Assembly: GCA_034658935.1 (NCBI GenBank)
Contig: JAYEGE010000010.1
Span: 3,903-67,902 of the forward strand
Origin: Patescibacteria group bacterium
GTDB taxonomy: Bacteria; Patescibacteriota; Minisyncoccia; Phycocordibacterales; JACOZG01
DNA length: 64,000 nt
Direction: 5' to 3'
Shown here: positions 1 to 64,000 of the stretch, in pieces
How positions within the stretch are numbered: position 1 is the first letter of the stretch
Layout: every line of letters starts with the position of its first letter
Program-made: the position numbers and the translations under genes
The notes under the pieces: model-generated
What the model was told of the DNA's origin: nothing
Databases searched by the model: none
What the model saw: only the letters and a program-made list of their open reading frames with translations

Positions 1-1
1 C

Positions 2-1474
2 GATCTTAACGACAGCAAAGAAGTGACAAGTACGGCCCAGCACGCTGATTACATTAAGAAGGTGAAGACGGCAGTTGTTGCAGGCACTGGAGCCAATTTT
101 AATTATGGAATTCAGACCGGCAATGGTGGCTTTGAAATGGCGAATAATGCTCAAGTGGACGGTAATGTCTACTCTAATGGCAATATCTTAGGTGGTACTG
201 TGACGGGGAGTGCTATCGCCGCCAATAGCATCCCCACGGTGACTGATCAGACCAATGACAGCCCTGCTAATCCACCGAGCGATATTATTTTCAGGAACGA
301 TGATGATACTGAAGACTTGGCTCAGAGTTTCACTGTCGCCGTCGAGGCTCCTATTCGCCAAGTGGAATTGTATATTAAAAAGGTAGGGGCGCCGGCCGAT
401 GCCGTCCTCCAAATAATGTCAGATGGCGCGGGGGAGCCCGGAGATGTTTTGGCCTCCGGCACGCTCTCGGCCGGGGCTGTCGGTTCGGTCTATGCTTGGA
501 TCCCAGTTGCTTTTGATGTTAACCCTTTGCTTACGGCGGGAACTACCTATTGGATAGTGGTTGATAACTCTAGAGATTCTTCCAGTGAATACTATGTGGT
601 TGGGGCCAACGATACCTATGTCGGTGGTGTAGCCAAGGTTGGTGAGTTGGGAGACAAATGGGACGATACCGTACCCGCCGATCTCGATGCCTATTTTAAA
701 ATTTATTTAGGCGGTTTGATGGCTGTCATAGATGACGTCAACGTGGGGAGTGCTGGCGGTGAGGCCTGGGCCCACACTGTTACTGACTCCAACGTGCTGG
801 GCGAGTTATATTGTCAGGTGGAGAGTGGGAATAATAAGGCTTGCGATACGTCTCGTGCTGATCCCACCCCGCAAGCAATGCCGATCTCTGATGCTAATAT
901 CGCTGAGTTTAAGGCCCAGGCAGAGTTGGGCGGTGTCTTCATTGGTGACTATGTCGCCTCTGGCACTACCATAGGCCCTCTTAGGATCACGGGCGATCTG
1001 ATCTTTAATAACAGTGACGACTTGATAATCTCCGGCACTATTTGGGCTGAAGGTAATTTAATTCTAACCTCTGGGGCTAATGGCAAACTGGTAACTCTGG
1101 ATGCTTCTTATGAAGAGAATGGTGGGGTTATCGTTCTAGATGGTTATGCCGATTTAGCCAATGGCGCTATATTTAATGGTACTGGTCAGGAGGGGAGCTA
1201 TATCATGCTGCTAACTACCAGCGATTGCGACCCTAGCAATGCTTGCGGGCATTATGCTATCGATGTGCCCAATAACGCCGGCACAATAATCCTCAATGCC
1301 CAATGGGGAACGCTGCATTTCAAGAACAATTCTGGCGCTAAGGAGGCTACGGCCTATAAGATTGTTATGGACAATGAGGCTACGGTTATTTACGAGAGTG
1401 GGTTAACTAATATTAATTTTACCTCTGGCCCTTCTGGCGGCTGGCAGATTAATAGTTGGCGGGAAGTTGAGTAG
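2..1474 (+). CDS. Gly/Asn/Thr-rich repetitive putative surface or secreted protein. It is truncated at the 5' end: the ORF is open to the window start.
   Basis: The reading frame is open from nt 2 with no upstream stop. Composition is low-complexity G/N/T/S-rich with repeated GxxNxxG-type segments typical of beta-helix surface proteins. No recognisable enzyme motifs. Confidence 0.45.
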   Translation, partial: DLNDSKEVTSTAQHADYIKKVKTAVVAGTGANFNYGIQTGNGGFEMANNAQVDGNVYSNGNILGGTVTGSAIAANSIPTVTDQTNDSPANPPSDIIFRNDDDTEDLAQSFTVAVEAPIRQVELYIKKVGAPADAVLQIMSDGAGEPGDVLASGTLSAGAVGSVYAWIPVAFDVNPLLTAGTTYWIVVDNSRDSSSEYYVVGANDTYVGGVAKVGELGDKWDDTVPADLDAYFKIYLGGLMAVIDDVNVGSAGGEAWAHTVTDSNVLGELYCQVESGNNKACDTSRADPTPQAMPISDANIAEFKAQAELGGVFIGDYVASGTTIGPLRITGDLIFNNSDDLIISGTIWAEGNLILTSGANGKLVTLDASYEENGGVIVLDGYADLANGAIFNGTGQEGSYIMLLTTSDCDPSNACGHYAIDVPNNAGTIILNAQWGTLHFKNNSGAKEATAYKIVMDNEATVIYESGLTNINFTSGPSGGWQINSWREVE

Positions 1475-1496
1475 GTTTTTGTGATACAATAAATCG

Positions 1497-2273
1497 GTGC
1501 GACGTAAACTAATAGTTGCTAATTGGAAGTCTAATCCGGAAAGCTGGCGAGAGGCCAAAGCGATTTTGGCGCCCCTGAAACGGACGATCAAGAACCTAAC
1601 TAAAGTAGAGGCTATAATTTGTCCTCCAGCTATCTTTTTACCAGACTCTTTCACTTTGATTTCTAAAACCCAGCGCTTATCTCTCGGCGCTCAGGATGCC
1701 TTTTGGGAACCAACGGGGCCTTATACCGGCCAAGTGTCGGCGGCCATGTTGCGGAAGGCAGGCGCCAAATACGTTATTTTAGGTCATTCTGAACGTCGAG
1801 CCTTGGGTGAAAACAATGGGCAAACTAATCTCAAAATCAAAGCTGCTCTGAAGGAGGGTTTGCGGGTGATTTTCTGTGTAGGAGAGAAAGAGCGAGATCA
1901 GCATGGCTTTTATTTAAAGACTCTAAAACAGCAACTAGAGGATGGCCTAAAGGGCATTCCCCGTAAATGGTTAGCCGACTTGGTAGTGGCCTATGAGCCA
2001 GTCTGGTCTGTCGGCGCCAAGGCGCGGCGGGTTGATACCCCGGCCGATTTCGTCGAACAGGCGATTTTTATTAAGAAAGTGGCGAGCGGATTTATTGGCA
2101 ATGAAGCGGCTCGCAAACTGCCAGTACTTTATGGTGGCTCAGTTTCCCCCAAGAATGCTAGCGGTTTCTTAAGTGTCGGTGAGGCCGACGGTCTCTTGGT
2201 CGGTCGCGCTTCCCTTTGCGCCGATAAGTTTTCTGATATTTTACGTCAGGCCAACGAGGCGAAGAGTCTATGA
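1497..2273 (+). CDS. tpiA: Triosephosphate isomerase
   Basis: N-terminal KLIVANWK and the AYEPVWSVG (AYEPxWAIG) TIM signature. The start codon is GTG. Its stop overlaps the pgk start (ATGA). Confidence 0.9.
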   Translation: MRRKLIVANWKSNPESWREAKAILAPLKRTIKNLTKVEAIICPPAIFLPDSFTLISKTQRLSLGAQDAFWEPTGPYTGQVSAAMLRKAGAKYVILGHSERRALGENNGQTNLKIKAALKEGLRVIFCVGEKERDQHGFYLKTLKQQLEDGLKGIPRKWLADLVVAYEPVWSVGAKARRVDTPADFVEQAIFIKKVASGFIGNEAARKLPVLYGGSVSPKNASGFLSVGEADGLLVGRASLCADKFSDILRQANEAKSL

Positions 2274-3415
2274 GCCCACTTATTTCTGTCAAACAATTAA
2301 GTAGCGAGGAACTCAAGGGTAAGCGAGTGCTTTTGCGCTCCAATCTTAATGTTCCTGTCAATGCAGGTGAGGTGGTGAATGCCTTCCGCCTGGAGAAGGC
2401 TCAGCCCACCATTGAGTGGCTGATTGAGCGGGGGGCCAAAGTATTACTCTTAGGACATTTGAGTCGCCAAGATGGTAGCTTGCGTCCAGTTGCTGAATAT
2501 TTTAATAGATCTTTTCCTACCAGCTTTATTGAATCGATCGATGACCTAGACACCTTCGCTGATAAGTCCGAAGCGGTGGTGGTTTTGGAAAATCTGCGTC
2601 ATCGACCTGGCGAGATAGCTAACGATCCAGAGTTCGCTAAGCGCTTAGTGTCTGTTGGCGATCTTTATGTTAATGATGACTTCACTGTTTCCCATCGTCG
2701 CCATACCTCAATTATTGGTTTACCAACTCTCCTGCCTAGTTATGCTGGTCTTGGTTTTGTAGACGAGGTTGAGCATCTTTCTGTTGCCCTGGAGCCAGAG
2801 AAGCCCTTTGTCCTTATCCTTGGTGGTGCTAAGTTCGATACTAAAGTGCCTCTGGTCAAAAAGTTTTTGCCACTTGCCGATAGGATTTTTATTGGCGGCG
2901 CTTTGGCCTCTAGTTGGTTGAAAGTAAGCGGTAAGGAGGTCGGCTCTTCCTTGGTTGATAATGATTTAGAGATACTCAAACCTTTTTTGTCGGCTGAGCA
3001 GATCATGGTTCCTGTCGATGTGATTATCAAGACGGCGAACGATGAAATAAAGATGGTTGGGGTTGACGAGGTGCCCGCTGATGCAAGTATTGTCGACATT
3101 GGGCCGAAGTCTTTGAGAGTTTTGGCCGCCGACTTGAGTGGAGCCAAAACTATTCTCTGGAACGGCCCTTTGGGTTATTTCGAAGAAGGTTTTTCAACCG
3201 CGACAGAAGAATTGGCTCACACTCTTTCAGATAGTCAGGCTAAAACAATAATTGGTGGCGGTGATACTGTTGCCGCGATCGAGGGACTTAAGCTAATGGA
3301 TAAATTTACCTTTGTCTCTACTGCTGGCGGTGCGATGCTTGATTTCCTGGCCGACGGCGCCCTGCCAGGCATCACCGCCCTGAAAGAGAGCCAACAAAAA
3401 TTCAATATCAAATAA
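2270..3415 (+). CDS. pgk: Phosphoglycerate kinase
   Basis: Contains RSNLNVP, ILGGAKFDTK (the GGAKV motif) and GGGDT. Length is 381 aa. It is translationally coupled to tpiA. Confidence 0.9.
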   Translation: MSPLISVKQLSSEELKGKRVLLRSNLNVPVNAGEVVNAFRLEKAQPTIEWLIERGAKVLLLGHLSRQDGSLRPVAEYFNRSFPTSFIESIDDLDTFADKSEAVVVLENLRHRPGEIANDPEFAKRLVSVGDLYVNDDFTVSHRRHTSIIGLPTLLPSYAGLGFVDEVEHLSVALEPEKPFVLILGGAKFDTKVPLVKKFLPLADRIFIGGALASSWLKVSGKEVGSSLVDNDLEILKPFLSAEQIMVPVDVIIKTANDEIKMVGVDEVPADASIVDIGPKSLRVLAADLSGAKTILWNGPLGYFEEGFSTATEELAHTLSDSQAKTIIGGGDTVAAIEGLKLMDKFTFVSTAGGAMLDFLADGALPGITALKESQQKFNIK

Positions 3416-3491
3416 TTACTCCTTTCAATTTTAAAGAATTTACGGTCGTAGGTTTTGTAAGACTCCAAGATCGGGTTCAAAATCAGGGCTG

Positions 3492-3881
3492 TTATTCTTG
3501 TAGCTCCTGTCGTAGTAGGCGGGCGTTTTGTTCGAAGTCCTCTTTTGCGCCCTTGGTGAAATCGGGGCCAGGGAAAACCCAAATATGGGCGTGGGAGATT
3601 TCGTCCCCAACTATTTTTGATAAGATCCAATTGGTGCCGAAGACCTCTCGTTGAGCTAGAGCTATTTTGTGAGCTACTCGAAAATACTCACTGCTATTGC
3701 CCGGGACATCGGCTTGGGTGGGCAGATCCCAGACCCAACGATAATGTTTCTTGGGAATAACTTGAACGTGGCCGGGGGATTGGGGGTGGGCGTCTAAGAA
3801 AGCCAAGAAATTATCGTCCTCGTAGACAATATTAGCGGGGATTTCTTTGTTGGCAATTTTGCAGAAGATACAATCACTCAT
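3492..3881 (-). CDS. HIT-family (histidine triad) nucleotide hydrolase
   Basis: Contains [12 protein letters not shown] and the histidine triad ISHAHIWVF (HxHxHxx). Confidence 0.8.
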
Positions 3882-3934
3882 GAGTCGATTTTAACATAAA
3901 AGAGCTCGCTCTGTGTTACCATTAAGCTCTATTT

Positions 3935-5725
3935 ATGGCTAAGAAATGGCGGCTTTTACCGCAAAAAGAGGGGGATCTACAGAGTCAGCTACTCGCTAAT
4001 CGCGGCCTATCTAAGGGTGAATGGGGTGATTGGCTGGAGCCGAACTATGAGCGAGATGTCCACGATCCCTTCTTAATGAAGGATATGGACAAGGCCATTA
4101 AACTGGTTCTTGAAAGTGTGGAGCGCGGCGATCGGATCGCCATCTTTGCTGACTATGATGCTGACGGAGTGCCGGGTGCGGTGATCCTGTCAGAATGGTT
4201 AAAGCGAGTTGGTCATACTAATTACGAAGTTTATATTCCTCATCGTCATGAAGAAGATTATGGGCTCTCTATCAAAGCGATAGAGGGATTGGCGGCCAAT
4301 GGCTGCAAGATTTTAATTACTATTGATTGTGGGATTACTAATGTTGCTGAAGTGGCGCGAGCTAAGGAGTTAGGAATGAAAGTTATTGTTACTGATCATC
4401 ATCTCTTATCGGATACGGTTCCATCCGCAGATGCAATTCTTAACCCCAAACAAGCGGACGACGAGTATCCGGAAAAAATGCTCTGCGGCGCCGGAGTCAT
4501 TTTCAAATTGGCGCAAGGACTACTAAAGGCCACAACGAGTGGGGCAGATTTTCGCGGCTTTACCCTAAAGGGCTCCCTGCCCGAAGTTGCTACATCGTCG
4601 CAGGCGGGCGACGCCGAGTCTCCGCCGCCCACCAAAGCAGATGACGCCAAGTCTGCACTCGCGTTTGGAAAATGGCTGCTCGACTTAGTGGCGATTGCTA
4701 CCGTTGGCGACATGGTGCCATTGCGTGGTGAGAATAGGGCCCTAGCTTATTTTGGTCTTAAGGTATTGCGCCGCACTCGTCGCCCTGGGCTCATTAGTCT
4801 CTACCGCCTATTGCGCCTGGACCCAACGCATCTTACTGAAGATGATATTGGTTTCTCGATTGCTCCGCGGATTAATTCGGCCAGTCGGATGACTCATGCC
4901 GAAGAGGCTTATGAGCTCTTGAGTACCGCTGACCCGGCTCGAGCGATGGTCCTGGCCGAGCATTTAGAAAAAAAGAATAAGGAACGGAAGCAATGGGTGG
5001 AGAAGATTCTACAAGACGAAGCGGTGCTGGAAATTGCCCAGCAGGACTCGCCGGTACTGGTGGCGGGGAGTGAGGATTGGAACTTGGGTGTGTTGGGTTT
5101 GGCCTGTGCTCGCTTGGCGGAAGAGCATTATCGTCCCGTCTTCCTTTGGGGTAAGAATGGTAGTGGGTTAATAAAGGGCTCTTGCCGTTCAGATGGCAAT
5201 ATTAATGTGGTTGAATTGATGAAGGGCGCCGCTGAGGGCTTATTTGCTAAGCAAGGTGGCCATGCGATGGCGGGTGGCTTCTCCGTCACGCCTGAGCGCT
5301 TGGGCGAGTTGTCTGATGAACTTAATAAGTCTTACGCCAAGTTAACTGCCGGCTCTGACGAGATTGAGGAAGCAGAATTGCCACTCGATTATGTTTTGCG
5401 GCTGGCTGATATTAATGAAGACACTAATGCTCTGGTCTCCGCCCTCGCTCCTTACGGGATGGGTTTTAATAAGCCGCTCTTCTTATTGTCGCAGGTTAAA
5501 TTGCTGGGGCGGCGCAGTTTCGGGGCCACTAATAATCACTTAGAGCTAACGGTGGGGGATGGTGAGTTTTCAGTTAAGGCGGTGGCCTTCTTCCAAGCGA
5601 ACACCTTCACTGATATTTTAAATAATCACTCGATGCTCGACTTGGCTGTCCACTTAGAAAAGAGTTATTTCCGTGGCCGCCCCGAACTCCGTCTCCGCCT
5701 CACCGACCTCCGCCCCTCAGGCTAG
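3935..5725 (+). CDS. recJ: Single-stranded-DNA-specific exonuclease RecJ (DHH/DHHA1 family)
   Basis: Contains IFADYDADGV (DHH motif I), VTDHH (DHH motif) and a C-terminal DHHA1-like region. Length is 596 aa. Confidence 0.85.
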   Translation: MAKKWRLLPQKEGDLQSQLLANRGLSKGEWGDWLEPNYERDVHDPFLMKDMDKAIKLVLESVERGDRIAIFADYDADGVPGAVILSEWLKRVGHTNYEVYIPHRHEEDYGLSIKAIEGLAANGCKILITIDCGITNVAEVARAKELGMKVIVTDHHLLSDTVPSADAILNPKQADDEYPEKMLCGAGVIFKLAQGLLKATTSGADFRGFTLKGSLPEVATSSQAGDAESPPPTKADDAKSALAFGKWLLDLVAIATVGDMVPLRGENRALAYFGLKVLRRTRRPGLISLYRLLRLDPTHLTEDDIGFSIAPRINSASRMTHAEEAYELLSTADPARAMVLAEHLEKKNKERKQWVEKILQDEAVLEIAQQDSPVLVAGSEDWNLGVLGLACARLAEEHYRPVFLWGKNGSGLIKGSCRSDGNINVVELMKGAAEGLFAKQGGHAMAGGFSVTPERLGELSDELNKSYAKLTAGSDEIEEAELPLDYVLRLADINEDTNALVSALAPYGMGFNKPLFLLSQVKLLGRRSFGATNNHLELTVGDGEFSVKAVAFFQANTFTDILNNHSMLDLAVHLEKSYFRGRPELRLRLTDLRPSG

Positions 5726-5771
5726 GCATAAAATGTTCGAAGTTGAATTTCCAACATTGAGCCGCAACTGT

Positions 5772-5802
5772 CAACTGTTCAGAGCTCGGCTCTGAACAGT
5801 TG
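5772..5802. repeat. Hairpin CAACTGTTCAGAGC-TCG-GCTCTGAACAGTTG. It is copy 1 of the TTCAGAGCTCGGCTCTGAA family.
   Basis: A perfect 14-bp inverted repeat around TCG lies just downstream of the recJ stop. A near-identical element occurs at 40333-40367. Confidence 0.8.
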
Positions 5803-5863
5803 GAATTTAGATCCGCTGCCACGGATCCACAAGTGACTAAAATCGTAGGCACCTACTCTGAAT

Positions 5864-5901
5864 GTGGACACCGAGTGTCTGGGAGTGCGACACTTGGTGT
5901 C
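5864..5901. repeat. Composite palindromic element of the GGACAC-N3-GTGTCC family. Loop is TGGGAGTGC (inverted orientation).
   Basis: The sequence GGACACCGAGTGTC-TGGGAGTGC-GACACTTGGTGTC is read directly. It is the reverse complement of the elements at 6926 and 47601. Confidence 0.8.
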
Positions 5902-6172
5902 TTGTCTTGATTGGACTATTGGGTTAAACGATTTGGATATGAGATGATTGGGCCGATGAATTTCGAGAATCCCAAAAAGTGGGTTATCTTGTGCGCCCCC
6001 ATCGCGGCTATCTCACCTATATTGTGTGATGGATCGAGATGTTACCCGGTTACCGACCCAGATACCGCCGTGGGCGGTTTTGTCTACGATCATTAGGCTG
6101 CCCCAGAACCGGCTGCGAATGTTTCTTCGACAATGTCTGACGTGCTGGTTGGCTTTTTGGGCGATTCCTAAA

Positions 6173-6207
6173 GACACAATTTGGACACGAAGTGTCCAAA
6201 TTGTGTC
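6173..6207. repeat. Perfect palindrome GACACAATTTGGACAC-GAA-GTGTCCAAATTGTGTC
   Basis: 16-bp arms with a 3-nt spacer. Core TTGGACAC-N3-GTGTCCAA. Confidence 0.85.
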
Positions 6208-6234
6208 CAAATTCTATATTTTCCCAGTGCGGCC

Positions 6235-6699
6235 TTATTCCAATTCCTTAAACTCGAACGCCTCGCTGTAATCTCCTCCCACCCCGCTAATGACACTCGC
6301 AAATTTGTTGCCAAATAGATCCTGGTAGACAAGGGTGATAGAATTACTCTCTTTCGCAAACAACTCCTCAATCAGATTTCTTGCGTATGGGAGTTTCTGT
6401 TTTATCTTATCTTTATCTATCTGGTTCAGGTCTGTTTGTTTGATAGAGCCAATACCGCCGACAGGTAGGTTTCCTACAACCATGCCTTCAGATGATAACA
6501 ACATCACGCCGTCTGGATTTCCTCGGATTATCACAATATTGAAAGCCGGTCCGTTTCCTACGTTTGTAAATTTAAACGGCTGTAAGTACTCCCCAAGGAA
6601 AGTTAACACCGACCTAGAGCCAATTTGATTCGCCTTTATTGCTTCCTTCGCAATATTCCTAGTGTGCCAAGTGTAAATTGCCAGCACAATTAGCGTCAA
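6235..6699 (-). CDS. Hypothetical protein with an N-terminal transmembrane helix. Start is TTG or CTG, not ATG.
   Basis: A 154-aa ORF with a hydrophobic N-terminus (LIVLAIYTW) followed by a soluble domain. No ATG start and no recognisable family. It lies inside the repeat-rich region between recJ and rnhA. Confidence 0.35.
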   Translation of the reverse strand: MTLIVLAIYTWHTRNIAKEAIKANQIGSRSVLTFLGEYLQPFKFTNVGNGPAFNIVIIRGNPDGVMLLSSEGMVVGNLPVGGIGSIKQTDLNQIDKDKIKQKLPYARNLIEELFAKESNSITLVYQDLFGNKFASVISGVGGDYSEAFEFKELE

Positions 6700-6862
6700 C
6701 GCCAGAGCAATGAACGTTCAAAACTCAATCGAGCAAAGGTTTCCTTTAAATTGGGTGCCCATATTTGTGTTTAGTTGACTTGTTTTCGTTTGAACTTTAC
6801 TCCCGCATGGCAACAATAATCCCATGCTCGACTAGAGTCAAGGTTCTTCTCAGGCCCGACCT

Positions 6863-6893
6863 CGAAATTTGGACACGCAGTGTCCAAATTCGT
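6863..6893. repeat. Palindrome CGAAATTTGGACAC-GCA-GTGTCCAAATTCG
   Basis: Same TTGGACAC-N3-GTGTCCAA core; arms match except for one missing T. Confidence 0.8.
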
Positions 6894-6925
6894 CGATCTC
6901 CGCCCCTCTGGCCAGGCATGACCGA

Positions 6926-6968
6926 CTTGGACACTTAGTGTCGCACTCCCAGACACTAAGTGTCCAAG
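6926..6968. repeat. Composite palindromic element CTTGGACACTTAGTGTC-GCACTCCCA-GACACTAAGTGTCCAAG
   Basis: Perfect 17-bp arms around a 9-nt loop. Each arm is itself a GACAC..GTGTC mini-palindrome. Confidence 0.85.
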
Positions 6969-6995
6969 TTGGAGGGAGTTTGGTATATTAGATAA

Positions 6996-7439
6996 ATGCA
7001 AAAGATTTTTTTAAACACTGATGGTGGGTCACGAGGAAATCCGGGGATAGCCGGCGCAGGGGCGGCGATTTCTAACGAGAGCGGCGAGGTGCTCCAGAGG
7101 GCCAGCAAGGCCCTAGGCACGATGACAAATAACGAGGCCGAGTACAGCGCTCTAATCTTGGGCTTAGAGACCGCCAAGAAGATGCTAGGTAAGGAGAAAG
7201 CCAAACAAGCGGAAGTGGTGGCCAGACTAGATAGCGAATTAGTCACTAAACAATTGAATGGCGAGTATCAAATCAAAGAGGAACGGCTCTTCCCACTCTT
7301 TATTAGAATTTGGAACATGCGCGTAGCCAACTTCGGGCAATTAAGCTTCACTTATGTTCCCCGAGAACAAAACAAAGTGGCAGATCAATTGGCCAACGAG
7401 GCAATGGATCAGCAAACAAAACAGGCTCCGCTAATGTAA
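6996..7439 (+). CDS. rnhA: Ribonuclease HI
   Basis: Contains NTDGGSRGNPGIAGAG (the TDGSxxGNPG motif) and a C-terminal DQLAN region. Length is 147 aa. Confidence 0.85.
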   Translation: MQKIFLNTDGGSRGNPGIAGAGAAISNESGEVLQRASKALGTMTNNEAEYSALILGLETAKKMLGKEKAKQAEVVARLDSELVTKQLNGEYQIKEERLFPLFIRIWNMRVANFGQLSFTYVPREQNKVADQLANEAMDQQTKQAPLM

Positions 7440-7458
7440 CCCATCTCTCCCCCTAAAA

Positions 7459-7481
7459 TGTTAAACACTCGGTGTTTAACA
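7459..7481. repeat. Palindrome TGTTAAACAC-TCG-GTGTTTAACA immediately upstream of the comEC start
   Basis: A perfect 10-bp inverted repeat with a 3-nt spacer. It is a sequence variant of the TTGGACAC-N3-GTGTCCAA architecture and a candidate operator. Confidence 0.6.
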
Positions 7482-7485
7482 CTAT

Positions 7486-8997
7486 GTGATTATGGCGTCT
7501 CGATATGTTCTTGGTATCGCGCTCGGTTTTTTCAGTGGGGTTATTTTGGCTACCTGGTGGGGTGGCATTGATTGGGCCCTAGCTGGTTTCCTGGTCTTGG
7601 TATCTCTGGTGTTACTCGCTACTCGTTACTTGGTCAGCGATAGGCCGCGGCTCTTTCTCTGTTTAGCATTGATATTAATTGGTGTAGCGCTCGGCGCAGG
7701 CCGTCTATGGTTAAATTTCGATGACACCTATCTGAAATTGGCCTCGCAGGCAGACCAGAAGGTGCAATTAGAGGGGGTAGTGGTGGAGGAACCGGACCAA
7801 CGAGATGATTATACTCGTTTGATTGTCCGCCTAAAGGACGAAGATTTTAAAATCTTAATCACTGCCCCACTCTACCCAACCTATCGTTATGGTGATGAGC
7901 TGGCGCTCACTGGTAAGCTGCGCCGCCCAGAGAATTTTACCGGTGACGCTGGGCGAGAATTCGATTACGTTAATTACTTGGCTAAGGATGATATTCGTTA
8001 TCAACTCTACCAACCAGGGGTAACTCTTCTGGCCCGCGACCAAGGTAATTGGTTGAAGGGCGGCTTACTTAAAATAAAGGGCGCTTTTCTGGGGCGAGTT
8101 AATTTAATCCTCCCTGAGCCGGAAAGCTCGCTCTTGGCTGGCCTACTCTTGGGCACTAAACAATCTCTTGGTAGTGAGTGGCTAGAGCGTTTCCAAATAG
8201 CTGGTGTTTCGCACATTATTGTCCTCTCTGGTTATAACGTTACAATCATTGCCGACAACCTTATTAAGTTCTTTGCTTTTATTCCCGCCTTACCCCGAGC
8301 GGCCGGTTGGTCGCTTGGTGGGTTATCCATAATTCTCTTTGCCATTATGACTGGCGCCGGGCCCACTGTGCTTCGCGCTTCTCTGATGGCGCTTATTGCT
8401 CTCTTTGGTCGAGCAACGGGGCGGGTTTACGATGCTAGTCTGGCTCTCCTCATTGCCGCTTTAATGATGGTGCTCATCAACCCCCAGATTCTGGTTTACG
8501 ATATCGGCTTCCAACTCTCTTTCTTGGCCACTCTCGGTTTAATTTATCTTTTGCCGGCTTTGGAACGTAGTTTTTCTTGGTTGGCCCCAAGAAAGGTTAT
8601 GAAAATTATGCGGACTTGGTGGGCCTTAGTCCGAGAGGGGATTCGTTCTATTGCTGTCTCTACTATTGCCGCTCAGATTGCTGTCCTGCCCTGGCTGCTC
8701 TATAAGATGGGAATCCTTTCTTTCGTTGCTTTGCCGGCCAATCTCCTCATCCTTGCTTCTATTCCCTTAACTATGTTCTTTGGTTTATTCGCTGGTTTAC
8801 TTGCTTTCATCTCCACCTGGTTGGCCTGGCCCTTTGCCCTCCTGGCCCACGCCTTTCTCTCCTACCAATTATTAGTCGTCCAATTCCTTTCTGACATTCC
8901 CCTCGCCGCCATCAACATCCCTCTCTTCCCTTGGTGGGCGGCTGTTTTGGCCTATGTCCTGCTTGGTTATTGGATCGCTAGACCGAAATTGCCCTAG
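7486..8997 (+). CDS. comEC: ComEC/Rec2 competence protein, N-terminal part (DUF4131 plus competence membrane domain)
   Basis: A multi-TM protein with GVSHIIVLSGYNV (ComEC competence-domain motif). It ends at a stop 20 nt before the separate MBL-domain ORF, which is in a different frame. Confidence 0.75.
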   Translation: MIMASRYVLGIALGFFSGVILATWWGGIDWALAGFLVLVSLVLLATRYLVSDRPRLFLCLALILIGVALGAGRLWLNFDDTYLKLASQADQKVQLEGVVVEEPDQRDDYTRLIVRLKDEDFKILITAPLYPTYRYGDELALTGKLRRPENFTGDAGREFDYVNYLAKDDIRYQLYQPGVTLLARDQGNWLKGGLLKIKGAFLGRVNLILPEPESSLLAGLLLGTKQSLGSEWLERFQIAGVSHIIVLSGYNVTIIADNLIKFFAFIPALPRAAGWSLGGLSIILFAIMTGAGPTVLRASLMALIALFGRATGRVYDASLALLIAALMMVLINPQILVYDIGFQLSFLATLGLIYLLPALERSFSWLAPRKVMKIMRTWWALVREGIRSIAVSTIAAQIAVLPWLLYKMGILSFVALPANLLILASIPLTMFFGLFAGLLAFISTWLAWPFALLAHAFLSYQLLVVQFLSDIPLAAINIPLFPWWAAVLAYVLLGYWIARPKLP

Positions 8998-9017
8998 GTT
9001 TTTGTTATCCTTAAATC

Positions 9018-9875
9018 ATGTCGCGATGCTGGAAGATTGCTTGGGTGGGGGTCGCAGTTTTATTGATCGGGAATATTTTGGTTTGGAGTGCTGTGGCGCG
9101 GGAAGAGCGTGGGGGAGTGCTGCAGGTAGCCTTCCTTGATGTTGGCCAAGGTGATGCTATTTATATTGAAGCACCCAATGGTAATCAAGTGTTGATAGAT
9201 GGCGGCCCCGGCAAAGCTGTCTTACGTCAATTGCCACAAGTGATGCCTTTCTACGATAAGTCTATCGACCTACTTATCGCCACCCATCCCGATGCCGACC
9301 ATATATCTGGTCTGGTATCGGTATTGGAGCGCTATCAGGTCGATTATTTCATGGAGCCCGGTGTGGAAAGCGAGACGGGAGTTTACCGAGCCTTGCAAGA
9401 AGCCGTTCAAGAAGAAGGATTAGAATCAGTTCTGGCTAGACGGGGGCTGAGAGTTAACTTAGATCCCGAGCGGAACGTCTACTTAGATATTCTATTTCCT
9501 GATCGCGATCCTAAAGGTTGGAAGAGCAATGATGCTTCTATCATTACTAAGCTGAGTTACGGCCGACACTCTTTCTTATTAACCGGGGACGCGCCTAAGA
9601 AGATGGAGCAATACGTGAGCGAGCTTAATGCCGCTGGCTTGGCGGCCACCGTACTCAAGGTCGGCCACCATGGTTCTCAGACTTCCTCTGATCAAGAATT
9701 CGTATCTGCTGTCAGTCCAGATTACGCGGTGATTTCTGTTAACGCAAATAATCGTTACGGCCACCCACATCAGGTAGTGCTCGATACCTTAGACCAACTT
9801 AAAATAAAAATTTTAGATACCACCGAGGGCAATATCCAATTTGAGACGGACGGAATTAATTTGGAACTTATTTGA
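9018..9875 (+). CDS. comEC: ComEC C-terminal metallo-beta-lactamase domain, encoded as a separate ORF with its own signal-anchor helix
   Basis: N-terminal TM helix, then DVGQGDAIYIE and HPDADHISGL (the MBL HxHxDH motif) and VGHHGS. It is homologous to the C-terminal domain of full-length ComEC. Confidence 0.75.
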   Translation: MSRCWKIAWVGVAVLLIGNILVWSAVAREERGGVLQVAFLDVGQGDAIYIEAPNGNQVLIDGGPGKAVLRQLPQVMPFYDKSIDLLIATHPDADHISGLVSVLERYQVDYFMEPGVESETGVYRALQEAVQEEGLESVLARRGLRVNLDPERNVYLDILFPDRDPKGWKSNDASIITKLSYGRHSFLLTGDAPKKMEQYVSELNAAGLAATVLKVGHHGSQTSSDQEFVSAVSPDYAVISVNANNRYGHPHQVVLDTLDQLKIKILDTTEGNIQFETDGINLELI

Positions 9876-10065
9876 TTGCTAAGTGCTTATTGGCCTTGAT
9901 GCACTTGGTACAGATACGAGCTCGGCCGCCTGCGGGTAGGGTGACCCATTGGAGATTAACCTGACGGCGGCGTTTGCCGGTCGGGTTGAATTTAGTGGCA
10001 CGGACGCGGTTGGAATATCCGCCTCCTACTTGGCTAGTTTTGGCGCAAGTCAGACAACTTTTCAT
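9868..10065 (-). CDS. rpmB: 50S ribosomal protein L28 (Zn-ribbon C+ form)
   Basis: Contains CLTCAKTSQVGGGYSNRVRATKFNPTGKRR...RICTKCIKA, matching L28 with two Cys pairs. The start was trimmed to the internal Met of the 77-aa ORF. Confidence 0.8.
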   Translation of the reverse strand: MKSCLTCAKTSQVGGGYSNRVRATKFNPTGKRRRQVNLQWVTLPAGGRARICTKCIKANKHLAIK

Positions 10066-10100
10066 GAGAGCTATGTTATCATGAGAATCAAGATCTGACA

Positions 10101-10700
10101 ATGGAGGTTATTTTTCTAGTTATCATTCTAATAATGTCGGTAGTGATCCATGAAGTCTCTCATGGTTATGTCGCCGACCTCTTGGGTGACCCGACGGCTC
10201 GCTATGCTGGTCGCCTAACTCTTAATCCGCTCAAGCATCTTGATTGGTTCGGCTCTGTTATCTTGCCAGCCTTGATGGCCCTGATGGGCGGCATCATCTT
10301 CGGCTGGGCCAAGCCTGTTCCTTATAATCCCTACAATTTAAAGGCCGGCCGTTGGGGCCCGGCCTATGTCGCTGCCGCTGGCCCAGCCTCTAATCTGGTA
10401 ATCCTCCTTTTGTTTAGCCTGGCCCTTAAGTTTTTCGGCGTAGCTTTGCCACCCGCCGCCGTGGCAATTATGGGGCTAATCGTCTTAATCAACCTGATGC
10501 TGGCCATCTTTAATCTAATCCCGGTACCCCCACTCGATGGCTCTAAGATCCTCTTCGCTCTCCTCCCTCCCCGCTGGCGCCACGTCGAGACCTGGCTCCT
10601 GCGCTATCAATGGGTCCTCATAATTCTCCTCTTGCTTGTTCTCTTAAACAGCGACGCCCTGGGCCGCATAATATTCTCTTTATTCAATTGGCTAGTCTAA
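10101..10700 (+). CDS. M50 family (site-2-protease-like) zinc metalloprotease
   Basis: HEVSHG (HExxH) in the first TM segment and the PPLDGSK (LDG) motif. The protein is polytopic. Confidence 0.75.
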   Translation: MEVIFLVIILIMSVVIHEVSHGYVADLLGDPTARYAGRLTLNPLKHLDWFGSVILPALMALMGGIIFGWAKPVPYNPYNLKAGRWGPAYVAAAGPASNLVILLLFSLALKFFGVALPPAAVAIMGLIVLINLMLAIFNLIPVPPLDGSKILFALLPPRWRHVETWLLRYQWVLIILLLLVLLNSDALGRIIFSLFNWLV

Positions 10701-10757
10701 AAGGGCTATATATTTGCATTTATGGACCAGCTGTATTAAAGTAGTGCTACTGTAAAT

Positions 10758-11168
10758 ATGCCGACGATCAATCAATTAGTTAGGAACGGGCGGAAGCAAA
10801 TCAAGCGCAAATCAAGCGCTATTGCTTTGGCGCGTGGCTATAACACCCTCAAGACTCGGCCGGTCTTCTACTCCTCACCTTTCAAGCGGGGAGTTTGTAT
10901 CCAAGTCAAGACCACCACTCCCAAGAAGCCTAACTCTGCGGTCCGAAAGATTGCTCGTGTCCGTCTAACTAATGGAATGGAAGTGACCGCTTATATCCCC
11001 GGTATGGGTCATAAATTACAAGAGCACTCCGTGGTAATGCTCCGTGGTGGCCGGGTTAAGGACTTGCCTGGTGTCCGCTACCATATTGTCCGTGGTCGCC
11101 TCGATGCTGAGGGAGTAGAGAACCGCAAGCAAAGTCGATCTAAGTATGGTGCCAAGAGGCCTAAATAA
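10758..11168 (+). CDS. rpsL: 30S ribosomal protein S12
   Basis: Starts [13 protein letters not shown]; contains PNSAVRK. Confidence 0.95.
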
Positions 11169-11170
11169 TA

Positions 11171-11695
11171 ATGCGTCGTAAAATTAAAATTAAGCATCGG
11201 CTTATGCCTGACGCGACCTACCAATCGCTCAAGGTTAGTAAGTTGATCAATTACTTAATGGAGAAGGGCCACAAGAATATCGCCCGCGACATTGTTTACG
11301 GAGCCTTTGAAGATATCAAGACTAAGACTAAGCGTGACCCGTTAGAAGTTTTTGAAGATGCTATCAATAATATTGGCCCTCTCATGGAGACCAAGTCACG
11401 ACGTGTTGGTGGTGCCAATTACCAGATCCCACATGAAGTATCACCAGAGCGTCGCTTAGCGCTAACTCTGCGTTGGTTGGTGGCCTTTGCCCGAGCTAAG
11501 AAAGGTAAGCCAATCCGTGGGTGCCTGGTAGACGAGATCTTGGCGGCAGCCAAGAACGAGGGTGAAGCAGTGAAGCGCCGCGAGAATGTCCATAAGATGG
11601 CGGAGTCTAATAGGGCCTTCGCCCACTTCGCTCGTCGGCACAAAACTTCAAGGTTGGTATTAACACCGGCCGCCGCTAGGTCCTCCATAAGATAA
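11171..11695 (+). CDS. rpsG: 30S ribosomal protein S7
   Basis: S7 signature; length 174 aa with a C-terminal extension. Confidence 0.93.
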
Positions 11696-11703
11696 CCACT
11701 ATT

Positions 11704-13845
11704 ATGGAGCGCGACTACCCCCTAGAAAAAGTTCGTAATTTTGGAATCATCGCCCATATTGATGCCGGCAAGACTACGGTTACCGAGCGGGTTCTTTTTT
11801 ATACTGGTATTTCTCATAAGATCGGTGAGGTCCATGAGGGCGACACCGTCATGGACTGGATGGAACAAGAGCGAGAGCGGGGAATCACTATCACCGCTGC
11901 TGCTACGACTTGTTTTTGGACTCCCAGTGATGTCGGAGGCGATGCCAGTAAGCGACATCGCTTCAATATTATTGACACCCCTGGCCATATCGACTTCACG
12001 ATTGAAGTTAAGCGCTCGCTCCGAGTGCTCGATGGCGCGGTGATAGTTTTCGACGGCGTTTCGGGTGTTGAACCTCAGTCTGAAACCAATTGGCGCTATG
12101 CTGATGAGGGTGGGGTGCCTCGTATGTGCTTTATCAACAAACTCGATCGGATGGGGGCGTCTTTCGAATTTTCTTATAGCACTATTCTCGATCGTTTAAC
12201 TAAGAAAGCGATACGCTGCCAATTACCTATTGGCTTAGAGGGCGATTTTGCTGGGGTAGTGGATCTCCTAACTAAAAAGGGTTATGTCTTCGAGGGTAAT
12301 ATGGGCAACGAGATCAAGGAGGTACCCGTGCCCGAAGATATGAAGGCTGACGTCGACAAGTATCACGGCGAACTCATCGAGAAGATTGTCGAGAATGATG
12401 AGCAATTAGTGAATGATTATCTCGAGGGTAAGGCCATCGATATCCCTGTTTTGAAAGCTATTCTTCGTAAGGCGGTGATTGCCAACGATATTGTGCCAGT
12501 GTTCTGTGGCTCGGCGCTTCAGAATAAAGGAGTGCAATTACTGCTAGATGCGGTGGTTGATTATTTGCCTTCCCCGCTAGATATCCCTCCGGCCAAGGGT
12601 ATTGATGAGAAGACTGATGAAGAGATTGAGGTGAAGACTGCTGATGAAGAGCCATTTGCCGCTCTCGCCTTCAAGATCCAGTCCGACCCTTTTGTTGGCC
12701 AGCTAATCTTCTTCCGAGTGTACTCGGGTACCTTGGAGACCGGTTCTTATATTTATAATCCACGAAGTAATTCTAAGGAGCGTATTGGTCGGATTGTCCG
12801 TCTGCACGCTAATGATAGAGAGGAAGTAAAGAAAGTCTTTGCCGGCGATATTGCCGCCACTGTTGGTCTGAAGGACGTTAAAACTTCAGATACTTTTTGT
12901 GACCCAGCCCGCCCAGTGATTCTAGACCAGATTGTGATTCCAGACCCAGTGGTTTCTATGCGAATAGAGCCCAAGACTAAGGTTGACCAAGAGAAATTAG
13001 GTTTAGCCCTGAAAAAACTTTCTGATGAGGACCCAACTTTTAGAGTCCAAACTGATCACGAGACAGGAGAAACTATTATCTCTGGTATGGGCGAGCTCCA
13101 TCTCGACGTTATCGCCGATAGGCTGAAGCGCGAGTTTAGTGTTGAGGCTAACGTCGGCCAACCGCAGGTTGCTTATCGCGAAACTATTACTGCCAATGCG
13201 GAAGCTGAGGGTAAGTACATCAAACAATCCGGTGGTCGTGGTCAATATGGCCATGTCCGTATCCGAATCAAGAAATTGGAGCCCATCGATCCAGAGGCGA
13301 AGGTGCCTAAAAATGTTAAGCGCGAGGCTAATTTTGAATTCATTAACTCGATTAAAGGTGGTGCTATTCCTCAGGAATATATCCCCGCAGTAGAGAAGGG
13401 CCTGCGTGAATCTATGGATCGCGGCGCTGTCGCTGGTTATCCGCTGGTTGATATCTCCGTCGAGCTCTATGACGGTTCTTACCACGATGTTGACTCCTCT
13501 GAGATGGCCTTCAAGATCGCCGGCTCTATGGCCCTGCAGGATGGGGTTAAGAAGTCCAAGCCAGTGCTCCTTGAGCCGGTAATGAGGGTGGAGGTTATTG
13601 TCCCCGAGAAATTCATGGGCGACATCACTGGCCAACTCAACTCTAAGCGTGGCCAGATTGAAGGGATGGAGGACCGAGCCAATCTCAAAGTTATCCGAGC
13701 CAATGTTCCGCTATCTGAAATGTTTGGATATGTCACCAGTCTGCGCTCACTCACCGAGGGCCGCGGTAATTTCACCATGGAATTTGAGCGTTACGAGATC
13801 ATCCCTCATAACGTCGCCGAGAAAATCATTGCTACCAGAAAATAG
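11704..13845 (+). CDS. fusA: Elongation factor G
   Basis: Contains [14 protein letters not shown] (G1), DTPGHIDF and the full five-domain length of 713 aa. Confidence 0.95.
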
Positions 13846-13865
13846 AGGCGTGGGTGGTATATATG

Positions 13866-13908
13866 AAAAGAATCCCCGATTCGCCATGGCGAATCGGGGA
13901 TTTGGTTT
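13866..13908. terminator. Bidirectional Rho-independent terminator (perfect 30-nt palindrome ATCCCCGATTCGCCATGGCGAATCGGGGAT)
   Basis: A 14-bp GC-rich stem flanked by T-runs on both strands. It lies between convergent fusA and the small ORF at 13921-14148. Confidence 0.8.
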
Positions 13909-13920
13909 ATGGGTCTTAGT

Positions 13921-14148
13921 TCAAGACGCTGACTCGAGCTCGCTTTCGAGGCAACCAAAGCCGTGATCCTCGCCCATGAATTCGATCACATACTCGGGTA
14001 CGTCGCTCGCCCACTCCTTCCTTGGTTTGCATCTCCGGATCTCGCATTTCTTCCCGTCGTTCTTGGTGATCCCAGAGCTACCTCGATTGGTGAAAACACA
14101 TATTTGGCCCACTTTGAGGCGGTGTTCCCGGGGCATCCTTCTGATCAT
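13921..14148 (-). CDS. Small Cys-containing hypothetical protein (75 aa)
   Basis: It has a strong Shine-Dalgarno (AAAGGAGAT, 6 nt before ATG), which is unusual in this window. It is convergent with fusA across the bidirectional terminator. No family recognised. Confidence 0.45.
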   Translation of the reverse strand: MIRRMPREHRLKVGQICVFTNRGSSGITKNDGKKCEIRRCKPRKEWASDVPEYVIEFMGEDHGFGCLESELESAS

Positions 14149-14305
14149 TTCGGTATCTCCTTTCTGGGTTGTATATTAGTCTTTATCTGACCCTTGTCAA
14201 CGGGCTGTAATTATCCCTTGGTCAATACGTTTATAGGGTATATGATGAATTGAGGGTAAGAACCCTATATTATCGTCATTTTTACCAGATTAATCGTTCA
14301 ATTAT

Positions 14306-15325
14306 ATGAATAAAGCTATTTATTGGTTATTTGTCCCGGCGCTTGCTCTTGCTATGGCAAGTACGGCCTCGGCTCAGACCGGCAATCAGGATATCGCAAA
14401 CTCGATTACTAGTATTCCTGGATCGGGGATAGTAAGTCCAGATTCCAACGGTAATTGCCCTAGTGCCTACCAAAAGTCTGGGGATGTTTGCATTAAGCCA
14501 TTACCCACTAATGCATCTAGTAATGGCGGCGGAGTTGTAGGTGACGGCTCGCCAGGGAATCAGTCTAGTCAGTCTGGCGGTAGTGCGGGGCACGGAAACA
14601 GTAGCCAGCCTCAAATGTTGCCTACGGTCATTGGTTCTGGCCAATTCACTGTTGCGCCAAACTCTGAGGGTAATTGCCCTGAGGGTTACAAGACTGGAGC
14701 GAATGGCAAGACCTGCTTGAAGCCATCTATAAGCGTTAGCGAGAGCAGCGATGTGAAGATTGTGATCGACTCTGGCCAGATCTCCATTGAAGATGCAGCC
14801 AAATTGCCCCCTAAACCTAGCAGTTCCAGTGGTGGTTCCGGTGGTGGAAAGAAAGCCACTTTCCAGACCCAAACTAGAACTAATGCCGGTATCCAAACTG
14901 TAGTCAGTGTTGGTATTAGCTCAGGTGGGTCTGGTAGTGGCGGTGCCAAGCAGGTGAATGTGGAGGTAGTTGATGGAGGGGTTGTTATTACTGAAGGCGA
15001 TCAGGTAGTTCCCACCGAAGTAAAAGTGGAGATCGCTGATGGCAAGATCAAGCTCGGTAAAGACAAGGGAGAGCTCAAGGTCTTACCTTCCGTGGCTTCT
15101 GAGAAGGCTGTTGCTGTCTTGGGCGAAAAATACGATAGAGTAGAGTTGAAAGAGGTTGGTAATAAGGAAACAGCCTATGTTTTTGAGAAGGATGTCGAGG
15201 AGAAGTTCCTCGGCCTCTTCAAGATTAAGGTTGTCTCGAAGGTCAATGTGAGGACGGAGTCTGGTGCTGATGACATCTCCACTCTCAAGGTCAAAAAGCC
15301 TTGGTGGAGCTTCCTGACTTTCTAA
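14306..15325 (+). CDS. Secreted Gly/Ser-rich protein with signal peptide and duplicated NGNCPxxYxxG...C(I/L)KP Cys motifs
   Basis: N-terminal MNKAIYWLFVPALALAMASTASA signal. Contains the repeats SNGNCPSAYQKSGDVCIKP and SEGNCPEGYKTGANGKTCLKP. Composition is low-complexity G/S-rich. Confidence 0.6.
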   Translation: MNKAIYWLFVPALALAMASTASAQTGNQDIANSITSIPGSGIVSPDSNGNCPSAYQKSGDVCIKPLPTNASSNGGGVVGDGSPGNQSSQSGGSAGHGNSSQPQMLPTVIGSGQFTVAPNSEGNCPEGYKTGANGKTCLKPSISVSESSDVKIVIDSGQISIEDAAKLPPKPSSSSGGSGGGKKATFQTQTRTNAGIQTVVSVGISSGGSGSGGAKQVNVEVVDGGVVITEGDQVVPTEVKVEIADGKIKLGKDKGELKVLPSVASEKAVAVLGEKYDRVELKEVGNKETAYVFEKDVEEKFLGLFKIKVVSKVNVRTESGADDISTLKVKKPWWSFLTF

Positions 15326-15347
15326 CCCCAATTCTGAATTTTCTTAA

Positions 15348-15381
15348 ACAATCATCCCCTCCGAGGGGGTGATTTTGTTTT
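15348..15381 (+). terminator. Rho-independent terminator (AATCATCCCCTCCGAGGGGGTGATT plus T-run)
   Basis: A GC-rich hairpin followed by TTTTGTTTTT, downstream of the 14306-15325 CDS. Confidence 0.7.
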
Positions 15382-15485
15382 TATCGCTTTATTTGACTCT
15401 GTTTTTCTTCTCTGCTAGTATGTTTCTATGCTTTTAGCGCTAGCTTTTTGAGCGAAATTAAAATTAATAACTAAAAATTAGTAAT

Positions 15486-16691
15486 ATGGCAGAGAACAAG
15501 TTTGAGCGTAATAAACCCCACTTGAATGTGGGCACCATCGGGCATGTCGACCACGGCAAGACTACTCTTACCGCTGGCATTCTCCATGTTTTGGATTTGA
15601 ATAAAGATAAGGACTACGGTTCACGAGTTGAGCCGGTAGACAATATCGATAACGCGCCTGAAGAAAAGGCACGTGGTATTACCATTGCTCTCCACCATTC
15701 AGAGTATTGGACCCCTACGCGCCATTACGCCCATATCGATGCTCCTGGCCACGCTGACTATATTAAGAACATGATTACCGGTGCCGCTCAGATGGACGGC
15801 GCTGTTATTGTGGTTGCTGCTACTGACGGTGTGATGCCCCAGACGCGCGAGCATATCCTCTTGGCCCGCCAGGTTGGTGTACCTAAGATCATTGTTTTCC
15901 TGAACAAGGTTGATATGGTTGATGATCCTGAATTAATCGATCTAGTCGAGGCTGAGGTACGTGAACTCCTCTCTAAGTACGAATATGATGGCGATAACGC
16001 ACCAGTTATCCGCGGTTCTGGTCTCAAGGCTCTTGATGCCAAGAGCGCCGATGATGAATGGGCCAAGGGTATCTTTGAGTTAGTGAATGCTCTTGATGAG
16101 CATATTCCTGATCCAGTTCGTGAGACCGATAAGCCTTTCCTCATGCCGATTGAAGATATCTTCACTATCGAAGGTCGTGGCACGGTGGTTACTGGCCGTA
16201 TCGAGCGTGGCCAAGTTAAGGTTGGTGAAGAAATAGAGATGATCGGTATTAACCCAACCACTAAAACTACTGTAACTGGTATCGAGATGTTCAATAAGCA
16301 GCTCGATGAGGGTATGGCTGGCGATAATGCTGGTATTCTATTGCGGGGTACCAAGAAGGAAGACGTGACTCGTGGTCAGGTGCTTGCTAAGCCTGGTTCC
16401 GTTACTCCTCACACTGAGTTTGAGTCTGAGGTCTATATCTTGAAGAAAGAAGAGGGTGGCCGTCATACTCCTTTCCTTACTGGTTATAAGCCTCAATTCT
16501 ACATTCGGACTACTGACGTGACTGGTGAGGTTACCTTAGCTGATACTTCTAAAATGGTAATGCCTGGAGACACCGTGACCTTCAAGGTTAAGTTGGTGGC
16601 CCCAGTTGCTCTAGAAGAGAAACAGCGTTTCGCTATCCGTGAAGGGGGCAAGACAGTTGGCGCTGGAGTGGTCACCAAGATTGTTGCTTAA
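15486..16691 (+). CDS. tuf: Elongation factor Tu
   Basis: Contains [20 protein letters not shown] and NKVD. Length 401 aa. Confidence 0.97.
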
Positions 16692-16720
16692 CCTCTGTAA
16701 TAAAGTCACAATCAAGGAAC

Positions 16721-17083
16721 ATGTCAGCCACAGCCACTAAAACTAAGAAAGCATCCAGTAAGGCCGATATGACTGATTTCCAGAAGATGAGGATTCGAGT
16801 CTCGGCCTATGAGTCGAAGATTCTAGACGCTAGTGTTAAGCAAATCGTCGATACTGCCATTCGTTACGAGGGCACTCTTCACGGGCCAGTACCTTTGCCA
16901 ACTGAAGTAAAGAAGTACACGGTCAATCGCAGCTCCTTTGTTCACAAAAATGCTCGGGAACAATTCGAGATGAGGACTCATAAGCGCTTGATCGACATTC
17001 TTAATCCTAGCGCTAAGATTATCGAGAGTCTAACTAACCTAACTCTACCGTCGGGGGTCAATATTGACGTCAAGCTAATGTAG
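16721..17083 (+). CDS. rpsJ: 30S ribosomal protein S10. The true start is probably an internal Met near 16769-16787.
   Basis: MRIRVSAYESKILD matches S10 QRIRIRLKAFDHRLID. The ORF has an N-terminal extension relative to the ~102-aa norm. Confidence 0.88.
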   Translation: MSATATKTKKASSKADMTDFQKMRIRVSAYESKILDASVKQIVDTAIRYEGTLHGPVPLPTEVKKYTVNRSSFVHKNAREQFEMRTHKRLIDILNPSAKIIESLTNLTLPSGVNIDVKLM

Positions 17084-17114
17084 CTGTTAGCTTCTGACTT
17101 ACAGCTTTCAGCTT

Positions 17115-17732
17115 ATGAAATTTATCTTGGGTAAAAAAGAGGGTATGACGCAAGTCTTCGACGGAGAAGGCCAGGTTTGGCCTGCGACCGTTTTCACTGT
17201 CAGCCCGGCGACTATTACTCAGCTGAAGACAGTCAAGAGGGATGGATACGATGCCCTGCAATTAGGCTTTGGTGAGCATCGCGTTAAGCATGTTGCCAAG
17301 TCGCAGCAGGGTCACTTCAAGAAGGTAGGAGATACCTTATTTCGTCACTTGCGCGAGGCGCAGGTGGACGAAGGCTCTGAAGCCAAGGTTGGTGATCAAT
17401 TTGGCGTAGGCGATATGTTCGCTGAGGGCGATATGGTGACCGTCTCTGGTGTTTCGAAGGGGAAAGGCTTCCAGGGGGTGGTAAAGCGCCATGGTTTTCA
17501 TGGTGGGCCACGATCTCATGGCCAGAAACATACTGAGCGGGCCCCAGGTTCCATAGGCGGGGGCATGGCTAGGGTGATCAGGGGTCGGCGTATGCCTGGT
17601 CGTATGGGTGCCGATAGGGTGACGGTTAAGAATCTCATAGTTCTTCAGATTGATAAGGATAATGATCGTCTATTGATCTCGGGAGCGGTCCCAGGGCGGA
17701 GAGGGACCATGGTAGAAATAGCGGGTAAATAA
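17115..17732 (+). CDS. rplC: 50S ribosomal protein L3
   Basis: L3 family sequence; position after rpsJ. Confidence 0.93.
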   Translation: MKFILGKKEGMTQVFDGEGQVWPATVFTVSPATITQLKTVKRDGYDALQLGFGEHRVKHVAKSQQGHFKKVGDTLFRHLREAQVDEGSEAKVGDQFGVGDMFAEGDMVTVSGVSKGKGFQGVVKRHGFHGGPRSHGQKHTERAPGSIGGGMARVIRGRRMPGRMGADRVTVKNLIVLQIDKDNDRLLISGAVPGRRGTMVEIAGK

Positions 17733-17733
17733 T

Positions 17734-18438
17734 ATGGAAACTACTGTCTATAACCAAGAGGGTAAAGAAACTGGCAAGGTCACACTACCTGAGCAGCTTT
17801 TTGGTCTACCTTGGAATTCAGATTTGGTCCACCAGGTTGTGGTAGGGATGCAGGCTAATCTCCGGACCAATACCGCCGTGGCCAAGGGCCGTGGAGTGGT
17901 TCGTGGCGGCGGCCGTAAGCCCTGGCGGCAGAAGGGGACGGGTCGGGCCAGGCATGGTTCTATTCGTTCTCCATTATGGCGTGGCGGCGGTGTCACCCAC
18001 GGCCCAACTGCCGAACGTGATTATCACCAGAAGATTAATCACAAGATGCGCAACAAAGCTCTATTGACTGTTTTGTCACAAAAACAACGTGACGGAGAGC
18101 TTGTCTTTGTTGACCGACTTGAGATCACCGCCCCTAAGACTGGTATGGCCCAACAAGCAGTTAATAAGCTTGGTCGGGCTACTGGTCACAAGAGTTTAAC
18201 TTATCGAAATGGTAAGCGAGTTCTTTTTCTGGTTCCCCAATCTGGCGAGGCTTTGACCAAAAGTTTTCACAATTTGCCTGGCGCGGCAATTGAGGAGGTT
18301 CGTAATTTGAATCCTCTTAATGCTTTGACTTATCAGTATCTGATCTTTGCTGACCCAGAATCTGGCTTACCGGTTCTAGAGAGCCGAGCAGGTTTAAATG
18401 AGATTAAGTCTGAGACTAAAGTTAAGGCCAAATCTTAA
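17734..18438 (+). CDS. rplD: 50S ribosomal protein L4
   Basis: L4 family; S10 operon order. Confidence 0.9.
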   Translation: METTVYNQEGKETGKVTLPEQLFGLPWNSDLVHQVVVGMQANLRTNTAVAKGRGVVRGGGRKPWRQKGTGRARHGSIRSPLWRGGGVTHGPTAERDYHQKINHKMRNKALLTVLSQKQRDGELVFVDRLEITAPKTGMAQQAVNKLGRATGHKSLTYRNGKRVLFLVPQSGEALTKSFHNLPGAAIEEVRNLNPLNALTYQYLIFADPESGLPVLESRAGLNEIKSETKVKAKS

Positions 18439-18440
18439 TC

Positions 18441-18740
18441 ATGTCTACCCTCGGCCATCAAACTCAATCGGTTCTCGATGTCTTGGTTAGTCCCTATATT
18501 ACCGAGAAAGCGTCCCGGGCTTCATCTGTGGCCTTCCCTGTCTATACCTTCAAGGTGGCCCCGCGGGCGACTAAGCCGATGGTGATCCAGGCGATTAAGG
18601 AGAAATATAAAGTGACTCCGATCAAGGTCAACATGATCAATTTGCATCCCAAGAAGAAGAGGATTCGTGGTCGGATTGGTTACACTTCGGCAGTCCGCAA
18701 GGCACTTGTTTATCTTAAGTCGGGAGATAAGATCGAGTAA
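18441..18740 (+). CDS. rplW: 50S ribosomal protein L23
   Basis: L23 family; operon order. Confidence 0.88.
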   Translation: MSTLGHQTQSVLDVLVSPYITEKASRASSVAFPVYTFKVAPRATKPMVIQAIKEKYKVTPIKVNMINLHPKKKRIRGRIGYTSAVRKALVYLKSGDKIE

Positions 18741-18749
18741 CAATTCAAT

Positions 18750-19592
18750 ATGAAAAAGTTCAAACCAACTTCCCCTGGTCGACGGCAAATGTCGGTTGTT
18801 TCCTATCGCGGAGTTTTAACTACTGATAAGCCACATAAGTCTCTGACCAAGGGCATCAAACGTCGGGCTGGTCGCAATAATGCTGGCCGGATCACTACTC
18901 GACATCAAGGAGGCGGACACAAGCGACGTTATCGTCAGATTGATTTTCTCTACAATAAGACTGATGTTCCCGCTAAAATTGAGACTATTGAGTACGATCC
19001 TAACCGCAGTGGTTTTATCGGCATAGCTCTCTATGCTGATGGCGAGCGGCGTTATGTGCTCTTGCCGGCCGGTCTCAAGGTCGGAGACAAGTTTATTGTT
19101 TCGACTGAGGCGGAATTGCGCCCCGGCAATCGTCTTCCTTTGAAAAAAATCCCAGTAGGTACCTTTGTCTATAATATTGAATTGCAGGCTCGTGGTGGCT
19201 CTAAGTTGGTTCGTTCGGCAGGTACCTTAGCGCAAGTTTTGTCTAATGACGCCGGTTATACCAATATTAAATTGCCTTCTACTGAGGTCCGAAAGGTCAA
19301 CGAGAATGCCTGGGCGACCATTGGCGCTGTCTCTAATTCAGAGTGGAAATTAACCAACCTCGGTAAGGCTGGTCGTTCTCGATGGCTCGGTATTCGTCCC
19401 ACAGTCCGAGGATCAGCGATGAATCCGGTAGACCATCGTCACGGTGGCGGTGAGGGGCGTCAGGGTATTGGCTTGCGCCGTGGGCCAGTCACGCCTTGGG
19501 GTAAGCAGGCGCTCGGCGTCAAAACCCGCCGACCTAAGAAGTATTCCAATGTATTCAGGGTTTCTCGTCGCAAAACCGGCAAAAAGCGCTAA
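18750..19592 (+). CDS. rplB: 50S ribosomal protein L2
   Basis: Contains GRNNAGRITTRHQGGGHKR and the C-terminal GGGEGR motif. Confidence 0.95.
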   Translation: MKKFKPTSPGRRQMSVVSYRGVLTTDKPHKSLTKGIKRRAGRNNAGRITTRHQGGGHKRRYRQIDFLYNKTDVPAKIETIEYDPNRSGFIGIALYADGERRYVLLPAGLKVGDKFIVSTEAELRPGNRLPLKKIPVGTFVYNIELQARGGSKLVRSAGTLAQVLSNDAGYTNIKLPSTEVRKVNENAWATIGAVSNSEWKLTNLGKAGRSRWLGIRPTVRGSAMNPVDHRHGGGEGRQGIGLRRGPVTPWGKQALGVKTRRPKKYSNVFRVSRRKTGKKR

Positions 19593-19718
19593 TTTGACCT
19601 GTTGTCCAGTTTTTGTTAGTCTAGACGCACGCTCAGCGGGCTCAGCGGATGGTCAGGCCGGCCCCGACGCTTCGGCTGGGGTCTGTATTTTTCTTCAGCT
19701 TTCTATCATTTTGTAATC

Positions 19719-20069
19719 ATGTCACGCTCTAGTCACAAAGGGCCCTATGTTGACCCCCGACTAATTAAGAAAATCGACGGCAAGAAGCCTGGCGATTTGG
19801 ATATGGTCAAAACTTGGTCGCGGAGTAGTACGATCAGCCCCGAAATGGTCGGATTTCGTTTTGGTGTCCACAATGGCAAGGACCATATTGAGGTCTTAGT
19901 AAATGAGGACATGGTCGGTCATAAATTAGGTGAGTTCTCTCCAACCCGTAAATTTTTCCGTCATGGCGGTAAGATGCAGAAGGAATTGGAGCAGAAGAAG
20001 AAAGAAGTTGAGATCGCCGCCGCCCAGTCTGCTAAAGCGGCAGCGTCTGATGCTGGTAAGAAGAAATAG
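19719..20069 (+). CDS. rpsS: 30S ribosomal protein S19 with a Lys/Glu/Ala-rich C-terminal extension
   Basis: Contains [17 protein letters not shown] and HNGKDHIEV. Confidence 0.9.
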
Positions 20070-20095
20070 TCTGACTACGCTCGCTACAAATAATT

Positions 20096-20446
20096 ATGAA
20101 AGCTGAATTAAAAAATTATCGTCAATCTCCCCGCAAGGTGCGCCTGGTAGCAGATTTAATCAAAGGCCAAACGGTGCCGGCGGCATTGGAGCAATTAGAT
20201 TTTCTCGCCAAGCGGGCGGCCGGGCCTATTTCTAAGTTACTCAAATCGGCAGTGGCTAATGCCAAGGAGGGAGATAAAGACCAAAAAGACAAGAAGAATA
20301 GCAAGAAGGATGTCTTGGTGGTTGGCAATATCCGAGTTGATCAGGGGGCAACCCTAAGGCGCTCCCGACCACGGGCGCGTGGATCGGCCTATCGTATTAA
20401 TAAGCGGACTAGTCATGTCCAGGTCACCCTGGAACGCAAGTTCTAA
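20096..20446 (+). CDS. rplV: 50S ribosomal protein L22
   Basis: L22 family; operon order. Confidence 0.9.
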   Translation: MKAELKNYRQSPRKVRLVADLIKGQTVPAALEQLDFLAKRAAGPISKLLKSAVANAKEGDKDQKDKKNSKKDVLVVGNIRVDQGATLRRSRPRARGSAYRINKRTSHVQVTLERKF

Positions 20447-20465
20447 TCTGAGTTTTTATTTTATT

Positions 20466-21140
20466 ATGTCTCACAGCGTCCACCCATATGCTCACCGCCT
20501 AGGAATAATCCGTGATTGGCAATCGCGCTGGTTTGCTCGTTCCGGTTCGGGCGAGTATCAAAAATGGCTCCGGGCAGATGTGCTGTTGCGGGAGTGGCTG
20601 TCTAAACGCCTCCGCGGTAATTTTGTTAAAGCGATAGAGATTGAGCGCGGTGCTACTCATATGCGTGTGATCGTCAAGACTTCTCGTCCGGGTATGGTTA
20701 TTGGCCGCAACGGGGAGAATAGCCAAAAATTACGCCAAGACATTGTCCATTTTTGGCAACAGCGGAAAATCGATCCACCCCAGGAGCTAAAATTAGACAT
20801 TGAAGAAGTTAAGAATCCAGAGTCGCATGCTCAGATTGCTGGCCAGATGATTGTTGAGGGGCTGGAGCGACGCTTCCCCTTTAAGCGAGCCGCCCGACAG
20901 GTAATAGAGAAGGTAATGGCCAATAAAAATGTTCAGGGAGTGAAAGTAACCCTCTCTGGCCGTCTGGGGGGGGCAGAGATGAGTCGCTCGGAGTCCTTCA
21001 AGAAGGGTAATTTACCTCTTCAAACTCTGCGTGCCGACCTAGACTTTGCCAAGGAGACCGCCTATTTGCCTTATGGTGTTATTGGCGTTAAGGTCTGGAT
21101 CTATCGGGGTGAGGTCTTCGGTAAAGAAACCAAAAGTTAA
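20466..21140 (+). CDS. rpsC: 30S ribosomal protein S3
   Basis: MSHSVHPYAHRLGIIRDWQSRWFA matches the S3 N-terminus. The start was trimmed to the internal Met of the 20379 ORF. Confidence 0.9.
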   Translation: MSHSVHPYAHRLGIIRDWQSRWFARSGSGEYQKWLRADVLLREWLSKRLRGNFVKAIEIERGATHMRVIVKTSRPGMVIGRNGENSQKLRQDIVHFWQQRKIDPPQELKLDIEEVKNPESHAQIAGQMIVEGLERRFPFKRAARQVIEKVMANKNVQGVKVTLSGRLGGAEMSRSESFKKGNLPLQTLRADLDFAKETAYLPYGVIGVKVWIYRGEVFGKETKS

Positions 21141-21227
21141 AATGTCAAAATTCAAATTACAAATGTCAAAAGTGGGACGAGCAAATTTTTTGAAATTTGA
21201 GCTTTGTAATTTGTAATTACCTTAATC
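21141..21227. repeat. Ribosomal-operon intergenic repeat, copy A (~87 nt; AATGTCAAA x2 ... AATTTTTTGAAATTTGNGCTTTGTAATTTG)
   Basis: Aligned by eye to the copies at 22868-22963 and 26141-26239. CAAATTACAAA can hairpin with TTTGTAATTTG. Confidence 0.8.
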
Positions 21228-21653
21228 ATGTTATTTCCCAAAAAAGTTAAATACCGCAAGTGGCAGACTCTACGCCACAACCCCAATAAGCCCAAGGTTG
21301 AAAGTCGGGGGCTACGCTTAGCTTTCGGCTCTTTTGGGATTAAGGCCGTTACCCCTGGTCGGATTCGGTCGAACCAAATCGAGGCTGCCCGTAAGGCAAT
21401 TGTTCGGGAGATTAGTAAGACCGGTAAATTATGGATCCGGATCTTCCCTGACAAGCCTTATACTAGCAAAGCGGCAGAGATTCCCATGGGCTCCGGTAAG
21501 GGTGACCCCCAGGGTTACGAAATGATCGTTTGGCCAGGCCGAATGATTTTCGAGCTTGATGGGGTAGAGGAGGCATTAGCTCGCGAAGCTCTGCGTAAAG
21601 GGGGAGCGAAATTGCCAGTTAAGACCAAACTTATTAGCCGAACGGAGGCTTAA
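21228..21653 (+). CDS. rplP: 50S ribosomal protein L16
   Basis: Starts MLFPKKVKYRKWQ. Confidence 0.93.
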   Translation: MLFPKKVKYRKWQTLRHNPNKPKVESRGLRLAFGSFGIKAVTPGRIRSNQIEAARKAIVREISKTGKLWIRIFPDKPYTSKAAEIPMGSGKGDPQGYEMIVWPGRMIFELDGVEEALAREALRKGGAKLPVKTKLISRTEA

Positions 21654-21662
21654 TCTAAGCTT

Positions 21663-21872
21663 ATGTCTGAAACAACTCAATGGAAAAATAAAAGCAGAGA
21701 GGAGTTGCTTAAGGCGTTGACCGAAAAGCGGGATGCTTGGAGGGCCATCCGTTTCGGCGCTACCGGCAGTAAGTCAGCTGACGTTAAGGCGGTGAAGAAT
21801 TTGCGCCGAGAGATCGCCAGCATCATGGCCCGTCTTGCTGACGAATCCGGGCAGGCCACTCAAGTAAGTTAA
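21663..21872 (+). CDS. rpmC: 50S ribosomal protein L29
   Basis: L29 family; operon order. Confidence 0.85.
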   Translation: MSETTQWKNKSREELLKALTEKRDAWRAIRFGATGSKSADVKAVKNLRREIASIMARLADESGQATQVS

Positions 21873-21882
21873 TTTATTTATT

Positions 21883-22155
21883 ATGGCAACCAAAACCAAC
21901 AACTCAACTTCTGATCCCAGACGCCAAGTTCTTCAAGGTGTGGTAGTTTCTGCCAAGATACCAAAGACAATAGTGGTGGAGGTCGAGCGTTATTTCAAAC
22001 ACGCCAAATACGACAAGTATATTCGCCGCTCTAAGCGTTATTTGGCCCATGATGAAGCTGATCACCAGGTTGGGGATCAGGTCTCTATCGGGGTATGTCG
22101 CCCGCTGTCTAAACGGAAGCATTTCATGGTTCTCCGCGATACCACCAAAAGCTAA
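21883..22155 (+). CDS. rpsQ: 30S ribosomal protein S17
   Basis: S17 OB-fold sequence with a C-terminal CRPLSKRK. Confidence 0.9.
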   Translation: MATKTNNSTSDPRRQVLQGVVVSAKIPKTIVVEVERYFKHAKYDKYIRRSKRYLAHDEADHQVGDQVSIGVCRPLSKRKHFMVLRDTTKS

Positions 22156-22163
22156 AAGTTATT

Positions 22164-22544
22164 ATGATTCAGCCTCAATCCATTGTTAAGATTGCTGACA
22201 ACACCGGCGCCAAGTTGGGGCGGGTATTTAAGGTGCTTGGCTCTTCTAAGAAACGTTATGCTGAAATTGGCGAGTTGGTTATCCTCTCGGTCCAGAGTGC
22301 CGAGCCACGCAAGTCAGTTAAAAAGAAAGAGATCTGCCGGGCTTTAGTGATTCGACAGAAGAAGCCCCTTCGTCGAGCTGATGGTTCGTATGTCCGTTTT
22401 GATGAGAATGCGGTGGTTATATTAGAGGCTTCAGGCAAGGACGCGAAAGAACCTAAGGGGGGTCGCATCTTCGGCCCTATCCCACGAGAGATCAGCGAAT
22501 TAGGGTATCAAAAGATTGTTTCTCTGGCACCAGAAGTCGTATGA
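22164..22544 (+). CDS. rplN: 50S ribosomal protein L14
   Basis: Starts MIQPQSIVKIADNTGAK. Confidence 0.95.
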   Translation: MIQPQSIVKIADNTGAKLGRVFKVLGSSKKRYAEIGELVILSVQSAEPRKSVKKKEICRALVIRQKKPLRRADGSYVRFDENAVVILEASGKDAKEPKGGRIFGPIPREISELGYQKIVSLAPEVV

Positions 22545-22867
22545 AAATCAAAAAAGGCGACAATGTAATAGTAATTGCTGGTAAGGACAAGGGCCGTCAG
22601 GGCAAAGTTCTTCGGGCTCTCCCGGCCAGGGCGGAGGGCGGTTTTCATCTGGATAAATTGATTGTAGAGGGGGTAAATATACAGAAGCAACGCCAACGAC
22701 CAAAGCGTAGCGGTCAAAAAGGTCAGACTATCCAGGCGCCGGCACCTTTAGCCGCCTCTAATGTTCTACTCCACTGCTCTGCTTGTAAGAGAGGGGTGAG
22801 AACTGGAAGTAAGATAACGGGCAAAAAGAAAACAAGGGTTTGTCGTCAATGCGGAAAAGGAATATAA
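22541..22867 (+). CDS. rplX: 50S ribosomal protein L24 with a C-terminal CxxC...CxxC zinc-ribbon tail
   Basis: MKIKKGDNVIVIAGKDKGRQGKV (KOW domain). The C-terminus is CSACKRGVRTGSKITGKKKTRVCRQCGK. Confidence 0.88.
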   Translation: MKIKKGDNVIVIAGKDKGRQGKVLRALPARAEGGFHLDKLIVEGVNIQKQRQRPKRSGQKGQTIQAPAPLAASNVLLHCSACKRGVRTGSKITGKKKTRVCRQCGKGI

Positions 22868-22963
22868 ACGATAATGTCAAAACTCAAATTACAAATAACA
22901 AAAAGAGGTCGGACGATCGAATTTTTTGAAATTTGGACTTTGTAATTTGAACTTTCAACTACC
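22868..22963. repeat. Ribosomal-operon intergenic repeat, copy B
   Basis: See copy A. It shares the 3' core AATTTTTTGAAATTTGGACTTTGTAATTTG. Confidence 0.8.
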
Positions 22964-23497
22964 ATGTCTATTACCAAAGAAAAATTAGATAAAAGTTTGT
23001 CGCAACTGAAGTCGGAACTTAATGAGACCAACTTGTTGGCTTTGCCTCGTCTGACTAAAATCGTAGTCAACACTGGTCTGGGCCGCAATAGGGATAAAAA
23101 GCATCTAGAATTAGTTACTGATAGGCTCGCAAAGATCACTGGACAAAAAGTATCTACTCGCGGAGCCAAGAAGTCAGTTGCTTCCTTTAAGGTTCGCGAA
23201 GGAGATATCATCGGGGCGGCCGTGACGTTGCGGGGCGGTCAGATGTGGGGTTTTCTCGACAAATTGCTCAATGTGGCTATTCCAAGGATTCGGGACTTTC
23301 GTGGTTTTGAGATCAAGAGCATTGATGATGTCGGCAATTTATCGATTGGTATTAAAGAGCATACGATTTTCCCAGAGACCGCTGATGAGGACTTGAAAGA
23401 TGTTTTTGGGATGACGATTACTCTGGCCACCACTGCCGGAGACAAGAAGGTTGCTCAGGCCTTTTTCCGGGCTATGGGTTTTCCTTTTAAGAAATAA
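22964..23497 (+). CDS. rplE: 50S ribosomal protein L5
   Basis: L5 family; operon order. Confidence 0.93.
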   Translation: MSITKEKLDKSLSQLKSELNETNLLALPRLTKIVVNTGLGRNRDKKHLELVTDRLAKITGQKVSTRGAKKSVASFKVREGDIIGAAVTLRGGQMWGFLDKLLNVAIPRIRDFRGFEIKSIDDVGNLSIGIKEHTIFPETADEDLKDVFGMTITLATTAGDKKVAQAFFRAMGFPFKK

Positions 23498-23587
23498 TTG
23501 GTTATCCACGTCCTCGTTTCCTTTTTTGAGCCCCGGAACTATAATGAGTAGGGGTTTTCTTTTATCATCAGCCTCCGAATAATTAAT

Positions 23588-25162
23588 GTGAAAAAGACTA
23601 TTTTAATAAGTTTAGTTGTTTTGTTGGCGGTAGCAGTATTGTTTGGCTCTATAAATGTGGTCACGGCCCAGGTTATTGGAGGTAAAATCGGTTTTTTAGA
23701 CCAAATAATGAGAAGTTTGGGCTGGGTAATTGGAGACCAAACTGCTCAGGTGGTTAAGAAGGATGACTCTGTACCCAGCTCTAGCGGTGTCGCGCCTGCC
23801 AGTGACGGTGGCGGGGTGGGGGTTACTGTCTCTATCCCTGTCAGCTCTGCATCTATTGGCGGCGGTATAGGCTCGGCTTCTGCGGTTACTTCCGTCTCTA
23901 GTAGCCCTGTCCCATCTGGGGGCAATACTGGCTCTGGTGGAGTCACGGCTAACTCCACCAGCGATGACAACGTTCTCACAAATAATACTGTTGAGGGGAC
24001 ACTCGATGGCAGTGACCATGATTTATCGTGGTATAACCCTAAGACCAAGACTTGGGAGTCTACCTCTAGCCAGAAAGGCGTATTCAAATTTGACGGCAGT
24101 ACGGTTGGCATAGGCTCTGCGCCCACTAGTGCCAGCCTTAGTGTTGCTGCCGCTGGTGGGTCTGTCGCGATTGATGGCCGAAATACCACTGGAACTGCCT
24201 TTATTGGACATAGCGAGGAGGGCGTTGGTATACGAGGGAGTAGTAACGGTTTTTTTAATATATCAGATCCGGCGTCTATCCCATCTGTCGGGGTTTTTGG
24301 TCGGGCAAATTCTGGTGTCGGCTTGTATGGTTTCAGTAATACGGGGGTCGCCGTGAGGGTGGCAGGGGGGGAATTTGGCTTGTACCAACAAGGGTTAAGC
24401 TCGAAGAATTTTTTTGAGGGTAAAGTTGGAATCGGCACTCGAAATCCAGCTACTGAGCTAGATGTTAACGGCAGAATTAGTGTGAGTTCGGATATTGGCA
24501 CTGCCCTATCTGTTCGAGGTCAGGTGGGTATATTTGATGGTACTCAGGGTGCTGGCAAGGTGCTCACCTCTAATTCCGCGGGTTTGGCTTCTTGGCAGAT
24601 GCCCGCTGAGGCTGGCAGTGAGTTCTGGGCCGGCATAGAGGGCGACAATATTTATAATATCAATAGCGGAAATGTCTCTATCGGGGCGGCATCTCGTTCT
24701 TCGGCCAAGCTTTTTGTTACTGCTCATACTAACAACCCAGCGGTCAGAGCGGAGAATAATGGCGGTGGTACCACTCTCCAAATATTAAACGGTGACGGGG
24801 GTGTGGGAATTCAGCAGGTGGGCGGAGACAGGAATTATTTTGAGGGCGATATCGGGATTGGCGTCCAAGATCCCGCTGAACGTCTAGATCTTGGTGGTGG
24901 GAATATCAAAATGGGCCACGAAATAGTGTCTGCTTGGGGTAGTACTACGGGTGGACGTGTTATCAACGTGTTTTGCCCAGAGGACAAGTTTGTGATTGGT
25001 GGGGGTTGTGAGATAACCGATGACAGTGGCTCTACAATATCAATTTCATCTCCCATTGATCTCGCTGAGTCTGCTTCAGGATCAGGTGGCTGGTCGTGTA
25101 AATGGAGCGGTGGTAGGGGAGAAGTTGGGGTCGCCAAAGCCATCTGCGCTAATATTAGGTAA
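23588..25162 (+). CDS. Secreted or membrane-anchored Gly/Ser-rich 524-aa protein inserted in the spc operon. The C-terminus is Cys-rich (CPEDKFVIGGGCEI...WSCKW...CANIR). Start is GTG.
   Basis: N-terminal signal/anchor MKKTILISLVVLLAVAVLF, then long G/S/T-rich low-complexity sequence. No catalytic motifs. Confidence 0.6.
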   Translation: MKKTILISLVVLLAVAVLFGSINVVTAQVIGGKIGFLDQIMRSLGWVIGDQTAQVVKKDDSVPSSSGVAPASDGGGVGVTVSIPVSSASIGGGIGSASAVTSVSSSPVPSGGNTGSGGVTANSTSDDNVLTNNTVEGTLDGSDHDLSWYNPKTKTWESTSSQKGVFKFDGSTVGIGSAPTSASLSVAAAGGSVAIDGRNTTGTAFIGHSEEGVGIRGSSNGFFNISDPASIPSVGVFGRANSGVGLYGFSNTGVAVRVAGGEFGLYQQGLSSKNFFEGKVGIGTRNPATELDVNGRISVSSDIGTALSVRGQVGIFDGTQGAGKVLTSNSAGLASWQMPAEAGSEFWAGIEGDNIYNINSGNVSIGAASRSSAKLFVTAHTNNPAVRAENNGGGTTLQILNGDGGVGIQQVGGDRNYFEGDIGIGVQDPAERLDLGGGNIKMGHEIVSAWGSTTGGRVINVFCPEDKFVIGGGCEITDDSGSTISISSPIDLAESASGSGGWSCKWSGGRGEVGVAKAICANIR

Positions 25163-25193
25163 CGTTAAGCTCTCCGAATAAACAAATAAACCC

Positions 25194-25227
25194 AAAACCA
25201 CCCCGCCTTTGGCGGGGTGGTTTTGGG
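25194..25227 (+). terminator. Rho-independent terminator (CCACCCCGCC-TTTG-GCGGGGTGG plus TTTTGGG)
   Basis: A GC hairpin and T-run ~30 nt after the 23588-25162 stop. Confidence 0.8.
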
Positions 25228-25245
25228 TGTCGCGCGTTGGGGGGA

Positions 25246-25254
25246 TGGTATAAT
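25246..25254 (+). promoter_or_regulatory. Candidate extended -10 promoter TGGTATAAT feeding a ~300-nt leader before rpsZ
   Basis: A perfect TGnTATAAT just downstream of the terminator. No clear -35. Confidence 0.4.
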
Positions 25255-25557
25255 TGAAATAATATGAATAGAGATTCAAAATTGGTCCTAGTTTTAATCG
25301 TATTGTAGGACGATTGCTGATCCCCATACGAAATATTGCTGCTATTACCAGGCCGTCTGTGTGTTTTCCTGGTGTGTAGGTGATATCGAAGCTTACGAGG
25401 CCTGTGACCAGGGCTTTACGAAGCGGTGTTCTCTCTGGTTTGACCTCCTCTCAGTCTTCTGCTAAACTATCAGCTAGCTCTAATTACGGGAGCTGGCTGA
25501 TTTTCCGCCTTATTGGTGGGTCGCTGAAAGGCGATTTCTTTGTCTATATTTGTAAAC

Positions 25558-25743
25558 ATGGCCAAAACCTCAGTAATTGCGCGCTCTCAGAAGCCGCCCA
25601 AATTTAGCACTCGGCTGGTCCGGCGTTGTTTTCGTTGTGGTCGCGGTAAGGCCTATATGCGTGATTTTGGTCTCTGTAGAATTTGCTTTAGGGAATTAGC
25701 CAACGAGGGCCGTATCCCCGGTGTTAAGAAATCATCCTGGTAG
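25558..25743 (+). CDS. rpsZ: 30S ribosomal protein S14 type Z (Zn-binding, 61 aa)
   Basis: [48 protein letters not shown]. The start was trimmed to the internal Met. Confidence 0.9.
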
Positions 25744-25747
25744 GTCT

Positions 25748-26140
25748 ATGTTAATGGATCCTCTAGCTGATATGTTGACAGTAATTAGGAACGCTTCACG
25801 CGCAGGCTTGCCTAGTGCCAGCTTCCCTTTTTCTAACTTTAAATCAGCGGTGGCCGACAAGCTGAAGCGGACTGGCTATCTCAGGTCGGTTACCAATAAA
25901 GGCAAGAAAGTAAAGAAGACGATAGAGGTTGAGTTACTTTATGGAAACGGAGGGCCTAAGATTAAGGAGCTCCGACGTCTGTCTAAGCCCTCATGTCGAG
26001 TCTATCGGCCGATTAAGGCTATCCATTCAGTGCGACAGGGTTATGGGTCTGCTTTCTACTCGACTTCTAGCGGGATACTCACTGATAAGGAGGCGAGGGA
26101 GGCTAAGATTGGCGGAGAGCTATTATTTAGAATTTGGTAA
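25748..26140 (+). CDS. rpsH: 30S ribosomal protein S8
   Basis: MLMDPLADMLTVIRNA matches the S8 N-terminus. The start was trimmed. Confidence 0.9.
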   Translation: MLMDPLADMLTVIRNASRAGLPSASFPFSNFKSAVADKLKRTGYLRSVTNKGKKVKKTIEVELLYGNGGPKIKELRRLSKPSCRVYRPIKAIHSVRQGYGSAFYSTSSGILTDKEAREAKIGGELLFRIW

Positions 26141-26239
26141 TCTTAGAAAATGTCAAAGTCCAAAAACCAAATGTCAAAGGAGGGTCAAATGATTAAATTT
26201 TTTGAAATTTGGGCTTTGTAATTTGGATTTATTGAATAT
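26141..26239. repeat. Ribosomal-operon intergenic repeat, copy C
   Basis: See copy A. Contains AATGTCAAAG x2 and AATTTTTTGAAATTTGGGCTTTGTAATTTG. Confidence 0.8.
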
Positions 26240-26782
26240 ATGTCACGAATTGGCAAACAAGCAATCATGATTCCCGATAAGGTGGAATGTTACCAAGAAG
26301 GCGAATCTATTACGGTAAAAGGGCCCCTGGGGACAGTGGCCAAGACTTTTCGTGATGACGTCAATATTTTGATTGCGGCTAATAATGTTACCCTGACCCC
26401 CAAGCGGATGACCGCTGGTGGGCGAGCTCTTTGGGGCACTTATGCTTCTCATATTCGGAATATGATCCAAGGTGTCACCGCTGGTTATGAGAAGAAATTA
26501 ATTATCGAGGGAGTGGGTTTCAAGGTGGCTATGGCGGGGACGAAGCTAACCTTCAATCTAGGCTGGTCTCATTCGCGAGACCTTGAAATTCCCAAGGATC
26601 TCAAAGTCAATGTTGAGAAAAACTCAATTACCGTTAGCGGAGTGAATAAGGAATCGGTCGGCCAATTTGCGGCCAAGATTAGAGCTCTGAAGAAGCCTGA
26701 GCCGTATCAGGGCAAAGGTATCCGTTATTCAGATGAGGTTGTGCGTCGCAAGGCTGGCAAGAAAGCCACTGTTGCTGCTTAA
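26240..26782 (+). CDS. rplF: 50S ribosomal protein L6
   Basis: Starts [15 protein letters not shown]. Confidence 0.93.
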
Positions 26783-26786
26783 GATT

Positions 26787-27143
26787 ATGAATAAACAAAC
26801 CAAAATCGATAATAGGCAACGTCGTCACCGTCGAGTACGGGCGAAAGTGACAGGTACGGCCCAGCGGCCTCGCTTGTCTGTCTTCCGATCGAGTAAATAT
26901 ATTTATGCCCAGATTGTTGATGATGGTGCTGGTCGGACCTTGGTCGCCGCTAATGATCTTAAGTCGGCCACTAGGCAGTCGCTAGCCAAGACTGATAGCG
27001 CCAAGGCGGTCGGTCAAGTTGTAGCCGAGCTGGCTTTAGCTAAGAAGATCAAACAAGTATCGTTTGACCGCGGGGGTTACCTTTATACTGGTCGAGTTAG
27101 GGCTTTGGCCGAAGCGGCTCGGGCTGGCGGCCTGCAATTTTAA
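26787..27143 (+). CDS. rplR: 50S ribosomal protein L18
   Basis: Contains [33 protein letters not shown]. The start was trimmed to the internal Met. Confidence 0.9.
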
Positions 27144-27149
27144 ATAATC

Positions 27150-27701
27150 ATGCCTACTCCGAGTAATCACTCTAATAACGCAAGGGGAAATGGTCCTGCC
27201 GGTGCTAACCGGCCTGGGGGCGGTCGCCGTACAATGCGCCCGCGACGAGGTCCTCGGCCCGAGCGTCCTAAGCCTGAGTATGACCAGGAAGTGCTCGATG
27301 TTCGCCGAGTGGCTCGAGTGATGCGTGGTGGTAAGCGTTTCCGCTTTCTAATTATTATGGCAATCGGCAATCGTCGCGGTAAAGTTGGTGTGGGTACGGG
27401 TAAGGGGGCCGATATCTCCTTGGCGATGGAGAAGGCGGCGCGTGATGCCAAGAAGCACCTCGTTGAATTAAAGCTCACCAAGGGCATGTCTTTGCCTCAC
27501 GAGCTTAGTGCTAAACATTGCAGCTCTCGAGTTATAATGCGACCAGCTCGTGGACGTGGTTTAGCTGCTGGCTCAGCGGTGCGAACGGTATTGACTCTGG
27601 CGGGCGTGCAGGATGTTAGTGCCAAGATTCAATCGAAAAGTAAGAATAAGCTTAATAATGCCCGCGCCGCCATGGCCGCCCTATCTCAGGTCCGAGTCTA
27701 G
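27150..27701 (+). CDS. rpsE: 30S ribosomal protein S5 with an Arg/Gly/Pro-rich N-terminal extension
   Basis: VLDVRRVARVMRGGKRFRF core; the dsRBD-like S5 domain. Confidence 0.9.
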   Translation: MPTPSNHSNNARGNGPAGANRPGGGRRTMRPRRGPRPERPKPEYDQEVLDVRRVARVMRGGKRFRFLIIMAIGNRRGKVGVGTGKGADISLAMEKAARDAKKHLVELKLTKGMSLPHELSAKHCSSRVIMRPARGRGLAAGSAVRTVLTLAGVQDVSAKIQSKSKNKLNNARAAMAALSQVRV

Positions 27702-27704
27702 CTT

Positions 27705-28136
27705 ATGCAACTTCATAATTTAAAACGACGTACCCCTCTCAAGAAAGCTCGCCGTGTTGCTCGTGGTGGTAAGCGTGGTAAGACTGCTGGTCGGGGGACT
27801 AAGGGACAGAAGTCTCGAGCCGGACACCATATTCGTCCAGAGGCGAGGGATAGGATCAAGAAATTACCTAAACAACGTGGTTACCGATTCAATTCCTTTC
27901 AAGTCAAACCAGCGGTGCTTAATTTGGAAGATCTAGAAAGGGCCTTTAAGGCTGGTGAGCAGGTGAGCCCACAGAATCTGCTCGAGCGTGGCCTGGTTAC
28001 TAAACGTGGGGGCCGCTTACCTGCCGTCAAATTGCTCGGCAATGGCGCTCTGAAAAAGTCACTCAAGGTCGCGGGCTGCCAATATTCCACCACTGCCAAG
28101 GAGAAGATTGAGGCGGCTGGCGGCAGTCTGGAATAA
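27705..28136 (+). CDS. rplO: 50S ribosomal protein L15 (follows rpsE directly, with no L30 gene)
   Basis: Starts MQLHNLKRRTPLKKARRVARGG...GRGTKGQKSR. Confidence 0.9.
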   Translation: MQLHNLKRRTPLKKARRVARGGKRGKTAGRGTKGQKSRAGHHIRPEARDRIKKLPKQRGYRFNSFQVKPAVLNLEDLERAFKAGEQVSPQNLLERGLVTKRGGRLPAVKLLGNGALKKSLKVAGCQYSTTAKEKIEAAGGSLE

Positions 28137-28143
28137 TTAAGTC

Positions 28144-29418
28144 ATGATTGCTAATTTCTTCAGTAAAATAAGGATCATCATTACAGACCCTAGTCTGCGT
28201 CGTCGGGTCTTGTTTGTTTTGATTATTTTAGCCCTATTTCGCCTCGGGTCCTCGGTGCCTATCCCTGGGGTAGATGAGGCGGCTTTGGCCAGGTTCTTTA
28301 GTGGTAATCAATTCTTTGGCTTGCTTAACGTTTTCTCGGGTGGCGGCTTGGCCAATCTGTCTATTTTAATGCTTGGCGTCGGTCCTTATATTACCGCTTC
28401 GATTGTGATGCAGCTTCTGACCATTATGTTCCCGTCTTTGAAGCGTATTTACCATGAGGAAGGTGAAGCTGGCCGTCGTAAATTTATTCAATACTCTCGA
28501 CTCCTGACGATCCCCCTGGCGATTATTCAGGGTTTCGGTCTGTTGGCCTTGTTGGAGAATCAAGGGGTGATTGTTCATTTGACTATGCTGGCCCGCCTAT
28601 TCAATGTCGTGACTGTTGTGGCCGGTTCGGTTCTTTTGATGTGGTTGGGTGAATTGGTTAGTGAGTATGGTATAGGCAATGGCGTCTCGATGATCATTAT
28701 GGCCGGCATTTTAGCGAGTATGCCTGCCGCCGCTGGCTCTATATTGGTCAATTTCGATGCTGGGCAATTACCGATCTATATAGCTTCCTTGGTGGCAATC
28801 GTGGCCATTGTCGCTGGGGTGGTGGTGATAACGGAGGCGGAAAGACCGGTGCCGGTAACCTATGCCAAACGGGTGCGAGGCAATAAGATCTATGGTGGCA
28901 TGTCTACTTACTTACCAATCAGGCTTAATCAAGCCGGCGTGATGCCTATCATCTTCGCCCTCTCTATTCTCCTTTTCCCCCAGATGATTGCCACCCTCTT
29001 AACGCGTTTTGATAATGCCATCATTACTGGTGTCTCTGATTTTGTTCTAGCTGTTTTAAATAATAGTTGGCTTTATGCCGCGATCTACTTTGTGCTGGTC
29101 TTTGCTTTCACCTTCTTCTACTCAGCGATTACCTTTGACCCAGAGTCGATGTCGGAAAATTTGCAGAAGAGTGGCGCCTTCATTCCCGGGATTCGCCCCG
29201 GTCGGACCACTGCTGCTTATATCGCTAAGATTCTCTACCGCTTAACCTTTATCGGGGCCCTTTTCCTTGGTGTAGTGGCGATGCTCCCACTTATTATGCA
29301 GGCGATTACCGGCATTGCCGCTTTGGCCATTGGTGGTACCGCTCTCCTGATTGTTGTCTCGGTTATTCTCGAGTTTGACAAGCAAATCGAAGGCCAACTT
29401 TCGATGCGCGAGTACTAA
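28144..29418 (+). CDS. secY: Preprotein translocase SecY
   Basis: 10-TM protein, 424 aa; position after rplO. Confidence 0.95.
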   Translation: MIANFFSKIRIIITDPSLRRRVLFVLIILALFRLGSSVPIPGVDEAALARFFSGNQFFGLLNVFSGGGLANLSILMLGVGPYITASIVMQLLTIMFPSLKRIYHEEGEAGRRKFIQYSRLLTIPLAIIQGFGLLALLENQGVIVHLTMLARLFNVVTVVAGSVLLMWLGELVSEYGIGNGVSMIIMAGILASMPAAAGSILVNFDAGQLPIYIASLVAIVAIVAGVVVITEAERPVPVTYAKRVRGNKIYGGMSTYLPIRLNQAGVMPIIFALSILLFPQMIATLLTRFDNAIITGVSDFVLAVLNNSWLYAAIYFVLVFAFTFFYSAITFDPESMSENLQKSGAFIPGIRPGRTTAAYIAKILYRLTFIGALFLGVVAMLPLIMQAITGIAALAIGGTALLIVVSVILEFDKQIEGQLSMREY

Positions 29419-29420
29419 GG

Positions 29421-29446
29421 TTGGACACTAAATGTCTTGGTGTTAG
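29421..29446. repeat. Degenerate copy of the TTGGACAC element (TTGGACACTAAATGTCTTGGTGTTAG)
   Basis: Read directly. Its right half overlaps the candidate extended -10. Confidence 0.5.
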
Positions 29447-29449
29447 AAT
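29441..29449 (+). promoter_or_regulatory. Candidate extended -10 (TGTTAGAAT) placed for a leaderless transcript of the 29456 ORF
   Basis: TGnTAGAAT ends 7 nt before the ATG at 29456. Confidence 0.35.
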
Positions 29450-29455
29450 GGGCCC

Positions 29456-29659
29456 ATGTCTAACATGGAATTTAATCCTGACGATAAGGATTTTTATAGT
29501 GATCTGCGTCAGCGAGCTGCTGCTCCTCGAGGTGGTCTAATGGGTTGGTTTATGAGGGTGCTGGGGACCGATAGCGAAAGCAAGGCCAATGGGGTGATGC
29601 TGGCAGTGGCCGTTTTGTTTTTCCTGGCTTCCATTATTATTTTTTGGCGTTTCCTGTAA
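29456..29659 (+). CDS. Small hypothetical protein with a C-terminal transmembrane helix
   Basis: A 67-aa ORF between secY and adk. The C-terminus is MLAVAVLFFLASIIIFW. Possibly leaderless. Confidence 0.35.
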   Translation: MSNMEFNPDDKDFYSDLRQRAAAPRGGLMGWFMRVLGTDSESKANGVMLAVAVLFFLASIIIFWRFL

Positions 29660-29665
29660 TCAATC

Positions 29666-30259
29666 ATGACTGATCTAAAGGCCTGTGTTTTCATCGGTCG
29701 CCCTGGTAGTGGTAAGGGTACCCAATCTCAAAGTTTGATTGAGAAATTAAAAGTAACAAAACCTGTTCGGCCAATTATTTATGTAGAGACTGGGAGCCTT
29801 TTCCGTGAGTTTATGAAAGGCGATTCTTATACCCAGCGATTAGTCAGGGAAGCTCTAGAGAAAGGGGAGAGGTTGCAGGATTTCTTGGCGATCTGGAATT
29901 GGACCAATAAGTTAATAAAGGAGATGACTGGGCAAGAGCATATAATCTTTGATGGGGCGCCTCGATCCTTACTTGAGGCACAGATAGTTAGCACTATGGC
30001 GAAGCAATACTCTCTTCCTGAACCGACTATTGTTTATATCAACGTTAGCCGTGAATGGGCCAAGGCTCGACTTTTGGCTCGCGGTCGGGTCGATGACCAT
30101 GATGAGGGAATCAATAACCGGCTTGGTTGGTTTGACCGCGATGTCGCTCCGGCGGTGACCTATTTCCGAGAGCAAAGCGACTTCCGCTTTCTCGATATTA
30201 ATGGCGAGCAACCAATTGAACGAGTTAGTGCCGATATCTGGAGTGGACTGGGATTATGA
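29666..30259 (+). CDS. adk: Adenylate kinase
   Basis: Contains GRPGSGKGTQ (P-loop) and lid-region Arg residues. Confidence 0.9.
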   Translation: MTDLKACVFIGRPGSGKGTQSQSLIEKLKVTKPVRPIIYVETGSLFREFMKGDSYTQRLVREALEKGERLQDFLAIWNWTNKLIKEMTGQEHIIFDGAPRSLLEAQIVSTMAKQYSLPEPTIVYINVSREWAKARLLARGRVDDHDEGINNRLGWFDRDVAPAVTYFREQSDFRFLDINGEQPIERVSADIWSGLGL

Positions 30260-31020
30260 TTAGCCTGAAGACTCCTAAACAAATAAATATCCTGCGAGAG
30301 GGTGGCCGTCGTCTGGCGACAATTTTGCAAACCGTGGGCGAGCGGGTTAAACCTGGGGTAACTCCACTTGAACTTGACGCTATGGCCCGTGACTTAATCA
30401 AGCAAGGTGGAGATGAGCCCTCCTTCCTAAATTATCGACCGGCTGGAGCGTCTGGGCCATACCCGGCCGCTTTATGTGTATCGGTCAACGAATCTATTGT
30501 CCATGGCATTCCTGATAAGCGGTCCCTGCAGGAGGGGGATATTGTTGGCATTGACCTCGGGCTTAAGCATAAGGGTCTCTATACTGATATGGCAATGACT
30601 GTGTCGGTGGGGGAGCTTAAACCAGAGCTCAAGCGACTCCTCGCTCATACCAAGGAGGGGTTGAGGGCGGGTATTGCTCAAAGCAAAGTGGGCAATCATT
30701 TGGGTGATATCGGGGCAGCCATTGAGGCCGTTGCCGAGAAACATGGCTATGGCGTGGTCCGAGAGCTAGCTGGCCACGGGGTGGGCCTAAAGGTCCATGA
30801 GGAGCCAGAGGTGCCCAATTATGGCCAAGTTGGGACGGGTCTTAAGCTCAAGGCTGGTATAGTTATTGCTATTGAGCCGATGTTCAATCTTGGGGCGGCC
30901 GATGTGGTTTTTCACGACGATGGCTATACGGTTACCACCAAGGATAAATTACCTTCGGCTCATTTCGAACACACAGTGTTGGTGACTGAGAGTGGTGGTG
31001 AGGTGCTGACTCGCTCCTGA
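30256..31020 (+). CDS. map: Methionine aminopeptidase type I
   Basis: Pita-bread fold metal ligands (D..D..H..E..E); 254 aa; follows adk. Confidence 0.93.
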   Translation: MISLKTPKQINILREGGRRLATILQTVGERVKPGVTPLELDAMARDLIKQGGDEPSFLNYRPAGASGPYPAALCVSVNESIVHGIPDKRSLQEGDIVGIDLGLKHKGLYTDMAMTVSVGELKPELKRLLAHTKEGLRAGIAQSKVGNHLGDIGAAIEAVAEKHGYGVVRELAGHGVGLKVHEEPEVPNYGQVGTGLKLKAGIVIAIEPMFNLGAADVVFHDDGYTVTTKDKLPSAHFEHTVLVTESGGEVLTRS

Positions 31021-31188
31021 TCTGTTAAACTATTAGTAACCCCATGTCTAATTTTGAAACAATGCCGGGTGGCGACACCAAACTCAGCCCTGAGCAAGCT
31101 CTGGCCGCTCTCGATGAGCAGACTCGCTTGATTGTGGCCGAGGAGGCTAGTCATCCTCTCCACGAAACACTAGAGATTTTGCAGCAGC

Positions 31189-31509
31189 TTGATTCTCCCC
31201 AATAATCTTATGTTTGATAAACAAGAATTAACTGAGTTGGTGATTACCAATCTCGGCCAACGGGAATTGACCACAGTCGAGCAGGGGGGACTTGTCCAGC
31301 GCTTAGTGAGCAATAGCTCGCGCCGGATTAATTTGGCGGTTTTGAATAAATTATCGGAGGCAGAACATAAGGAATTATTGCAATTGGCAGAAGAGGGCAA
31401 TCGAGAAAAGGTGAGGACTTTTTTACAAGGCAAAATATCTAACCTCAATCAATTAATAAAGCAAACTGTCATTGGTACTGTTGAGGAGTTTAAAGGTTTA
31501 ACGCGCTAA
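31189..31509 (+). CDS. Hypothetical protein (106 aa) upstream of the HerA-like ATPase
   Basis: An ORF only; no recognisable motifs. The start may be the internal MFDKQEL. Confidence 0.35.
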   Translation: MILPNNLMFDKQELTELVITNLGQRELTTVEQGGLVQRLVSNSSRRINLAVLNKLSEAEHKELLQLAEEGNREKVRTFLQGKISNLNQLIKQTVIGTVEEFKGLTR

Positions 31510-31523
31510 GTTATAATTAATTA

Positions 31524-34301
31524 ATGGAACAAATCGGCTTCGGTGAGGGTCCGAAGTTTAAGACTCCCACTGAGGAGCTAGCTTTTTTGCGTCAGCAAGT
31601 GGCTGAGAAGGAAAAGTCGCTGGCTGAGTCGGCGCCGGAAGGCCAGCGGCAAGAAATTGCTCCAGAGCAGATGGTGGCGGAGCAAGTCAGTGCTTACCGG
31701 GAATTTAAGCCGCACGAGGTGTTGACGCCTGGACATGAGCTCAAGCCCCATCAGGTAGAGGAGATCGTGCTAGAGCTCTCGCCTGAGCTCCATGATGATC
31801 AGATGTCCGAGTTATTGACTGTGCTACAAGAGAAGGGGGTGCGTAATGCTTTGACTGTAGTCGAGCAAATGAAGAATCCTCACCTGGAGGATGATTTCCA
31901 TCGTTTTCTAATTGCCTATTTGCGCTCGGGTCAAACCGTGAGCGGCTTGAAGGAGAAGGCCCCTCTGCAACAGGCTCTCCGGCTGGTTCTCTATGAGATC
32001 GCTCTTCCTGAGCCAGGAGACAAGGACGAGGGTCGACCATTGAGGGAATTACTCTCAGCGATGGAACAATTTTATGCTGGGATATTGGCCCCCATGGACC
32101 AGACCAAGCCAGGCGAGCCAAATTATCTCACTTTGGAGATTGCTAACCCTAATCAGAGCGGGGAGTTTATCTTCTACGCCGGAGTACCGGAGGGTCTGCG
32201 GACAGTTTTCGAGAAACAAGTTGTAGCCATATTTCCTCATGCCACCTTGCGTGAGGCGAAGAATGACTATAACGTCTTTAATGTTAGCGGCATCTCAGTT
32301 GGGGCCGAGGCGACACTTTCCGAGAATTTCATTTACCCACTTAAGACTTATGACCAATTTGATCTTGACCCTCTGAATATTATCCTCAATAGCTTCTCTA
32401 AAATTGACCGCGAAGGTGAGGGGGCGGCGATCCAGTTTCTTATCGGCCCGGGGGATAAGCGTAAGGAGAAAGATTATCGCCGGGCCTTGACCGAAATAGA
32501 ACAAGGGAAGTCTGTGACTGAGGCAATGTCTGGCCACGATATCGCCGGCGCTGTTATTAAGGGTCTCGATGTCATCTTGGGCGGTAGTAAACCTAAGGAA
32601 CCAGAACAGCCAGAGGTTCCCAAGCAGATTGATCAAGTCGCCGCCGAGCATGTTAGGCAAAAAATAGCTGCCCCATTAACCAATTGTCAGATCAGGGTAA
32701 TTGCCTCCTCCCCCAACCGCTCTGGGGCGGAAGCCATTCTCCAAGATCTAGAGGCGGCTTTTGCTCAATTCCAGAGTGCTCAAGGGAATAACTTGTGTTT
32801 TCAACCAAAAGATAAGAAGGCCCTGAAGCGCCTACTCCACGACTTTACTTTTCGGCTCTATCATCCTCGCCGCGCCCTGGCTCTTAATATCCGCGAGTTA
32901 ACTACGGTGATGCATTGGCCGGCGACAGCGATCGGGGCGGCGACGCAATTAAAGCAGGCCAAGGCCAGCACAGCGGCGGCGCCTCTCGATCTACCTAAGG
33001 AGGGGGTCCTATTGGGGCTTAATAAGCATCAGCAATTAGACACTGAGGTGAGGGTCTTGCCAGAAGATAGATTGCGCCATTTCTACACCATCGGCCAGAC
33101 AGGCACAGGTAAGTCGGCTCTCTTGAAGAATATGATTATTCAAGATATCCAAAATGGTGATGGAGTTTGCATGATAGATCCACATGGCCAAGATATTCAG
33201 GATGTATTAGCGGCTATCCCCAAGGAGCGTCAAGAAGACTTAATCTATTTTGACCCTGGCTACACCACTAGGCCGATGGCGCTCAATATGCTGGAGTATG
33301 ACCCTCGCTTCCCCGAGCAGAAGACCTTTGTTGTTAATGAGTTGCTCAGTATCTTCAATAAACTTTTCGATATGAAGGTGGCTGGCGGGCCAATGTTCGA
33401 ACAATATTTCCGCAATGCAGTATTGCTGGCAATCGAGCATCCAGATAGTGGCGGTACTTTGCTGGATGTCTCGCGTGTGTTGGCAGACAAGAAGTCCCGA
33501 GAATCCAAATTGGCTAATTGTAAAAATCCGGTTGTGGTTCAATTTTGGCGTGAGGTGGCTGAGAAGGCGGGTGGAGAATCAGCCCTGGCCAATATCGTGC
33601 CCTATGTCACCAGTAAGTTTGACGTTTTCCTTGCTAACGATATTATGCGCCCTATTATTGCCCAGGCGCGCTCCTCTTTTGATTTCCGCGAGGTGATGGA
33701 CGGGCGCAAGATTCTCCTGGTTAACCTAGCTAAAGGACGTTTAGGTGATTTAAATGCCAATTTGATTGGCTTGATCTTGGTCGGCAAGATCCTAATGGCC
33801 GCCCTTTCACGAGCCGATGCCCCGAGCGCCTCCTTAAATCCCTTTTATCTCTATATTGATGAGTTCCAAAATGTGACTACCGATTCGATCGCCACTATTC
33901 TTTCAGAGGCCAGGAAATATAAATTAGGTCTGCATATTGCCCACCAATTCATCGCCCAATTAACCGATCCTATTCGTGATGCCGTCTTTGGTAACGTTGG
34001 TTCCTTGGCTGTCTTCCGGGTGGGGAGTGACGACGCCGAGTACCTAGAGAAACAATTGGCCCCAGTCTTTAAGGCTCAAGACCTTATTAACCTGGATAAT
34101 TTCCATGCCTACTTGCGATTATTGGCTCATGGTCGGCCACTTAAACCTTTCGATATCGAAACCATCAAGCCGGCTATTCCAGACATGGAGAGTTTAGATA
34201 AATTGAAGAAGCTCTCTTATTCAAAATTCGGCCGCCCTCAGGCAGAGATCGAGGCAGAGATCAGTGCTCGGTATCAGGGCGTGACGGGGCCTGGCGCTTA
34301 G
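31524..34301 (+). CDS. HerA/FtsK/VirD4-like P-loop ATPase (DUF87/AAA_10-type) with an uncharacterised ~480-aa N-terminal region
   Basis: Walker A HFYTIGQTGTGKSALL, DPHGQD, Walker B LYIDEFQNV, and ARKYKLGLHIAHQ (the RKxGhxhhhhhQ motif shared by HerA and VirD4/TraG). Length 925 aa. Confidence 0.7.
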   Translation: MEQIGFGEGPKFKTPTEELAFLRQQVAEKEKSLAESAPEGQRQEIAPEQMVAEQVSAYREFKPHEVLTPGHELKPHQVEEIVLELSPELHDDQMSELLTVLQEKGVRNALTVVEQMKNPHLEDDFHRFLIAYLRSGQTVSGLKEKAPLQQALRLVLYEIALPEPGDKDEGRPLRELLSAMEQFYAGILAPMDQTKPGEPNYLTLEIANPNQSGEFIFYAGVPEGLRTVFEKQVVAIFPHATLREAKNDYNVFNVSGISVGAEATLSENFIYPLKTYDQFDLDPLNIILNSFSKIDREGEGAAIQFLIGPGDKRKEKDYRRALTEIEQGKSVTEAMSGHDIAGAVIKGLDVILGGSKPKEPEQPEVPKQIDQVAAEHVRQKIAAPLTNCQIRVIASSPNRSGAEAILQDLEAAFAQFQSAQGNNLCFQPKDKKALKRLLHDFTFRLYHPRRALALNIRELTTVMHWPATAIGAATQLKQAKASTAAAPLDLPKEGVLLGLNKHQQLDTEVRVLPEDRLRHFYTIGQTGTGKSALLKNMIIQDIQNGDGVCMIDPHGQDIQDVLAAIPKERQEDLIYFDPGYTTRPMALNMLEYDPRFPEQKTFVVNELLSIFNKLFDMKVAGGPMFEQYFRNAVLLAIEHPDSGGTLLDVSRVLADKKSRESKLANCKNPVVVQFWREVAEKAGGESALANIVPYVTSKFDVFLANDIMRPIIAQARSSFDFREVMDGRKILLVNLAKGRLGDLNANLIGLILVGKILMAALSRADAPSASLNPFYLYIDEFQNVTTDSIATILSEARKYKLGLHIAHQFIAQLTDPIRDAVFGNVGSLAVFRVGSDDAEYLEKQLAPVFKAQDLINLDNFHAYLRLLAHGRPLKPFDIETIKPAIPDMESLDKLKKLSYSKFGRPQAEIEAEISARYQGVTGPGA

Positions 34302-34334
34302 GCGTGGCCATGCTATACTGCCCACATCAAATTT

Positions 34335-34940
34335 ATGGCCAAACTGCAAACAGAAAAAACTTTAGTTTTAATTAAGCCCGACGGGGTGCAACGCTCGCTT
34401 ATTGGTGAGATTGTGAAGCGTCTTGAGCAAGTGGGACTGAAGATGACTGGCTTGAAGATGGTGGTGCCGACTCAAGCAATGATAGAGAAACATTACACTC
34501 TCGACAAGAGTTGGCGGAAGGTGACGGGGGAGAAGACCATCAAGTCTTATCTCGCTAATGGTAAAAAACCACCTTCTGACGATCCCTATAAAATAACGGC
34601 CATTATCTTGGCGAATTTAAAGAAGTACATGTCTAGTGGGCCCATCGTGGCGATGGTTTGGCAGGGGGGGCACGCTGTACCTATTGTGCGGAAGATAGTA
34701 GGTGGCACAGAGCCATTAACTTCAGACGTTGGTACTATCCGCGGTGATTATGTGCTCGACTCCTATGTTATCTCTGACATGGATGGCCGTTCGGTCCGTA
34801 ATCTCGTCCATGCTTCCGGTTCAGTTAAAGAAGCTAATCGCGAGGTCAAGCATTGGTTCAAAAACTCAGAACTTATTAAGTATCGCCTAGTCCAGGAGCA
34901 AATCCTCTACGACGTAAACTTAGACGGCATTTTAGAGTAG
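34335..34940 (+). CDS. ndk: Nucleoside diphosphate kinase (long form, 201 aa, with insertions)
   Basis: Contains LVLIKPDGVQRSLIGEIVKRLE and NLVHASGS (the NxxHGSD active-site His region). Confidence 0.75.
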   Translation: MAKLQTEKTLVLIKPDGVQRSLIGEIVKRLEQVGLKMTGLKMVVPTQAMIEKHYTLDKSWRKVTGEKTIKSYLANGKKPPSDDPYKITAIILANLKKYMSSGPIVAMVWQGGHAVPIVRKIVGGTEPLTSDVGTIRGDYVLDSYVISDMDGRSVRNLVHASGSVKEANREVKHWFKNSELIKYRLVQEQILYDVNLDGILE

Positions 34941-35214
34941 GTAATGCCTCCTATTTGTTCTTAACTTGTGGATTAAATGTGGGAACGGGGGCTAGGTGGC
35001 GTGAGGAGATTTGGCCGAAGACTTGTTGATGGGTGGGGAAGTGCTATACTCGGAGGTGAGGTTATTTGGAATATTATCTAGATCAAAATAATATGTTTGG
35101 GATCCTAAGATAGTTTGGGCCTTGGTTCAGATTTGCGGGAACCCACCTAGAGTAACTTCTAGGACAATATCCAAGTAGCCTCTCACAAGTGCTCGCCCCT
35201 GTGGTGAGCCTTTC

Positions 35215-35223
35215 TGGTATAAT
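35215..35223 (+). promoter_or_regulatory. Candidate extended -10 TGGTATAAT, 10 nt upstream of the ATG at 35234 (near-leaderless)
   Basis: A perfect TGnTATAAT. Confidence 0.4.
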
Positions 35224-35233
35224 AAGTAGACCA

Positions 35234-36619
35234 ATGACGGGCAAAACAAAATTATCTATTACTTTCCACGGTGGCGTCGGGTCGGTGACCGGCGCCAATT
35301 TCTTACTTGCCGATGACGGCCCTCAAGAGAAGAAAATTCTCATTGATTGCGGTTTTTTTCAGGGTTCTCGAGTTGCCGAGAAGAAGAATCGTGAGCCCTT
35401 TCCTTATGACCCCAAAGAAATTGATACCCTCATCATCACCCATGCCCATCTTGACCATATTGGCCGTATTCCTAAGCTGGTCCACGACGGCTTTCGTGGT
35501 CCTATTTATTCAACTCCGCCGACCAGGGATATAACGGAGCTGAGTCTGACTGATAGTCTGGGGGTTTTAACCAAGGAGGCCAAGGGCTCAAAGGAGCCTA
35601 TAATTTACAATAAAGTAGATGTCGAGCGGTCCATGAAGCAATGGAAGACCGTCGATTATCATCAAGAATTTGAGTTAGGCGATTGGCAGGTAAGTTTATT
35701 GGACGCCGGGCATATTCTTGGTTCGGCAATGATTAGGTTTGTTCATCAACCGAGCGGAAAAGTTTTTGTTTTCACTGGTGACCTGGGCAACTCACCTTCG
35801 CTTCTCTTGCGAGACACTGAGGTGGTTGCCGATGCTGATTACTTGGTAATGGAGAGTGTCTACGGCGATCGCAATCACGAGAATCATGAAGTAGCTTTGG
35901 CCAAGTTGGAAGATGTGATTGAAGATACCGTTAATGCTCAAGGTACCTTGATGGTACCCGCTTTCTCGATCGAGCGTACTCAGGAGCTTCTACACGAGAT
36001 TGAAAAGATGGTTGAAGGCTCGCGTATTCCTGTTGTACCTGTGTTCTTAGATTCACCTTTGGCCATCAAGGTGACTGATATCTACAGCCGTTATTTAGAT
36101 TACCTAAATAAGGAGGTTAATGAATTGATCAACAAGGGTAATGCTATTTTCCGCTTTCCTCAATTGCACCGGACATTAAAGACCTCAGAATCTAAGGCTA
36201 TTGCTGGGATAGAGGGCCCCAAGATTATTATTGCCGGCTCGGGGATGAGTAATGGTGGGCGGATCATTCACCACGAGAAGCGCTTTTTGGCTGACCCCAA
36301 GAGTGCCCTACTATTAGTTGGTTACCAGGCGGCTGGTAGTTTGGGTCGCCAACTAGAGGATGGGGCTAAATGGGTGAAGATCCTTGGCGAGGATGTCCCG
36401 GTCAGGGCTCGAACAGTTGTCATCTCTGGGTACTCGGCCCATAAGGGCTCGGATGATTTGTTTGGTTTTGTATCTCACTCTGCCGATAAGGTGAAAAAAG
36501 TCTTCGTTACTATGGGCGAGCCACATTCCTCGCTTTTCTTGGTGCAACGTTTGCGTGATTATCTAGGTATAGATGCTACCATGCCAGAGCCGGGACAGCA
36601 GTTTGAAGTTGAAGTATAA
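35234..36619 (+). CDS. MBL-fold beta-CASP RNA-metabolising hydrolase (RNase J/CPSF-like)
   Basis: Contains HAHLDHIG (HxHxDH) and ILIDCG, plus downstream beta-CASP motifs (the MESVYGDR... region and the H near the C-terminus). Start set at the Met following the promoter-like element. Confidence 0.72.
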   Translation: MTGKTKLSITFHGGVGSVTGANFLLADDGPQEKKILIDCGFFQGSRVAEKKNREPFPYDPKEIDTLIITHAHLDHIGRIPKLVHDGFRGPIYSTPPTRDITELSLTDSLGVLTKEAKGSKEPIIYNKVDVERSMKQWKTVDYHQEFELGDWQVSLLDAGHILGSAMIRFVHQPSGKVFVFTGDLGNSPSLLLRDTEVVADADYLVMESVYGDRNHENHEVALAKLEDVIEDTVNAQGTLMVPAFSIERTQELLHEIEKMVEGSRIPVVPVFLDSPLAIKVTDIYSRYLDYLNKEVNELINKGNAIFRFPQLHRTLKTSESKAIAGIEGPKIIIAGSGMSNGGRIIHHEKRFLADPKSALLLVGYQAAGSLGRQLEDGAKWVKILGEDVPVRARTVVISGYSAHKGSDDLFGFVSHSADKVKKVFVTMGEPHSSLFLVQRLRDYLGIDATMPEPGQQFEVEV

Positions 36620-36626
36620 TAACCCA

Positions 36627-37265
36627 ATGGAAATTAGACACCCCCATAGTCGTTTTAAGATTTGTGTCTCGGGCGCGGCGGAGACTGGGCATTGTGGCCC
36701 GAATGCTTTGGAGCTGGCGCGCGAATTAGGCAAGGAGATTGTCGAGCAGGGTGCGGTGCTAGTAACTGGTGCTACGACCGGCTTTCCTCTCTGGGCGGCT
36801 CGTGGCGCCAAGGAGGCCGGTGGTCTCTCCTTTGGTCTTTCGCCGGCGGCCACTGAACGCGAGCATGTTGAAGTATATAAATTACCACTCGATTATTTAG
36901 ACATTATCATCTATACCGGCTTTGGTTATTCGGGGCGTAATCTCTTATTAACGCGCTCTTCTGATGCAGTACTAGTGGGCTGTGGGCGAGTGGGGACGAT
37001 TAATGAATTTACCGTTGCCTTTGAGGATGGCAAGCCGGTGGGCATTTTAGAGAGCGCTGATTGGGAGACAGACGAGGTGATCCGCGACATCATGGATAAG
37101 GGCCACCGCCATCGCAATAATATTATTTTTGATACTGACCCAGCTAGCTTGGTAAAAAAAGTTAACGAGCTGATAGAGATCGGGAAGGTGAAGGAACATC
37201 AACATTATGCAAATCCGGGCATCCCCATGGGGGATTACCCGGATAGCGATGCTAGAGTACTCTAA
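36627..37265 (+). CDS. LOG/TIGR00725-family Rossmann-fold protein (lysine-decarboxylase-like)
   Basis: ICVSGAAETG...VLVTGATTG and LVGCGRVGTINEF (the PGGxGTxxE-like motif). The start was trimmed to the internal Met just after the upstream stop. Confidence 0.55.
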   Translation: MEIRHPHSRFKICVSGAAETGHCGPNALELARELGKEIVEQGAVLVTGATTGFPLWAARGAKEAGGLSFGLSPAATEREHVEVYKLPLDYLDIIIYTGFGYSGRNLLLTRSSDAVLVGCGRVGTINEFTVAFEDGKPVGILESADWETDEVIRDIMDKGHRHRNNIIFDTDPASLVKKVNELIEIGKVKEHQHYANPGIPMGDYPDSDARVL

Positions 37266-37613
37266 TTAAGCCTGGACCTGTTTGACTAGGCGCTCGAAAG
37301 CGGCTGGTTCTTCTTTAGCTAGGGTGGCGAGAGACTTGCGATCTAACTCGATCTTTTTCTTGGCCAAGAGATCTATGAAGCGACTATAAGAGAGGCCGAG
37401 AGGGCGGACGGCCGCACCAATTTTAATATTCCATAGGCGGCGGTAATCGTTCTTCTTGTCGCGGCGACCGGCGAAGGCGTCAGCTCCTGCCTTAAGCATG
37501 GCTGTCCTAGCTTCGCGCTCCTTCTTAGAGCGGGCATTCCTATAACCCTTCGTCGCTTTTAGGACGGTGCGACGTTTCTTGGCGGCATGGACCCCTCCTT
37601 TGACTCTAGGCAT
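37266..37613 (-). CDS. rplT: 50S ribosomal protein L20
   Basis: Starts MPRVKGGVHAAKKRR; contains KGYRNARSK. Confidence 0.95.
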   Translation of the reverse strand: MPRVKGGVHAAKKRRTVLKATKGYRNARSKKEREARTAMLKAGADAFAGRRDKKNDYRRLWNIKIGAAVRPLGLSYSRFIDLLAKKKIELDRKSLATLAKEEPAAFERLVKQVQA

Positions 37614-37614
37614 A

Positions 37615-37809
37615 TTATTTCTTTACTAGATTAGGTAAATAGCGACCGATATCCTTATTCTTCATTTCAAAGGTAGTGGTTTGTCGCTTGGCTAATTGCT
37701 TAGGCCTACTGGCCTTGGCATTAAAATGATTCTGGCCAGTCTTGCGGGCCATTAATTTGCCGGTCTTGGTGACCCGCAATCTTTTTGAATATGATTTGTT
37801 AGTTTTCAT
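37615..37809 (-). CDS. rpmI: 50S ribosomal protein L35
   Basis: MKTNKSYSKRLRVTKTGKLMARK. Confidence 0.9.
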   Translation of the reverse strand: MKTNKSYSKRLRVTKTGKLMARKTGQNHFNAKASRPKQLAKRQTTTFEMKNKDIGRYLPNLVKK

Positions 37810-38353
37810 GGCTTTGTTGTTTCTCTCGTTCGATTACCACAGTTAGGCCCTTGGGACTCTTCTTGGCTGGATCGGCGATCTTGTATGGCTCAGAAATGAA
37901 CTTATACAGACGCTCTAATCTGGTCTCCAAAAAGCCTCTGTCTAGGTACTTGGAACGGCCGGGGAGGAAGAGGTTAATCTTAACCCGATGGCCTTCTCGC
38001 AAGAATTCTGAGGCCTTACCGGCTTTGATCTCTAGGTCGTGGTCGCCGGTGCCAATTTTAACCTGGATGCTCTTGGTCTCGGTGGTCGGCGCTTTCACTT
38101 GCTTGCGCTTCTTGTTCTCGAGGTACTGATACTTACCGAAATCCATTATTTTGGCCACCGGTGGTTGAGCGCCAGGGGAAATCTCAATCAAGTCTAACCC
38201 GGCCTCATCGGCAGCCTTTAATGCTTCTGAAAGTGACAAAACACCTAGATTGGCGCCACCGACACCAATCACTCTTAACTCGGAGGCCCGAATCTGATGA
38301 TTGATTCTCGTCGTCGGGACTACCGGCTTTCGTTTGATTCTCTTCTTAACGAT
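37799..38353 (-). CDS. infC: Translation initiation factor IF-3. The non-AUG start is probably ATC or ATT.
   Basis: GLDLIEISPGAQPPVAKIMDFGKYQY core. Upstream in-frame TTRINHQIRASELRVIG matches the IF3 N-terminus. No ATG lies between that and the preceding in-frame stop at 38357-38359. Confidence 0.85.
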   Translation of the reverse strand: MVKKRIKRKPVVPTTRINHQIRASELRVIGVGGANLGVLSLSEALKAADEAGLDLIEISPGAQPPVAKIMDFGKYQYLENKKRKQVKAPTTETKSIQVKIGTGDHDLEIKAGKASEFLREGHRVKINLFLPGRSKYLDRGFLETRLERLYKFISEPYKIADPAKKSPKGLTVVIEREKQQSHEN

Positions 38354-38387
38354 AGCCTATCATAGCCGATTGACGGCCAGGAGTCAA

Positions 38388-38418
38388 GCCCCATTTGGAC
38401 ACGTCGTGTCCAAATGGG
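38388..38418. repeat. Perfect palindrome CCCCATTTGGACAC-GTC-GTGTCCAAATGGGG
   Basis: 14-bp arms; same TTGGACAC-N3-GTGTCCAA core. It sits between divergent infC and the SDR gene. Confidence 0.85.
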
Positions 38419-38455
38419 GGCGCCGTGCCCGAGCTGGTTATGTTAAAATAGAGGT

Positions 38456-39145
38456 ATGAAAACAGCATTTATAACGGGGGCGAGCCGGGGACTGGGGTGC
38501 GGGTTTGTCGAGCATCTACTCGAGGCTGGCTACCAGGTGTTCGCCAGCGTTCTCAGATTCTCAGACAAATTACCTCAGCAGGATAACCTCACTTGGATTA
38601 CTTGCGATGTGTCAGATGATTCTTCGATTCAGAGTGCCTTTGACGAAGTCTCAAAGCTAACAGATCACTTAGACCTGGTTGTTAGTAACGCGGGCATCAG
38701 CAGGCGCACTTTTGAGGATCAAGGGCTTGTTTCCGAATTGACCTCTTTGAATAGAGACTCCCTATTGAAGATGTTTAATGTGAATAGTCTGGGGCCGATC
38801 ATGGTGACCAAGTGCTTCTTGCCCCTATTGAGCGGAGAGGAAGCTTGGGTGATCAATGTGTCTAGTATTAGGGCCTATTTTAATGATGCCAATACTCACG
38901 GTAATTATGGTTATCGAGCAAGTAAGGTGGCTCTGAACATGTTCACTCGATGTTCCTTATTCGATCTGCCGGAAAATATTAGAACCTTCGCTGTTCACCC
39001 GGGGTCAGTCGAGAGCGAGATGAACCCAGACGGGAGCCAGACGCCGAAAGAACAGGCGGAGAAAATTATTTCTATTACTCAGAATTGGGACGATGACCTG
39101 AATGGTAAGTTCCTGAATTATGATGGGACGGAGTTTGAGCAATAG
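38456..39145 (+). CDS. Short-chain dehydrogenase/reductase (SDR)
   Basis: TGASRGLG (TGxxxGxG), NAG, and YGYRASKVA (YxxxK). Confidence 0.85.
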   Translation: MKTAFITGASRGLGCGFVEHLLEAGYQVFASVLRFSDKLPQQDNLTWITCDVSDDSSIQSAFDEVSKLTDHLDLVVSNAGISRRTFEDQGLVSELTSLNRDSLLKMFNVNSLGPIMVTKCFLPLLSGEEAWVINVSSIRAYFNDANTHGNYGYRASKVALNMFTRCSLFDLPENIRTFAVHPGSVESEMNPDGSQTPKEQAEKIISITQNWDDDLNGKFLNYDGTEFEQ

Positions 39146-39174
39146 TTTTATCAACGCTAATTTTCAAATCTACT

Positions 39175-39714
39175 ATGATCCTAGGAGCCTCTGAATTACT
39201 TCGATTAGTTAAGGAGAAGAAGTTGGTAGAAAATCTCTCTGAGCGGGAGCTTACTAACCCTGAGGGGGCGGGGTTTGATTTTCGTATCGGCACCCTCTAT
39301 AAGGTTGATGGCGGGGGGTTCTTGGGCACTGAGAAGAGGGAGACGCCAGCGATGGAGGAGATTGCCACTTACGTGTCAGAGGAGGATCGCTCTGTTAAGT
39401 TAGAGCCGAATATATATTACGTTATGCAGACCATGGAGCGGATCAATACGCCGAACGATATGGCTGTGCTGGTGTGCCCACGCTCAACTCTCTACCGCTC
39501 TGGTATCACGCTCTTCACTGGTAATGTTTGTCCGGGATATAACGGCGAGCTTAGTTTTGGCATTATGAATGTTCGTAGTGAACTCTTCGTCCTCGAGATG
39601 GGTGCCCGTGTTTGCCACGCCATGTTCTACCAAGTTGTTGGCGAGACGAATCTCTATCGTGGCCAATGGCAAGACGGTAGGGCGACAACTGATGGGAGGG
39701 AGACGCAGGTTTAA
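39175..39714 (+). CDS. dCTP deaminase/dUTPase-superfamily protein
   Basis: Size and a Gly-rich beta-barrel signature (GFDFRIG...GNVCPGYNGELSFGIMNV) resemble Dcd/Dut. The assignment is tentative. Confidence 0.45.
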   Translation: MILGASELLRLVKEKKLVENLSERELTNPEGAGFDFRIGTLYKVDGGGFLGTEKRETPAMEEIATYVSEEDRSVKLEPNIYYVMQTMERINTPNDMAVLVCPRSTLYRSGITLFTGNVCPGYNGELSFGIMNVRSELFVLEMGARVCHAMFYQVVGETNLYRGQWQDGRATTDGRETQV

Positions 39715-39749
39715 ATCGATGAAATACGAAATAAGAAAAGCGAGGGTGG

Positions 39750-40193
39750 ATGATCTGGAGGCGGCGGCGTCTTAATTCGAAGCTCAGCGCTAAAGAGAGG
39801 CAAGATTTTAACGACACTATAGATGAGACACTCCTGACATCTCCTGGTGGGAGACAGTATTTCGCAAGTATTATAGACGACAATAATTACGTGGTTCTTG
39901 TTGCCGAAGATAGAGATAAGATTATCGGCTATGGCGCGGGGCACACTAGAGCCACAGAGGATTACAGGAAGAAGGATGTTATTTTGGGACAGGTTGAAAC
40001 TATGTGGGCTGATGATAAATATCGGGGGGAGGGAATAGGCAAAGAGATTGTTGAGAAGATTGAGGCGGCCCTAAGGGGAAAGGGTGTAAATAGAATCGAA
40101 GTCGTCGCTTCTGCCGGCAACATTAAAGCCATTGATTTCTATAAGCGAGAGGGTTACGAGGAGTACGATTTAGTCCTAGAGAAGAATTTATAG
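39750..40193 (+). CDS. GNAT family N-acetyltransferase
   Basis: RGEGIGKEIVEKIE (acetyl-CoA-binding motif A Q/RxxGxG/A) with a C-terminal Tyr. Confidence 0.8.
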   Translation: MIWRRRRLNSKLSAKERQDFNDTIDETLLTSPGGRQYFASIIDDNNYVVLVAEDRDKIIGYGAGHTRATEDYRKKDVILGQVETMWADDKYRGEGIGKEIVEKIEAALRGKGVNRIEVVASAGNIKAIDFYKREGYEEYDLVLEKNL

Positions 40194-40332
40194 GGTTTGT
40201 TGTTATGATTCCCAATAAATCAAATAATTGGTGGCAGGGGGGGGCGATAGTCGCAATGATCGCCGGGTCTCTTTTGGTGCCCAAGAAATAAGCCTATATT
40301 TTTTCCCAAAGGAGTTCGAAGAGGGAGCGGAG

Positions 40333-40367
40333 GCAAACTATTCAGAGCTCGGCTCTGAATAGTTTGC
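40333..40367. repeat. Hairpin GCAAACTATTCAGAGC-TCG-GCTCTGAATAGTTTGC. It is copy 2 of the TTCAGAGCTCGGCTCTGAA family.
   Basis: Perfect 16-bp arms. The central 19 nt are identical to the element at 5772-5802. Confidence 0.8.
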
Positions 40368-40375
40368 GAGAAAAG

Positions 40376-40407
40376 AAAAACCCCGGCAGTTCGTTGCCGG
40401 GGTTTTG
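40376..40407. terminator. Bidirectional Rho-independent terminator (CCCCGGCA-GTTCG-TTGCCGGGG flanked by A-run and T-run)
   Basis: Lies between the convergent GNAT gene and the 40431-40643 ORF. Confidence 0.75.
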
Positions 40408-40430
40408 GGGAGTTGTCGTTGCTGGGGGAT

Positions 40431-40643
40431 CTACTGGTAGAAACTCAAGAAATCCCTGACCAGCTCATCGTTGCTCCAGACTCGGGTGCCCGAGGGGACG
40501 ATCTTGTGCAGGTCTCGCTGGAGGCCTGCGCTGAGGTCGCTGATTGCCATTGGGCGACCGGCCCTGAAGGCGTTCTTTTCCGCTGTAATTCGTTGTAGTA
40601 GTTCTGCCATTACCGACCTGCTTTCTTGGTGCACATACACCAT
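40431..40643 (-). CDS. Hypothetical small protein (70 aa)
   Basis: An ORF ending just before the bidirectional terminator, downstream of the pepE-like gene. No motifs. Confidence 0.3.
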   Translation of the reverse strand: MVYVHQESRSVMAELLQRITAEKNAFRAGRPMAISDLSAGLQRDLHKIVPSGTRVWSNDELVRDFLSFYQ

Positions 40644-40723
40644 CAGATTTCACGTACCAGATACCAAAAAACAAACGCAACTTACATCCTAGCATAGTAT
40701 GGTTTATTTGTCAATAGGGTGGG

Positions 40724-41356
40724 TTAGTCGTTGGAGATTACTTCCTCGCCTGATCCTACGAAAGTGTATTTGCTATCTTCCACGAGAATGCCTTGGCCGT
40801 CTTTTAAGATTCTCACTGGGTATGTAGACTTTTGAATTTCGTTTTTGATCAAATCTTTATTTGCGTCGATGTAATGTGCCGTAATTAAAAAGGGGACTAG
40901 GTTTAATGCCGTGAAATCCGTTAATCCGTATCTATCTTTATCTTGTGATTTCCAGGTGGCCGGGTCGATTGTCGGGCAGGCTATATAGGTCCCGGCGCTT
41001 GTCCCAACATAGATCATGCCTTGATCGATCAATTTGATTAATAGGTTGTCTGCCCCGTTTTCCTTTAGAGCCTTCAATAAATAGAAGGCGTTTCCTCCCT
41101 CGACGTGCATGACATTCTTTGTTGCGAGTAGTTTCTCCAAGTCCTCAGCGCTCTTGCCTTCGATGTCTATTTCCTCATAGTTGATCCCGGCGTCTTCCAT
41201 AGCTTGCTTATGTTGATCTAGATATTCCAAGCTGGTCGCGCCCTTCGATGCCGTGGTTATATAGGCCACCTTCATCTGATCTAGGGGGATACCCAAGAGC
41301 CCATAGCCCTTGGCGAATAAAAATCCACCATTTGATGCCAGTAGAAGCTTTCTCAT
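40724..41356 (-). CDS. Peptidase S51 (dipeptidase E/cyanophycinase-like)
   Basis: VAYITTAS and GTSAG (nucleophile Ser); length 210 aa. Confidence 0.72.
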   Translation of the reverse strand: MRKLLLASNGGFLFAKGYGLLGIPLDQMKVAYITTASKGATSLEYLDQHKQAMEDAGINYEEIDIEGKSAEDLEKLLATKNVMHVEGGNAFYLLKALKENGADNLLIKLIDQGMIYVGTSAGTYIACPTIDPATWKSQDKDRYGLTDFTALNLVPFLITAHYIDANKDLIKNEIQKSTYPVRILKDGQGILVEDSKYTFVGSGEEVISND

Positions 41357-41386
41357 GGCCAGTAGTATAGCAGAGTTGGTTTGGAC

Positions 41387-41833
41387 CTAGGGCTGCGCCT
41401 GGTCTAAGAATATTTCTATGCCAGGCAGTTCGTCTTCGACGGTGGCGAGGTTTTTTATCTCGCTGGCCGGAATCCAACTAACTTTTTCTATGGAGAGCTC
41501 TTTCTCTTTTCTTTGTTTGGTAATTGGCGTTCCGGAAATGTATTTACATAGAAACATCACTGTATTGATTTGAATATTGTCGTCGCCCTTTTTATATTCC
41601 CAATTCCAGACATAGAGAGGGCGTAGGGGATCACAGGCGACCCCAGTCTCCTCCTGGACTTCTCTCACTAGCGACTCTTTGGGAGTTTCTCCCGCATCTA
41701 TCTTCCCACCCGGCAGGGCCCATTTACCGTTTAGTTTGCTGGGCTGGAAGTGAGCCTCGGCGTATTTAAGCATCAAGACTTCACCCCGGTCGTTGACCAC
41801 CAACCCCTTCTGCGCAAAGAATTGCTTGTCCAT
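41387..41833 (-). CDS. NUDIX hydrolase
   Basis: Nudix box GGKIDAGETPKESLVREVQEETGV. Confidence 0.88.
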   Translation of the reverse strand: MDKQFFAQKGLVVNDRGEVLMLKYAEAHFQPSKLNGKWALPGGKIDAGETPKESLVREVQEETGVACDPLRPLYVWNWEYKKGDDNIQINTVMFLCKYISGTPITKQRKEKELSIEKVSWIPASEIKNLATVEDELPGIEIFLDQAQP

Positions 41834-41889
41834 ATGAGGAGAGTATAGCAGAGTGGGGGTGGGGTGGGGTTATCGTAAGGTGGGGCTTC

Positions 41890-42579
41890 CTAGTTGTTGC
41901 GCCCGCCCCCAAGTATTTTTGCTACGAGCGCTTCGTAAATAGTGACATCACTGCTTTTCATTATCGCCTTAGAACTAAAGATATCGGAGGCGTTTTTCAG
42001 GAAATCTTTTTGAATTTCTGGATGTTCTTTGCTTTCGATAATGTGCTGGTAAGATTGAGCCAATGTTTTTCGGTTGGCGTAGTCAATTCTAAGATTACCC
42101 AAGTGGGAATGTTGTTTAAGCGCGTATACAAAGACAGTTAAGAAAACGATGTTAAGTAGATAAAGTCCGGGTTCTTTGTACCAGATAACATCAAAATCGT
42201 AGATAGTTGGTCCAAAAAATGACACCAGGATTGATGCAGAGAGTAGGATGGTGGTGCCTATACCTATTTTAAACCAAAAGCTCTGTTGGCCCTTATAATC
42301 TTTTTCTTGTTCTGCATAGGCCGAAGCAAATCTACTCAACTCCATGACTCTTAATTGCTCCTCAGTTTTGGAAATCCTTTTTTCTAGGACGTCTACTTCT
42401 GACACGAGTTTGGTGTTTTCGTCTTTTAGCCCCGCAGTTTTTTTATCCGCAGCGGTTTTTTGCTTTAGATTTTCGTCGCTGAGATTAGTAAATTGTTCTT
42501 CTAGGACGGTGATTGCCTTGTCTTTCTGGAGGCCTCTCTTTTGTTCTTCGTGATAGTCACGCTTGTAGGATCTTGTCAT
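41890..42579 (-). CDS. Hypothetical membrane protein (N-terminal coiled coil, two TM helices)
   Basis: A charged heptad-like N-terminal 110 aa, then two hydrophobic helices. No family recognised. Confidence 0.45.
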   Translation of the reverse strand: MTRSYKRDYHEEQKRGLQKDKAITVLEEQFTNLSDENLKQKTAADKKTAGLKDENTKLVSEVDVLEKRISKTEEQLRVMELSRFASAYAEQEKDYKGQQSFWFKIGIGTTILLSASILVSFFGPTIYDFDVIWYKEPGLYLLNIVFLTVFVYALKQHSHLGNLRIDYANRKTLAQSYQHIIESKEHPEIQKDFLKNASDIFSSKAIMKSSDVTIYEALVAKILGGGRNN

Positions 42580-42580
42580 G

Positions 42581-42880
42581 TTATTTTTTGTGCTGTTTGT
42601 TAAACCTCGGGGCTTCTTTGCCGATAATCCGTTTTTCTATTTGTAGGGCTTGGGGCTTGTTCTCTACCTGAGCAACCTTGAACTTAGTCCCGCCGGGGAT
42701 GTGATCTTTCTTGAACTGTAGATGGTTTGTGAGGCGCTGTTGCACGTTCCCCCTACCTGCCACTCCGGTATACAGGTTTTCCCCGGCATTGTTAGTAAGC
42801 TCGTATACGATCGTTTTGTTTTTGGGCACTTTTGCGACGTTGGTTTTGTCGAACTTTTGTGGGCGGTTAAATTTGATCAT
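42581..42880 (-). CDS. Small GIY-YIG (URI-domain, YhbQ/COG2827-like) nuclease-domain protein
   Basis: IVYELTNNAGENLYTGVAGRGNVQQRLTNH matches the GIY-x10-YIG-x8-R-x2-H pattern, plus a downstream conserved Glu region. Confidence 0.5.
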   Translation of the reverse strand: MIKFNRPQKFDKTNVAKVPKNKTIVYELTNNAGENLYTGVAGRGNVQQRLTNHLQFKKDHIPGGTKFKVAQVENKPQALQIEKRIIGKEAPRFNKQHKK

Positions 42881-42961
42881 AGTGTGGATAAGTTATTTAC
42901 ATTACTAATATTGTTTGCTAACATTCAAAATATAGCATATAGAAAATAAATAGCAAACTTA

Positions 42962-43618
42962 ATGCTTACTAAGAAACAAAAAAGCGTTTTTGACTACATT
43001 AAGCGGTATGCGGAGAAGAATGAATATGCTCCCTCCCTCGAAGAGATCCAGGGGCATTTTAAGCTCGCCTCTGTCTCAACGGCCTTCTATTACATCAATA
43101 GGTTGGTGGAGGGCGGGTACCTAAAGCGAGAGGCCCATCAGGCTAGGTCGATAAGTGTCCAGCCAGATGAGGTGATTAAGTCAGCCCTTCCAAAACAGAT
43201 AAAATCCTTTTCTGTTCCAGTGCTTGGTTCGGCCAATGCTGGCGAGGCAGTCTTACGTGCAGAAGAAAATATTGAAGGGCATCTCAGGGTCTCTCGTCGT
43301 ATATTAAGTGGGAAAGACGGAGTCTTCGCTCTGCGTGTTAAGGGTGATTCAATGAACAGGGCAAAAATAGATGGTAAAAATCTTGAAGATGACGATTTCG
43401 TGCTCATTGATTCGGAGTATAAAAGTCCCAGAGATGGTGACTATGTCTTGTCTGTTATAGAAGGCCATGCCAATCTCAAGAAATTTAAGCGAGACGGTAA
43501 AACTGGTCAAGTTACGCTTATTTCTGAGTCGACGAATACCAAACACAAACCGATTTTTATTTCTGGCGACGATGATTTTATGATAAATGGTAAAATAATA
43601 AGTGTGGTGAAGAAATGA
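42962..43618 (+). CDS. lexA: LexA-like repressor (winged-HTH plus S24 peptidase domain)
   Basis: N-terminal LTKKQKSVFDYIKRY...SLEEI (LexA DNA-binding domain), VKGDSMN (Ser nucleophile) and NLKKFKR (Lys). Its stop overlaps the MTase start (ATGA). Confidence 0.8.
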   Translation: MLTKKQKSVFDYIKRYAEKNEYAPSLEEIQGHFKLASVSTAFYYINRLVEGGYLKREAHQARSISVQPDEVIKSALPKQIKSFSVPVLGSANAGEAVLRAEENIEGHLRVSRRILSGKDGVFALRVKGDSMNRAKIDGKNLEDDDFVLIDSEYKSPRDGDYVLSVIEGHANLKKFKRDGKTGQVTLISESTNTKHKPIFISGDDDFMINGKIISVVKK

Positions 43619-44769
43619 CTTTTATGAAGAAGAATATAACCCACAAACTCGCCGAATTATTTTCAGGTCCTGGCGGTTTATCGCTAGGTATTGTTTCTGC
43701 TGAAGCGGAAGATTTGGGGGGCAGGAAATATAGTGTAAGCTCGCTTTGGGCAAATGATATAGATGAGGATTCCTGCAATACTTATGCGAAAAATATACAT
43801 AATGGCGATAGAACCAACGTTTTATGCTCCCCAGTTGAAAAAATTGATTTTAAAAAGGTGCCAAAATTTGATGCACTCGCTTTTGGATTTCCGTGTAATG
43901 ATTTTAGTATAGTGGGAGAGCAGAAGGGTTTCGGTGGTAAGTATGGACCTTTATACACCTACGGTGTAAAAGCAATAAAGGAACACAACCCCAAATGGTT
44001 CATTGCTGAAAACGTCAGTGGCCTGCAAAGCGCAAACAATGGTGATGCTTTTGGGAAAATACTCGACGATTTAGAAAATGCGGGGAATGGATACGTACTT
44101 ACACCCCATCTATATAAATTTGAGGAGTACGGTGTTCCTCAGACGAGGCATAGAATTGTCATAGTCGGCATAAGAAAAGACCTCGGTCTTGAATTTAAGG
44201 TACCGACTCCCACTACTTTAGATGGATACGTTACGGCTAAGTCGGCCATTGAAGAACCGCCAATCTCAGAGTCTGCTCAAAACCACGAGCTTACAAAGCA
44301 GGCAAAGATTGTTGTAGAAAGGCTGAAACATATCCCTCCAGGCGAAAATGCCTGGTATGATGGTTTACCTGAACACCTAAGGCTCAACGTAAAATCTGCA
44401 CGTATGAGTCAAATTTATAAACGACTACATCCCAAGAAACCGTCATACACGATAACGGGAAGTGGCGGTGGGGGAACACATGGGTATCATTGGACAGAGA
44501 ATCGTGCCCTTACAAATAGGGAGAGGGCTCGCATTCAGACCTTTCCTGACAGTTTTATATTTGATGGCTCTAAGGAGAGTGTGCGAAAACAAATAGGCAT
44601 GGCCGTACCGGTCAGGGGGGCGAAGATTATCGCGGAGGCCGTGCTTAAAACTTTTGCGGGCGTTACTTATGAATGGATTCCACCCAGAATAACAAATGGT
44701 AACGGTCGTGATAAAAGTAATACTAAACAGACACCACTGTTTAATAAAACTGACCTACAGCCTGTTTAA
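43615..44769 (+). CDS. DNA (cytosine-5)-methyltransferase
   Basis: Motif I LFSGPGGLSLG, motif IV FGFPCNDFSIVG (PC dipeptide), motif VI ENV, and a C-terminal TRD. Confidence 0.9.
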   Translation: MTFMKKNITHKLAELFSGPGGLSLGIVSAEAEDLGGRKYSVSSLWANDIDEDSCNTYAKNIHNGDRTNVLCSPVEKIDFKKVPKFDALAFGFPCNDFSIVGEQKGFGGKYGPLYTYGVKAIKEHNPKWFIAENVSGLQSANNGDAFGKILDDLENAGNGYVLTPHLYKFEEYGVPQTRHRIVIVGIRKDLGLEFKVPTPTTLDGYVTAKSAIEEPPISESAQNHELTKQAKIVVERLKHIPPGENAWYDGLPEHLRLNVKSARMSQIYKRLHPKKPSYTITGSGGGGTHGYHWTENRALTNRERARIQTFPDSFIFDGSKESVRKQIGMAVPVRGAKIIAEAVLKTFAGVTYEWIPPRITNGNGRDKSNTKQTPLFNKTDLQPV

Positions 44770-45591
44770 AAGTTCCCGCCAACTTTTTTTATCTCGGTGA
44801 AGTCGGCCCGATTTGATGACGTATCTGTGGCCGTCGAAAGTTTGACCTGGGATAGAGGTTACTTTCTCAAGTTCATCCTTGTAACAATATCCTGCTATTT
44901 CGCACGGGATATTACCTAGATCAGGAATATCATTCTTGTATTTGTCATAGTGCGGTTGACCTGAGACAAGTTTGGTTATCTCGGACTTTGAGACTCGCAA
45001 TAAATGGTCGTCTTCTAGGGCTGGTCGACAGTATATATAAACGTCAGAGCTTCTTTCGGGTATCTCGACCTCGTTCCCGCCCAGTACGAGGTACGCACTT
45101 TTGGGCTTGGATGATTTAATGCCTACTCCTATTGAGGGTTCTACCCATTTGCTCCTTTTTAGCACTTTTGTTATATCTTGCGGAACAATGTTGGGGTGTA
45201 TATCAAAATCTAGCTCTACGCTGACGTTAAATTTCTGTTTAAAAAATTTTTGAACAGCAATCTCGCCCAACTGTCCCTTTACCCAATTTGTAACTTTTTG
45301 ACCAAATTCCCTGATTCTACTGGTGCCCCAATCAGAAGTTACATATCCTCTAAAATGTTGTGCTAACACAAAGTCCATACATCTGGCGTAGTCATCCCTA
45401 TCGAGGGCGATAGTCCTTTGGTCGTAATCTTTTCTCCATTCTTCCAGATCGGTTTTATTAAACGTAAATCTACCTCTTCCCGCTCTGGGTAGTGGAGTTA
45501 TCTCGTCCGCATTTTTGAAGTAATTCTCAAAAGTTTTCTCGTCTAGTTCGAGAAATTTCACGGCTTCTTTTTTAGTCAAGATATCTGGCAT
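44755..45591 (-). CDS. Putative restriction endonuclease with an N-terminal excisionase-type HTH (HTH_17-like)
   Basis: It is convergent with and overlaps the 3' end of the C5-MTase gene. The N-terminus LTKKEAVKFLELDEKTF...RFTFNKTDLEEWRK resembles the phage Xis/MerR-type HTH. The C-terminal domain is unassigned. Confidence 0.45.
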   Translation of the reverse strand: MPDILTKKEAVKFLELDEKTFENYFKNADEITPLPRAGRGRFTFNKTDLEEWRKDYDQRTIALDRDDYARCMDFVLAQHFRGYVTSDWGTSRIREFGQKVTNWVKGQLGEIAVQKFFKQKFNVSVELDFDIHPNIVPQDITKVLKRSKWVEPSIGVGIKSSKPKSAYLVLGGNEVEIPERSSDVYIYCRPALEDDHLLRVSKSEITKLVSGQPHYDKYKNDIPDLGNIPCEIAGYCYKDELEKVTSIPGQTFDGHRYVIKSGRLHRDKKSWRELLNRL

Positions 45592-45825
45592 AACAATACA
45601 TTTGTAATTTTCACTATGCCCGATTCCCGTCGATTTTTCAAGCTACTCTCTCGTGACGGCACAGCCTGGTCTCGCATTTGGGCGGACGCTTCGCTATCTC
45701 ACTCGCTACGCCCCGGCATATGCGGCTCCGCTCTTTCAAAACCCACGGTTTTGAATAATTTCCTCCACGGGGAACTCCCGTTCCCCGACCCCCTCCCTGG
45801 TTCGATTCCGCCCATCTCACTGCTT

Positions 45826-45863
45826 TTTTCTTTGAAAAAACAAAACACCCCAGCAGGGGTGTT
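45826..45863 (-). terminator. Rho-independent terminator downstream of tmRNA (ACACCCC-UGCU-GGGGUGU plus U-run on the minus strand)
   Basis: A GC hairpin followed by TTTTGTTTTTT on the minus strand. A second hairpin CCCCTCGAT..ATCGAGGGG lies at 45896-45925. Confidence 0.7.
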
Positions 45864-45926
45864 TTGCGCTGAAGCTACGGAGTGCCGCGCACCGCGAAGC
45901 CCCTCGATAGTAATCGAGGGGCGAAG

Positions 45927-46349
45927 TGGTGGAGATGGGCGGAATCGAACCGCCGTTCAAATAGTTGTTGTAAGAGAATCTACGTGTGTAGCTAGTTTTT
46001 TGTTTTAAGCTCAGTACCTATAAAGCCAGCAAAACAATACTGAGCCGGACCTCTAAGTTTTCGGATCCTTAGCGAGATAGACTAAGGGACCTAGCTCGCG
46101 AGAATTACACTCTAGTCCGCGGCACGAGCGCCTGACGGGTAGAATGCCTACTTAAGCCTACAACACTAAAAGTGTCGGCCGGCGCTGAAAGCGCTTAGGC
46201 TAAAGCGAAAGCAGGGGTGAAGTATGGCGAAGCCACACCTCGGTCAGATGAATTGGCATTTATCTGGTTTGCCAACAGGTTTACGAGTCTTTTGGCCTCC
46301 TCGACACGCACACTTAAAACAGGACTACCTGTCTAAGCCGATCATCCCC
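45927..46349 (-). ncRNA. ssrA: tmRNA (SsrA)
   Basis: On the minus strand the 5' end is GGGGAUGAUCGGCUUAGACAGG, a shape comparable to E. coli GGGGCUGAUUCUGGAUUCGACGGG. A PK1-like CGAGGAGGCC...CUCGUAAA is present. The candidate tag ORF is ...GCU UUC GCU UUA GCC UAA (…PAFALA*). The 3' end is GGCGGUUCGAUUCCGCCCAUCUCCACCA, which is T-arm, acceptor and CCA. It lies immediately downstream of smpB. Confidence 0.75.
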
Positions 46350-46350
46350 A

Positions 46351-46794
46351 TTATTGGTTTTTCAAGGTTCGCTGGATCTCGATATCCGTCTCGCGTTTCT
46401 TGATGATACTGCGCTTGTCGCGTTTCTTCTTACCTCGGGCTATAGCTAGCTCTAGCTTCAAGCGTCGTCCTTTATTATACACAGCAAGCGGGATAATTGT
46501 CAACCCCTTCTTATCCTCAACTCCCCCTAATTGTTCCAATTCCTTTTTCGTTAGTAGTAGCCGGAGATTGCGGTCTCCCTCATGCCCCTCAGGTATGTTT
46601 TTGGCTTGGTAGGGATGGATACTCGCGCCAACTAAATAGGCTTCACCCCCACGGACAAGGACTCGAGACCCAGTCAAATTAGCTTCACCGGCGCGGAGGG
46701 ATTTCACTTCATGGCCATAGAGTTCTAGGCCCGCTTCAAAGCGCTCAAGAATTTCGTAATCAAAACTAGCCTTTTTGTTGCTTACCAGGGCCAT
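46351..46794 (-). CDS. smpB: SsrA-binding protein SmpB
   Basis: Contains FDYEILERFEAGLELYGHEVKSLR and a C-terminal basic tail. Confidence 0.95.
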   Translation of the reverse strand: MALVSNKKASFDYEILERFEAGLELYGHEVKSLRAGEANLTGSRVLVRGGEAYLVGASIHPYQAKNIPEGHEGDRNLRLLLTKKELEQLGGVEDKKGLTIIPLAVYNKGRRLKLELAIARGKKKRDKRSIIKKRETDIEIQRTLKNQ

Positions 46795-46898
46795 GGCCCC
46801 ATTTTAGCACCCCCGTCTCCGTTGTCGATCGTTGGGCGAGGCAGGAGTCTTGACCTGGGGGCCTTAATATAGAAGTATGGGGTTAGAAGTTCGGCGTT

Positions 46899-47504
46899 GT
46901 GCTGAATAAAAGTACCTTGTTGGGGGCTATCAATACAGGAGATGCGTTGATGAGCGGTAAGACGATGATTCAGATTTTGGTGTTTGTCGTGTTGGCCGCG
47001 GTGGTGGTATCGGCGAGATTGGTGGGGCATTTGCCCAATTTTACGCCCATCATTGCTGTGTCGCTTTTCGCGGGCTTCTTCTTCGCTCAGCGTTGGCTGG
47101 CGATCGTTCTGATCGTGGCGGCGATGGGGATTAGCGACTTGTTCCTCGGTTTTTACCAACCGGCGATCATGTTGGTGGTGTATGCGAGTTTGCTCTTGCC
47201 GATCGCGGCACGTAGTATTCTGCGGAAGGGGCTAACCGTGCCTCGTATCGGATTGACCGCGGTGGGCTGCTCGTTTACCTTCTTTCTGGCGACAAACCTA
47301 GCCGTGTGGCTGTTCTCCGGGATGTATGTCCTGACGATCACTGGTCTGGTGGAGTGCTACGTTGCGGCCCTGCCATTCTACAAGTACCAGCTAATGGGTG
47401 ATGCGTTTTGGACGACATCTCTGTTTGGCTGCTACGCCCTCTCCGGCCTTGAAAGAAGGCCCGGCGAGGCCCCATCGTCCTTTGGGTTAGCGTTGGAAGG
47501 TTGA
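46899..47504 (+). CDS. Hypothetical polytopic membrane protein (about 5 TM; possibly a small-molecule or ECF-type substrate-binding component)
   Basis: A hydrophobic 201-aa ORF. No catalytic motifs. Confidence 0.45.
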   Translation: MLNKSTLLGAINTGDALMSGKTMIQILVFVVLAAVVVSARLVGHLPNFTPIIAVSLFAGFFFAQRWLAIVLIVAAMGISDLFLGFYQPAIMLVVYASLLLPIAARSILRKGLTVPRIGLTAVGCSFTFFLATNLAVWLFSGMYVLTITGLVECYVAALPFYKYQLMGDAFWTTSLFGCYALSGLERRPGEAPSSFGLALEG

Positions 47505-47566
47505 TGACGTAGGTTAGGCCCAGACACTCCGTGATAGGCCCGCCATGTAGGCGGGCAGGCAAGCAA

Positions 47567-47584
47567 GATCCGCCGCGGCGGATG
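47567..47584. repeat. Palindrome GATCCGCCGCGGCGGATG (copy 1; a second copy is at 50863-50880)
   Basis: An identical 16-nt core ATCCGCCGCGGCGGAT at both loci. An adjacent hairpin GCCCGCC-ATGTA-GGCGGGC is at 47539-47557. Confidence 0.75.
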
Positions 47585-47600
47585 TTTAAATCCAAATATC

Positions 47601-47649
47601 AAACTTGGACACTCGGTGTCGCACACCCAGACACCAAGTGTCCAAGTTT
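47601..47649. repeat. Composite palindromic element AAACTTGGACACTCGGTGTC-GCACACCCA-GACACCAAGTGTCCAAGTTT
   Basis: 17-20-bp arms with one mismatch. Same family as 6926-6968, and directly followed by a terminator hairpin. Confidence 0.85.
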
Positions 47650-47682
47650 GGTCGGCCCCCCCAGGAGGGGGCTTTTTTCTTA
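47650..47682 (+). terminator. Rho-independent terminator (GGCCCCCCC-AGGA-GGGGGGC plus TTTTTTC)
   Basis: A GC stem and T-run read directly. Confidence 0.7.
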
Positions 47683-47685
47683 CGA

Positions 47686-48048
47686 TTACTCTTGAGGGAC
47701 GTCGGGGGTAGACGTAGCGTTAGAGCTAGTGGCCACTCTTGTTGCCAGTTCTTCGTTTGTTTTAATATCGGCGGCTGGAGTTTCTACGTTAGCTAATAGA
47801 TTTTCTCGTTCGACAACCAGGCGTTGCTCGGCTTGAGCCACTAGGCGTAGCTGCCTGGAGCCATAGGTAAAGAGTCCCACTAGCACTAGTACTGCTCCTA
47901 GTCCAGCAAGCAAGAGAAGTATAGTCATCCCTGACCGCGATGTAGTCATACTATTACCCATTAGGGTACTCCGAGTCTCTTGGGGGGTCAAGGCAGATAT
48001 CGACAGCTCCAAAACGTGGCCCAAATTATGACACGCGTCCACTCGCAC
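47686..48048 (-). CDS. Hypothetical single-pass membrane protein
   Basis: An ORF with an ILLLLAGLGAVLVLVGLF TM segment. Weak support. Confidence 0.3.
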   Translation of the reverse strand: MRVDACHNLGHVLELSISALTPQETRSTLMGNSMTTSRSGMTILLLLAGLGAVLVLVGLFTYGSRQLRLVAQAEQRLVVERENLLANVETPAADIKTNEELATRVATSSNATSTPDVPQE

Positions 48049-48155
48049 TTCTCCACAGCATATTTTCTCTCTAACCGGCGTGCATCGCTATACTTTCCAT
48101 TGGTGCTGGTCTTTGTATGTAGGGTAGGATAGACAACAAGAGGAGAAGTCGAGTC

Positions 48156-48542
48156 ATGAACAATCACGGATTGGGAGTTCTTCGGTCTTTTTTGAGAGAT
48201 ACCAAGACAAATCTGGAGCGACTGCAGCTGGCTGCTAGTAATGGAAGTCGTAAGCGTGTCAGAGCTTGTCTGAGTATCGCCGCTTGTGTACCAGAACGGG
48301 TTAACCTCCATTGGTACAGGGAACCTGGGGAAAATGACAAGTGGGAGCGAGAGTTGCCAGATGAGCAGGCCCAGATTCTGGGCGGCCTATTGGGAGACAT
48401 GGATACTCAGTGCTGCTCTTTGGCTCAGGGGCAGTTCCCCCTAGGTGAAATCAGGAGGATTGCTGGGGGTTGGATCTCTCAGGTGGATCTTCTCGCACGG
48501 GCCCTTCCTACCACGGAAGCGGCCGCTATGGTTGGTCGCTAG
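48156..48542 (+). CDS. Hypothetical protein (128 aa)
   Basis: An ORF only, upstream of ftsH. Confidence 0.25.
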   Translation: MNNHGLGVLRSFLRDTKTNLERLQLAASNGSRKRVRACLSIAACVPERVNLHWYREPGENDKWERELPDEQAQILGGLLGDMDTQCCSLAQGQFPLGEIRRIAGGWISQVDLLARALPTTEAAAMVGR

Positions 48543-48677
48543 TCCGAATCGGTGTTGCTGTATCGCCCCATCCGCTCTTGCGGGTGGGGCCTTTTGTCTG
48601 ATGGCCATCGGACAATTCGCCGAAGAGGCGTGGTCATTCCCAAAATAACCATTGCCTGCTATAATCAGCCGACTAAG

Positions 48678-50603
48678 ATGAGTACTAAGAAGAGGCGAAG
48701 ACCAAGGGCTCGGCGCTTGCGTGGCGGTCCGTTAGGGCAACTCAGCACCCAATTATTGGGGGTGATTTTGATTTTGATCACTGTGGTGGCGCTTTATTCT
48801 CTTATCGCTGACCAGGGGGAAGAGATGGAGGAGGTGACCTTTTCAGAAGTGGCTCGCCAAGTGTTAGCTGGTGACGTGGCGCAGATCGCCGTCGAGGGCG
48901 ATGAATTAGAAATTGAACTACGGGGTGGCGAGACTCAATTGTCCCAGAAAGAAACAGAATCTTCCTTATCTGAAGCCCTGGCCGCTTACGGCGTTACCGC
49001 TGAGCAATTGGCTATCGTAGATATTGAGATTAAGGGGCCTGGCGGTTTCTCCTTCTGGTTGGTTAACTTGCTCCCAATTATCTTGCCGATTTTCTTTGTC
49101 CTCTTTCTCTTTTGGTTGATTTCTAAACAAATGAAAGGGGCGAGTATGCAGGCCCTCTCCTTCGGCCAATCGAAGGCCAGGATTATTGATCCTAACGATA
49201 CCAAGCAGAGGATTACTTTTAAGGATGTAGCTGGGGTCAAGGAGGCCAAGGAGGAATTATTAGAGATCGTTGATTTCTTAAAGAACCCTAAGAAGTTTTT
49301 AGACATTGGCGCTCGTATTCCCAAGGGAGTGATCTTAATGGGTGCGCCGGGGACAGGTAAGACTCTGTTGGCCCGCGCAGTGGCGGGGGAGGCGCAGGTG
49401 CCCTTTCTCTATCTCTCTGGCTCTGACTTCGTAGAGATGTTTGTTGGTGTCGGTGCCTCGAGAGTACGGGATCTTTTCAACATGGCCAAGAAAATGGCTC
49501 CCTCGATTATCTTTGTCGATGAAATCGATGCTATTGGTCGGCATCGTGGCTCGGGTATGGGCGGCGGCAATGATGAACGGGAGCAGACTCTCAACCAGAT
49601 TCTGGTTGAGATGGATGGCTTTGAGCCGAATCAGAAATTGATTGTAATGGCGGCGACCAATAGGCCAGATGTGTTAGACCCGGCTCTCTTGCGCCCCGGT
49701 CGCTTTGATCGTCGCGTACTCTTAGACAATCCAGATATCAAAGATCGGGAAGAGATCTTGAAAATTTATGCTCGTAAGAAGCCCTTGGGAGAGGATGTTA
49801 ATTTGCAAACTATTGCCCAGCGGACACCTGGCTTCTCTGGCGCGGACTTGGCTAACTTAATGAACGAGGCGGCCATTTTAGCAGCTCGGGAAGACAGAAA
49901 GGAGATCTCTCAATACGATGTTATCCGCAGTGTCGAGAAGGTGATGCTTGGCCCTGAGCGTAAGAGCCATATCCTATCGGAGCGAGAGAAGAAGGTCACC
50001 GCCTACCACGAGATGGGGCATGCCCTAGTCGCTTCTATTCTCGAACATTCTGATCCGGTTCATAAGGTTTCCATTATTTCACGCGGACATGCGGCTGGTT
50101 ATACCCTCAAGCTTCCTTCCGAAGATAAGAAACTTCAAACTAGGCAGGAGTTCCTAGATGATATCGCTGTTTCTTTGGGTGGTTATGCCACTGAGCAAAT
50201 CATTTTTGGCGATATTACTACTGGTGCCTCCAGCGACATATCTGTGGCCACTGATTTGGCTCGCAATATGGTGACTAAGTATGGGATGAGCGACAAGTTG
50301 GGGCCGGTGGCCCTGGGCGCTAGTGAGCGAGCCTTCACCGCTTGGGGCGGTTTGAGCGAACGTCAAGTTTCAGAGTCGGTAGCTTCGGCTGTGGATGCGG
50401 AGGTGTCGCGGATTATGAACGAATCTTTAACTCGGGCTCGAGAAATTTTGACTACCCATCGCGCGGCCTTAGATAACCTAAGTGAGACCTTGATCAAAAA
50501 CGAAACAATAGACCGAGAGGAATTTGAGAAATTATTGACTGCGAATGGTATCCAGCTTAAAGAGAAGGATTGCTTGGCTGCAGATAAGGCGCTGGAGGCT
50601 TAA
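48678..50603 (+). CDS. ftsH: ATP-dependent zinc metalloprotease FtsH
   Basis: Two N-terminal TM helices, AAA Walker A GAPGTGKT, Walker [13 protein letters not shown], and HEMGHA (HExxH). The start was trimmed to MSTKKRRR. Confidence 0.95.
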
Positions 50604-50645
50604 CTTGGCACCAGCAGGCCTCTGAGCTAGGATTAGAGGAGGAGA

Positions 50646-50718
50646 GTGCCCATAGCTCAATGGTTAGAGCGCCAAGCTTATATCTTGGTGGTTCCAGGTT
50701 CGAGTCCTGGTGGGCACA
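50646..50718 (+). tRNA. tRNA-Ile with anticodon UAU (AUA-decoding). No CCA is encoded.
   Basis: Hand-folded cloverleaf. Acceptor GTGCCCA/TGGGCAC, D-arm GCTC-AATGGTTA-GAGC, anticodon stem CCAAG/CTTGG with loop CTTATAT (U33, A37), T-arm CCAGG-TTCGAGT-CCTGG, discriminator A. Confidence 0.7.
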
Positions 50719-50862
50719 TAAAATAAAGGAGACTCATGCGGATGCATGAGATGACTATTATTTTATAGTGCCCACCAGGACTCGAAAGACGGAGCCGGTA
50801 TACAAGACGAGTGAAGCGAGTGCTTGTCGGCGAGTCGGGGTCGAGAGTACTTAGATTTTTGC

Positions 50863-50880
50863 GAATCCGCCGCGGCGGAT
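50863..50880. repeat. Palindrome GAATCCGCCGCGGCGGATGA (copy 2), embedded in a longer TTTTTGC...GCAAAAA inverted repeat
   Basis: Read directly; the same 16-nt core as 47567-47584. Confidence 0.75.
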
Positions 50881-50932
50881 GAAGCAAAAAGCTTAGTAAC
50901 TCGTGACCGAGTTCTGCATAAAAAGAGCGCCC

Positions 50933-51241
50933 CTAGGTTGGGGCGCTGACTGTTTCTGGATCTCCATCTACGACCGGCTCGGTAGTCTCTGCTTTTTCCC
51001 TGGCCGCTACGGCCTTCTCCTCGAGAACTTTCCGGATCTTGTCGGCCTGTACGCGTCCACAGGAACAATGTCCGGTTCCTGGAGTCGCACAGCTGCCGGC
51101 GTGTCCTTCTGGGATTTCTCGCAACTTACACAAAGCTGTACCCAGGAGCAAAAGATTCTGGTCGTCGATCTCCATGTGGCCGATGATATCCACCGCCGCT
51201 TCTAGTATTCTTAAAGCTTGCTGTTGGGCGTCCATGCGCAC
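50933..51241 (-). CDS. Hypothetical Cys/His-containing small protein (102 aa)
   Basis: An ORF divergent from glyA. Contains CATPGTGHCSCG. No confident family. An overlapping ORF on the plus strand makes the call uncertain. Confidence 0.3.
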   Translation of the reverse strand: MRMDAQQQALRILEAAVDIIGHMEIDDQNLLLLGTALCKLREIPEGHAGSCATPGTGHCSCGRVQADKIRKVLEEKAVAAREKAETTEPVVDGDPETVSAPT

Positions 51242-51327
51242 CTCCCTTTCTAATCGACTAGATTAACAACGGCCACCTGGTCTGTCAACAGCTTTTTACT
51301 CCGAGATGCGTCTGTTACACTGTCATC

Positions 51328-52545
51328 ATGCGTGATCAGGAGATAAACAAATTAATCAAGACAGAGGCTAAGCGCCAGAAGCGGGTCATTAATCTTATCG
51401 CCTCAGAGAATTATGTTTCTAAGGATGTGCTGGCGGCTTTGGGGAGCGGGTTAGTTAATAAATACGCCGAAGGTTATCCGGGGGCTCGTTATTATGGTGG
51501 CAATCAAGTGGTTGATGAAGTGGAGACTTTGGTCAAGAAGCGGTCCCTGAAACTTTTTGGGCTATCAGGCACAAGATGGGCGATGAATGTCCAAGCACTC
51601 TCTGGCTCACCAGCCAACCTGGCCGCCTACACCGCTTTGGTTCCATTGGGCGGTAAGATCATGGCGATGAAGCTAGACCACGGCGGCCATCTTACTCATG
51701 GCCATAAGGTTTCTTTGACTGGTAAGGTCTGGGATTTCGTCCACTACGGAGTGGGCGAGGGGAGTGAGCGACTAGACTATGAGATGCTTATGGAGATGGC
51801 CAAGAAGGAGAAGCCCCGGCTCATCGTTGCTGGCTTCACTGCTTACTCTAGGAAGATTGATTTTAAAAAATTTCGCGAGATTGCCGATGCTGTTGGAGCC
51901 TACTTGATGGTTGATATGTCACATTTCGCTGGTCTTGTTGCCGGCAGAGCTTACCCGCCACCATTTAAATATGCTGATGTGGTAACGACGACGACCCATA
52001 AGACCTTGCGTGGGCCTAGGGCGGCCCTAATCTTTTCTCGGAAGGTCTCGATCAAGCATCTTAAGCGGGCTCCTGGTCTGCACGAGCTAATAGACAAGGC
52101 GGTTTTCCCGGGTCTCCAGGGCGGCCCTCATCTTAATCAGATTGCCGCTGTGGGCGTGGCGCTCAAGGAGGCGATGGCCCCAGAATTTAAAAAATACGCT
52201 GAACAAGTGGTGAAGAATGCCAAGGTATTGGCCGGCGAGCTTGCTCGCTTAGGCTGGCGGGTGGTCTCTGGGGGCACAGACAGTCATCTATTATTACTTG
52301 ATGTTTGGAACGGGGGTGATCCCTCGACAAGCTTGGGACAACCGCTCACTGGCCATGAAGCCAGCGAGCGGTTGGAGGAGGCGGGGATCATCGTGAATAA
52401 GAATACCATCCCTTTTGACACCAGGTCGCCGCGAGATCCTTCCGGCATTCGCCTAGGCACTGCTGCTGAAACAACGCGAGGGAAGAAGGAGGCTGATATG
52501 GTAAAGATCGCCCATAAGATCGACAAGGTCCTGCGCTCAATATAG
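51328..52545 (+). CDS. glyA: Serine hydroxymethyltransferase
   Basis: LIASENYVS, YAEGYPGARYYGG, and TTTTHKTLRGPR (PLP-Lys motif). Confidence 0.95.
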   Translation: MRDQEINKLIKTEAKRQKRVINLIASENYVSKDVLAALGSGLVNKYAEGYPGARYYGGNQVVDEVETLVKKRSLKLFGLSGTRWAMNVQALSGSPANLAAYTALVPLGGKIMAMKLDHGGHLTHGHKVSLTGKVWDFVHYGVGEGSERLDYEMLMEMAKKEKPRLIVAGFTAYSRKIDFKKFREIADAVGAYLMVDMSHFAGLVAGRAYPPPFKYADVVTTTTHKTLRGPRAALIFSRKVSIKHLKRAPGLHELIDKAVFPGLQGGPHLNQIAAVGVALKEAMAPEFKKYAEQVVKNAKVLAGELARLGWRVVSGGTDSHLLLLDVWNGGDPSTSLGQPLTGHEASERLEEAGIIVNKNTIPFDTRSPRDPSGIRLGTAAETTRGKKEADMVKIAHKIDKVLRSI

Positions 52546-52595
52546 ATATCTGTTAAAATAAAGGCAATAGCAGTTTTATTAATAGTCATAAATTT

Positions 52596-53174
52596 ATGAG
52601 TAAGAAAACTTGGTGGGTAATTGGGATAATCGTTGTGATCCTGATCATATGGTGGGTGGCTTCTGCTCCTCAGCCGGTAGACACTCCAGAAGGTGCTATT
52701 AGTGGTCAAGAGGCTTTAAGTTTTAGGACTAGTTTGAGGAGCGTCTTAATTAGGCTTGTTCCCTCTCTTGGGAGGAGGATTAAAACTGAGGCTGAGAAGA
52801 TTGATGATTGCGTGGATGACTGCAATGACGATCTTGGGGACTGTCTTGATCGTGCGAAGAATAAATATAAGAAATGTACCAACGGTGGTGGTCCCGGGGA
52901 TGAGCTGTATGACAATCTCCACGACTGTATTGAGGATGTGAACGATCAATATGAGGATAGTGTGAAGCAGTGCGATGAGACTTTTCAACGGAATGGGGAT
53001 CAAGACGCCTATGATGAATGTATGGAGTGGGCCGATTCTTTCCATGAGGGCCAGACCCAAGAATGTCGAGACAGATATGATAATACCGACACTAATAGGT
53101 GCATAGACGACTACAATGAAGCCAGGTCGCTGTGCGCTGCTGCCTATAACGCATGTAGGGCCACTTGCTACTAG
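52596..53174 (+). CDS. Membrane-anchored extracytoplasmic Cys- and Asp-rich protein
   Basis: N-terminal anchor WWVIGIIVVILIIWWVA, then an acidic domain with about 14 Cys (CVDDCNDDLGDCLD...CRATCY). Confidence 0.55.
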   Translation: MSKKTWWVIGIIVVILIIWWVASAPQPVDTPEGAISGQEALSFRTSLRSVLIRLVPSLGRRIKTEAEKIDDCVDDCNDDLGDCLDRAKNKYKKCTNGGGPGDELYDNLHDCIEDVNDQYEDSVKQCDETFQRNGDQDAYDECMEWADSFHEGQTQECRDRYDNTDTNRCIDDYNEARSLCAAAYNACRATCY

Positions 53175-53229
53175 AAGAATAGGGATCTGAATGTCCCCAA
53201 ATCCCTCGCCAGTTGGCGGGGGATTTTGA

Positions 53230-54012
53230 TTGCTCGGCTGTGGATTAGGGGGTGGGGTGGAGATCGGATATAATGGGCAGGTGATTAAGAAAAAGCGAGC
53301 GGTCAAAAAAGGTAAATTGATTGTCGTCGACGGGGCCGACGGTTCTGGTAAGGCCACCCAATCAGCACTCTTGGCACGAGCCTTGCGCAAGCGGGGCGCC
53401 AAGGTTAAAGCAATCGATTTTCCACAATACCAACAGAATTTCTTTGGTGGTTTGATTGGTCGCTACCTAGCTGGAGAGTTTGGCGATTTCATCCAGCATG
53501 ATCCCTACCTGGCATCGGTTCTCTACGCTGCCGACCGCTTCGAGACTAGCAAGAAGATCCGTCGTTGGCTTGAAGATGGCTATATTGTTGTTGCCGACCG
53601 CTATGCCAGTGCCAACCAGATCCACCAGGGGAGCAAAATAACTGATCTCAAGAAGCGCAAGCTCTTCCTGGACTGGCTCGATGAGATGGAATTCGATGTT
53701 TTCGCTATCCCGCGCCCCGACCTGGTGGTTTATCTGGAAGTACCGTCTAGAGTCTCAGCTCGTTTATTGAAATACAAGCGCTCGTCTAATAAAAAGAAAT
53801 ACTTGAGTAAGACCGGCGCCGGCCGGGACGTAGCCGAGTCTAATCTCGAACATCAGCAAGCTTCTCGTCACAGCGCGATGGAGTTGGTGCGGCAACGTAA
53901 CGATTGGCGACAAATCAATTGCGCCCCCGACGGTACCATCATGCCACGTGAAGCTATTCATGAATGGGTCATCGCCGCGGTAGTGCCAGTCCTCAAATTA
54001 AAGAGTCTCTAA
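53230..54012 (+). CDS. tmk: Thymidylate kinase
   Basis: P-loop VVDGADGSGKATQ, the DRY motif (DRYASAN) and a lid region. Confidence 0.85.
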   Translation: MLGCGLGGGVEIGYNGQVIKKKRAVKKGKLIVVDGADGSGKATQSALLARALRKRGAKVKAIDFPQYQQNFFGGLIGRYLAGEFGDFIQHDPYLASVLYAADRFETSKKIRRWLEDGYIVVADRYASANQIHQGSKITDLKKRKLFLDWLDEMEFDVFAIPRPDLVVYLEVPSRVSARLLKYKRSSNKKKYLSKTGAGRDVAESNLEHQQASRHSAMELVRQRNDWRQINCAPDGTIMPREAIHEWVIAAVVPVLKLKSL

Positions 54013-54038
54013 GTTCCTGCTGTCCCGTATATTAGGGT

Positions 54039-55814
54039 GTGGGGGACTATGTTAGAATGGCCATAATGATAGCTGAGGAATTGAAGGATTTAATTAAGCG
54101 GGCGCTGGAGGCGCTAGGCTTAGAGATGCCCAATGAAATACATCTTGAACATCCAGATGAACTGGTTCGGGGTGATTATGCCACTAACATGGCGATGGTT
54201 TTGGCCAAGCGAGTTGGCAAGTCCCCGCACGAATTAGCGGAGATCATAATTGCTAAATTAGAGGAATCAAAGCCGGAGACGGTCGAGAAGGTTGAAATTG
54301 CGGGCCCCGGTTTTATTAATTTTCATTTGTCGCTCAAGTTTTTGACTAACGAAGTAGAGCGGGTGCTAAAGATGGGGGATGATTATGGCCGCAATCAAAG
54401 TCGCCAGGGGCAGAAGATAATAATCGAGTTTACCGACCCCAACCCCTTTAAGGAATTCCATATTGGCCACTTGATGAGTAATGCTATTGGCGAGTCGATT
54501 TCGCGCCTCATCGCCGCCACTGGCGCTGAGCTCAAGCGGGCCTGCTACCAAGGTGATGTGGGGATGCATGTGGCCAAGACATTGCTCTCCCTAATGGAGT
54601 TGCCTGATGATGCGCTACCCGTCCAGGCGCCGCTGCAAGAGAAGGCGGCTTTCCTGGGCGACGCTTATGCTAAAGGATCGAATTTATATGAATCAGGAGA
54701 AGGGGAGAAGCAGAAAGCGGGGGATTTAAATAAGAAGATCTACGATCGCACAGACCCTAAGGTCAATAAGCTTTATGATTGGGGGAGAGAAGTAAGCTTA
54801 GAATATTTCGAAACTATTTACGGGAAACTCGGCACTAAGTTCGACCATTATTTCTTCGAGAGTGAAGCAGGGCCGTATGGCAAAGGGGTGGTAGAGGAGT
54901 GGTTAGAGAAGGGGGTTTTCGAAAAAAGCGATGGGGCGGTGGTGTATAAGGGAGACGAGGAAGAGGGCCTACATACTCGCGTTTTTATTAACTCTCAAGA
55001 CCTGCCTACTTACGAGGCCAAGGAATTGGGGCTGGCTAAAATCAAATACGATAAATATCCTTACGAGCATTCGCTGGTTATCACCGGCAACGAGATCAAT
55101 GATTATTTCCGAGTCTTATTGGCGGTGATGGGAGAGGTTTTCCCCAACTTGGCGGCCAAGACCACACATTTAGGTCACGGGATGCTTCGCTTGCCTTCTG
55201 GCAAGATGTCTTCGCGAACGGGTGATGTTATTACGGCGGAGTCATTGCTGACAGAAGTGCGATCTAAGATTGCACCTAAGATCGTCGATAGGGGATTAAC
55301 TGAAGAGGAGAAAGGAATTATCGCCGAACAGGTGGCAGTGGGGGCAATTAAGTATTCGATCTTACACCAGGCTGTTGGCGGCGACATCATTTTCGACCTA
55401 GAAAATTCGGTCTCCTTCGAAGGTGACTCTGGTCCCTATATTCAATACACCTATGCCCGGGCTAGATCTGTTCTGAGTAAAGCAAAAGGGCTTGATCCTA
55501 ACTTGGACATTGAATATCCAAGTAATGCTGGGCCACTTGGATATTCAATGTCCAAGTCCTCCGAATGCCATGTTGAGCGTCTGTTATACCGTTTCCATGA
55601 AATAGTGGCTCAAGCAGCTACCGATTACGCGCCGCATCAGCTCTGTACCTACTTGCACCAACTTGCTTCCGCCTTCAATACCTATTATGGCGAGACAAAA
55701 ATTATTGATGAAGATTCTGATTCAAGTTACCGCCTTGCCCTCACTGCCGCTACCGCTCAAGTTCTTAAGTCTGGCCTCCATCTCTTGGGTATTGCCGCGC
55801 CAGAAAAGATGTAG
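54039..55814 (+). CDS. argS: Arginine--tRNA ligase
   Basis: N-terminal Arg_tRNA_synt_N-like region, FTDPNPFKEFHIGHLMSNAIGES (HIGH), and a C-terminal DALR anticodon-binding region. Length 591 aa. Confidence 0.9.
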   Translation: MGDYVRMAIMIAEELKDLIKRALEALGLEMPNEIHLEHPDELVRGDYATNMAMVLAKRVGKSPHELAEIIIAKLEESKPETVEKVEIAGPGFINFHLSLKFLTNEVERVLKMGDDYGRNQSRQGQKIIIEFTDPNPFKEFHIGHLMSNAIGESISRLIAATGAELKRACYQGDVGMHVAKTLLSLMELPDDALPVQAPLQEKAAFLGDAYAKGSNLYESGEGEKQKAGDLNKKIYDRTDPKVNKLYDWGREVSLEYFETIYGKLGTKFDHYFFESEAGPYGKGVVEEWLEKGVFEKSDGAVVYKGDEEEGLHTRVFINSQDLPTYEAKELGLAKIKYDKYPYEHSLVITGNEINDYFRVLLAVMGEVFPNLAAKTTHLGHGMLRLPSGKMSSRTGDVITAESLLTEVRSKIAPKIVDRGLTEEEKGIIAEQVAVGAIKYSILHQAVGGDIIFDLENSVSFEGDSGPYIQYTYARARSVLSKAKGLDPNLDIEYPSNAGPLGYSMSKSSECHVERLLYRFHEIVAQAATDYAPHQLCTYLHQLASAFNTYYGETKIIDEDSDSSYRLALTAATAQVLKSGLHLLGIAAPEKM

Positions 55815-55843
55815 AAGTAATTATTAATGGCTATTTAAAAAAC

Positions 55844-56692
55844 ATGTCCATTTTTACTCAAATTAAAGATAGTGTATACGAGCCTAGCTTTTATCGAAGC
55901 TTGGGCAAACAGCCGCTCTCGTACTCCTTCAAGTATTTCTTTAAGTTCGTTCTACTTTTGAGTCTGGCTTTCACTATTGTGCTGACTATTAATTGGGCGC
56001 CGAGGGTTAAGGAGGCCTTAAATGAGATCGGCCCCGCTGTAGCCAGTTTTTACCCAGCTGAGTTGGTGGTGACTATTGAAGATGGCATAGCGATAACCAA
56101 TGTGCCCGAGCCGTTTTTCTTTGATATTCCCGCGGGGGACTTTGAGGAGGGGGTGGGTCGCCATGTCGACGAGAGACTTGAGCATCTTCTGGTGATCGAC
56201 ACCACGGAGTCTTTCAGTGTGGAGAAGTTTGGAGAATACCGAACCTTAGCTTGGCTGACTAGGGACGCCTTGGTTGTTATGGATGATCAGGGTATCCAGC
56301 TCATCCCTTTAGCTGAGATTCCAAACATAATCATTGATCGTGCGTTGATCGATGGACTCACTACTTCGTTACAGGATTTCCTCTCCGCCTTTCCGTTCCT
56401 TCTTCTGCCGATCGGCATATTTATTGCCAGCTTCGTCTTTTCGGCTTCCAAGCTTATTTACTTATTGATCGCCGCCTTACTCATTTGGCTATTAACAAAA
56501 ATTATGGGTCAGAGTGCTGGCTATGCTAAGTCCTACCAGATTGGCCTTCATGCCGTGACCTTGGGCATGATATTGCTCCCAGTTCTGCATTACTTGTTCC
56601 CTGGCGTTAGCTTCTCTTTCGACTTCACGATTCTCATGTTGATCATTGTTTGGGCCAACCTGAAAGTTGCTGAGGTGCCGAAACAAGCGTAG
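55844..56692 (+). CDS. Hypothetical polytopic membrane protein
   Basis: Several hydrophobic helices; no motifs. Confidence 0.45.
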   Translation: MSIFTQIKDSVYEPSFYRSLGKQPLSYSFKYFFKFVLLLSLAFTIVLTINWAPRVKEALNEIGPAVASFYPAELVVTIEDGIAITNVPEPFFFDIPAGDFEEGVGRHVDERLEHLLVIDTTESFSVEKFGEYRTLAWLTRDALVVMDDQGIQLIPLAEIPNIIIDRALIDGLTTSLQDFLSAFPFLLLPIGIFIASFVFSASKLIYLLIAALLIWLLTKIMGQSAGYAKSYQIGLHAVTLGMILLPVLHYLFPGVSFSFDFTILMLIIVWANLKVAEVPKQA

Positions 56693-56769
56693 CGGCTCTC
56701 TCTTTGGAAATAGTCTTAGGTCTGGGGGCGGTTTTCGCCTGTCTGGTTTAATGGTAAAATGGCTAAACT

Positions 56770-59700
56770 ATGGCGAAAAATGATGAAGCGGGCCGAAGCA
56801 AGTCTGAGCATGCTCAAAGAGAGGAAGAGATCCTCAAGTTTTGGCAAGAAAATGGAATTTTTGAGAAAGCTCTGGCCAAAGACTCTCCTCAGGGCGAGTT
56901 TGTTTTCTACGAGGGTCCGCCGACGGCCAATGGTCGCCCCGGGATCCATCACCTAGAGGCTCGCGCCTTCAAGGATTTAATCCCGCGTTATAAGACGATG
57001 CAGGGTTATCATGTTGCGCGTAAGGCGGGCTGGGATACCCATGGCTTGCCAGTGGAACTTGAGGTGGAAAAAGAACTCGGACTCAAATCGAAGAAGGAAA
57101 TTGAGGAGTATGGCCTAACCGCCTTCAATCAGAAATGTCGTGAGAGCGTTGGGAAGTATATGAGTGAGTGGCGCGACTTTACCGATCGGGTTGGCTTCTG
57201 GGCGGATCTCGACAACGCTTACGCTACTTACCAGGCTCCTTATATGGAGTCGCTTTGGCATATTATGAAACAAGTCGAGGAGCAGGGTCTCTTTGATAAA
57301 GATTATCGGGTGGTGCCTTGGTGTCCACGTTGTGGCACTGGTCTCTCCTCGCATGAGTTGGCGCAGGGATATAGGGACGTCAAAGACCTGTCGGTCTTTG
57401 CAAAGTTCAAAGTTCAAAGTCCAAATTTCAAAGAGGATACATATTTGTTGGCGTGGACGACTACTCCATGGACGCTACCGGGTAATGTGGCGCTAGTGGT
57501 AAGGGAAGATATAGAGTATGTGGCTGTTCACTATGATCCAGATCCCAAAATGGGCCTTTCTATTACAGAAGGTAAAAATGGCCGTCAGACAAAACGAGTA
57601 GAAATTCATTCGGGGACCTACATCTTAGCGAAAGATATCTTTTTCAAAAATATAAATTCTAATGCTGGGTTACCAGAAGTCAGAGAATTGCTTAATCTAG
57701 ACGGTGATTTATTGTTGCAAGATTTAAAGCAGTATGCGCGTGATCAAGATGGTTTTTTCGAAAAACACAAAGACAGGATCCAAGTTTTTAAGGGCAAAGA
57801 CTTAGCCGGACTTGAATATGAACCACTTTACCCGTTCATGCGGGAGGCTAAGCCGGAGAATATCGAGAATGCTTACAAGGTCTATGCAGTGGGGTCGGGT
57901 TCTGACTTCGTAAACACTGAAGATGGTACTGGTGTTGTCCATACGGCGGTAATGTATGGGCAAGAAGACTTTGAAGTTGGTAGCAAAATCAATTTACCTA
58001 AATACCACACCGTTGATGAGACGGGCCACTTCATAAAGGGCGCCGGTTTCCTCGAGGGCAAATTTGTTCGGGATGAAGAGACAGCAATAGATATCATTAA
58101 GGATCTCGCCGGCCGGGAACTCTTATTTGCCAAAGAGAAATATACCCACTCTTATCCTCATTGTTGGCGCTGTAAGACCGCTCTTATTTATTATGCTCGC
58201 GATTCCTATTATATCCGGATGTCAAAACTGCGAGATAAATTGATTGAAGAAAACAATAATATCCATTGGGAGCCGGAGCATATTCGAGATGGTCGCTTTG
58301 GTGAATGGCTACGAGAACTCAAAGATTGGGCCATCTCTCGCGAGCGTTATTGGGGTACGCCCCTACCTCTTTGGGTTGCTGAGGATGAGAGTCAGTTGAT
58401 GATCGGCTCGGTGAAAGAACTCAAGCAATATACTAAAACGTCGGGTAATAAATATTGGTTGATGCGCCACGGTGAGGCTGAGAATAATACCGGGAGAGTC
58501 TTGAGTTCCTTGCCGGATAACCCTCATCACCTAACCGAGAAGGGGAAGGGGCAGATTGCCGATGCTATTCCTCGGCTTAAGGAGGTTGGAGTCGACCTAA
58601 TTATTAGTTCCGATTTCGTGCGTACGCGGGAGACGGCGGAACTTGTCGCCAAGGGGCTCGGTCTTAACTCTGATCAGATCGTCTATGACGAGCGTTTGCG
58701 GGAAGTTAATCATGGCGACTTTAATGGGCGGCCAGTCGAGGATTATTATAGCTATTATAAAGATACGCCCGAACGTTTCTCTAAAAAATTGCCAAATGGA
58801 GAAGACTTTAATGATGTAAAGAGGAGGATGGGGGAGGCATTGTACGATATTGAAACAAAATATCGCGACAAGAAGGTCCTAATAATTAGCCATGAGAGCC
58901 CCTCTTGGCTCTTGATTGCTGCTAGTACTGGTGCTGACCTCGCCCAAACTATTGCGATGCATGATCATGAGGGCGAGACGCGCGGGGTCAATTTCATCAA
59001 TAACGCCGAGGTGCGACCGCTCAATTTTGTGCCATTGCCACATAACGCTGATTACGAACTCGACTTGCATCGCCCGCATATCGACGAGGTGGTGTTAAAG
59101 AAAGACGGCCAGGAATATAAGCGAGTGTCGGAAGTAATGGATGTGTGGTTTGACTCTGGCTCAATGCCCTTCGCGCAGCATCATTATTTGAGTGGCCAGG
59201 GCGATCTTCCTTACCCGGCGGACTTTATTTCTGAGGCGATAGACCAGACTCGGGGTTGGTTTTACACTCTACTTGCTGTCGGTGTGTTAATGGGGCGAGG
59301 GGCGCCCTACAAGAATGTTATTTGTCTCGGCCATCTCTTAGACGAGAAGGGGCAGAAGATGTCTAAGTCGATAGGGAACGTGGTTGATCCTTGGTTGATG
59401 ATGGATAAGTACGGCGCCGATGTACTCCGCTTCTGGATGTACTCAATAAGCCAACCAGGTGAACCGAAGAATTTTGATGAGAAGACGGTGCAGGAGGTGG
59501 TGAATAAGGTGGTGAATATGCTGTTGAATGTGACGAAGTTTTATCAACAGTCTGGAGGGGAGGAGTTCGCAGATCGCGTACCGTTGTGGGATATGGAATC
59601 CTGGGAGAGTGGCGAGTTGCGCTATGAAGACAAAAGGCCAATGGGGGGCGAGTATAACGATCTGGACCATTGGATTATAGAGAAATTGCATTTACTGGTT

Positions 59701-60447
59701 CGCGATGTGACGATTAATTTAGACAAATATCGTGTGCTGGAACCGGCCAGGGCAATTAGAGATTTTATCGCCGATCTATCTCAATGGTATATAAAAAATT
59801 CCAGAGATGAGTTTAAGGTTCGAGACTTCGAAAAGAAACAGCAAGTTTTGGCAACGACCAGATATGTTTTAGTCGAACTGTCTAAACTTATGGCCCCCTT
59901 TATGCCATTTCTTGCGGAATACGTGTTCCAACAAGTTGGCGATTGTGATGGTGGGAAAAGAAGTGTCCACCAAGAAGATTGGCCGCAAATTTCAAATGCA
60001 TGTGACCTAGAGGTTATTGATGAAATGAAATGTGTACGTAGTCTAATTTCTCGAGTTTTAGAACGTCGGGCTTCTGCTGGTATAAGGATTCGGCAGCCCC
60101 TACCTTCACTGAAAATCAAGGGCGATGGGTTGGCTGGGTTGAACGACAAACCTGGGTTGAAGGATCTGATAGGGCGTGCGGTGAATGTTAAAAAAATCAT
60201 TGTTGACAGCACCATCCAATCAGAAATAGAACTCGATACCAATATTACCCCTGAGCTTCAGGAAGAAGGGGATTTGCGAGATCTCATTCGTGAATTACAG
60301 GAGCAGAGGAAGAAAGGGGGGCTTAAACCTGGCGAGCCAGCTGAATTGAGTGTGTCGATTGATAGGAAAGAATTTGTTACCAAACACGAAACGGCATTGA
60401 AAGAAGCTGTCTCTGCTACTGGTTTTAATTTTACCTCGCGGTTTTAA
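56770..60447 (+). CDS. ileS: Isoleucine--tRNA ligase carrying an inserted histidine-phosphatase (PGAM-like) domain
   Basis: IleRS-specific motifs: GPPTANG...IHH, GWDTHGLPVE, PHCWRCKTALIYY, WAISRERYWGTPLP, DVWFDSGSMP and KMSKSIGN. Length is 1225 aa, against about 940-1050 typical. The insert is LMRHGEAENN...RTRETA...LIISHESPSWLL. Confidence 0.9.
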   Translation: MAKNDEAGRSKSEHAQREEEILKFWQENGIFEKALAKDSPQGEFVFYEGPPTANGRPGIHHLEARAFKDLIPRYKTMQGYHVARKAGWDTHGLPVELEVEKELGLKSKKEIEEYGLTAFNQKCRESVGKYMSEWRDFTDRVGFWADLDNAYATYQAPYMESLWHIMKQVEEQGLFDKDYRVVPWCPRCGTGLSSHELAQGYRDVKDLSVFAKFKVQSPNFKEDTYLLAWTTTPWTLPGNVALVVREDIEYVAVHYDPDPKMGLSITEGKNGRQTKRVEIHSGTYILAKDIFFKNINSNAGLPEVRELLNLDGDLLLQDLKQYARDQDGFFEKHKDRIQVFKGKDLAGLEYEPLYPFMREAKPENIENAYKVYAVGSGSDFVNTEDGTGVVHTAVMYGQEDFEVGSKINLPKYHTVDETGHFIKGAGFLEGKFVRDEETAIDIIKDLAGRELLFAKEKYTHSYPHCWRCKTALIYYARDSYYIRMSKLRDKLIEENNNIHWEPEHIRDGRFGEWLRELKDWAISRERYWGTPLPLWVAEDESQLMIGSVKELKQYTKTSGNKYWLMRHGEAENNTGRVLSSLPDNPHHLTEKGKGQIADAIPRLKEVGVDLIISSDFVRTRETAELVAKGLGLNSDQIVYDERLREVNHGDFNGRPVEDYYSYYKDTPERFSKKLPNGEDFNDVKRRMGEALYDIETKYRDKKVLIISHESPSWLLIAASTGADLAQTIAMHDHEGETRGVNFINNAEVRPLNFVPLPHNADYELDLHRPHIDEVVLKKDGQEYKRVSEVMDVWFDSGSMPFAQHHYLSGQGDLPYPADFISEAIDQTRGWFYTLLAVGVLMGRGAPYKNVICLGHLLDEKGQKMSKSIGNVVDPWLMMDKYGADVLRFWMYSISQPGEPKNFDEKTVQEVVNKVVNMLLNVTKFYQQSGGEEFADRVPLWDMESWESGELRYEDKRPMGGEYNDLDHWIIEKLHLLVRDVTINLDKYRVLEPARAIRDFIADLSQWYIKNSRDEFKVRDFEKKQQVLATTRYVLVELSKLMAPFMPFLAEYVFQQVGDCDGGKRSVHQEDWPQISNACDLEVIDEMKCVRSLISRVLERRASAGIRIRQPLPSLKIKGDGLAGLNDKPGLKDLIGRAVNVKKIIVDSTIQSEIELDTNITPELQEEGDLRDLIRELQEQRKKGGLKPGEPAELSVSIDRKEFVTKHETALKEAVSATGFNFTSRF

Positions 60448-60460
60448 GTTTTGCGCTCCC

Positions 60461-61006
60461 ATGTCGCACCATCTCCACCATACTCAAGGGATTCTGATCC
60501 ACAGTCGCTCTTATGGTGAGGCCAATAGACTTCTCTATCTGCTTACTCCCGATCTCGGCCTGGTCTTAGTGGCTGCTCAGGGTGTTCGGCAATCTTACTC
60601 CAAGCTTCGAGGGCAATTAAGTAATTACTCTCAGCTCCGCCTATCTTTAGTGCGGGGTCGCGGAGTTTGGCGCCTAACGGCCGCCGAATCCCTAAACGGT
60701 TTTCAAGTTAGCGCCCTACCATTGGAGGCAAGGCGAGTTTGGTTACGTCTTTGCGCCTTGCTCGTTCGCCTGGTCCATGGCGAGGAGGGGCATCCCGAGC
60801 TCTTCGCTTGTTTTATTAATTGGGCTGAACAATTACCGTCTCTGGAGGCTGATGCCTTAGCTCGCCGCAGTCTCTTGTGGCATCTGGAGTTACTGTATCT
60901 TCTCGGTTATATTCCCAAAGAGCAACTTGATTATGCTCGATTGAACGAAGACGAGCCACGCTTGGTGGCACTCATTAACCAGGCCCTAGAGGGGAGTCAT
61001 CTCTAG
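60461..61006 (+). CDS. recO: RecO-like DNA repair protein (short form without a zinc finger)
   Basis: GILIHSRSYGEANRLLYLLT (OB-fold N-terminus typical of RecO), a helical C-terminus, and position next to an aaRS gene as in many genomes. Moderate confidence only. Confidence 0.5.
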   Translation: MSHHLHHTQGILIHSRSYGEANRLLYLLTPDLGLVLVAAQGVRQSYSKLRGQLSNYSQLRLSLVRGRGVWRLTAAESLNGFQVSALPLEARRVWLRLCALLVRLVHGEEGHPELFACFINWAEQLPSLEADALARRSLLWHLELLYLLGYIPKEQLDYARLNEDEPRLVALINQALEGSHL

Positions 61007-61040
61007 GTGCCTATGTTATACTGCTAAGCGACTTAAGATA

Positions 61041-62990
61041 ATGCCGGAACCAGAATCCAACCAAACACCTCAGCCGCTTGAGCGCCCTGACAGACTGGAA
61101 GATCTTCAGCAACGATTATATAAGCGCGATGCTGAGTCGCCTAAATTGCGCCGAACGCGTTTGTCTGAAGCTGGTCCTGGAGATCGGCAGGGTTGGCCAG
61201 ACTCAGAACCTGAGGAATCTACTCGCTCTAAAACTAAAATGCTTAAAATAATCTTTTGGGTTGCCGTTCTACTCTTCGTAATTAGTGCCGCCGCTGCTGC
61301 GTGGGTTTTTCTCCAAGATTCTAATACTGTCTCTAGTGGTAATGTTGATTTGGAAGTTGTCGGGCCTTTAACTATCCAAGCTGGGGAGATCTCTAATTTC
61401 CAGGTTGAAATTGCCAATCGCAATAATTCGCCGCTGGAGTTCGTTGATTTAATCGTTAATTATCCGTCAGGAACTCTGGCCGCCGATGAGACTGGGCGGG
61501 AATTGGGGCGAGAGCGAGAAACTTTAGGCACTATTCCTGCCGGCGAAACCGTTCGCCGTGAGCTGAGGGCGTCACTCTTTGGCGAACGTAACGGTATTTT
61601 GCCGGTTGGTGTTGGTATTGAATACAGGTTGGTTGGTTCTAACGCCATCTTTGACAAGCGAGTTACTTATGAGGTGACGGTCGGCGCCTCGCCGCTGTCG
61701 CTGACAATGGAGGCGCCTGAGGAGGTTAACACTAACCAAGAGATGGCTCTTGATGTGGAAGTCATTTCTAATTCTGAGACAGCCCTCATCGATACCTTGG
61801 TGACCCTTGAATACCCGCCCGGCTTTAGATTAACTCAAGCTGAGCCGGCTTCACTTAATCAGCATAATGTTTGGCGCTTGCCGAAGCTCGAGGCTGGTGA
61901 GACTTGGTCTCTGTATCTGATCGGGACTCTGGAGGGGCAAGATGACGAGTCCAAAACTTTCCGAGCTCGAGCTGGCATGCCCTCAGCTAATAATTCGGAG
62001 GTGGTTGGCGCACTCTATGGTACCGATGTTGCTAGTGTGGCTATTCGTCGGCCTTACGTTAGCTTGGCGGCGTCTATTAATGGCGATCCGGCGTCCGAGT
62101 ATATCGGATCGAGTAGACAGTCTTTGGGACTAGCTATTGAGTGGTTTAATAATTTGCCGGTAGCGGTAACTGATGGTGAGATTATCGTCGAGCTCGACGG
62201 CGAGACACTCGAGCGCTCAAGTGTCTCACCTGGGCTTGGCTTCTACCAATCAAGCGGTAATCGTGTTCTTTGGAATAAGAATAGCACTCCGGTCTTGAGC
62301 GAAATCGCTCCTGGCGAGAGGGGCGGAGTTAGCTTAGATTTCAATTCTGTTTCCCTGACAGCAGATGATAATTACCAATTCGATAATCCAGAAATTAATC
62401 TTCTAATTAAATTCCGTGGTCGTCGAGCTACTGAGTCAGAGATAGGCGATCAGATTGAGACCGAGGTGCGTCGCCTGGTCAAGTTAAATACCGTTCTGCA
62501 ATCAGCCGCCAAGGTGCTGTATAATAGTGGTCCATTCACTAACTCTGGCCCTTTGCCGCCCAAGATTGGCCAAGAGACCACTTACACAGTGGTTTGGACG
62601 GCAGTTAATTCCACTAATGATCTGGCGGGGGCAAAGATGGAGGCGGTTCTACCACCTTACGTTCGTTGGTTGGGAGAGGTCTCGCCAGGGACTGAGGATG
62701 TCGATTTTCTAGCAAACGCCTCCGGCGGCGGCGCCATTACTTGGGAATTAGGTGAAATCAAGGCGGGCACTGGTTATAATCTGGCGGCTCGCGAGGTGGC
62801 CTTCAGGATTGCTCTTGATCCCAGCCTTAATCATGTGGGCTCGGCGCCCAATCTCCTGTCACGTCCTAGTATAACCGCCAGGGATGTCTTCACTGGGCGG
62901 ACGATTAATGATAGGGTTAGTCGCGATCTCGATACTAATCTAAACAAAGACCCTCAATTTAGTTTTGGGCAAGACAAGGTTGTTCAATAA
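61041..62990 (+). CDS. Membrane-anchored large extracytoplasmic protein with repeated beta-sandwich (CARDB/DUF11-like) modules
   Basis: About 70 aa of charged N-terminus, a TM helix IIFWVAVLLFVISAAAAAWVF, then repeated about 100-aa segments (LEVVGPLTIQAGE..., LTMEAPEEVNTNQE..., VEIANRNNSPLEF...). Confidence 0.5.
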   Translation: MPEPESNQTPQPLERPDRLEDLQQRLYKRDAESPKLRRTRLSEAGPGDRQGWPDSEPEESTRSKTKMLKIIFWVAVLLFVISAAAAAWVFLQDSNTVSSGNVDLEVVGPLTIQAGEISNFQVEIANRNNSPLEFVDLIVNYPSGTLAADETGRELGRERETLGTIPAGETVRRELRASLFGERNGILPVGVGIEYRLVGSNAIFDKRVTYEVTVGASPLSLTMEAPEEVNTNQEMALDVEVISNSETALIDTLVTLEYPPGFRLTQAEPASLNQHNVWRLPKLEAGETWSLYLIGTLEGQDDESKTFRARAGMPSANNSEVVGALYGTDVASVAIRRPYVSLAASINGDPASEYIGSSRQSLGLAIEWFNNLPVAVTDGEIIVELDGETLERSSVSPGLGFYQSSGNRVLWNKNSTPVLSEIAPGERGGVSLDFNSVSLTADDNYQFDNPEINLLIKFRGRRATESEIGDQIETEVRRLVKLNTVLQSAAKVLYNSGPFTNSGPLPPKIGQETTYTVVWTAVNSTNDLAGAKMEAVLPPYVRWLGEVSPGTEDVDFLANASGGGAITWELGEIKAGTGYNLAAREVAFRIALDPSLNHVGSAPNLLSRPSITARDVFTGRTINDRVSRDLDTNLNKDPQFSFGQDKVVQ

Positions 62991-62991
62991 C

Positions 62992-64000
62992 ATGAGCCGA
63001 GACAAACCGCCAGAATTAATGGAAAAGATTGTTTCCCTCGCCAAGAGGAGGGGATTTGTTTTTCCGTCGTCTGAGATCTATGGTGGCTTTGCTGGAGTTT
63101 ACGATTTTGGTCCCTTTGGCGTAGAGCTCGAGAATAATCTTAAAACCCAATGGTGGCAGAAAATGGTCTACGACCGAGATGAAATCGTCGGGCTAGACTC
63201 AAGCATTTTCATGAGCCCGAAGATTTGGGAGGCCAGCGGGCATACGAGCGGGTTCTCGGATCCGTTAGTCGAGTGTAAGGAATGTAATACGCGGCATCGG
63301 GCAGACAAGATGCTTGAAGAGATGGGGGTAGCGGCTGATGAGAAGATGGACGAGGAAGAGATCAATAAAATATTTGATGAGCATAAAAGTAAATTAAAAT
63401 GTCCCTCTTGTGGCAAGCAAGATTTCACTCCGGTACGCAAATTTAATTTGTTGGTAAAAAGTAATTTGGGAGATTTTACAAATGATAATTCTGACCCTGC
63501 CTATTTGCGGGGGGAGACTTGCCAGGGGATATACGTTAATTACAAGAACGTTTTAGACTCGATGCATCCCAAAATTCCTTTCGGCATTGCCCAAATTGGC
63601 AAGGCCTTCCGCAACGAGATATCTCCCCGGCAATTTATTTTCCGCGGCCGAGAGTTTGAGCAAATGGAGATGCAGTATTTTGTGAAGCCTGACGAAGAAA
63701 TGGAAGAGTATGAGAAATTGAGAAAGTATCGCTTTGATGCCGTATTAGACCTAGGCCTCAAAGAGGAAAACGTCAGATGGAAGAAGCACGATAATCTGGT
63801 CTTCTATGCCAAGGAGGCCTACGATATTGAGTATAAATTCCCTTGGGGCTTTGATGAACTGGAAGGCGTCCATGCTCGTGGTGATTATGATTTAGCCCAA
63901 CATGCCAAAGGTTGTGGTAAGCCCCTGGATTATCTTGATCAGGAAACGGGTGAGAAATTTGTTCCTCATATTATCGAATCTTCTGGCGGGGTGGGGAGAT
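62992..64000 (+). CDS. glyQS: Glycine--tRNA ligase (alpha2 dimeric type), 3'-truncated by the window end
   Basis: MSRDKPPELMEKIVSLAKRRGFVFPSSEIYGG...YDFGPFG class II motif 1 region. The frame is open to nt 64000. Confidence 0.9.
   Translation, partial: MSRDKPPELMEKIVSLAKRRGFVFPSSEIYGGFAGVYDFGPFGVELENNLKTQWWQKMVYDRDEIVGLDSSIFMSPKIWEASGHTSGFSDPLVECKECNTRHRADKMLEEMGVAADEKMDEEEINKIFDEHKSKLKCPSCGKQDFTPVRKFNLLVKSNLGDFTNDNSDPAYLRGETCQGIYVNYKNVLDSMHPKIPFGIAQIGKAFRNEISPRQFIFRGREFEQMEMQYFVKPDEEMEEYEKLRKYRFDAVLDLGLKEENVRWKKHDNLVFYAKEAYDIEYKFPWGFDELEGVHARGDYDLAQHAKGCGKPLDYLDQETGEKFVPHIIESSGGVGR

Follow-up and report, generated by a model that had tools for sequence, protein, structure and literature searches.

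Can a repressor that senses DNA damage control the methylase of a restriction-modification (R-M) system? The question is raised by a locus in a 64-kb stretch of DNA (64,000 nucleotides, hereafter the window) from a metagenome-assembled genome (MAG) of a Patescibacteria group bacterium, where a gene for a LexA-like repressor directly precedes a gene for a C5 cytosine methyltransferase (MTase). A reading made from the sequence only had taken this arrangement for an SOS-type repressor wired to an R-M methylase, with a genuine lexA and a solitary SOS-regulated methylase as the alternative. After comparing the locus with its relatives, we consider it likely that the block, which adjoins the 3′ end of ssrA, is a type II R-M cassette whose methylase gene (M) is the second gene of a lexA-M operon with a promoter repressed by LexA.

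Organization of the locus

An ORF check of the window returned all the reading frames of the earlier description at the same coordinates. The lexA gene (218 aa; 42962-43618, plus strand) is the first gene of the methylase operon and is followed by the M gene, which codes for a 384-aa C5 MTase (43615-44769, plus strand; PF00145, 8e-74). The gene for a 278-aa protein, a probable type II restriction endonuclease (44755-45591, minus strand), is convergent with M and, as had been noticed, overlaps its 3′ end; the overlap is 15 bp. The divergent 99-aa GIY-YIG gene and the gene for a coiled-coil membrane protein that had been placed upstream of lexA were both found as ORFs. The GIY-YIG protein (42581-42880, minus strand; PF01541, 6.5e-07) has a Cho/UvrC-N-like nuclease domain. 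The 229-aa coiled-coil/membrane protein (41890-42579, minus strand) produced no match in Pfam, NCBIfam, PADLOC or PHROG, and its gene was absent beside LexA in the other loci examined. This gene lies inside a block of low GC content (0.39-0.44 over the gene, about 0.50 in the flanks), and its product is possibly island cargo, of uncertain membership.

The match of the MTase to PF00145 spans positions 2-323 of 324, and the protein also matched PADLOC MTase_II PDLC03378 (3.2e-117) and TIGR00675 (192 bits). The closest solved structures are those of M.HaeIII and M.HhaI. The overlap between the lexA stop and the MTase start described earlier is present as an ATGA in the 384-aa call, while the NCBI protein record (P0317) has an MTase of 381 aa that starts at an in-frame ATG at 43624, 5 nt past the lexA stop. 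In either case, there is no room for a separate M promoter.

The probable nuclease partner

The 278-aa protein had been described as an excisionase-type HTH joined to a presumptive restriction nuclease. Its N-terminus (about residues 1-58) is a MerR/excisionase-type winged HTH, with a weak HTH_17 match that falls under the Pfam cut-off, and its C-terminal domain is PD-(D/E)XK-like. The PADLOC profile REase_II PDLC03411 matched residues 37-238 (2.7e-15), no PDB sequence match was obtained, and the AF2 pLDDT values were 90.5 and 88.8. The top Foldseek matches of the C-terminal domain were Hjc, the SPARDA DREN, R.SwaI, BstEII and RecU, all with E>0.001, and the best of them, Hjc, was weak (probability 0.94, E 0.037). 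The profile and the best folds thus lean toward the nuclease described earlier, with no fold match reaching significance. The family includes 628 homologs, nearly all of 278-282 aa, and its invariant residues include E110, D128, D139 (PQD), K159, K162 (IKSSKPK) and E174. Taken together, sequence and model point to the 278-aa protein as the probable type II restriction endonuclease (R) of the cassette.

The pairwise identities of R and M correlate (r=0.90), and R is adjacent to and convergent with the MTase gene in nearly all the loci that show both, the exceptions being L012 and L019. The MTase is therefore not independent of the nuclease, and the solitary SOS-regulated methylase that had been offered as an alternative is unsupported, given that the locus includes a probable nuclease partner. 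An examination of palindrome avoidance over the 64 kb gave no information on the recognition site of the R-M system.

LexA and its predicted operators

The repressor matched both LexA domains in Pfam (PF01726, 8.3e-12; PF00717, 1.1e-21) as well as the lexA equivalog TIGR00498 (128.8 bits, cut-off 110.95), and it aligns over its full length with the solved LexA structures 3k2z and 1jhh. The cleavage site is located at Ala93-Gly94 and the dyad is formed by Ser130 (GDSM) and Lys173 (NLKKF); G94, S130 and K173 are invariant in the alignment of the clade. Among the aligned LexA homologs of nuclease-family loci, an (Ala/Cys)-Gly cleavage site and the Ser/Lys dyad are kept in 36 of 37, and the remaining one (L044) is cut off by the end of its contig. 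Judged by these matches and residues, the protein is a complete two-domain repressor, with a winged HTH (wHTH) and an S24 autoprotease, and the conserved cleavage site and dyad bear out its earlier description as a self-cleaving S24 type.

The control region of lexA-M (42883-42961, plus strand) was analyzed by a promoter scan and by comparison of half-sites. A DnaA-box-like 9-mer, TGTGGATAA (42883-42891), unique in the window, precedes the -35 (TTTACA, 42896-42901) and the extended -10 (TAACAT, 42919-42924) of the lexA promoter. The predicted operator consists of TAGAAA-type half-sites; one is inverted, and the two direct ones are 11 bp apart. The half-sites identified in the region are GTTTGCTA (42913-42920), which overlaps the -10, TAGCATA (42933-42939), TAGAAAA (42940-42946) and TAGCAAAC (42951-42958). 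The first and the last of these are the palindrome arms that had been named as candidates. The palindrome 8-mer alone is no rarer than chance (3 matches, 1.96 expected), and it gains its significance from the comparison of operators among loci rather than from the window sequence. In this comparison, the architecture of the lexA promoter was conserved across about 28 distinct lexA upstream regions, and the half-sites covaried with the recognition helix of LexA: SVSTAHYY was found with TTAGAA, YPSSAHYH with TTTGAA, and SVSTA(S/F)YYIN with TAGAAAA..TAGCAA. In 586 kb of loci, the tandem half-site was found 12-40 nt upstream of the start of lexA genes and hardly anywhere else. It occurs once in the 64 kb, with no further operator in the window, and no recA or other SOS gene was found there. 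No LexA half-sites were found at nuclease promoters, either in the window or in the 586 kb of loci. On the evidence of this region, LexA is probably an autorepressor that acts through predicted operators located over the -10 and the leader. A leftward promoter-like site directed toward the GIY-YIG gene (42956-42929) lies inside the operator region, and the GIY-YIG and LexA genes are also kept as a pair in locus L068. The GIY-YIG gene is probably co-regulated cargo that has its operator region in common with lexA.

Recurrence among loci of the nuclease family

The nuclease family was found in 63 of 185,579 species representatives, and these 63 GTDB-species loci, 54 of them informative, were compared. 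A separate LexA gene is located directly upstream of the MTase or Vsr-MTase genes, on the same strand, in 36 of the 54, with a spacing of -23 to +41 nt and one case at +172. Five other informative loci have an in-frame LexA-S24-MTase fusion (LexA_DNA_bind, Peptidase_S24, DNA_methylase), and one has a LexA (S24) remnant. The five fusions keep the AG site, the Ser and the Lys. LexA-MTase fusions make up at least 25 protein clusters of 562-578 aa, with independent calls from JGI, ENA and Logan. The layout of LexA-(Vsr)-MTase with a convergent nuclease is thus present in most relatives, in agreement with the main point of the sequence-only reading.

That reading had also given LexA the position of a C protein. 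An HTH_3 gene lies directly upstream of R in about half of the related loci, and many relatives combine such a C protein ahead of R with a LexA ahead of M. LexA is not a substitute for the C protein, which sits upstream of R; it fills a distinct controller slot on the M side. In the window, a promoter scan identified a promoter-like site for the nuclease, TTGAAA-17-CATAGT (45613-45641, minus strand), and no ORF at all, hence no Xre/HTH_3 controller gene, is present between the nuclease start (45591) and ssrA.

An autorepressor whose operators cover the -10 and the leader could also be a timing device without damage sensing, giving an early burst of M as in the M.SsoII-type HTH-methylases and using S24 for dimerization only. 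This explanation has an analogy in the autoregulation of HTH-MTases, and in four loci (L002, L065, L017 and L058) the LexA slot contains a small MerR/HTH_17 protein that lacks a protease. However, the (Ala/Cys)-Gly, Ser and Lys residues are kept in every scorable separate LexA and in every fusion examined, across clades about 27% identical, which is unexpected if cleavage is irrelevant. In addition, the LexA slot of locus L043 is occupied by another damage-responsive pair, an HTH protein and an ImmA/IrrE-type M78 peptidase. We regard a pure timing device as barely plausible, and a LexA that is cleaved upon DNA damage is the reading followed here.

A proposed portable LexA module

The LexA clade of the window includes 612 homologs. 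The metagenome sample consisted of the best 80 of 480 matches to an R-M-linked LexA query, and a DNA MTase was the next gene after LexA in 31 of 38 dereplicated informative loci (82%), a figure that, given this sampling, holds for this clade and not for all Patescibacteria LexA proteins. The next-gene MTases were confirmed by Pfam and belong to PF00145, PF01555, PF02086, PF07669/TaqI_C and a C5+Eco57I fusion. The nucleases differ among the loci of the clade as well. The four contexts looked up were a Vsr-C5 MTase with the same nuclease, a Vsr-C5 with a PDDEXK_5 gene, a C5 with an LlaMI/BcnI-type gene, and an N6/Eco57I MTase together with genes for a 392-aa protein and an HTH_3 protein. More distant LexA genes precede recA, thyA or toxin genes. 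That LexA proteins of one clade precede unrelated MTase families, and that fusions exist, speaks strongly for the LexA-methylase wiring proposed at the outset.

The identity of LexA correlates weakly with that of R and M (r about 0.35), and its median identity is 27% versus 69-73% for R and M. The DNA homology between loci with different flanks begins 90-130 nt upstream of lexA and ends at or just after its stop. The best reading of these sequence comparisons is that LexA and its promoter constitute a portable regulatory module of about 0.8 kb that has been paired with many R-M systems. The far greater divergence of LexA could also be understood if lexA were the resident SOS master gene, with R-M cassettes (M-R-C-recombinase) inserting between it and a tRNA or tmRNA gene, so that the methylase rides on read-through with no selected regulatory purpose. 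This alternative is favored by the TIGR00498 score above the cut-off, by the finding of no second lexA in the 64-kb window, and by a few genes of this clade that stand alone in a chromosomal setting (L080, L085 and L107), one of which (L080) has lexA directly beside a tRNA with no R-M genes and a homology to L075 that stops exactly at the lexA stop. Nevertheless, the flanks upstream of lexA are non-syntenic, with homology starting only within the distance given above, and the unit is found beside many different genes (tRNA Ser, Leu, Gly, Lys, Asn, Trp and Phe, and tmRNA). In locus L024, 61-nt att-like direct repeats with the 3′ end of tRNA-Ser enclose LexA together with R, M and two cargo genes. 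In at least five MTase families, lexA and M always have the same orientation and either overlap or are separated by 2-40 nt; the fusion clade is hard to explain without functional coupling; and LexA is present in 42 of the 54 informative loci of a nuclease family as rare as this one. We consider it unlikely that lexA is a resident gene with a passenger methylase, and the portable module remains the preferred interpretation.

Island features at ssrA

The ssrA gene (tmRNA; 45927-46349, minus strand) was identified with ARAGORN and Rfam (RF00023, 140 bits) and is followed by smpB (46351-46794). The block adjoins the tmRNA gene, as had been pointed out, and the tmRNA 3′ end (45927) faces the nuclease gene, which makes ssrA the probable integration target of the R-M cassette. 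The GC content is 0.38-0.46 over approximately 41.8-45.7 kb, compared with about 0.50 in the flanks, and a strong terminator (45867-45840) lies near the ssrA 3′ end. In at least 16 related loci, the nuclease gene is bordered by a tRNA gene, or in L026 by the tmRNA gene, oriented in the same way. The inverted copy of the tmRNA 3′ end reported earlier is present as a perfect 20-nt match (45799-45818, plus strand) to part of the T-arm/acceptor, 113 nt from the real 3′ end, and the similarity is confined to these 20 nt. As an inverted copy, it differs from the direct repeats that usually bound an island, and the tmRNA 3′ end is not repeated directly in the window. Among the relatives, locus L034 has a 17-nt repeat beyond LexA, and many loci have flanking serine recombinase genes, some of them overlapping a tRNA 3′ end. 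No recombinase was found between 39 and 49 kb in the window, which has no flanking direct repeats, integrase, Vsr or C protein.

The location at ssrA and the recombinases of the relatives would fit a mobile-element repressor like SetR or phage CI, the cleavage of which, triggered by RecA, induces excision or transfer of the island via the serine recombinase while the methylase is merely co-transcribed; the S24 part of LexA also matches a PHROG family of transcriptional repressors. However, the recombinase is located at the end of the cassette opposite to LexA, past R and C, and in the 586 kb of loci the tandem half-sites are almost confined to lexA promoters. The window and many relatives have an intact LexA and no recombinase, it is the MTase and not the recombinase that constantly accompanies LexA, and the fusions likewise join LexA to the MTase. 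We give very little credence to a repressor of island transfer and favor a repressor of the methylase.

Proposed mechanism

Upon entry into a naive cell, where no LexA is present, the operon would fire and the genome would become methylated. LexA would then build up and hold M at a low maintenance level. RecA filaments on single-stranded DNA, originated by nuclease cuts at unmethylated self sites, unmodified DNA from repair synthesis or phage attack, would induce the self-cleavage of LexA, and M would be derepressed, together with Vsr in relatives and probably with the divergent GIY-YIG gene in the window. The nuclease would be transcribed convergently from its own promoter, free of a LexA operator. 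A damage-sensing feedback of this kind would restore protection, as a type II counterpart of restriction alleviation.

The pairing of LexA with a methylase in many Patescibacteria suggests, at the level of sequence, a protective methylase that is switched on by DNA damage. With somewhat less than even confidence, we propose that the LexA and promoter cassette may be a general M-side controller of Patescibacteria type II R-M systems, and of neighboring defense genes, with clade-specific operators and a consensus DnaA box. RecA-sensed damage would induce the methylase, DnaA may tune it to replication, and the LexA-MTase fusions would be the single-polypeptide version. No description of a coupling of LexA, methylase and R-M was found in the literature searched, which did not cover the study of the LexA regulon in Patescibacteria by Sanchez-Osuna et al. 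2017.

Comparison with known systems

The locus shares with canonical LexA (E. coli, B. subtilis, T. maritima) the two domains, the Ala-Gly site, the dyad and the operators at its own promoter. It differs in having an R-M methylase as its operon partner, in the mobility of the gene and its promoter between unrelated flanks, and in an operator built from TAGAAA-type half-sites. C proteins belong to the Xre type of HTH proteins, are co-transcribed with R and have neither a protease domain nor DNA-damage sensing. As in the C-protein R-M systems of the PvuII, BamHI, AhdI and Esp1396I type, a small dedicated regulator within the cassette would set the order and level of M and R; unlike them, the window has a full LexA (wHTH and S24), predicted to be co-transcribed with M, and no C gene. 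Methylases of the M.SsoII, M.EcoRII, M.MspI and M.Ecl18kI type are autoregulated by an N-terminal HTH. There too M is repressed by a linked DNA-binding module, and the LexA-S24-MTase fusions follow the same domain logic, but here the module is a self-cleaving LexA, from which a RecA-reversible repression is expected, and in the window it is a separate polypeptide.

DNA-damage-responsive regulators of defense systems and mobile elements include CapH/CapP of CBASS, the WYL proteins BrxR/CapW, SetR of SXT and ImmR/ImmA. The common trait is a repressor that is inactivated by damage so that the operon is turned on, and an ImmR/ImmA-type pair occupies the LexA slot in L043. In contrast, most of the loci compared here have a true LexA, and the controlled gene is the protective methylase and not an effector. 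In type I R-M systems, restriction is alleviated after DNA damage through degradation of HsdR by ClpXP. The proposed purpose is the same, to shield unmodified self DNA made in repair, whereas the proposed means in this type II system is the transcriptional induction of M and not the proteolysis of R.

Results

The sequence-only reading had described a lexA-like gene coupled to a C5 methyltransferase (MTase) and facing a nuclease gene, and all of its open reading frames were present where it had placed them. These are a GIY-YIG gene (42581-42880, minus strand, 99 aa), lexA (42962-43618, plus strand, 218 aa), the C5 MTase gene M (43615-44769, plus strand, 384 aa) and the convergent gene R for a probable nuclease (44755-45591, minus strand, 278 aa), beyond which lie the tmRNA gene ssrA (45927-46349, minus strand) and then smpB. 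The junction sequence contains the proposed ATGA overlap of the lexA stop codon with an MTase ATG, and R runs into the 3′-end of M as described, the two genes sharing 15 bp tail to tail. An alternative MTase start, called by NCBI (P0317, 381 aa), is the ATG at 43624, 5 nt past the lexA stop. Since the genes either overlap or lie 5 nt apart, there is no space for a promoter between them under either start. The MTase matched PF00145 over its full length (Pfam, 8e-74) as well as the PADLOC type II MTase profile (3e-117). The GC content of the 41.8-45.7 kb block is 0.38-0.46, compared with about 0.50 in its surroundings. Neither a C protein (an HTH_3 controller) nor Vsr is encoded in the window, and no second lexA, recA or other SOS gene was found in its 64 kb. 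Elsewhere in the window, just after ftsH, there is a tRNA-Ile gene with anticodon TAT (UAU; 50646-50718, plus strand), also found in the related locus L050 (1415-1488). This tRNA is uncommon in bacteria, most of which decode AUA by a lysidine-modified CAU tRNA.

The window LexA includes LexA_DNA_bind and Peptidase_S24 domains (Pfam, NCBIfam), scored 128.8 bits against the TIGR00498 lexA equivalog (cut-off 110.95), and aligned over its full length with the solved structures from T. maritima (3k2z) and E. coli (1jhh). The alignment is consistent with the self-cleaving character proposed for it, with Ala93-Gly94, Ser130 in GDSM and Lys173 in NLKKF all present. G94, S130 and K173 are invariant among 27 aligned members of its clade. 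The separate LexA homologs found at loci of the nuclease family fall into five or more clades and have a median identity of 27%; the (A/C)-G cleavage site and the Ser/Lys dyad are intact in 36 of the 37 that were aligned, and the 37th (L044) ends at the contig end.

The 278-aa protein showed a weak HTH_17 match (residues 5-53) and matched the PADLOC type II restriction-enzyme profile PDLC03411 (E 2.7e-15, residues 37-238). Its 628 homologs, mostly from Patescibacteria, are nearly all 278-282 aa long and share 59-66% identity. Among the invariant residues of the family are E110, D128, D139 (PQD), K159, K162 (IKSSKPK) and E174, a set that appears compatible with a PD-(D/E)XK variant. PDB sequence and profile searches gave no matches, and neither did Foldseek against the PDB at E ≤ 0.001; the pLDDT of the AlphaFold2 model was 90.5 at full length and 88.8 for residues 61-278. 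With the full-length model, MerR-type HTH proteins aligned with the N-terminus. With the C-terminal domain alone, the top matches, all weak, were all PD-(D/E)XK nucleases: Hjc (probability 0.94, E 0.037, TM 0.56 on the target), SPARDA DREN domains, R.SwaI, BstEII and RecU. On the strength of the restriction-enzyme profile match, the weak but consistent fold matches and the genomic behaviour, the protein is probably a restriction endonuclease with an N-terminal winged HTH. This conserved HTH may have a role in recognition or autoregulation. Depleted palindromes in the 64 kb, used as a clue to the recognition site, gave no convincing C-containing site. In L086 (2471-3508) and L113 (4131-5171), a methylase of the same family (610-615 bits) is accompanied by a convergent gene that is longer (about 345 aa) and only weakly similar to the 278-aa nuclease (43-53 bits); a nuclease swap inside one methylase family may have occurred there.

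Three contexts of nuclease homologs were looked up and they showed two layouts, both convergent with the nuclease gene: LexA-Vsr-C5 MTase, and a 64-aa HTH_17 protein followed by Vsr and MTase. A scan for the nuclease family, with one genome per GTDB species, gave 63 loci, which were annotated by phmmer with the proteins of the window, plus a small number of others, as the query set; 54 had sufficient sequence past the MTase to be informative. A separate LexA gene lies upstream of the (Vsr-)MTase on the same strand in 36 of the 54, at a gap of -23 to +41 nt (+172 nt in one). Five others encode LexA_DNA_bind, Peptidase_S24 and DNA_methylase in one MTase ORF (566-613 aa, Pfam), and one has an S24 remnant upstream of the (Vsr-)MTase with a broken nuclease gene adjoining. 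A small HTH_17/MerR protein occupies this position in 4/54 loci, which indicates that protease-free regulators can fill the LexA slot too. One locus of the 54 (L043) has an HTH protein and an ImmA/IrrE-type M78 peptidase there. The pair (2212-3175, minus strand) consists of an Xre-like HTH and a Peptidase_M78 with the HELGH motif, another type of DNA-damage-responsive regulator pair. The occurrence of an ImmR/ImmA-type pair in the LexA slot of one locus is consistent with a damage-sensing role. In L003, an S51 peptidase, acetyltransferases and a NUDIX gene are found near LexA as they are in the window; S51 reaches a low 64 bits and NUDIX shows no similarity, and these shared neighbours were therefore taken as coincidence.

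The in-frame LexA-S24-C5 MTase fusions are located on the minus strand in L031 (8835-10676), L042 (2525-4240), L054 (8830-10530), L055 (8822-10537) and L057 (8842-10548), and all five keep the AG cleavage site, GNSM and LK(K/R). Using one fusion as query, at least 25 protein clusters with the three-domain architecture were found (562-578 aa; P0241-P0265), called by independent pipelines. The same methylase family also includes Vsr-C5 methyltransferase fusions (PF03852 + PF00145, about 502-506 aa; P0270 and P0292).

For the window LexA, 612 homologs were found at E ≤ 1e-10; identity to it is 57-77% among the best 120. When four LexA contexts were looked up, LexA was directly ahead of four different systems. 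In L068 it precedes a Vsr-C5 MTase, together with the same nuclease as in the window and, again divergent, the same GIY-YIG gene. In L069 a Vsr-C5 MTase is accompanied by a PDDEXK_5 gene, and in L070 a C5 MTase by a LlaMI/BcnI-type gene. L071 has an N6/Eco57I-type MTase with a 392-aa gene, an HTH_3 gene and a serine recombinase. A metagenome scan was carried out with the clade alignment as query, and loci with a LexA of at least 200 bits were counted among the best 80 of 480 and dereplicated at 95% (informative n = 38). A DNA MTase was the next gene, or the next after Vsr, in 31 of these 38 (82%), a figure for a single LexA clade whose sampling started from an R-M-linked query. According to Pfam, the MTases after LexA are C5 (PF00145), N6_N4 (PF01555), D12 (PF02086) and Eco57I/TaqI_C (PF07669/PF12950), and there is also an 846-aa C5+Eco57I fusion. 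The usual layout is LexA and M on one strand facing R and an HTH_3 C protein on the other, often with a serine recombinase beyond, and the nuclease families differ between LexA-M loci. Exceptions are the solitary LexA genes of L080, L085 and L107. After more distant LexA proteins (below about 140 bits), the next gene is recA, thyA, or a MazF-like or DinD-like gene instead.

One promoter architecture is common to the upstream regions of the window's LexA clade. It consists of the 9-mer TGTGGATAA, a -35 region (TTGCAT or TTTACA), 17 bp and a -10 region (TATACT). An inverted half-site overlaps the -10, and a direct pair spaced by 11 bp lies 12-40 nt ahead of the ATG. In the window, TGTGGATAA (42883-42891, plus strand) is followed by TTTACA (42896-42901) and by TAACAT with an upstream TG (42919-42924); the putative half-sites are GTTTGCTA (42913-42920), TAGCATA (42933-42939), TAGAAAA (42940-42946) and TAGCAAAC (42951-42958). 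The palindrome that had been suggested as a LexA box has an 8-mer that alone is not rare, and the single-box reading was dropped because its arms, 30 nt apart, are too far from each other for one dimer. We reinterpreted it as one inverted and two to three direct putative half-sites. Comparison across loci showed that the half-sites covary with the LexA recognition helix: SVSTAHYY is found with TTAGAA, YPSSAHYH with TTTGAA, and SVSTA(S/F)YYIN (window, L068, L069, L072, L073) with TAGAAAA..TAGCAA. The tandem half-site motif occurs once in the 64-kb window and, in 586 kb of related loci, almost exclusively ahead of lexA. The nuclease gene is preceded by a promoter-like site of its own (45641-45613), which lacks half-sites, and a strong terminator (45867-45840) separates this gene from ssrA. 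A leftward promoter-like site within the operator region is directed at the GIY-YIG gene, which is thus probably co-regulated with lexA-M.

Read in reverse complement, the 9-mer just upstream of the lexA-M -35 region is the DnaA-box consensus TTATCCACA, and the 64-kb window has no other copy of it. Within the LexA clade of the window, about 18 of 28 upstream regions keep the 9-mer in place, and it was found at the same position in L007, L024, L028, L032, L034, L045, L047, L050 and L068-L115. Several other LexA clades with differing operators also have it, inverted in L051 and L063. This conservation suggests that a host factor, possibly DnaA, also acts on the lexA-M promoter.

Pairwise identities of R and M are strongly correlated (r = 0.90), indicating tight co-evolution, and those of LexA correlate weakly with either (about 0.35). 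Loci that differ in R-M type and have unrelated flanks share DNA homology of 77-85% over lexA, which starts 90-130 nt upstream of the gene and ends at its stop codon or at most 40 nt past it. These borders indicate that LexA and its promoter behave as a self-contained module some 0.8 kb long. The cassette adjoins many different tRNA genes or tmRNA, always with their 3′-end towards the R (or C/recombinase) side. In L024, 61-nt direct repeats (5162-5222 and 9844-9904) with the 3′-end of tRNA-Ser (4962-5049) bracket a 4.7-kb island comprising the nuclease, the methylase, LexA, a 67-aa gene and a 389-aa coiled-coil (DUF2130-like) gene; no recombinase is inside this island. The left island end, CCAGATNTCCAA..GAACCGAAG, is common to L024 and L034, and L034 has a 17-nt repeat on the far side of LexA. 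A purely mobile view is countered by L080, where lexA directly adjoins a tRNA without R-M, and by a few solitary clade members in long chromosomal contigs. In L103 (7659-9218), L114 (5355-6958) and L015 (5844-7670), the cassette has a large serine recombinase gene at its far end that overlaps the 3′-end of a tRNA (Asn, Arg and Trp) by about 15-70 nt, which hints at tRNA-gene integration mediated by the serine recombinase.

No direct repeat of the tmRNA 3′-end that could be the second island border was found in the window; 21-mers at 41364 and 41842, considered as a border, lie on either side of the NUDIX gene and seem to be unrelated. The T-arm/acceptor 3′-end of tmRNA (45932-45951, minus strand) recurs without mismatch as a 20-nt inverted copy at 45799-45818 (plus strand). 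This copy falls in the interval from ssrA to the nuclease gene, at 113 nt from the actual end of tmRNA, with no similarity past the 20 nt. Genes divergent from R-M-linked lexA are variable and often defence-like or damage-related (L069 899-1315, L101 3485-4877, L003 9114-9896, L070 4233-5860, L068 2746-4105). They include ThsB-type TIR, TIR-like plus caspase-like, SMODS, DUF2130/DUF2188, and GIY-YIG plus Lactamase_B-fold proteins and, as they share the LexA operator region, may be LexA-controlled too.

Discussion

R-M systems must keep the methylase ahead of the nuclease, otherwise the host is killed. Known means of control are C proteins, HTH-methylases and antisense RNAs and, to our knowledge, none of them responds to the condition of the host's DNA. 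The locus described here has the predicted structure of an operon, with an intact self-cleaving repressor and putative operators at its own promoter, and the genomic comparisons show a many-to-many association of LexA and methylases, fusions included. All functional statements on LexA, M and R are drawn from sequence. LexA would autorepress lexA-M and, during establishment, the operon would fire ahead of LexA build-up. Later, RecA filaments would lead to LexA cleavage and so raise M, together with Vsr in relatives and the divergent cargo. The raised M would protect self DNA left unmodified by repair or after self-restriction.

A 2017 study by Sanchez-Osuna et al. (Environ Microbiol 19:3465) reportedly deals with the LexA network of Patescibacteria. 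PMC8565304 cites Sanchez-Osuna et al. 2017 on this network, and a 2013 review of R-M regulation mentions LexA for toxin-antitoxin systems only. No report of LexA-linked R-M systems was found in the full-text literature searched, a body of texts to which the 2017 Patescibacteria LexA study did not belong. If the proposal is true, an R-M system would sense its own collateral damage, or unmodified repair DNA, and raise protection, a damage-to-methylase feedback undescribed for type II systems within the searched literature. The pattern takes in dozens of loci at species level, five or more methylase families and no fewer than 25 fusion clusters, and with this breadth it would be a major regulatory theme of Patescibacteria defence. 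These bacteria have few CRISPR systems and small genomes. The results also bear on the evolution of LexA regulons, with LexA travelling with its promoter as a module, and provide testable operator variants paired with matching LexA recognition helices. Defence systems under DNA-damage control are known, such as those regulated by CapH/CapP or WYL regulators. What is found here looks like a new form of damage-responsive control which, in contrast to CapH/CapP and the WYL regulators, employs a true LexA, linked or even fused to a type II methylase.

Follow-up and report, generated by a model that had tools for sequence, protein, structure and literature searches.

Inverted copies of tmRNA and tRNA 3′ ends as parts of a family of small structured elements in Patescibacteria

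In the 64,000-nt stretch of DNA analyzed here (the whole of which we call the window), the tmRNA gene ssrA is followed by an exact copy of its own 3′ end in the opposite orientation, and a tRNA-Ile gene is followed by its 3′ end in the same convergent arrangement. An earlier note on this sequence had reported both arrangements and suggested a common cause. We asked what these inverted copies are and whether they do share an origin.

The window represents core chromosome of a Patescibacteria (CPR) bacterium and carries glycolysis genes, recJ, comEC, ribosomal protein operons, ftsH, smpB and glyA. The best SmpB relatives were found in metagenome-assembled genomes, at 54-68% identity and under the labels Paceibacterota, Patescibacteria or Saccharibacteria, and the smpB-ssrA plus ftsH-tRNA-Ile(TAT) neighbourhood is conserved in relatives. 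A Logan contig (SRR26901924, 4,970 nt) was 100% identical to positions 45892-50861, and both of its ends fall inside hairpins.

Inverted repeats at the tmRNA and tRNA-Ile genes

We observed that GGTTCGATTCCGCCCATCTC occurs exactly twice in the window, at 45799-45818 on the plus strand and, inside the ssrA 3′ end, at 45932-45951 on the minus strand. An inverted-repeat scan and a pattern search both returned the pair as exact 20-nt arms 113 nt apart (Table 1). The earlier note had described this repeat correctly but placed the downstream copy at 45797-45816, which is 2 nt too low; its tmRNA model, ending at 45927 on the minus strand, agreed with both ARAGORN and Rfam (140 bits). The copy spans the T-loop, the 3′ strand of the T-stem along with 2 nt of its 5′ strand, and six of the seven acceptor nucleotides, stopping before the last acceptor C and leaving out ACCA. 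On the ssrA strand, it lies 108 nt past the gene end.

As had been claimed, the copy lies beyond the tmRNA terminator, which consists of a hairpin (45840-45867) and the T run behind it. Because this terminator sits between gene and copy, the copy is expected to fall outside the main ssrA transcript. The same interruption between the arms argues against a long-range hairpin for ssrA processing, one of the functions proposed earlier. The spacer holds two separate hairpins and is not a palindrome. The arm itself is not an intrinsic terminator, since it is followed by AGGGAGG with no T run. We also considered a degenerate second tmRNA or tRNA gene on the plus strand and rejected it, as BLAST homology ends at the 20 nt and a match to permuted tmRNA was weak (E = 0.08). 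The earlier view that the copy is not a gene is supported.

The chance origin of the copy was ruled out by shuffling and by comparison with relatives. No dinucleotide-preserving shuffle (0/100) contained two matches to the ssrA 20-mer. The comparison of the smpB-ssrA downstream region with relatives, which the earlier note had proposed, covered 80 SmpB-related loci with 142 tRNA/tmRNA genes; within the 400 nt scanned downstream, none of the 142 genes had an exact inverted copy of at least 14 nt, and the longest measured 13 nt. The two window repeats are thus unusually long and perfect, and the comparison brought to light a related layout in other genomes, described below.

At the tRNA-Ile locus the convergent arrangement was likewise confirmed as an exact inverted repeat (19/19 nt), with the arms 50 nt apart and the antisense arm 49 nt past the gene end. 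Positions 50699-50786 fold into a single hairpin (-58.8 kcal/mol, z = -13.9), the complementarity of the arms running on into the spacer, and the locus forms an 88-nt near-palindrome around a hairpin. The perfection of this extended palindrome may be due to template-switch correction of a quasi-palindrome. Here, too, the antisense arm is not itself an intrinsic terminator, as it is followed by AGACGGAG and not directly by a T run. A repeat common to the two downstream regions was rejected: BLAST between them found a 15-nt motif only.

Table 1. Features of the ssrA and tRNA-Ile loci, in window positions
Feature	Position	Strand	Basis
ssrA (tmRNA gene, encoded CCA)	45927-46349	minus	ARAGORN; Rfam RF00023, 140.2 bits
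Sense arm (copy A): tmRNA T-loop, 3′ T-stem strand, 3′ acceptor strand	45932-45951	minus	exact inverted repeat
Imperfect hairpin overlapping ssrA CCA end, in inter-arm spacer	45890-45931	minus	19-nt arms, 79% complementary; fold
ssrA intrinsic terminator (hairpin plus T run), in inter-arm spacer	45835-45867	minus	terminator scan; sequence
ssrA antisense arm (the inverted copy), GAGATGGGCGGAATCGAACC on ssrA strand	45799-45818	minus	inverted-repeat and pattern search
Interior module of ssrA-side element: GGGAGGGGGTC, hairpins 45769-45786 and 45735-45755	45735-45798	minus	motif search; alignment
GAAAGAGCGGAGCCG, junction-like motif, in common with tRNA-Ile element and family consensus GAAAGGCGGAG	45723-45737	minus	BLAST of two downstream regions
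TCCGCCCA, possible remnant of direct copy B (weak evidence)	45679-45686	minus	centroid fold pairs TCCGCCCA with antisense arm; sequence
tRNA-Ile (anticodon TAT), no encoded CCA	50646-50718	plus	ARAGORN, Rfam
tRNA-Ile sense arm (copy A)	50699-50717	plus	exact 19-nt inverted repeat
Palindromic spacer, central hairpin 50733-50750	50719-50767	plus	sequence, BLAST, fold
tRNA-Ile antisense arm, GTGCCCACCAGGACTCGAA	50768-50786	plus	exact 19-nt inverted repeat
Conserved structured core, helices P4, P5, P6	50782-50911	plus	R1 53.9 bits, E = 1e-9; fold; L188 E2 core identity
Putative degenerate direct copy B, CGAGTTCTGCAT	50908-50919	plus	sequence; fold

Next to the ssrA copy lies a block of lower GC content (42581-45591; GC 0.41-0.45) whose predicted products are a GIY-YIG protein, a protein resembling LexA, a C5 methyltransferase and an HTH_17 protein of 278 aa, the last of which is probably the nuclease of the earlier note; the Pfam domains in the block are GIY-YIG, LexA/S24, DNA_methylase and HTH_17 only. 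Homologues of the block proteins were found near smpB in none of the 80 relatives, so the region downstream of ssrA is variable. An island bounded by att sites at ssrA was rejected for want of a far-side copy: at the far edge of the block there is no direct repeat of the tmRNA 3′ end, and the best other window match to a 22-nt probe (16/22) lies away from the island edge. Pfam revealed no integrase or recombinase gene beside the att-like site at ssrA, and the scanned parts of the window contained no recombinase, reverse transcriptase or Rep gene. With members of the family described below normally 130-230 nt long and gene-less, these results do not support the earlier suggestion that the block is candidate cargo, nor do they tie it to the element.

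A family of structured elements behind tRNA and tmRNA genes

Several of the relatives' genes had inverted matches of 10-13 nt alongside direct matches of up to 21 nt, and a recurring layout was first recognized in ten relatives. Read on the tRNA strand, it consists of the gene, whose 3′ segment we term copy A, a spacer hairpin, an antisense arm, a covarying core, GAC and a direct copy B. The first part of the arm (9-12 nt) is antisense to the 3′ acceptor strand and leads into a hairpin, P2, whose apex is often AA-CUGC-UU; the second is antisense to the 3′ strand of the T-stem and to the T-loop, as in GGGGGAATCGAA. These antisense pieces are split by P2 in some members and contiguous in others, including both window copies. 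Downstream of the arm come AGGCRNAG, a hairpin of variable sequence, CGAGCCNGGGTC, a second, long hairpin and GTGAC. Copy B follows, a direct repeat of the tRNA segment between T-loop C56 and the 3′ end (N73). Such elements are ~130-230 nt long and non-coding, and directly follow a tRNA or tmRNA gene, in the orientation of that gene.

We built a covariance model of the core, R1, from alignment A3 with eight seeds. Over 1.2 Mb of SmpB loci together with the window, R1 gave 14 matches, and each of the 14 was preceded, at a distance of 40-130 nt, by a tRNA or tmRNA gene in the same orientation; two of the tmRNAs upstream of these matches had been overlooked by ARAGORN and were confirmed by Rfam. 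A strict sequence pattern then matched at least 120 loci in JGI metagenomes. Among the matches listed, 98 of 126 had a tRNA or tmRNA gene ending at most 250 nt upstream on the same strand, and the targets amounted to ~37 tRNA species plus tmRNA; the remaining 28 of the 126 listed were mostly at contig edges, with one false positive and a few orphans. Within the pattern-matched loci, R1 recognized 136 copies and then 26 further ones, which brought the family to at least 176 copies in all. In many tRNA clusters, an element follows nearly every tRNA. Among the viral contigs of IMG/VR, the strict pattern had no match and a relaxed pattern had two, both of which failed R1.

Family membership and layout are well supported, and the family, structured insertion elements behind tRNA and tmRNA genes in many Patescibacteria, appears to be undescribed. 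At the gathering thresholds of Rfam 15, only tRNA and tmRNA passed in the window and in 12 element-bearing loci, and a scan at E up to 10 yielded weak hairpin-type matches only, with no Rfam family fitting; no description of such elements was found in the literature searched. Hammerhead core motifs (CUGAUGA/GAAA), compared by eye with the three-way junction, did not fit.

The fold of the core was assessed on 136 copies (129 distinct rows), with an alignment that was itself fitted to R1. In this alignment, 96.3% of the cells were paired and 22 of 23 pairs had changed on both sides; none of 500 shuffles reached the observed value, and 3′ partners slid out of register were 25-41% paired. The commonest G-U position was G-U in 115 of 129 rows, and another pair was G-U in 35. 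As a G-U pair would be an A-C mismatch on the opposite strand, the tRNA-sense strand is indicated as the folding strand, whether as RNA or as top-strand single-stranded DNA. P2 occurred as 38 distinct sequences with 36 different stems, and 37 of the sequences had 8-10 bp; a tertiary pairing of the P2 loop (CUGC) with the GCAG junction showed no covariation. The conserved sequence and structure of the core would also suit a functional RNA.

The tRNA-Ile copy is a full member of this family, with a contiguous arm, an R1 core and a putative, degenerate copy B (CGAGTTCTGCAT) that still pairs, via G-U, with the anti-T portion of the arm. Its core was one of the eight R1 seeds, and the independent check is therefore its likeness to the E2 core behind a tmRNA at locus L188, with which it is identical at 101 of 129 positions (78%). 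The SmpB of that organism is merely 54% identical to that of the window, and its tmRNA aligns in patches only, at ~76% identity. Despite the similar cores, the arms differ with the target: GTGCCCACCAGGACTCGAA at the window tRNA-Ile versus GTGGAGATGGGAGGAATCGAA at the L188 tmRNA.

The ssrA-side element is tied to the family by position, arm, one homologue and a short common motif only, and we class it as a variant subtype because of its layout, its core being different. R1 reached a best E of 2.2 there (45677-45739, filters off). Its antisense arm occupies the place of the anti-T/anti-acceptor arm in family members, and its interior (45735-45798) is ~70% identical to the element behind the tmRNA of locus L027, with compensatory changes in one hairpin; the L027 element ends at its 3′ side in a 23-nt direct copy, CCA included. 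The common cause that the earlier note had proposed for the two loci can be named, both inverted copies being target-complementary arms of one element family, and its phrase "recognition site for an unknown element" came close to this evidence. The inversion scar that it had also entertained is unnecessary, given that the layout recurs at ~37 tRNA species among the matches listed.

The distribution of the elements carries signs of mobility, to which the likeness of the window tRNA-Ile core to the L188 core also belongs. At the loci orthologous to ssrA and tRNA-Ile, some relatives have an element and others do not; in the conserved cluster Cys-Leu(taa)-Lys-Leu(tag), an element lies between Cys and Leu at loci L088 and L166, where L141 has a mere 22-nt spacer. 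Arrays were found at L188, L108 and L088 (three or four units at the first two), nested or tandem copies at L107 and L119, and an ORF between two near-identical cores at L156 and L113. At L008, the elements behind the tmRNA and a tRNA-Arg contain a 35-nt identical core patch and have arms for different genes, and L118 has an orphan copy. Recombinase, reverse transcriptase (RT) or Rep genes were not enriched within 3 kb of the elements. A seemingly clean empty/filled ssrA pair, L051 versus L047, was rejected because the extra DNA measured 1.15 kb.

Models for the spread and action of the elements

How the elements move or act is not settled. The reading that we prefer, at a probability of about 0.5, is that the inverted copies are target-complementary 5′ arms of small (~130-230 nt), gene-less structured elements that occupy tRNA/tmRNA 3′ ends and would have entered through a folded single-stranded attachment (att) site. 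By analogy with CTXφ or integron attC, the elements would be non-autonomous and integrative. Entry would take place in the T-loop at TT/CGA, a region that is the usual sublocation of tRNA-targeting tyrosine integrases. Copy A paired with the antisense arm would form the stem of the att site, and a circular single strand, opened in the sense arm of this hairpin-shaped site, would join the double-stranded target. A recombinase encoded elsewhere would swap one strand and replication would finish the integration, as for CTXφ attP(+)/XerCD or integron attC. The product expected from such an event (target copy, loop, inverted copy, element body, direct copy) has the order that we observed. The identity block would end where the stem ends, at N73, and the loop would often hold a terminator serving the restored gene; a terminator-like hairpin is present at the tip of the A/antisense hairpin in 46 of 98 elements among the matches listed. 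Both window elements would be old copies with a decayed copy B and a perfect A/antisense palindrome, to whose precision template switching may have contributed. The earlier statement that integration leaves direct and not inverted repeats is incomplete in this light, as the family has a direct copy at the far end and integration through a folded single-stranded att site of the CTXφ type leaves an inverted copy next to the target (PMC4246890).

Statistics over the arms and copies bear on this model. The longest exact match of a tRNA tail to the reverse complement of the 5′ flank had its mode at 11-12 nt and reached 21, compared with a mode of 5 for mismatched tRNAs, and at seven variable anti-T positions 5.8-6.5 of 7 agreed with the local tRNA. 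Decayed copies B are common across the family; among the matches listed, copy B was perfect (19-20 nt) in 27 of 98 elements, where the identity mostly ends 0-3 nt from N73 and the flanks after A and B are unlike. An encoded CCA was rarer in tRNAs bearing an element (7/90) than in those without one (48/192), which indicates that what follows copy A is element sequence. At the 127 sites where the two copies are not identical, the arm is complementary to A alone in 79 cases, to both in 38, to B alone in 5 and to neither in 5. Antisense arms were weaker where B was perfect than where it had decayed (Spearman -0.31 and -0.33, p ~0.002 and 0.001), which a strict model with both hairpin arms travelling together does not predict and which counts against it. 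Nor does the folded-att-site model account for one core family at ~37 tRNAs (among the matches listed). Circular or single-stranded forms, reads from an empty site and a recombinase were likewise not seen.

A bolder idea, which we consider unlikely, is that these are a new class of nucleic-acid-guided mobile elements, in which a conserved folded scaffold carries an exchangeable arm of ~20 nt, in one or two pieces. Through base pairing, the arm would read the stretch from T-loop to 3′ end in any gene for a tRNA or tmRNA and direct insertion there. The element would then be a programmable parasite of Patescibacteria tRNA genes, free of protein genes and served by a host or helper enzyme.

We regard it as rather unlikely that the elements are instead functional non-coding RNAs made from tRNA trailers. 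Co-transcribed with the gene or reached by read-through, and cut by RNase P/Z, such an RNA would pair through its arm with the 3′ part of its own tRNA, or arm and copy B would together form a tRNA-like minihelix; it would control maturation, quality or decay of the tRNA or tmRNA, and the duplications would be a by-product of gene spread. The elements do lie on the tRNA strand, often between clustered tRNAs without terminators, and the core covaries strongly, has its commonest G-U pair on the sense strand and is better conserved than tmRNA between distant organisms; older copies have better arm complementarity, and copy B stops at the discriminator base, so that arm plus B would mimic an acceptor/T minihelix. 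However, a terminator-like hairpin and T run precede the element in the 46 of 98 cases (among the matches listed) noted above, as at the window ssrA, and the 5 of 127 differing sites at which the arm pairs with B only give no sign of selection to maintain an arm:B stem. Occupancy at orthologous tRNAs is patchy, and arrays and orphans (L118) are hard to explain for an RNA acting in cis. Quite improbable, in our estimate, is a SINE-type retro-element that is transcribed with the tRNA and inserted into tRNA genes through target-primed reverse transcription by an RT encoded elsewhere, the arm serving as a guide or in the manner of a primer-binding site. RT genes were not enriched near the elements; the duplication always has C56 as its left edge, where target-primed reverse transcription gives loose staggers; poly-A tails and series of 5′ truncations are absent; and arms at times pair with trailer nucleotides beyond the mature end (L005), which points to copying at the level of DNA or of the primary transcript. 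What speaks for such an element is that the 3′ junction (GAC/CGA) is precise and the 5′ spacer variable in length and sequence, that the duplicated target varies in length (usually 19-22 nt, in occasional cases running beyond the tRNA end by as much as 16 nt), and that in young copies the arm fits the new target imperfectly, as expected of inherited arms. A retroviral primer-binding site complements the 3′-terminal ~20 nt of a tRNA, and the arm does likewise.

The possibility that the window repeats are local accidents without a wider family (an inverted attR, a palindrome from fold-back repair, or the end of a LexA/RM/GIY-YIG island) is hardly credible and has been largely refuted. The near-palindrome of 88 nt centred on a hairpin at tRNA-Ile and the low-GC block beside ssrA, missing in relatives, would be in keeping with it. 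Against this, the tRNA-Ile side fits the family covariance model (E = 1e-9), the ssrA spacer with its two separate hairpins forms no palindrome, the layout is repeated at the ~37 tRNA species among the matches listed, and neither a direct repeat at the far side nor, over the scanned parts, an integrase occurs in the window.

Significance and comparison with known systems

A 20-base oddity behind one gene has led to a large family of folded, gene-less elements in a major group of uncultivated bacteria. If the elements do move through a folded single-strand att site, the principle of CTXφ and integrons would extend to tRNA genes and to gene-less elements; if the arm is a true guide, they would constitute a natural programmable targeting system; and if they are functional RNAs, they would add a new layer of tRNA/tmRNA biology in organisms with minimal genomes. 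Under any reading, they matter for annotation, since they give rise to false "tRNA fragments", to long hairpins and to assembly breaks beside tRNA genes.

Among known systems, CTXφ carries two inverted att sites 90 bp apart, at which XerC exchanges one strand and replication completes the reaction, with no integrase encoded in the element (PMC4246890). Our elements resemble such IMEX in having beside the target an inverted att-like pair that can fold into a hairpin across a short spacer, in the lack of an integrase and in tandem arrays, and satellite-sized relatives exist (PMC4246890). They differ in their target, which is the T-loop and 3′ end of tRNA/tmRNA genes here and dif in CTXφ, and in being gene-less, 130-230 nt long and endowed with a conserved structured core, with no Rep protein, phage or single-stranded DNA form observed and no true match in IMG/VR.

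Integron attC sites recombine as folded single strands. The elements would share with them a folded-strand site, and they have a conserved structure, a strand preference, extra-helical features and arrays beside a fixed site; the two cases of duplicated cores flanking an ORF (L156, L113) recall integron cassettes. In contrast to attC, R/L boxes and a neighbouring intI are absent, one arm is a copy of the chromosomal target, and the core is highly conserved in sequence, whereas attC conserves structure only.

Islands and prophages that tyrosine integrases insert into tRNA/tmRNA genes have an identity block from T-loop to 3′ end, restore the gene by the incoming copy and are flanked by direct repeats. 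The same identity block and direct repeats are found here, and the incoming copy would likewise restore the gene, in elements that differ in having neither integrase nor cargo, in being about the size of an attP, in their extra inverted target copy and in the use of one core at dozens of tRNAs. MITEs and other cis-mobilisable elements are comparable in being small and non-autonomous, in their many copies per genome and in presence/absence variation, and casposons duplicate the last 14-15 bp of a tRNA gene. Unlike these, our elements had no terminal inverted repeats in the sequences inspected, their duplication is at least 19 nt with one edge fixed in the T-loop, and their choice of target appears to involve complementarity over ~20 nt.

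Guide-plus-scaffold systems form the last comparison. They differ in that no partner protein gene adjoins the elements here and that both arm segments pair with the same strand; what the elements have in common with the retroviral primer-binding site, the IS110 bridge RNA and the TnpB ωRNA is a variable, target-matching segment of ~20 nt, here a putative guide, on a conserved folded scaffold.

The block behind ssrA and an independent assembly

Downstream of ssrA, the tmRNA gene, lies a low-GC block whose four encoded proteins are listed in the table below, the HTH_17 protein among them being probably a restriction nuclease. No homologues of the four were found near smpB among 80 relatives compared for the neighbourhood of that gene, and the region downstream of ssrA is therefore variable. 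A separate assembly (Logan SRR26901924, locus L081) is identical in sequence to the window over 45892-50861. One end of this contig falls within the hairpin adjoining ssrA and the other within the palindrome of helix P6 in the tRNA-Ile element; ends at such places could be due to breaks in the assembly or to variation within the population at both sites.

tRNA-Ile and other features of the window

The tRNA-Ile gene has the anticodon TAT (UAU), not CAT read through lysidine, and its position beside ftsH/smpB is kept across relatives. The 16-nt palindrome ATCCGCCGCGGCGGAT occurs twice in the window. Elsewhere, a gene adjoining comEC codes for an RNase H-like protein (Pfam RVT_3 / RNase_H). The scanned parts of the window yielded no reverse transcriptase domain.

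Coordinates of features in the window and in comparison loci
Sequence	Position	Feature
Window	6996-7439	147-aa RNase H-like protein
Window	42581-45591	GIY-YIG protein, LexA-like S24 protein, C5 DNA methyltransferase, 278-aa HTH_17 protein
Window	45892-50861	Identical to L081
Window	47568-47583	ATCCGCCGCGGCGGAT, intergenic, near DUF6580
Window	50646-50718	tRNA-Ile
Window	50866-50881	ATCCGCCGCGGCGGAT, apex of helix P6, tRNA-Ile element
L113	2597-3534	Two element cores around an ORF for a 125-aa protein, function unknown
L118	5272-5380	Orphan element
L156	11031-12176	Two element cores around an ORF for a 280-aa Bestrophin-like membrane protein
L188	1716-2100	Tandem element units
L192	~7330-7560	tRNA upstream of element

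Element arrangements in other loci

The orphan element of L118 follows dnaA and carries a tmRNA-type direct copy, CCA included; ssrA is absent from this 11.6-kb locus. In L188, at least four tandem units stand behind a single tmRNA, and the arms of the later units mismatch that upstream tmRNA. The tRNA in L192, which was missed by ARAGORN, seems to be interrupted by a group I intron. In both L156 and L113, a single ORF is enclosed between two near-identical element cores, a layout that resembles a gene cassette.

Follow-up and report, generated by a model that had tools for sequence, protein, structure and literature searches.

A putative integrase-less mobile element behind tRNA and tmRNA genes of Paceibacteria

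The tRNA-Ile locus

The window (the whole stretch of 64,000 nucleotides that was analyzed) contains a tRNA-Ile gene with the anticodon UAU at positions 50646-50718 of the plus strand. ARAGORN identified the gene, which scores 73.7 bits with the Rfam tRNA model, and CCA is not encoded. A promoter-like site, TTGGCA-17-TAGGAT, lies 5' of it at 50605-50633 on the same strand; this site was found in a consensus scan and is a pattern match only. The neighbors of the tRNA are housekeeping genes, FtsH upstream and serine hydroxymethyltransferase (SHMT) downstream. FtsH places the organism in the Patescibacteria (Paceibacteria), and the best relative has 72% amino acid identity. Between the tRNA and the next gene no open reading frame was found, either for an integrase or a nuclease or for anything else.

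The 3' end of the tRNA recurs downstream in inverted orientation. The tRNA segment that extends from the T-loop into the acceptor 3' strand (50699-50717, plus strand), called S here, has a perfect reverse complement at 50768-50786 on the plus strand, the inverted arm. The two arms found by a repeat finder are 19 nt long, 100% complementary, and 50 nt apart, and these are the only sites in the 64 kb that match the 19-mer with three or fewer mismatches (0.02 expected). A preliminary description of this DNA had given the repeat as 18 nt, one base fewer. The inverted arm consists of an acceptor part (50768-50774) and a T-arm part (50775-50786). The spacer (50719-50767, plus strand) has A/T-rich complementary flanks and an inner palindrome, CTCATGC-GGA-TGCATGAG, both as described before, and it forms the tip of the long hairpin made by S and the inverted arm. 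In a terminator scan this spacer hairpin has a terminator-like score on the minus strand only. A stem-loop of about 60 bp had also been proposed. The hairpin itself is strongly predicted, since the RNA fold of 50646-50800 has an energy of -82.4 kcal/mol compared to -41.3 +/- 3.9 in shuffles (z = -10.6), but its interrupted stem comprises 38 bp. Its formation would cost the tRNA its acceptor and T stems.

Two further parts of the locus, a conserved core of about 125 nt and a direct-repeat partner, lie 3' of the inverted copy and were missed in the preliminary description. The core, a predicted three-way junction at 50784-50908 on the plus strand, matches covariance model R1 (see below) with 104.9 bits and an E value of 2.8e-27. 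At 50908-50923 on the plus strand, the tRNA 3' end recurs in local alignment as a decayed direct copy, CGAGTTCTG compared to CGAGTCCTG. It consists of a T-arm copy with one substitution, a deletion of 7 nt of the acceptor strand, and then CATAAAA as in the tRNA trailer. The 9-nt remnant (50908-50916) and CATAAAA together give an alignment score of 17, which is reached by 36 of 1000 shuffles (p about 0.04), and the remnant is located exactly where relatives carry intact direct copies of 19 nt. In the fold predicted for the window copy, the T-arm part of the inverted arm pairs with 50909-50916 and thereby closes the element. The order of the element is S, spacer hairpin, inverted S, structured core, and displaced direct S, and S is the template of both the inverted and the direct arm.

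A bidirectional terminator-like hairpin is found 3' of the element at 50926-50947 (terminator scan). It is the first plus-strand terminator downstream of tRNA-Ile and is taken to be the original terminator of this gene, displaced. Since there is no plus-strand terminator between the tRNA and the element, the two would be co-transcribed.

The tmRNA locus

The window also contains a tmRNA gene of 423 nt with the tag ANSSDRGVASPYFTPAFALA at 45927-46349 on the minus strand, found with ARAGORN and Rfam (140.2 bits) and adjoined by the SmpB gene. As the preliminary description had pointed out, its 3' end has the same arrangement as that of tRNA-Ile. The repeat finder places the 3' arm S at 45932-45951 and the inverted arm, GAGATGGGCGGAATCGAACC on the tmRNA-sense strand, at 45799-45818 (both minus strand). 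These arms are 20 nt long, 100% complementary, and 113 nt apart, with 0.01 such matches expected. The terminator scan shows a strong intrinsic terminator of the tmRNA between the gene and the inverted copy (45840-45867, minus strand).

The tmRNA arm may be followed by one or more degenerate or truncated cores at 45625-45798 on the minus strand. The likeness is at the level of motifs recognized by eye, AGGGAG-GGGGTCG..CGTGGA and GAAAGAGCGGAGC, and there is an 8-nt direct match to S, TCCGCCCA, at 45679-45686. The covariance model with filters off gives only 5.5 bits (E value 0.053) in this place, the fold of the region has a z-score of -0.5 and is no better than shuffles, and no homologue of the region was found in the fetched loci of relatives. 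A canonical core was rejected on these three results. The arm of the tmRNA copy is plain, while a core is possible, at most degenerate, and not demonstrable. Beyond about 170 nt of core-like sequence there are genes for an HTH protein and then a C5-methylase, and this side of the tmRNA looks similar to loci where a later island seems to have pushed the element outward.

A sequence that seemed to be shared downstream of both window loci (CGGAGCCG..AGCGAGTG) was dropped as not significant, with a Smith-Waterman score of 17 compared to 16.8 +/- 2.5 in shuffles and a pattern expectation of 0.93. Among the open reading frames of the window, no integrase was found beside tRNA-Ile or tmRNA, and no distant direct repeat of either 3' end was found within the window.

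Distribution and organization of the element

Relatives of the organism carry the same arrangement with a conserved core. A set of 80 species-representative loci was fetched on FtsH similarity alone, and the neighborhoods of ftsH with tRNA-Ile(UAU) and of smpB with tmRNA are conserved across these loci. Each tRNA and tmRNA in them was screened for copies of its own 3' end. The recurrent order found in this way begins with the gene and a hairpin. These are followed by an inverted copy of the acceptor strand, the T-arm, or both, which ends in ..TCGAA, then by a conserved core, and last by a direct copy that begins with CGA.. within the T-loop. The conserved stretch has the form AGNCGGAG - hairpin - CGAGNCGGGGTCGNGA - hairpin - TCGTGACC. 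The tRNA-Ile locus of the window has exactly this order of arm, core, and arm. The preliminary description named absence from relatives as a refutation of a systematic cause; relatives carry the arrangement, behind 17 kinds of tRNA and behind tmRNA, and this supports its reading as the footprint of an element targeting tRNA-like 3' ends.

The covariance model R1 was built from 15 cores. A search of 1.30 Mb of Paceibacteria loci with this model gave 31 copies, and there were 51 + 19 more in 120 metagenome stretches retrieved with a DNA pattern of the core only, for a total of about 100 copies in Paceibacteria genomes and metagenomes. A tRNA or tmRNA gene lies upstream on the same strand within 1.2 kb in 73 of 95 copies, with a median gap of 58 nt, and the targets cover 17 amino acid specificities besides tmRNA. 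The metagenome loci were retrieved without tRNA information, so that the association with tRNA genes is an independent result. In the element-bearing metagenome loci 39 of the 87 tRNA and tmRNA genes carry an element, and in the tRNA cluster of locus L145 there is one behind nearly every gene.

In nearly all cases the inverted match starts at tRNA position -21 (T-loop sequence TTCGA) and the direct one at -19; the core is thus bracketed by two outward-facing copies of the region from T-loop to 3' end. Perfect direct repeats of 19-21 nt starting at -19 are the rule in relatives. In many copies the acceptor and T-arm parts of the inverted arm are separated by a conserved hairpin. A terminator separates gene and element in most relatives, as it does at the window tmRNA, and expression of those elements would therefore need read-through. 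The arm was also considered as a copy of the tRNA 5' half. This was rejected because the arm of relatives is complementary to the T-loop, to the base facing the G·U pair of tmRNA, and to part of the encoded CCA.

The element family is apparently previously undescribed, as full-text literature searches and Rfam gave no description. A phage or plasmid origin was rejected. A blastn search of 50,697 phage records gave nothing, one of a plasmid collection gave a single chance match of 22 nt, and none of 38 core-pattern matches in viral contigs was confirmed by the model.

Structure of the core

Covariation among the copies points to a conserved three-way junction in the core. In its closing helix the T-arm part of the inverted arm pairs with the direct copy. 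In the window copy a GAAA linker is followed by P1 (50788-50790 with 50834-50836), the P2 hairpin (50794-50831), and P3 (50839-50908). The P1/P2 region has a conserved G-N-A / G-A internal loop, and P3 has a conserved U·U opposition. Folded alone, the window copy adopts the consensus shape (-61.1 kcal/mol, z -4.3). For the 18 modeled pairs in 75 aligned copies, standard pairs occupy 96.2% of cells compared to 77.3% in shuffles, and there are 265 double-change cells compared to 74. Sliding the partner columns lowers pairing to 23-45% and destroys the signal.

The pairing is asymmetric between the strands. There are 106 G·U pairs but only 10 A·C pairs, and one G·U is found in 66 of 74 sequences. 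This excess shows that the fold is formed and selected on the tRNA-sense strand, either as RNA or as folded single-stranded DNA.

No known motif was recognized in the element. Rfam 15 at gathering thresholds reports only the tRNA and the tmRNA in the whole window, and scans of 50700-50960 (E<=10) and of L145 7000-8500 (E<=1) give terminator or long-hairpin noise only. Three candidates were rejected by eye. The junctions do not fit a hammerhead core (CUGANGA/GAAA), the archaeal bulge-helix-bulge intron motif is absent, and a stretch resembling group II domain 5 (GAGCCGTATAC) is confined to the variable P2 of one subfamily. The core is well supported as a new structured nucleic acid motif, with some 100 copies that covary strongly and match no Rfam family.

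Mobility and defense islands

The distribution of the element is patchy. At orthologous loci it is present behind 6 of 68 tRNA-Ile, 12 of 51 tmRNA, and 2 of 32 tRNA-Ser genes. Two contigs with nearly identical flanks have different element subfamilies behind the same tRNA-Cys, which indicates turnover, and two or three elements stand in tandem behind one gene at L029, L107, L108, and L127. Decayed arms and truncated copies are common, and both window copies are among them. A few copies lie upstream, within duplicated 5' fragments of tRNAs, where they interrupt the D-loop or T-loop (L072, L190, L024).

The relationships of the cores do not follow those of the tRNAs. The most similar cores are usually found at different tRNAs, and the closest relative of the window core (84%) lies behind the tmRNA of another genome. 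Ancient vertical co-evolution with each tRNA was rejected on this basis. Identity of the T-stem part of the arm is about 0.5 whether the cores are 57% or 93% identical, and the arms are set by the local target tRNA, not by the phylogeny of the core. In the inverted arms of L185 and L092-Arg, the T-arm part deviates from the local tRNA by a mismatch and fits another tRNA, so that this part can be inherited together with the core.

The direct repeat has one fixed and one variable end. It always starts at the T-loop, and it mostly ends at the tRNA end (19-21 nt) but sometimes runs on for a further 34-102 nt, across the trailer and even into the beginning of an older copy. The spacers of relatives are near-perfect palindromes that differ from locus to locus and are continuous at one border with S and the tRNA end, and at the opposite border with the acceptor part of the arm. 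This continuity suggests that the right half of the spacer was copied from the left on the spot.

Elements are often found at the far end of small restriction-modification or defense islands. In a number of cases the tRNA is separated by 1-5 kb of cargo from a distal element with its direct copy. The cargo includes type III restriction-modification (L155), a C5-methylase with Vsr and RadC (L028), a restriction-modification pair between two 99%-identical element copies (L024), a GNAT acetyltransferase (L113), and a large serine recombinase adjoining the tRNA together with a Schlafen-like ATPase (L185). L185 is the only one of the islands examined that has a recombinase. At L185, L113, and L071 a stub of 4-6 nt of the tRNA end precedes the old spacer. 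The stub suggests that the island arrived later and pushed the element outward, and at these loci island and element look like separate entities.

Proposed mechanism and alternatives

The best reading is that the element is mobile and lacks an integrase; its route of movement we infer. Our preferred account, which we hold to be somewhat more probable than even chance, is that a non-coding mobile element of about 150 nt targets the T-loop of tRNA and tmRNA genes in Paceibacteria and is copied in, leaving the upstream gene intact. The new copy would enter at a break in the T-loop, and the displaced 3' end of the target itself would become the direct copy. The right half of the spacer and the acceptor part of the inverted arm would come from fold-back copying at the hairpin behind the tRNA, while the T-arm part would travel with the core, pair with the direct copy, and close the fold. 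This fold is probably RNA, read through from the strong tRNA promoter, and it may be the template or the recognition structure for a trans-acting enzyme that is not encoded nearby. A replicative route, possibly templated by RNA, is suggested by the variability of the duplication at its far end and by the strand specificity of the fold. If fold-back copying operates, a second copy of the spacer should follow the direct copy. This is seen at L026, L127-Lys, L107-Met, and L096-Met, but not at most loci, where the repeat ends at the tRNA end, which counts against fold-back. Also, the conserved hairpin inside the inverted arm of many copies suggests that those arms were not made by simple fold-back. 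If the element is copied in as proposed, the hairpin of S and inverted arm noticed in the preliminary description would be a by-product.

A more specific version is speculative. The element may be a SINE-like or guide-carrying RNA element, the first in bacteria, but we consider this doubtful. An RNA of about 125 nt, made by read-through from the tRNA promoter, would pair with the T-loop region of tRNA genes through its tRNA-derived tail and/or its complementary arm and be copied in by a trans-acting enzyme, for which a reverse transcriptase, an HUH nuclease, or an RNA-guided recombinase are candidates. In that case the elements may over time seed the tRNA-anchored defense islands of Patescibacteria. 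That the mechanism is categorically new has a low but appreciable probability.

A trans-acting recombinase that works on a folded single strand is a serious rival to copying in, although we regard it as improbable. The element would then be a miniature integrative module, a small circle of S, spacer, inverted S, and core that a site-specific recombinase supplied in trans recombines inside the T-loop. The tRNA gene would be regenerated and its original 3' end displaced as in ordinary tRNA-gene islands, the hairpin of S and inverted S with the core would be a folded single-stranded site like an integron attC or the hairpin attP of CTX phage, and cargo cassettes would build up between the tRNA and the module. 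The direct repeat fits this, since a repeat from the T-loop usually to the tRNA end is the classic identity block of tRNA-gene integration, and the order S, loop, inverted S, body, S would be expected from integration of a hairpin-forming single strand. As with attC sites, the structure is conserved on one strand, the tRNA-sense strand (covariation and G·U/G·T asymmetry), and G·T pairs are likewise tolerated in folded DNA. There are also arrays, and islands whose restriction-modification cargo separates the tRNA from a distal element, among them the L185 island with its serine recombinase and the L024 cassette with its two nearly identical copies. However, the great majority of copies have no recombinase in or beside them, including both window loci, and the islands at L185, L113, and L071 seem to be later arrivals that entered within the last 4-6 nt of the tRNA. 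S would have to be matched beforehand to each of 18 targets, whereas the arms are uncoupled from the relatedness of the cores, and the spacers are specific to each locus. A double-stranded circle of 200 bp is sterically unlikely.

A benefit to the host is less probable still. Here the element would be an RNA of tRNA operons with one of several roles: it might contribute to 3' processing or to termination, serve as a sponge or decoy that imitates the minihelix of acceptor and T-arm, for example against toxins that target tRNA, or pair with the tRNA 3' end as a regulator. The fold conserved on the tRNA-sense strand with its conserved G·U pair and purine-rich junctions is what such an RNA might have, and so is an arm helix identical in sequence to the T stem plus acceptor stem. 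Most copies are co-oriented with the tRNA at the short distance given above, and the density in L145 and in the metagenome loci is high. A host benefit is difficult to reconcile with tandem triplets behind one gene, different subfamilies behind the same tRNA in near-identical contigs, the many decayed and truncated copies, and a predicted hairpin that would unfold the preceding tRNA. Given the patchiness, the tandem copies, and this unfolding, a role in processing or termination, which the preliminary description had also offered, is unlikely. Only 6/68 tRNA-Ile and 12/51 tmRNA loci are occupied, so conservation at orthologous genes fails, and an intrinsic terminator or 3'-processing hairpin was rejected: the spacer hairpin qualifies on the minus strand only, the canonical tmRNA terminator precedes the inverted arm, and tandem copies and cargo are hard to reconcile with a simple signal. 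Finally, the repeats might be due to chance, or to an ordinary fragment of a minus-strand tRNA pseudogene that a conventional prophage or island had left behind, in keeping with the frequency of tRNA fragments beside tRNA genes and with the restriction-modification-like cassette beyond the window tmRNA copy. This is highly improbable and is refuted by the comparative data. The expectation is 0.01-0.02, the order of arm, core, and arm recurs about 100 times, the arm exactly complements the 3' strand and is thus no copy of a tRNA 5' half, and the window has neither an integrase nor a distant direct repeat.

The element has several implications for Patescibacteria. To our knowledge, few mobile elements are recognized in their small genomes, and the family would represent a compact, integrase-less way to colonize tRNA and tmRNA genes without destroying them. 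It also seems to stand at the outer border of small restriction-modification and defense islands. If the rewriting of the arms is RNA-templated or guided by pairing, the family would amount to a programmable insertion system of natural origin whose target, the T-loop, is a universal sequence. The tRNA fragments and long hairpins that the elements create also confuse tRNA annotation and assembly in metagenome-assembled genomes (MAGs).

Comparison with known systems

The element shares features with several kinds of small mobile or structured sequences. SINEs and other non-autonomous retroposons are inserted by target-primed reverse transcription, and we know of nothing SINE-like in bacteria. 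Like SINEs, the element is short and non-coding, has one fixed and one variable junction, and shows target duplications of variable length. The likeness would extend to dependence on a trans-acting enzyme, a structured RNA as the moving entity, and tRNA-type transcription. Unlike SINEs, it has no A-tail and no linked reverse transcriptase, and its inverted target copy has no counterpart in them. REP/REPIN and MITE-type repeats resemble the element in being small, multi-copy, hairpin-forming, intergenic, free of open reading frames, and moved in trans. However, REPINs and MITEs have terminal repeats of their own and no tie to a single class of genes, whereas the element has copies of its target tRNA as "terminal inverted repeats" and the T-loop as its site. 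Identical terminal repeats borne by the element were not found; as noted, arm identity stays near one half irrespective of core identity.

Two systems resemble individual parts. Like the element, the omega RNA (reRNA) of TnpB from IS200/IS605 elements, a transposon guide RNA that takes its guide from the flanking DNA, has a scaffold of about 120 nt followed by about 19 nt of flanking target that changes with the insertion site. In contrast, the element has no tnpB or iscB open reading frame nearby and no Rfam model match, the intact upstream tRNA would itself be a target, and the complementary arm is without counterpart. A guide RNA for a neighboring IscB/TnpB-like nuclease was rejected, as the neighbors are SHMT, FtsH, SmpB, and a DUF6580 protein. 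The primer-binding site of retroviruses and LTR elements is likewise 18-19 nt exactly complementary to a tRNA 3' end. In the element the complement follows the gene and its flank instead of the mature CCA end. At the inverted arm it stops at the acceptor strand and continues with the complement of the gene flank (TTATTTTATA), not with TGG, and there are no LTRs. No reverse transcriptase open reading frame was found in the flanks.

The closest known systems are the islands in tRNA and tmRNA genes, including tycheposon arrays. Islands with tyrosine integrases in these genes have been cataloged by Islander (PMC4383910), and the tycheposons of Prochlorococcus also belong to this kind (bioRxiv 10.1101/2020.12.28.424599). 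As with these islands, insertion takes place in the 3' part of the gene and leaves a regenerated gene. Both window genes are intact by their Rfam scores and precede the element. In relatives the far end carries a displaced partial tRNA as a direct repeat, of which the window has only the 9-nt remnant. Older insertions are displaced outward by further ones, and the cargo consists of defense or restriction-modification genes. Unlike these islands, the element has no integrase, with no open reading frame between tRNA and direct copy, and its minimal unit is about 150-200 nt. It also differs in having a structured core next to the displaced fragment, an extra inverted copy of the target, and a single core lineage that occurs at many tRNAs with arms matched to each.

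Core types and copies of the element

The layout of inverted and direct tRNA arms is common to at least two core types, because a second core family, unrelated to the type-1 core, has an inverted T-arm to its left and a direct tRNA 3' end to its right. This family (..CGATTGAG-hairpin-CCAATCGGGGTACTG..CTGTAAG..) occupies the same frame in five comparison loci from Paceibacteria genomes and metagenomes. It is found at tRNA-Ile (8154-8227) and tRNA-Ser (14545-14633) in L033, at tRNA-Ile (14102-14176) in L024, at tRNA-Val (3330-3403) in L149, at tRNA-Ser (9953-10044) in L019, and at about 2500-2700 in L155. In L092 (9400-10130), two tRNA-Pro genes are followed by 'GGGTGAAGG...GATCCGAGTTCGATTCTCGGCATCCCGA', a T-arm/acceptor piece that derives from another tRNA. 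It lacks the type-1 core and may represent a further class of tRNA-tail insertion.

Some copies of the element are found in unusual positions. At L072 3204-3291 and L190 9299-9386, the copy lies upstream of an intact tRNA whose 5' fragment is duplicated, and it interrupts the D-loop or D-stem of that duplicate. The L072 copy retains a hairpin, TTGAATCTGGG/CCCAGATTCAA, resembling the T-arm of some other tRNA. The only inverted element pair seen is in L201 (621-966). Its two copies share the arm GTCAGGAATCGAA and are arranged head-to-head, one on each strand, with about 100 nt between them.

Islands and neighboring genes

Islands or cassettes adjoin the element in several loci, among them L185 and L024. 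In L185 (354-5902), tRNA-Tyr is separated by a 5.3-kb island from a distal element whose direct copy is a perfect 19 nt. The island encodes a Schlafen/AlbA_2 ATPase and a large serine recombinase (4303-5832); the recombinase gene and the tRNA overlap at their 3' ends. Four nucleotides from the end of the tRNA (GCAC) are kept as a stub ahead of the old spacer hairpin. In L024, two copies of the element plus flank (17201-17536 and 20258-20592; about 336 nt, 99% identical) flank a low-GC 2.7-kb restriction-modification cassette adjoining tRNA-Ser(CGA). Just upstream, the 5' part of tRNA-Ser is present once more as a partial copy (16839-16906, 100% identity) whose T-loop holds an element.

In the window, ftsH is followed by tRNA-Ile with a UAU anticodon (48552-50718). 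Of the 80 Paceibacteria loci centered on ftsH (L002-L081), 68 contain a tRNA-Ile(UAU), and AUA appears to be read by a dedicated UAU tRNA in these genomes. Between the element and glyA is a putative 102-aa ORF (50933-51241, minus strand) without a match in Pfam or PHROG. Its stop overlaps a bidirectional terminator hairpin (50926-50947), and the ORF may be spurious.

Four genes lie beyond the tmRNA-side arm, at 42581-45591: a 278-aa ORF with a weakly HTH_17/excisionase-like N-terminus (44755-45591, minus strand), a C5 cytosine methylase (43615-44769, plus), a LexA-like S24 repressor (42962-43618, plus), and a small GIY-YIG protein (42581-42880, minus). Together they may form a restriction-modification/defense cassette resembling the element-adjacent ones in relatives.
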